From UHGV virus genome UHGV-0305646: DNA of 9,024 nucleotides. One strand, given 5' to 3'. This document shows positions 1 through 9,024 of the stretch, one piece after another. Within the stretch, counting starts at the first letter, position 1. Every line of letters begins with the position of its first letter. The translations under genes were made by a program, and so were the position numbers. Below the pieces are notes generated by a model that searched no databases, was not told the origin of the DNA, and worked only from the letters and a program-made list of their open reading frames with translations. The DNA comes from a virus.

Positions 1-5424: not shown

Positions 5425-6519
5425 ATGGCGGTTTATGTAGTAACAGGCAAATTAGGCTCAGGCAAGACACTTGTTAGTGTTTCCAGAATACAGGAAAGAC
5501 TTGCTAAGGGTTGTCCTGTTGCCACTAATCTTGATCTTAAATTGCATAATATGCCTATGGTTGGGCGTTATGCGAAAAAAACGCGCGTTATTCGCATTCC
5601 TGACAAGCCTTCATTAAATGATTTACTTGCTATTGGTATTGGGAATACATCTTACGATGAATCCCGTAATGGCCTCCTTGTACTTGATGAATGTGGTACT
5701 TGGTTTAATTCCCGCTCATGGGGTGATAAAGACAGACAACCTGTTATTGACTGGTTTTTACATGCCAGAAAATTAGGCTGGGATATTATATTTTTGATTC
5801 AGGATATTTCGATAATGGATAAGCAAGCTCGTCTGGCGCTTGCTGAGCATGTTGTTTATTGTCGCCGTTCAGATAAATTAAACATTCCTTTTGTTGGCTC
5901 CATTATGAATTTGGTTTCAGGGGCGAGATTTTCTTTACCAAAGGTACACTTTGGCATTGTCAAATATGGTGATAATGTTAATTCAATCACTGTTGATAAA
6001 TGGATATATACAGGAAAATCTCTTTATTCTGCTTACAATACCAAACAAGCGTTCACAGATAATTATCCTCATGGCGCATTTTCGCTTTTGCCACCATTTA
6101 TCACGCACGGTCAATTTTCTGTTCACAGAGGATTTAATTATTATATGCGCCTCACTAAAATTTATTTTCGCAAATCGAACCGTCTTATATTAATGCTTTC
6201 TTTTTTGGCGCTGGGGCTTGCGTTTGGTTTCTGGCTCCAGTCTGGAAAGAATGTTGATGAAATCTCAGCTATTAAATCTGCTTATGCTGAACAGGCGAGG
6301 GCGGTAACGCCTGATTCGTCCAGTGACTTACCCCGACTTTCTATTAATTCTTTTTCACAACTTGGCTTTGACGTTTCCGTTACGTTTGTTGATGCAAAAG
6401 GTATGAAATATCAGTATTTTGATTTGATTAAAGATGGTTATTCCGTTGATATTAAAGATGCCTGTCGTGTTGTTATTAGAAAAGGCCGTTATTTACAGAC
6501 TGTTACCTGTCAGGAGTAA
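5425..6519 (+). CDS. gI: Assembly ATPase, gene I-like (Zot family P-loop NTPase)
   Basis: N-terminus MAVYVVTGKLGSGKTLVSV with Walker A GSGKT; LVLDECGTWFNSRSW and WFLHARKLGWDIIFL closely resemble Ff pI as I recall it; a single TM segment lies near residue 255. Confidence 0.9.
   Translation: MAVYVVTGKLGSGKTLVSVSRIQERLAKGCPVATNLDLKLHNMPMVGRYAKKTRVIRIPDKPSLNDLLAIGIGNTSYDESRNGLLVLDECGTWFNSRSWGDKDRQPVIDWFLHARKLGWDIIFLIQDISIMDKQARLALAEHVVYCRRSDKLNIPFVGSIMNLVSGARFSLPKVHFGIVKYGDNVNSITVDKWIYTGKSLYSAYNTKQAFTDNYPHGAFSLLPPFITHGQFSVHRGFNYYMRLTKIYFRKSNRLILMLSFLALGLAFGFWLQSGKNVDEISAIKSAYAEQARAVTPDSSSDLPRLSINSFSQLGFDVSVTFVDAKGMKYQYFDLIKDGYSVDIKDACRVVIRKGRYLQTVTCQE
6145..6519 (+). CDS. Candidate in-frame internal product of gene I (gene XI analogue)
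   Basis: Internal Met241 (ATG 6145) lies just before the TM segment, the same residue position as the Ff pXI start as I recall it. No convincing SD, so this rests on analogy. Confidence 0.3.
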   Translation: MRLTKIYFRKSNRLILMLSFLALGLAFGFWLQSGKNVDEISAIKSAYAEQARAVTPDSSSDLPRLSINSFSQLGFDVSVTFVDAKGMKYQYFDLIKDGYSVDIKDACRVVIRKGRYLQTVTCQE

Positions 6520-6526
6520 TATTATT

Positions 6527-7792
6527 ATGCGCTCTGTTATTGTTGCTTTTTTATTTGCCTGTTCATTCTGCGTTTCTGCTGAAACTGTTAATTTAAATAA
6601 TTCATCTGTTCGCTCATTTGTTCAGTGGTATTCTTCAAAAACTGGCAAGCCTGTTATTGTTAATCCTGATATTAAAGGAAACGTAACCGTATTTAATGCT
6701 GATGTTAATCCAACAAATATTGATGATTTCTTTAAGTCTGTTCTGAATGCTAACGGTTTTGTCATGCTTTCTGGCAATCCTGCGGTAGTCTCTTTGCCGT
6801 CTAAATTACCTTCACAGATGGTTTCGGATTCCGATGATTCTGATAACCAGTCTTATGATACTTTTCCTTCTGAGCCATCTTACCAGCCAGTACCTGTGGC
6901 GCTTACGGTCAGAAATTTTAAGCTGACAAAAGTTAGATCGTCCGATGTTCAGCAACTGATTAAAATTTATCTTGATTCTAATGGTGGTGGTAATGTCGTG
7001 GATTATCCAGGCAATAACTCGCTGATTGTTTCTGCGCCTGACGAGCTGCTGCCGGTTCTGTCCGATTTTATCAATTCTGTGGATGTTGCCCGCGATCAGG
7101 TTCTCATTCAGTCGCTGATGTTTGAAACCAGCTTGTCTGATGGCGTTGATTTATCGTTTGCGGCAGGTTCTGCATCCGGTCATAAGGTTGCGGGGGGCTT
7201 TAATACTTCTGCACTGGGTAGCGCTCTTTCTACGGCGGGCGGTTCTTTTGGTATTTTTGATGGTAACGTGTTGGCGCTGTCTCTGCGTGCTGTCCAGAGT
7301 AATTCACGCTCTAAGGTGATTTCAACGCCGCGTATTCTTACTCAGTCTGGTCAGACTGGTTACATTTCCGTAGGTAAGAATGTGCCGTTTATCACCGGAA
7401 AGGTAACGGGCGAATCTGCCGGGGTAAATAATCCGTTTCAGACTATCGAGCGTCATGATGTTGGCGTTTCTCTCAAGGTAACGCCTGTTGTCATGGGTAA
7501 CGGGCAACTAGTTCTGACTATCGACACTCGCGCTGATTCAATCAGCAATGATGATCAGGCATCCGATATTATTACTAATCAGCGCCAGATTCAGACGACA
7601 GTCCAGATTAAGGATGGTCAGACGTTGTTATTGGGGGGGCTTATCGATTCATCGTTCAGCAATGCCGAGCGTTCAGTTCCAGTTATAAGTAAAATTCCTC
7701 TTATAGGCTGGATTTTCAGTAGCAAGGCAGACAGCAATGAACAGCGTATTATGTATATTTTGCTTACAGCACATATCATTCGTCCACTTTGA
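6527..7792 (+). CDS. gIV: Outer-membrane secretin, gene IV-like
   Basis: Track ORF 6434-7792; ATG at 6527 begins signal peptide MRSVIVAFLFACSFCVSA. The C-terminal secretin region (GQTLLLGGL...VPVISKIPLIGWIFSS) and many blocks (GGSFGIF, NVPFITGKVTGESA, NNPFQTIER) resemble Ff pIV. Confidence 0.9.
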   Translation: MRSVIVAFLFACSFCVSAETVNLNNSSVRSFVQWYSSKTGKPVIVNPDIKGNVTVFNADVNPTNIDDFFKSVLNANGFVMLSGNPAVVSLPSKLPSQMVSDSDDSDNQSYDTFPSEPSYQPVPVALTVRNFKLTKVRSSDVQQLIKIYLDSNGGGNVVDYPGNNSLIVSAPDELLPVLSDFINSVDVARDQVLIQSLMFETSLSDGVDLSFAAGSASGHKVAGGFNTSALGSALSTAGGSFGIFDGNVLALSLRAVQSNSRSKVISTPRILTQSGQTGYISVGKNVPFITGKVTGESAGVNNPFQTIERHDVGVSLKVTPVVMGNGQLVLTIDTRADSISNDDQASDIITNQRQIQTTVQIKDGQTLLLGGLIDSSFSNAERSVPVISKIPLIGWIFSSKADSNEQRIMYILLTAHIIRPL

Positions 7793-7836
7793 TGGATAGC
7801 GGGTAGGTGCGTGAGCCCTGCTCGCTATCCATCAAA
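7788..7836 (+). terminator. Long hairpin overlapping the gene IV stop: candidate terminator and/or packaging-signal hairpin
   Basis: TTTGATGGATAGCG (7788-7801) pairs perfectly with CGCTATCCATCAAA (7823-7836); the 21-nt loop is partly self-complementary. No T-run follows. In Ff the packaging-signal hairpin sits directly after gene IV. Confidence 0.4.
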
Positions 7837-7861
7837 TGGACATTATTGATTGGGGTAACTA

Positions 7862-8170
7862 ATGGATTCTTATGGGATTTTATCTGCTCTGGCAGAACGA
7901 ACGATTACAGCGGAAGAAGCAAAAACAATGACACTTGCAGCCAGAAGTTCTTCGGCTCAGGTAAATGAAGCATCACTTGCTCTGTTACTGATTGATAATA
8001 CTCTGGATGCGATCAAAGCAGCTGCCAGTGAAGGGAAAGGATACACTTTACTTCCTTCTTATGAGATTTCTGTAAAAGCCATTGATTTAGCAGAAGAATT
8101 TTTAAGGAAACAATGCGGCTATGTTATTGATAACCAGAATGGCGTAAGGACGGTCTATTGGTTTATATGA
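7862..8170 (+). CDS. Hypothetical 102-aa protein
   Basis: Complete ORF with a weak SD; sits between two long hairpins in the gene IV to dif interval. No family recognised. Confidence 0.4.
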   Translation: MDSYGILSALAERTITAEEAKTMTLAARSSSAQVNEASLALLLIDNTLDAIKAAASEGKGYTLLPSYEISVKAIDLAEEFLRKQCGYVIDNQNGVRTVYWFI

Positions 8171-8171
8171 T

Positions 8172-8216
8172 AACCCCGGACAATGACAAAACTTGCTTTT
8201 GTTAGTGTCAGGGGTT
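8172..8216. other. Long imperfect hairpin (20-bp stem, 5-nt loop); candidate ssDNA origin or packaging structure, or a terminator
   Basis: AACCCCGGACAATGACAAAA (8172-8191), loop CTTGC, TTTTGTTAGTGTCAGGGGTT (8197-8216) with 2 mismatches and 1 G-T pair. A T7 run follows at about 8237-8243. Confidence 0.35.
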
Positions 8217-8287
8217 GGCCAAGCCGAACAATTCTGTTTTTTTAGCGTTATTGCTGATTCGGCGCGGCAGCATTACGAGGAGATAAA

Positions 8288-8521
8288 ATGCAATTTTTCA
8301 CATCCAGCGATACTGTAATGTTATGTGCGAAGACCTGCGATCGCTGTGGTCGCCATGCGAAGACGGTGGTAGATGACATTGAGTTCAATGAGTTTCTGTC
8401 TGTTAATCACTTAGCTGGATACGGTTCAATTTTTGGTGACAGTAATCGCTTAAAACTGGATTTATGCCAACATTGCCTGAAAGACGTCCTGGGCCAGTGG
8501 ATTACGGTCTGTGACCAATGA
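8288..8521 (+). CDS. Hypothetical small Cys-rich protein (77 aa, CxxC...CxxC)
   Basis: Complete ORF with a strong SD (GAGGAG at 8277-8282, 5-nt spacing); CDRCG and CQHC motifs. Its last 70 bp plus the downstream sequence are duplicated at 1-123. Confidence 0.6.
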   Translation: MQFFTSSDTVMLCAKTCDRCGRHAKTVVDDIEFNEFLSVNHLAGYGSIFGDSNRLKLDLCQHCLKDVLGQWITVCDQ

Positions 8522-8574
8522 CGGCACCGGTAACGCCAGTTCCCGCCATCCTTACCATTGGTGCGCATAATGTA
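8452..8574. repeat. Right copy of the 123-bp perfect direct repeat (left copy 1-123)
   Basis: See the left copy; identity ends at 8574 inside the dif central region. Confidence 0.9.
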
Positions 8575-8587
8575 TATTATGTTAAAT
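8560..8587. other. dif: Canonical 28-bp chromosomal dif site (XerCD recombination site, attR)
   Basis: GGTGCGCATAA-TGTATA-TTATGTTAAAT matches the enterobacterial dif consensus as I recall it (XerC arm, 6-bp central region, XerD arm). Confidence 0.85.
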
Positions 8588-8730
8588 CACCTACTGTGGT
8601 AAATAAGTTCATATGACACTCCCACTAACTGATAAATCAATACGTTAGGATTTCTGATCTCCCTCTCGTTTCTTGCATTAGGTACAGAGTACATTCTCTT
8701 CATATCCATGATAATTTTGAGGTAAATATT

Positions 8731-9024
8731 GTGTATTCACTAAAGCAGTTGGTTATCTCAGGCCGTAAAAGGCGATGGATCCTGATGGACTTGGAAACCT
8801 CTCTGCCGTTGCTGTATCCCCTTAGGTACCATATTGACCATTTGGCTTTCCGCTCATTGTCCACACAGTCAGCTTCACTTCAATCTGTGAAGTTTTTTTA
8901 CGAATTCTGGAGGCAAAAGTATGGTGTCTCGTTTTGCTACAGCTTCTATTCATCTGACCACAATCCAGACATTGCTGTCGGTGAAATGCCCGCATTTTGG
9001 ATGTATCTAGAAAATGGCCACAAC
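8731..9024 (+). CDS. 5' part of an ORF that runs off the right edge of the window (host side of dif); product unknown
   Basis: GTG at 8731 preceded by GAGG (7-nt spacing); 98 sense codons with no stop to the window end (VYSLKQLVISGRKRRWILMDLETSLPLLYPLRYH...). Absent from the supplied track, presumably because it has no stop. Confidence 0.3.
   Translation, partial: MYSLKQLVISGRKRRWILMDLETSLPLLYPLRYHIDHLAFRSLSTQSASLQSVKFFYEFWRQKYGVSFCYSFYSSDHNPDIAVGEMPAFWMYLENGHN

What the first reader, a model, noticed from the sequence alone, without database searches (positions are those of the whole stretch)
7788..8216. Two long hairpins in the gene IV to dif interval as candidate packaging signal and origin structures
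A 14-bp perfect stem with an extendable imperfect continuation overlaps the gene IV stop (7788-7836), and a 20-bp imperfect stem lies at 8172-8216. Ff phages have the packaging-signal hairpin immediately after gene IV, followed by minus- and plus-strand origin hairpins. These are the most plausible cis elements for packaging and replication, and their separation by an ORF differs from Ff.
Basis: partly seen in the sequence, partly recalled or inferred. Interest (0 to 1): 0.4.

Follow-up and report, generated by a model that had tools for sequence, protein, structure and literature searches.

The report
Phage packaging hairpin plus portable origin-like element
In this CUS-1/YpfΦ-like filamentous prophage at the E. 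coli dif site, the first hairpin is the counterpart of phage IKe's packaging signal, while the second belongs to a conserved two-hairpin DNA cassette shared by otherwise unrelated filamentous phages, most likely the start site for second-strand synthesis.

Summary
Both hairpins are real and far stronger than chance.

**Hairpin 1 (7782-7841, over the gene IV stop).** This is the strongest local fold in the window. It is homologous to the hairpin annotated "morphogenetic signal" in phage IKe.
- It shares a 22-nt apex with IKe and carries the CGGGT..GGTG motif on its ascending limb.
- 12 of its 22 stem pairs show compensatory changes across relatives.
- It is specific to the + strand.
- It co-occurs with an IKe-like pVII C-terminus and an IKe-like assembly module.

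The packaging-signal reading is well supported, and it is ordinary.

**Hairpin 2 (8172-8216).** This is half of a roughly 100-nt element that also contains a second hairpin (stem 8218-8226/8260-8268).
- I found the element in 74 viral and metagenomic contigs.
- It always lies downstream of gene IV and on the gene IV strand.
- It occurs with three different replication-protein types and at least four assembly-module types.
- ORF102 is an insertion between the packaging signal and this element.

Because the element does not track the Rep protein, it is unlikely to be the plus-strand origin. It is most likely a host-primed minus-strand origin. This is inferred, not shown, and the element has no similarity to the Ff/IKe minus origin.

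A better plus-origin candidate, linked to the Rep type, lies outside the interval at 1534-1579.

The parts
7782..7841 (+). Hairpin 1: IKe/Ff-type packaging (morphogenetic) signal. About 27 bp of stem, a bulged T at 7808 and a GTGA loop at 7811-7814. The ascending-limb motif CGGGTAGGTG lies at 7800-7809. The hairpin overlaps the gene IV stop (7790-7792).
   Evidence: Fold. Rank 1 in the window. The 22-nt apex is 91% identical to IKe 6158-6179. The IKe record annotates 6141-6196 as morphogenetic signal. Covariation. The covariance model hits once per locus, at the gene IV stop, with the + strand scoring far above the - strand.
8172..8216 (+). Hairpin 2: first hairpin of the conserved portable element. 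The 20-position stem has a nearly invariant apex, GACAAAAC-TTG(N)-TTTTGT.
   Evidence: Fold. Alignments A4 and A5. 91.9% of cells paired, 4 pairs with double changes and near-fixed G.T wobbles. Strand test.
8218..8268 (+). Hairpin 2b: second hairpin of the element. The conserved stem is GCCAAGCCG/CGGCGCGGC (8218-8226 / 8260-8268), enclosing a variable, T-rich loop of about 33 nt.
   Evidence: RNAalifold and single-sequence folds. L091 carries ACCAGGCCA/TGGCCTGGT, which has two compensatory pairs and turns the two internal mismatches into pairs.
8167..8279 (+). Full extent of the conserved portable element (candidate minus-strand origin), as delimited by blastn against relatives.
   Evidence: 72-86% identity to contigs that share little or nothing else with the window. 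29 viral and 45 metagenomic instances.
6527..7792 (+). Gene IV (secretin, 421 aa). Its last codons form the outer 5' arm of hairpin 1.
   Evidence: Pfam Secretin, Secretin_N and GspD N0. RefSeq annotation of the same gene.
7862..8170 (+). ORF102 (YPO2280a-like cargo ORF). It is an insertion between the packaging signal and the hairpin-2 element.
   Evidence: Absent in L003/L149, L089, L092, L096 and L097, where the element lies about 140 nt after the gene IV stop. No Pfam family above threshold.
8288..8521 (+). ORF77 (YPO2281-like cargo ORF), between the element and the attachment site.
   Evidence: Replaced by unrelated ORFs in relatives.
8560..8587 (+). Canonical E. coli dif (GGTGCGCATAATGTATATTATGTTAAAT) at the right prophage end.
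   Evidence: Sequence. Matches dif of K-12 and more than 1300 E. coli genomes.
107..204 (+). Folded CTXphi-type attP(+) hairpin at the junction of two tandem phage copies. The XerC-side arm GGTGCGCATAA pairs with TTGTGCGAACC.
   Evidence: Fold of -30.7 kcal/mol, z = -7.1. Inverted repeat I1. The review describes inverted XerC/D sites in the YpfPhi ssDNA.
1534..1579 (+). Candidate plus-strand origin, outside the finding. It comprises an invariant hairpin AACGTGCAGTGT-AGGTA-ATACTGCACGTT (1534-1562) and a covarying hairpin at 1564-1579.
   Evidence: Present in every contig with window-type pII where that region is held, including L148 where both flanks differ. Absent from contigs with other Reps.
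3316..3497 (+). Genes VII and IX (tip proteins that bind the packaging signal in Ff). The pVII C-terminus ISFGLGAITAGVFR is nearly identical to that of IKe.
   Evidence: Translations. Role of the pVII/pIX C-termini, PMC10175506.

Best explanation
The window is a CUS-1/YpfPhi-type filamentous prophage, present as a tandem copy at E. coli dif.

Hairpin 1 (7782-7841) is its packaging signal. On the packaged + strand it stays double-stranded while the rest is coated by the ssDNA-binding protein. It is then recognised by the IKe-like pVII/pIX tip proteins at the pI/pIV export machine, so it starts assembly and fixes the orientation of the DNA in the virion. The homology and the structure are shown; the function is inferred from IKe and Ff.

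Hairpin 2 (8172-8216) and the abutting hairpin 2b (8218-8268) form one element of about 100 nt. This element is exchanged as a cassette among dif-integrating enterobacterial filamentous phages, whatever their replication protein or coat and assembly genes. The most likely role is the complementary (minus) strand origin. After infection, the two hairpins on the incoming + strand would be recognised by a host priming enzyme, which lays down the primer that DNA polymerase III extends to make the replicative form. This step is inferred, and the priming enzyme is unresolved.

The plus-strand (Rep-nicked) origin is not in this interval. The best candidate is the Rep-linked hairpin pair at 1534-1579, which matches the ig-1 position of the CTXphi origin.
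For: Hairpin 1:
- Every pIV relative that has downstream DNA carries a strong + strand hairpin starting at the gene IV stop, including IKe, I2-2, If1-like phages and f1.
- The only IKe intergenic match in the window is the 22-nt apex of the IKe hairpin. That hairpin is annotated 'morphogenetic signal' in NC_002014.
- On 10 sequences, 91.4% of cells are paired and 12 of 22 pairs have compensatory changes. 0 of 500 shuffles reach this, and slid controls give 33-46%.
- A T.G wobble is invariant, and G.T versus A.C cells number 27 versus 3.
- The covariance model hits once per locus, at the gene IV stop, with 57-77 bits on + against 17-28 on -. It hits only phages with window/IKe-type assembly genes.
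- The CGGGT..GGTG ascending-limb motif reported for the Ff packaging signal is present at 7800-7809.
- The pVII C-terminus is almost identical to that of IKe.

Element:
- It is conserved at 72-86% in contigs that lack ORF102.
- There are 29 viral and 45 metagenomic instances. In all those that carry a gene IV or Rep match, these lie on the element's strand, with gene IV upstream in a single phage copy.
- It occurs with three Rep types: Phage_CRI pII, If1-like G2P and Rep_trans. It also occurs with different ssDNA-binding proteins and at least four assembly modules.
- L141 shares nothing else with the window at nucleotide level.
- Hairpin 2 is 91.9% paired, with 4 double changes and near-fixed G.T wobbles. 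Hairpin 2b has compensatory changes in L091.
- A separate Rep-linked block at 1534-1579 can account for the plus origin.
Against: - No experiment on this phage supports any of this.
- Hairpin 1 lacks direct proof of packaging function here.
- The element has no detectable similarity to the Ff/IKe minus-origin hairpins B and C, to G4-type origins, or to any record in the GenBank phage set.
- No sigma-70-like -35/-10 arrangement was found, either on the duplex or on the stacked hairpins read by eye.
- CTG, the primase start triplet, is not invariant.
- Covariation in the element is modest because it is mostly sequence-invariant, and part of that invariance was imposed by the search pattern.
- In the contigs where a dif-like site could be located, the element lies about 100-550 nt upstream of it, so a role in the integration module is not excluded.
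- A cargo ORF starts about 20 nt after it in many relatives, so an RNA-level role is not excluded.
Confidence: 0.6

Rival explanations
1. The hairpin-2 element is the plus-strand origin: the phage replication protein binds and nicks it to start rolling-circle synthesis.
For: It is the most conserved non-coding block between gene IV and gene II. It sits where Ff/IKe have their origins, and it is shared by all window-type-pII phages.
Against: - The same element (about 80% identity) occurs with three Rep types that share 27% or less local identity, or belong to another Pfam family.
- The loop of hairpin 2 (CTTGC) lacks the T/AATA nick context seen in IKe.
- The + strand has no Ff-like nick motif in non-coding DNA.
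- A different hairpin pair (1534-1579) tracks the window-type Rep exactly, even when both flanks differ.
Confidence: 0.12
2. The hairpin-2 element acts at the RNA level or as a gene-expression signal. It could be a leader, a stabiliser or a terminator/insulator for the variable cargo genes that flank it, or a small RNA.
For: An ATG of an unrelated cargo ORF begins about 20-25 nt after the conserved CGGCGCGGCAG in most variants. The G.U wobbles are equally allowed in RNA. The element sits between two variable cargo slots.
Against: - There is no sigma-70 promoter or intrinsic terminator consensus in 7600-8700 apart from the dif region.
- There is no U-tract after either stem.
- No Rfam family matches.
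- The downstream ORFs are unrelated, so a shared leader is hard to rationalise.
- Loop and stem sequences are far more invariant than terminators usually are.
Confidence: 0.12
3. The hairpin-2 element is an accessory part of the XerCD/dif integration module. For example, it could hold the ssDNA in a form that favours attP(+) folding, or time second-strand synthesis relative to integration.
For: In the contigs where a dif-like or attP sequence could be located, it lies about 100-550 nt downstream of the element. The element was not seen in the non-integrating IKe, I2-2, If1 or f1.
Against: Relatives L099 and L102 carry the attP hairpin (90% and 83% identical) but not the element. Xenorhabdus and Photorhabdus relatives with dif-like sites also lack it. 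No Xer-like half-sites are visible in it.
Confidence: 0.08
4. Hairpin 1 is only the transcription terminator of the gene I-IV operon, and the packaging signal lies elsewhere.
For: It directly follows the last gene of the assembly operon. The IKe record also labels the homologous hairpin 'potential transcription termination'.
Against: - No T-tract follows the stem, and the terminator scan finds nothing.
- The apex sequence and a T.G wobble are conserved from this phage to IKe while the stem covaries, which goes beyond what terminators need.
- It carries the motif reported for the Ff packaging signal.
- It tracks the assembly module, not the operon layout.
- A dual role is possible and would not contradict the main explanation.
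Confidence: 0.06

Closest known systems
Morphogenetic (packaging) signal of phage IKe (NC_002014, 6141-6196) and hairpin [A] of Ff (f1/M13/fd)
   Same: - Position: it starts at the gene IV stop on the + strand.
- Form: a long imperfect hairpin.
- The 22-nt apex is 91% identical to IKe.
- CGGGT..GGTG lies on the ascending limb.
- It is + strand specific.
- It is linked to IKe-like pVII/pIX.
   Different: The lower stem sequence is entirely different, though it covaries. In this phage the hairpin is followed by a cargo ORF rather than directly by origin hairpins. It lies in an integrating prophage with a CTXphi-like layout. Function is untested here.
Minus-strand origin of Ff/IKe (hairpins [B] and [C], primed by sigma-70 RNA polymerase)
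   Same: Two adjacent hairpins on the + strand, lying next after the packaging signal in relatives without cargo. It does not depend on phage proteins, as expected for a host-primed site.
   Different: There is no sequence similarity and no recognisable -35/-10 mimic. The second hairpin has a large variable loop. It is exchanged as a cassette among phages with different Reps. The priming enzyme is unknown.
CTXphi genome layout (attP(+) folded hairpin, ig-1 origin, rstR, ig-2, rstA)
   Same: A folded attP(+) made of inverted XerC/D sites. A divergent repressor gene sits upstream of the Rep gene, with immunity-region variation. The candidate plus origin lies in the ig-1-equivalent position.
   Different: This phage has its own secretin (gene IV) and an IKe-type packaging signal. 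CTXphi lacks a pIV, and to my knowledge its packaging signal and minus origin are not defined (statement from my own knowledge).
Single-strand initiation signals (ssi) of plasmids and G4/phiX-type complementary-strand origins
   Same: By the proposed function, they would be the same kind of thing: hairpins on SSB-coated ssDNA that recruit host priming enzymes.
   Different: No similarity was found in 72,556 plasmid records, except in what look like phage replicative forms or phage inserts, and none in the GenBank phage set.

Membership tests
Ff/IKe-type packaging (morphogenetic) signal | Lies immediately 3' of gene IV on the packaged (+) strand | tested here: met
   The stem starts at 7782 and the gene IV stop is at 7790-7792. 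The same position holds in all relatives.
Ff/IKe-type packaging (morphogenetic) signal | Long imperfect hairpin (over 20 bp) that is much more stable than chance | tested here: met
   About 27 bp, -24.5 kcal/mol, z = -8.9. Best fold in the window.
Ff/IKe-type packaging (morphogenetic) signal | Sequence homology to an annotated packaging signal | tested here: met
   A 22-nt apex is 91% identical to IKe. IKe 6141-6196 is annotated morphogenetic signal. The covariance model built with IKe and I2-2 scores the window at 71.7 bits.
Ff/IKe-type packaging (morphogenetic) signal | [quoted passage not shown] | tested here: met
   CGGGTAGGTG at 7800-7809. The motif is quoted.
Ff/IKe-type packaging (morphogenetic) signal | Pairing maintained by compensatory change among relatives | tested here: met
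   12 of 22 pairs have double changes, 91.4% of cells are paired, 0 of 500 shuffles reach this, and slid controls give 33-46%.
Ff/IKe-type packaging (morphogenetic) signal | Orientation-dependent, acting on the + strand | tested here: met
   In silico only. G.T versus A.C cells number 27 versus 3. The + strand model score is 72 bits against 23 for the - strand.
Ff/IKe-type packaging (morphogenetic) signal | Co-occurs with cognate pVII/pIX and the assembly module | tested here: met
   The pVII C-terminus is nearly identical to IKe. Model hits occur only in loci with window/IKe-type pIV/pI.
Ff/IKe-type packaging (morphogenetic) signal | Required in cis for efficient encapsidation | not testable with these tools
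   Needs a phagemid packaging assay.
Ff/IKe minus-strand origin (hairpins B and C, RNA-polymerase primed) | Sequence homology to Ff/IKe hairpins B/C | tested here: not met
   No match of IKe 6325-6445 in the window or in element-bearing relatives. No hit of the element in GenBank phages.
Ff/IKe minus-strand origin (hairpins B and C, RNA-polymerase primed) | Two adjacent + strand hairpins downstream of the packaging signal | tested here: met
   Hairpins 8172-8216 and 8218-8268. They lie about 140 nt after the gene IV stop in relatives without ORF102.
Ff/IKe minus-strand origin (hairpins B and C, RNA-polymerase primed) | Promoter-like -35/-10 mimic in the folded DNA | tested here: inconclusive
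   No sigma-70 consensus on the duplex. Reading the stacked arms by eye gave only weak hexamers, with no A at the second position of any -10 candidate.
Ff/IKe minus-strand origin (hairpins B and C, RNA-polymerase primed) | Directs site-specific primer synthesis on SSB-coated ssDNA | not testable with these tools
   Needs in vitro priming or in vivo ssDNA-to-RF conversion assays.
Rep (G2P/Rep_trans)-specific plus-strand origin | Inherited together with one particular Rep protein | tested here: not met
   The element occurs with Phage_CRI pII, If1-like G2P and Rep_trans proteins.
Rep (G2P/Rep_trans)-specific plus-strand origin | Hairpin whose loop carries the nick context (IKe TGTTTAATAGTGG) | tested here: not met
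   The hairpin 2 loop is CTTGC. No + strand match in non-coding DNA. By contrast, 1534-1562 has the loop/closing sequence GTAGGTAATAC.

The most novel reading that the evidence does not exclude
The 8167-8279 element is a previously undescribed type of complementary-strand origin cassette. It would be a host-recognised two-hairpin module that dif-integrating filamentous phages of Enterobacterales swap independently of their replication and assembly genes. It would be primed by a mechanism unlike the sigma-70 promoter mimic of Ff, and it may be tuned to delay second-strand synthesis so that the folded attP(+) on the ssDNA can integrate first.
Probability: 0.4. Interest if true: 0.55.

Novelty: new member of a known kind. 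Interest (0 to 1): 0.4.

Why it matters
CUS-1 and YpfΦ are the filamentous prophages of invasive E. coli K1 and pandemic Yersinia pestis. According to the 2014 review, none of their cis-acting sites apart from the Xer site has been mapped.

Placing the packaging signal by homology gives an immediate handle for building phagemids or marked derivatives. It also predicts which DNA will be mobilised.

The second element is more interesting. It shows that non-coding cis modules, and not only genes, are shuffled among these mosaic phages. It gives a defined 100-nt candidate for how integrative filamentous phages start second-strand synthesis. That step competes with ssDNA integration at dif and is essentially uncharacterised outside Ff.

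Tried and rejected
- **Ff/IKe origins in the window.** I looked for them with blastn-short using the IKe intergenic region. Only the packaging-signal apex matched.
- **Ff-type nick motifs (TTTAATAG and similar).** None occurs on the + strand in non-coding DNA.
- **Rfam, at E up to 1.** Nothing relevant was found.
- **Sigma-70 promoter and intrinsic terminator scans of 7600-8700.** Only chance-level hits at dif.
- **Intergenic region upstream of gene II (1763-1889) as plus origin.** Rejected, because it differs in at least four types among phages with 85-100% identical pII, as an immunity region would.
- **Hairpin inside gene II (1951-2020) as origin.** Not pursued. It lies in well-conserved coding sequence and I could not separate structure from coding constraint.
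- **If1-type two-hairpin block.** I first thought it was Rep-specific. It also occurs with window-type pII and looks like a terminator, so I dropped it as origin evidence.
- **MAFFT alignment of all 16 hairpin-1 homologues.** It was not structure-consistent, and RNAalifold on it recovered only 10 pairs. I used the 10 rows that aligned consistently, plus a covariance model.
- **Papers not held.** Gonzalez 2002 and Russel and Model 1989 were unavailable.
- **First folding script.** It timed out.
Full report
**What the window is.**

The window carries a complete filamentous-phage gene set on the + strand:
- gene II at 1890-2984 (Pfam Phage_CRI plus G2P_X_C)
- gene V at 2996-3313
- genes VII and IX at 3316-3497
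- gene VIII at 3517-3759
- gene III
- gene VI
- gene I at 5425-6519 (Zot)
- gene IV at 6527-7792 (secretin)

These assignments rest.

It ends at a canonical E. coli dif site, 8560-8587. Positions 1-123 repeat 8452-8574 exactly, so the left edge is the end of an upstream tandem copy. 49 complete E. coli genomes carry the 7600-8600 segment nearly intact. RefSeq annotates it as a phage next to hipA. The organisation matches the description of CUS-1 of E. coli K1 and YpfΦ of Yersinia pestis. That description includes the two unknown ORFs next to attR, tandem copies, and inverted XerC/XerD sites in the ssDNA (PMC4266046).

**The observation.**

Both hairpins exist at the stated coordinates and are far beyond chance.
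- Hairpin 1 folds at -24.5 kcal/mol as + strand DNA (z = -8.9).
- Hairpin 2 folds at -15.4 kcal/mol (z = -4.9).
- In each case the + strand folds better than the - strand, because of G.T pairs.
- In a sliding 70-nt scan of both strands, hairpin 1 ranks first and hairpin 2 ranks fourth among distinct sites. Between them come the attP hairpin and a site inside gene II.

**Hairpin 1 is the IKe/Ff-type packaging signal.**

I fetched loci encoding pIV relatives from genomes and viral contigs and folded the DNA around each gene IV stop.

Every relative with downstream sequence has a strong + strand hairpin beginning at the stop codon. This holds for identical phages, for the 93% pIV group, for the 70-76% group that includes IKe and I2-2, for the roughly 50% If1-like group, and for f1 itself.

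From this phage to IKe the apex is conserved (GGGTAGGTGCGnnAGCCCTGC), while the lower stem changes by compensatory substitution. One example is GGATAGCG/CGCTATCC in the window against GGCTGGCG/CGCCAGCC in L090.

On a 10-sequence alignment with a hand-drawn structure:
- 91.4% of cells pair.
- 12 of 22 pairs show changes on both sides.
- No shuffle out of 500 reaches this.
- Slid controls give 33-46% pairing.
- A T.G wobble is invariant.

Cells that pair only on the + strand outnumber those that would pair only on the - strand by 27 to 3.

A covariance model built from this alignment matches exactly once per locus, at the gene IV stop. It scores 57-77 bits on the + strand against 17-28 on the - strand. 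It finds nothing in phages that have other assembly modules.

Several further lines tie the hairpin to IKe and Ff:
- The only part of the IKe intergenic region that matches the window is this apex, 22 nt at 91%.
- The IKe GenBank record annotates the homologous hairpin (6141-6196) as the morphogenetic signal.
- The ascending limb carries CGGGT followed by GGTG (7800-7809). A recent preprint, quoting Russel and Model 1989, gives this as a feature of the Ff signal.
- In Ff the signal is bound by the C-termini of pVII and pIX (PMC10175506). The pVII C-terminus here (ISFGLGAITAGVFR) is almost identical to that of IKe.

No T-tract follows the stem and the terminator scan is negative. A pure terminator role is therefore unlikely, although a dual role cannot be excluded.

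**Hairpin 2 is half of a portable two-hairpin element.**

Blastn of 7846-8600 against the fetched loci showed that the block 8167-8279 is conserved at 72-86% in relatives that lack ORF102. In those relatives it lies only about 140 nt after the gene IV stop. ORF102 is therefore an insertion between the packaging signal and this block.

The block folds into hairpin 2 plus a second hairpin. The stem of the second hairpin (GCCAAGCCG/CGGCGCGGC, 8218-8226/8260-8268) is conserved around a variable loop.

On 18 distinct sequences:
- Hairpin 2 is 91.9% paired.
- Four of its pairs show double changes.
- Its G.T wobbles are nearly fixed.
- Hairpin 2b is invariant except in L091, where two pairs change compensatorily and two internal mismatches become pairs.

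An exact-pattern scan found the element in 29 viral contigs and 45 metagenome stretches.
- All lie in filamentous-phage contexts.
- Wherever a gene IV or Rep match is held, it lies on the same strand as the element.
- Gene IV lies upstream of the element within a phage copy.
- Where a dif-like site is held, it lies about 100-550 nt downstream.

The element does not track any protein module.
- It occurs with window-type pII (85-100% identity) in phages whose pIV is only 26-29% identical and whose coat genes show no similarity.
- It occurs with an If1-like Rep (G2P_X_C with a weak Phage_CRI match; 27% or less local identity to the window pII), alongside an Ff-type gene V protein.
- It occurs with a Rep_trans-family Rep in L141.
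- L141 shares nothing else with the window at nucleotide level.

By contrast, the hairpin pair at 1534-1579 is found in every window-type-pII contig, including L148 where both flanks differ. It is missing from contigs with other Reps. It consists of an invariant stem with the loop context GTAGGTAATAC, followed by a second hairpin that covaries (GTACCA/TGGTAC against GTCTCA/TGAGAC). Its loop recalls the IKe nick region TGTTTAATAGTGG. To my own knowledge it also recalls the Ff and pT181 nick sites. It sits where CTXφ has its origin, again to my own knowledge. That makes it the better plus-origin candidate.

The region just upstream of gene II varies like an immunity region and is not a candidate.

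**Interpretation of the element.**

The element has these properties:
- It is conserved and is in the same orientation as gene IV and the Rep gene in every instance that holds them.
- It favours the + strand.
- It is independent of phage replication and assembly proteins.
- In relatives without ORF102, it lies next after the packaging signal.

These properties fit a site recognised by host enzymes on the incoming single strand, that is, the minus-strand origin. This is an inference.

Against membership in the Ff/IKe minus-origin family:
- There is no sequence similarity.
- I could find no convincing sigma-70 promoter mimic (and by eye).
- The CTG primase start triplet is not invariant.

So it may work like a minus origin without being a member of the known family, and the priming enzyme is open.

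Two alternatives keep some weight.
- An RNA-level or expression role, because unrelated cargo ORFs start about 20 nt downstream.
- A role tied to Xer integration. However, attP-bearing relatives L099 and L102 lack the element and have another conserved block there.

The PLSDB hits are small 8-10 kb records or inserts that look like the same phages. They are not plasmid ssi sites.

**Caveats.**
- The invariance of the hairpin-2 apex and of GTTGGCCAAGCC is partly imposed by the search pattern. The blastn-derived set shows the same conservation, with one divergent member (L091).
- Many contigs are near-identical, so counts of contigs are not counts of independent events.
- The packaging function of the IKe hairpin rests on the GenBank annotation and on papers I could not read directly.

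**Verdict.**
- The packaging-signal interpretation is well supported and unsurprising: a new member of a known kind.
- The origin interpretation is partly right. Hairpin 2 belongs to a conserved cis element that is probably the minus-strand origin, of a type not related by sequence to the Ff one.
- The plus origin is probably elsewhere.
- The modular, Rep-independent spread of this 100-nt element is the one modestly novel point.

Noticed in passing
window 107-204: A 98-nt + strand hairpin (-30.7 kcal/mol, z = -7.1). In it, GGTGCGCATAA pairs imperfectly with TTGTGCGAACC, and TTATGTTGAAA pairs with TTTAGCATAA, around an unpaired centre. It looks like a CTXphi-type folded attP(+), sitting at the junction of two tandem phage copies.
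   Followed up: partly
window 1534-1579: An invariant hairpin, AACGTGCAGTGT-AGGTA-ATACTGCACGTT, followed by a covarying hairpin. The pair is strictly linked to window-type pII, even when both flanks differ, and is absent with other Reps. It is a candidate plus-strand origin. On the - strand it could also terminate the rstR-like gene.
   Followed up: partly
window 1-123 and 8452-8574: An exact 123-nt direct repeat with a period of 8451. The window therefore spans the end of one phage copy, a whole second copy and the chromosomal dif, so the prophage is tandem, as reported for YpfPhi.
   Followed up: yes
window 8731-9024; L143 6089-6272; L153 9536-9719: Right after dif an ORF runs off the window. 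The MB51 genome annotates two site-specific integrases here. A 73%-identical gene sits next to dif after a different filamentous phage as well, which suggests another element that targets or neighbours dif.
   Followed up: no
L135 1711-1774; If1 (L110) 5052-5111; L142 3338-3381; L134 2234-2278; L149 783-813: A second portable two-hairpin block, GGTTCGGGGTTCTGTGACACCCCGAAC TTT ACCGTGGTTTCCCACGGTTTTTT. It is shared by the non-integrating If1 and several integrating phages with either Rep type, and is absent from the window. The second hairpin looks like an intrinsic terminator.
   Followed up: partly
L099 5340-5400; L102 5365-5405; L109 5390-5430; L108 about 5500: attP- or dif-bearing relatives that lack the hairpin-2 element share a different conserved block at the same relative position, ATGCC(N)CAGGGCATGG(G/A)AGGCG. 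It may be an alternative cassette with the same role.
   Followed up: no
window 1763-1889 and relatives: The region between the rstR-like gene and gene II carries repeated GAACTCA motifs. It exists in at least four unrelated versions among phages with 85-100% identical pII, like the CTXphi immunity region.
   Followed up: partly
window 4406-4555: Seven tandem 15-nt units (GGTGGTGAGTCYGGY) encode a Gly/Ser/Glu linker in gene III. pIII is the least conserved protein among otherwise near-identical contigs.
   Followed up: no
L001 3071-4900 (E. coli MB51): In strain MB51 the same prophage has gene II interrupted by an IS1A, so that copy is probably replication-defective.
   Followed up: no
L002, L008, L011, L021: Enterobacterial filamentous-phage sequence appears in assemblies labelled Candidatus Nanosynbacter, SAR11, Actinomadura and Paenibacillus. 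The SAR11 case is an f1-origin vector sequence. These are probably contamination or mis-binning.
   Followed up: no
window 1951-2020: A strong local fold (-17.9 kcal/mol) inside the 5' part of gene II. Its nucleotide sequence is well conserved among pII homologues, and I could not separate structure from coding constraint.
   Followed up: no

Follow-up and report, generated by a model that had tools for sequence, protein, structure and literature searches.

The window analyzed here, a 9,024-nucleotide stretch of the virus genome UHGV-0305646, very probably represents a filamentous prophage of the UPΦ type that is integrated in tandem by Xer recombination at the dif site of E. coli, in which the interval at positions 7862-8521 is phage-borne and both of its genes, h1 and h2, are real. 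[quoted passage not shown] No new kind of system is revealed, and what is new here is the membership of h2 in a family and the fusion of that family's domain to antitoxin domains.

On gene-by-gene comparison, the prophage combines structural and assembly genes of the IKe type with a replication module that differs from that of IKe. Gene order is preserved, and amino acid identity to IKe is 60% for gVIII, 52-53% for gIII, 51% for gVI, 66% for gI and 69% for gIV (∼80% at the nucleotide level), whereas gII reaches only 24-28% and protein comparison gave no match in IKe for gV, h1, or h2. The UPΦ viruses, Lineavirus-like inoviruses to which UPΦ901 belongs, have the same layout, with an IKe-like gVIII-gIV block, a gII unlike that of IKe, GGGES repeats in gIII (also present in the window), tandem dif integration, two co-directional novel genes and reverse-strand ORFs past the Xer site; the published description records tandem arrays and notes that the reverse-strand ORFs after dif are variable (PMC7307601). 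There is no difference in kind between these viruses and the prophage of the window, which we regard as the same entity. The two ORFs match the published h1 and h2, an equation that is made through the published description rather than through the UPΦ901 sequence, and ECONIH2, the case-study strain of that work, carries the same interval at 99.5% identity.

The window was first read as CUS-1/YpfΦ, and its ORFs as YPO2280a and YPO2281, a reading abandoned in light of the UPΦ paper and of the comparison with IKe. The likeness is one of arrangement. YpfΦ and CUS-1 also carry two ORFs, of no assigned function, between the secretin gene and the attR of a dif-integrated, tandemly repeated inovirus, and in YpfΦ, as in the window, integration restores an intact dif on the right and the junction between copies is an imperfect dif (Derbise & Carniel 2014; PMC4266046). 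UPΦ901 and YpfΦ share <20% identity for all genes save II and V (PMC7307601), a scan of 185,579 species genomes gave no Yersinia locus for h1, and a nucleotide search of the phage collection matched only IKe and PEar phages. Both papers draw an analogy to the position of ctxAB in CTXΦ, the slot between the assembly genes and attR being used for cargo in Xer-integrating inoviruses, although h1 and h2 have no similarity to cholera toxin and no evident signal peptide.

Table 1. Features at the left junction and in the gIV-dif interval of the window
Feature	Position	Strand	Evidence or remark
h2 3' end including stop codon, from the preceding tandem copy	1-70	+	Equals 8452-8521; 100% repeat from window base 1
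Long imperfect hairpin across the attP region	107-204	+	Folded as ssDNA; -30.7 kcal/mol, z = -7.4
attP-type Xer site, copy-copy junction	109-141	+	Pattern scan; XerC arm GGTGCGCATAA, 11-nt center tgtaggactcg, XerD-like arm TTATGTTGAAA
Gene IV, secretin, 421 aa	6527-7792	+	Final core gene before the interval; 69% aa identity to IKe pIV; secretin annotation in relatives
Hairpin 1, overlaps the gIV stop codon	7782-7841	+	ssDNA fold -24.5 kcal/mol, z = -8.9; 0/200 shuffles fold as well
h1, 102 aa, acidic (pI 4.7), ATG start	7862-8170	+	ORF; phrog_4115, E = 2e-68; UPΦ-specific accessory gene
Hairpin 2, conserved 20-pair stem, 4-5-nt loop	8172-8216	+	-15.4 kcal/mol, z = -4.9; 0/200 shuffles
h2 leader: T-rich tract and GAGGAG Shine-Dalgarno sequence	8217-8287	+	Shine-Dalgarno sequence at 8276-8281, 6 nt before the ATG
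h2, 77 aa, acidic (pI 5.4), Cys4 (C17, C20, C60, C63), ATG start	8288-8521	+	ORF; phrog_5435, E = 4.5e-46
Conserved spacer, h2 stop to XerC arm (phage side of attP/attR)	8522-8559	+	
Intact dif (attR)	8560-8587	+	Exact match; GGTGCGCATAATGTATATTATGTTAAAT = GGTGCGCATAA-TGTATA-TTATGTTAAAT; host DNA onward to the right

In Ff and IKe, the intergenic region holds the packaging signal together with the minus- and plus-strand origins. An earlier sequence-only reading of the window had pointed out that this interval is non-coding in Ff, which is correct and is stated likewise of IKe, I2-2, and M13 (PMC7307601), and had placed in it a 102-aa ORF flanked by two long hairpins and a 77-aa CxxC…CxxC ORF with a strong Shine-Dalgarno sequence. 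Both are present, the hairpins being strong and the Shine-Dalgarno sequence GAGGAG. The elements run in the order gIV, hairpin 1, h1, hairpin 2, leader, h2, attP. Set against the Ff/IKe region, hairpin 2 stands where that region has its minus-origin hairpins, whereas two protein-coding cassettes and attP are inserted in the window.

Hairpin 1 lies directly after gIV, as the Ff/IKe packaging signal does. Its apical part, GGGTAGGTGCG..AGCCCTGC, is common to the feature at 6141-6196 of IKe that is annotated as "morphogenetic signal / potential terminator," and in the Salmonella alleles its stem is kept by a paired A/T to C/G change. By sequence and fold it matches the annotated IKe signal, of which it would be the counterpart. 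In an L020-type inovirus hairpin 2 follows gIV, on plasmids it precedes h2 homologues, and in plasmid locus L003 it is conserved along with the h2 leader and h2 itself. Across eight distinct sequences, 94% of the cells are paired and four pairs change on both sides, giving a covariation score that was reached by 0 of 500 shuffles, with slid controls only 35-51% paired. No similarity to the IKe minus-origin hairpins was seen by eye, Rfam returned only sub-threshold miRNA-precursor matches for both hairpins, and a scan of positions 7600-8550 found no consensus promoter or terminator. Hairpin 2 would most likely act as a single-stranded nucleic acid structure, the favored role being that of a complementary-strand origin and the alternative that of a 5'-UTR or terminator element.

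Identical coding sequences are annotated by NCBI in E. coli MB51 and C10 (WP_000378924.1 and WP_001159442.1). The dN/dS ratio is 0.14 for h1, compared with a 61%-identical Salmonella allele, and 0.06 for h2, compared with a 71%-identical plasmid homologue, both being approximate values with dS near saturation; this pattern indicates that h1 and h2 encode real proteins under purifying selection. For neither protein of the window did Pfam, NCBIfam, or PADLOC return a match above threshold, the GenBank phage collection yielded no protein match for them, and a literature search retrieved no functional follow-up on them.

The Shine-Dalgarno sequence of h1, a GGGG ∼8 nt upstream, is weaker than that of h2. 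Only two allele groups of h1 occur among 5.8 billion proteins, and the sole locus among the species genomes lies on a contig labeled as a Nanosynbacter MAG, which we suspect to be a mis-binned enterobacterial contig. Judged by this distribution, h1 is a clade-restricted orphan. The AF2 models (pLDDT 64 and 71) are weak and were made from shallow alignments, and a fold search of BFVD with h1 returned only uncharacterized small phage proteins at E ∼0.01.

The h2 protein was originally reported, like h1, to be without known homologues outside UPΦ prophages (PMC7307601). We place it in a family of acidic Cys4 proteins of phages and plasmids that comprises at least 1,238 clusters (50% identity; E ≤ 1e-3), with homologues at 51 viral loci and no Pfam, NCBIfam, or PDB match; more than 600 sequences reach E ≤ 1e-10. 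The signature of the protein is GYGSxFGD…DLCQHC. Its four cysteines are invariant in 36 long members of the family, and in 63 short members each is either invariant or conserved at 90% or more. In nearly all of 149 domains, 40-47 residues separate the two CxxC motifs; a plasmid homologue, P0008, has a serine at the first cysteine position. The median pI of the family is 5.0, with 94% of members falling below pI 7. In the L020 inovirus lineage, a homologue of 64% identity occupies the same position as h2, and no conserved neighbor of h2 homologues emerged from 38 further viral loci or, more particularly, in tailed phages.

The cysteine pattern suggests that h2 is probably zinc-binding. The sequence-only reading had called the protein zinc-ribbon-like, a description that holds for the CxxC…CxxC pattern and less well for the fold. 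In a low-confidence AF2 model (pLDDT 64), two short strands flank the first CxxC, the C-terminal helix begins at the second, and the predicted fold comes closer to a treble clef than to a classical ribbon. The homology and structure searches proposed at the time yielded the large h2 family and no significant fold match for either protein: Foldseek of the h2 model against the PDB gave nothing below E = 0.4, and a PDB profile search with 63 sequences of the h2 family gave only spurious C2H2 matches around CxxCG.

Among the 36 long members, the h2 domain is fused to Xre_MbcA_ParS_C in eight (best E = 3e-18), to TacA1 in one (1.5e-14), to VapB in one (9.6e-5), and to DUF4926 in two. The L020 homologue carries a CcdA-like tail with a Pfam E-value of 0.0086, which is below the cut-off, and some copies are named "CcdA family antitoxin" by NCBI. 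In these antitoxin-like proteins the h2 domain is N-terminal and the C-terminal parts are toxin-binding domains, so that it takes the slot of the DNA-binding or dimerizing N-domain of type II antitoxins (Xre/ParS/MbcA, TacA, VapB, and CcdA). The h2 of UPΦ differs from such antitoxins in being the bare 77-aa domain, with neither a toxin-binding part nor a neighboring toxin gene; attP/dif lies downstream and the acidic h1, which matches no toxin family, upstream. Next to the eight fused homologues, no RES or other recognizable toxin gene was seen, several of these contigs being too short to judge. The acidity of the family is also unusual for the DNA-binding N-domain of an antitoxin. A known zinc-containing antitoxin, MqsA, has an N-domain in which, as in h2, CxxC…CxxC is followed by a helix, and hhalign found no detectable relation between the two (probability 0.5%, for an MqsA sequence entered by hand). 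The YgiT-finger (TIGR03831; one of the 36 members, E = 0.0044) and ECs_2282 models matched only one or two of the 36, at E ∼0.003-0.004.

From this evidence, and as tentatively as for hairpin 2 above, we propose a mechanism for h2. The h2 protein would most likely fold around one zinc ion and serve as a small dimerizing or binding module, much like the N-terminal part of a type II antitoxin, and its role would lie in regulating or neutralizing toxin or defense functions that mobile elements meet, rather than in virion assembly. Both h1 and h2 would be cargo of the moron type that is expressed during chronic infection or lysogeny. A more comprehensive reading, which we consider speculative and rather doubtful as a whole, takes h2 as an unrecognized and very widespread Cys4 domain of mobile elements that would be a swappable N-terminal module of antitoxin-like proteins, would act alone on toxin, defense, or regulatory targets, and would travel in inoviruses and Xer-site plasmid elements with the covarying hairpin 2, possibly a single-strand initiation signal.

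Other roles for h2 can be weighed against the same data. It is possible, if still somewhat doubtful, that h2 is a counter-defense or anti-toxin protein, that is, a small acidic zinc protein blocking a host defense or toxin effector. The protein is small and acidic, and its family is widespread in phages and plasmids. As for gene neighborhoods, several tailed-phage homologues adjoin genes that read, by their motifs, as DNA methyltransferase-like, the plasmid homologue at L003 lies among YubE, N6_N4 methyltransferase, ParB, and StbA genes, and in Proteus, small plasmids carry homologues that neighbor SIR2 and retron genes. The fusion of the domain to toxin-neutralizing domains with no toxin gene seen alongside is consistent with such a role. 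Gene context is, however, its sole support, the neighbors are not conserved, and the copy adjacent to the retron is a pseudogene; moreover, the part of the fusions that binds toxin is another domain, and h2 has neither a PADLOC match nor homology to known anti-defense proteins.

We consider it unlikely that h2 is a zinc-finger DNA-binding regulator with hairpin 2 as its palindromic operator, an arrangement that would resemble the autoregulation of type II antitoxins. The position of the domain in the antitoxin-like fusions, where a DNA-binding N-domain would stand, points in this direction, as does the presence in four contexts of a 45-bp palindrome ∼70-115 nt upstream of h2 whose halves change together. 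However, the family is acidic, the comparison with the MqsA profile is negative, and no promoter overlapping hairpin 2 was found. Hairpin 2 also persists with a perfect stem in a Salmonella phage that lacks h2.

The Salmonella phage, in which h1 and hairpin 2 are present and h2 is absent, has its converse in the L020- and L022-type inoviruses, in which h2 is present and h1 is absent. Since each gene occurs without the other, the two do not form an obligate pair. It was suggested with their first description that the h1 and h2 proteins interact, and both genes were reported in all 229 UPΦ viruses (PMC7307601). Their adjacency on the same strand, their joint presence in 49 of 49 E. coli carriers, and the occurrence of the h2 domain in antitoxin-like proteins are also compatible with partner proteins that act together. 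We nevertheless judge a partnership to be quite improbable: besides the separate occurrence of h1 in the Salmonella lineage and of h2 in other inoviruses, tailed phages, and plasmids, 117 nt with a conserved hairpin lie between the genes, the two proteins, both acidic, show no resemblance to a known toxin, and h1 diverges much faster than the neighbors of h2 (dS of 1.8 for h1 compared with 0.38 for gIV).

Positions 1-123 equal 8452-8574 at 100%, as the sequence-only reading had reported, and because the repeat begins at window base 1, where it is cut by the window edge, its length is at least 123 bp. What it represents is the end of the prophage copy that comes before in the tandem, rather than a duplication in its own right. 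What had been taken for a gene duplicated at the left junction is therefore an effect of that edge. The left junction is phage-phage (attP-type), not host-phage, and the same junction lies between two copies in E. coli C10 (L002 12109). The circular episome L072 has a single attP-type site at 2034, 38 nt past the h2 stop. Within the long hairpin across attP, an inverted repeat, I1, is formed by 129-152 and 165-188; a comparable arrangement of inverted XerC/XerD sites has been described for YpfΦ (PMC4266046). The spacer that separates the h2 stop from the XerC arm has similar sequence on the left side of the Xer site in Salmonella L007 and, to a lesser degree, in L020, and it is unlike the host-left flank of E. 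coli (L001 12035, L002 174). To the right, positions 8557-9024 are 100% identical to E. coli chromosomes with an integrase gene beside dif.

XafT is a factor of the phage TLCΦ for Xer recombination. A similar accessory role for h2 at attP is very unlikely. The gene or its homologues do lie ∼40 nt to 1.1 kb from Xer sites in UPΦ, an L020-type inovirus, and the plasmid loci L003 and L074, but most family members occur in tailed phages or other contexts, with methyltransferase, terminase, or portal genes as neighbors, and the Salmonella relative with the same attP lacks h2.

The interval is phage-borne. It occurs in every unit of the tandem arrays, being found twice in E. coli C10 and in 16 places in EC5502, relatives of the window phage forming arrays of 2 to 16 copies, and it is present on a 7,938-bp circular Salmonella record that has the order gIV-h1-h2-attP and is 99.9% identical to window positions 6527-8574. 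Among 5,426 complete E. coli genomes it is carried by 49, always at ≥99% identity and in a median of two places per genome. The comparison with other dif loci that had been proposed bears this out, the interval being absent where dif is empty and the match of most other genomes to the window being confined to the dif core. Of the two origins that had been left open for the interval, it is thus the phage that is upheld. The suggestion that the phage transduces a host gene is not supported: h1 is confined to the phage clade, h2 comes from a phage and plasmid family, and the G+C content is phage-like (0.40 for h1 and 0.44 for h2, compared with 0.41 for the rest of the phage unit).

Three further observations concern the phage as a unit. 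The 7,938-bp circular record may be a genuine episome or a tandem array that was collapsed in assembly, two cases that are indistinguishable from sequence. One contig with the Salmonella allele, 7,925 bp long, has the same 18 nt at both ends. DNase-protected phage DNA was detected in supernatants by PCR of a region that is not stated (PMC7307601).

It is extremely improbable that 7862-8521 is instead E. coli chromosome to the left of dif, with the prophage ending near 7850, hairpin 2 a host structure, and the left 123 bp a target duplication, for although an intact dif abuts the interval and the repeat at both ends resembles a duplication when comparative data are absent, the interval recurs with each phage unit and on the circular 7.9-kb molecule, the left flank of dif differs at the true attL of MB51 and C10 (…ccttggtttatatt|GGTGCGC…), most matching genomes share only the dif core, and hairpin 1, the probable counterpart of the IKe morphogenetic signal, places phage cis elements on the flank of h1.

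With the interval assigned to the UPΦ-type phage, the boundary of the prophage is settled: its right end is the dif at 8560-8587, the first bases of the window belong to the tandem copy before it, and no host gene is transduced. UPΦ prophages are common in Enterobacterales from urinary and other clinical sources, and h1 and h2 are their only clade-defining cargo. Three findings made here, namely the h2 family of the mobilome with its antitoxin fusions, the separability of h1 and h2, and the two conserved structured elements, open concrete experiments on these phages.

The elements that the sequence-only reading listed between gene IV and dif are all present in the window: two ORFs (here h1 and h2), a Shine-Dalgarno sequence (GAGGAG, 6 nt upstream of the h2 ATG), two CxxC pairs in h2 (C17xxC20 and C60xxC63), the flanking hairpins and a duplication at the left junction. 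Positions 8452-8574 do recur at 1-123 with 100% identity, but the discrete size of 123 bp does not stand, because this copy starts at base 1 and is cut by the window edge, so that the true length need not be 123 bp.

Features of the h1-h2 interval and its surroundings in the window
Feature	Coordinates	Strand	Remarks
Complete filamentous-phage gene set	gII 1932-2984 through gIV 6527-7792	+	ORF listing
Hairpin 1	7782-7841		-24.5 kcal/mol, z = -8.9 (ssDNA fold)
h1, 102-aa ORF	7862-8170	+	3' of gIV
Hairpin 2	8172-8216		-15.4 kcal/mol, z = -4.9 (ssDNA fold)
h2, 77-aa ORF	8288-8521	+	3' of h1
Exact E. coli dif	8560-8587		GGTGCGCATAATGTATATTATGTTAAAT
Copy-copy junction, the phage's own attP-type Xer site	site core 109-141		11-nt central region
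attP-region hairpin	107-204		98 nt, imperfect, -30.7 kcal/mol, z = -7.4 (ssDNA)
Variable cargo slot	190-1800	-	3' of attP

The same reading had set a phage-borne interval, with the phage transducing a host gene, against a host-borne one. Tandem arrays, junction sequences, a circular record, and empty sites together with base composition show that 7862-8521 is phage DNA, and because of these four lines of evidence both the host-borne alternative and the transduction of a host gene are refuted. The whole unit, including h1 and h2, is present in E. coli C10 as two head-to-tail copies, E. coli EC5502 has 16 occurrences of the h1-h2 interval, and 7793-8559 is found at ≥99% identity in 49 of 5,426 complete E. 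coli genomes, where the median number of places is two. The host-left flank of dif, …ccttggtttatatt abutting GGTGCGCATAATGT…, borders the left end of the only prophage in E. coli MB51 and, in C10, lies at the leftmost of the dif-like sites, immediately past hipA; the left junction of the window instead carries the 3' end of h2 and phage spacer, then GGTGCGCATAA-tgtaggactcg-TTATGTTGAAA, and is identical to the C10 copy-copy junction. A circular Salmonella enterica record of 7,938 bp (NZ_CP140410.1) runs gIV-h1-h2, one attP-type site, reverse-strand cargo, gII and the remaining core genes, its single site of the left-junction type lying 38 nt past the h2 stop, and is 99.9% identical to window 6527-8574 and 98.6% to 1507-6526. 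A Salmonella relative on a 7,925-bp contig has an identical 18 nt at its two ends. In most E. coli genomes matching 7793-9024 the match is confined to the dif core, and the G+C contents of h1 (0.40), h2 (0.44) and the phage unit (0.41) are similar. The inspected part of the EC5502 array holds several tandem units with many frameshifted genes, which probably reflect long-read assembly noise.

The phage site reads GGTGCGCATAA-tgta(c/g)gactcg-TTATGTTGAAA. With an intact dif at the right junction and the phage-type site at the left and inter-copy junctions, the crossover falls after TGTA in the central region. The attP hairpin resembles those of YpfΦ and CTXΦ as reviewed by Derbise and Carniel (2014; PMC4266046), and its downstream arm holds an inverted XerC-like CATTGTGCGAACC. 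The cargo slot encodes a 193-aa protein matching TIGR04402, 'mobilome CxxCx(11)CxxC' (1e-41), with a weak SLATT match, as well as a 140-aa membrane protein (phrog_4174) and a 60-aa protein (phrog_2503); other phage copies carry there a Doc-family toxin, an ECs_2282 zinc protein, STM4504/CBY_0614, a PD-(D/E)XK nuclease or DUF6953. In C10 the first phage copy is separated from hipA by a non-phage element of 3.4 kb (locus L002, 174-3619) that holds three hypothetical genes and has dif-like sites at its edges; it is probably an element of its own, integrated by Xer and stacked at dif. The island directly right of dif (window 8740-9024; MB51 locus L001, 20993-23885) starts with two adjacent site-specific integrase genes, and is 100% identical in some E. 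coli strains and missing from others.

Two ORFs of unknown function adjoin attR in CUS-1/YpfΦ (PMC4266046); a first identification with that phage was dropped, as the assembly and structural genes are IKe-like. Amino-acid identity to IKe is 60% for gVIII, 52-53% for gIII, 51% for gVI, 66% for gI and 69% for gIV (∼80% at the nucleotide level), but only 24-28% for gII, and gV gave no match to IKe. With these values, the phage is the mosaic described for the UPΦ viruses (Shapiro and Putonti 2020; PMC7307601), with IKe-like structural and assembly genes and a gII unlike that of IKe. In ECONIH2, the case-study strain of that paper, the interval is present and 99.5% identical. Given both the mosaic and ECONIH2, the two ORFs are the published h1/h2 pair, equated through the published description of UPΦ (PMC7307601). 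The variable, glycine-rich gIII linker noted in that paper is present at 4406-4555 as seven 15-nt repeats encoding GGGES.

The dN/dS ratios, approximate since dS is near saturation, are 0.14 for h1 (against a 61% identical Salmonella allele) and 0.06 for h2 (against a 71% identical plasmid homologue), with 0.09 for gIV as reference. Together with full-length matches to the function-unknown PHROG families phrog_4115 (h1, 2e-68) and phrog_5435 (h2, 4.5e-46), they show that both are genes. h1 is an orphan restricted to this clade: among 5.8 billion proteins searched, the only matches were the UPΦ allele, a Salmonella allele (∼60% identical) and pieces or fusions of those two. The one h1 locus among 185,579 species genomes, 100% identical, is on a contig assigned to a Candidatus Nanosynbacter MAG, which we suspect is a mis-binned enterobacterial contig. 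The protein is acidic (pI 4.7), its AF2 model is helical with a small C-terminal beta unit (pLDDT 71), and a BFVD fold search retrieved uncharacterized small phage proteins only. The E. coli and Salmonella phages share 93% identity in gIV (dS 0.38) and 61% in h1 (dS 1.8), so that h1 sits in an accessory slot that recombines and diverges fast.

The UPΦ authors reported no homologues of h1 or h2 outside related prophages (PMC7307601). At odds with that statement, the h2 family is very large: an exhaustive profile search reached 1,238 cluster representatives with a threshold of E ≤ 1e-3, of which 611 also pass E ≤ 1e-10, and 51 viral contigs encode relatives. Members share the signature CDRCG…E(F/W)QEF…GYGSxFGDG…DLCQHC, with four invariant or nearly invariant cysteines and 40-47 residues between the two CxxC motifs, and are acidic (median pI 5.0). 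No Pfam, NCBIfam or PADLOC model covers the family, sequence search found no related solved structure, and profile comparison with MqsA, a known zinc-containing antitoxin, was negative.

The majority of listed members stand alone and are ∼75-130 aa long. Among the 36 listed members of at least 140 aa, eight carry an Xre/MbcA/ParS C-terminal toxin-binding domain (best E = 3e-18), one TacA (1.5e-14), one VapB (9.6e-5) and two DUF4926, and in several the h2 domain is duplicated. A 64% identical homologue directly 3' of gIV in another inovirus lineage (L020) has a 30-residue tail like the CcdB-binding tail of CcdA (Pfam E 0.0086, which misses the cut-off), and some copies of this type are labeled 'CcdA family antitoxin' at NCBI. 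From these fusions and the CcdA-like tail, the h2 domain repeatedly takes the N-terminal place of the DNA-binding or dimerizing domain in modular type II antitoxins. Unlike these, the UPΦ h2 is a bare domain with neither a toxin-binding part nor a toxin neighbor, and hence is not an antitoxin by definition.

The gene context of h2 in other elements is uninformative. In tailed phages its homologues are part of dense runs of genes on one strand and have no conserved partner, several adjoining DNA methyltransferases (a motif-based reading) or lying between terminase and portal genes, and one plasmid-like contig has a homologue among YubE, methyltransferase, ParB and StbA genes. Two small plasmids of Proteus (L073, 1880-4940; L076, 2145-4342) carry a homologue in divergent orientation beside either a SIR2-family gene or the RT gene of a retron Ec67; the h2 gene is the only conserved part (80% nucleotide identity), and the retron-adjacent copy is a pseudogene with an internal stop codon. 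No recognizable toxin gene was seen beside eight of the fused homologues, whose contigs are mostly short. Our best inference is that h2 is a putative zinc-stabilized binding or dimerizing module acting on toxin, defense or regulatory targets. Of the more specific versions of this binding module, a counter-defense role is doubtful, and an autoregulatory DNA-binding role is more improbable still.

The UPΦ authors guessed that the h1 and h2 proteins interact (PMC7307601). A Salmonella UPΦ-like phage (L007) has gIV, hairpin 1, h1, hairpin 2, an apparently non-coding block of ∼330 bp replacing h2, and the same attP, and the L020- and L022-type inoviruses have an h2 homologue directly 3' of gIV and no h1, which speaks against h1 and h2 being an obligate pair. 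The ∼330-bp block before attP is conserved between L007 (10370-10700) and L020 (5300-5600) and absent from the window, where h2 stands instead. In-frame deletion fusions (proteins P0014 and P0019) join gII residues 1-83 to h2 residues 56-77, with 70 member sequences, and gII residues 1-43 to h1 residues 35-102; they are deleted phage derivatives recurring in public assemblies, either miniphage-like or decayed prophages.

Hairpin 1 overlaps the gIV stop, shares the apical GGGTAGGTGCG..AGCCCTGC with the IKe stem-loop at 6141-6196 (annotated 'pot. transcription termination, morphogenetic signal'), and keeps its stem in Salmonella alleles through paired changes; it corresponds to the packaging-signal hairpin of IKe. 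The structure of hairpin 2 is conserved. Across eight distinct sequences 94% of cells are paired, both sides change in 4 of the 20 pairs, with one position varying as C-G, A-T and G-C, and the covariation score was reached by 0 of 500 shuffles, with slid controls 35-51% paired. It lies 3' of h1 in UPΦ and directly 3' of gIV in L020, is retained in the Salmonella phage without h2, and on two plasmid loci (L003 and L074) stands with a ∼70-nt conserved leader upstream of h2 homologues, each with a Xer-type site at most ∼1.1 kb away. Going by the order of elements, hairpin 2 stands where IKe has its minus-strand-origin hairpins. Ff-type phages package the strand with the same sense as their genes, so a hairpin on that strand could prime complementary-strand synthesis but could not drive h2 expression from incoming ssDNA. 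Since hairpin 2 is also kept where h2 is missing, we prefer to see it as a structure acting in a single strand (an origin, or an RNA 5'-UTR or terminator) rather than as an operator.

The UPΦ h1 and h2 were already known as an entity. New here are the family of h2 with antitoxin-type fusions, the finding that the two genes occur independently, and two conserved structured elements.
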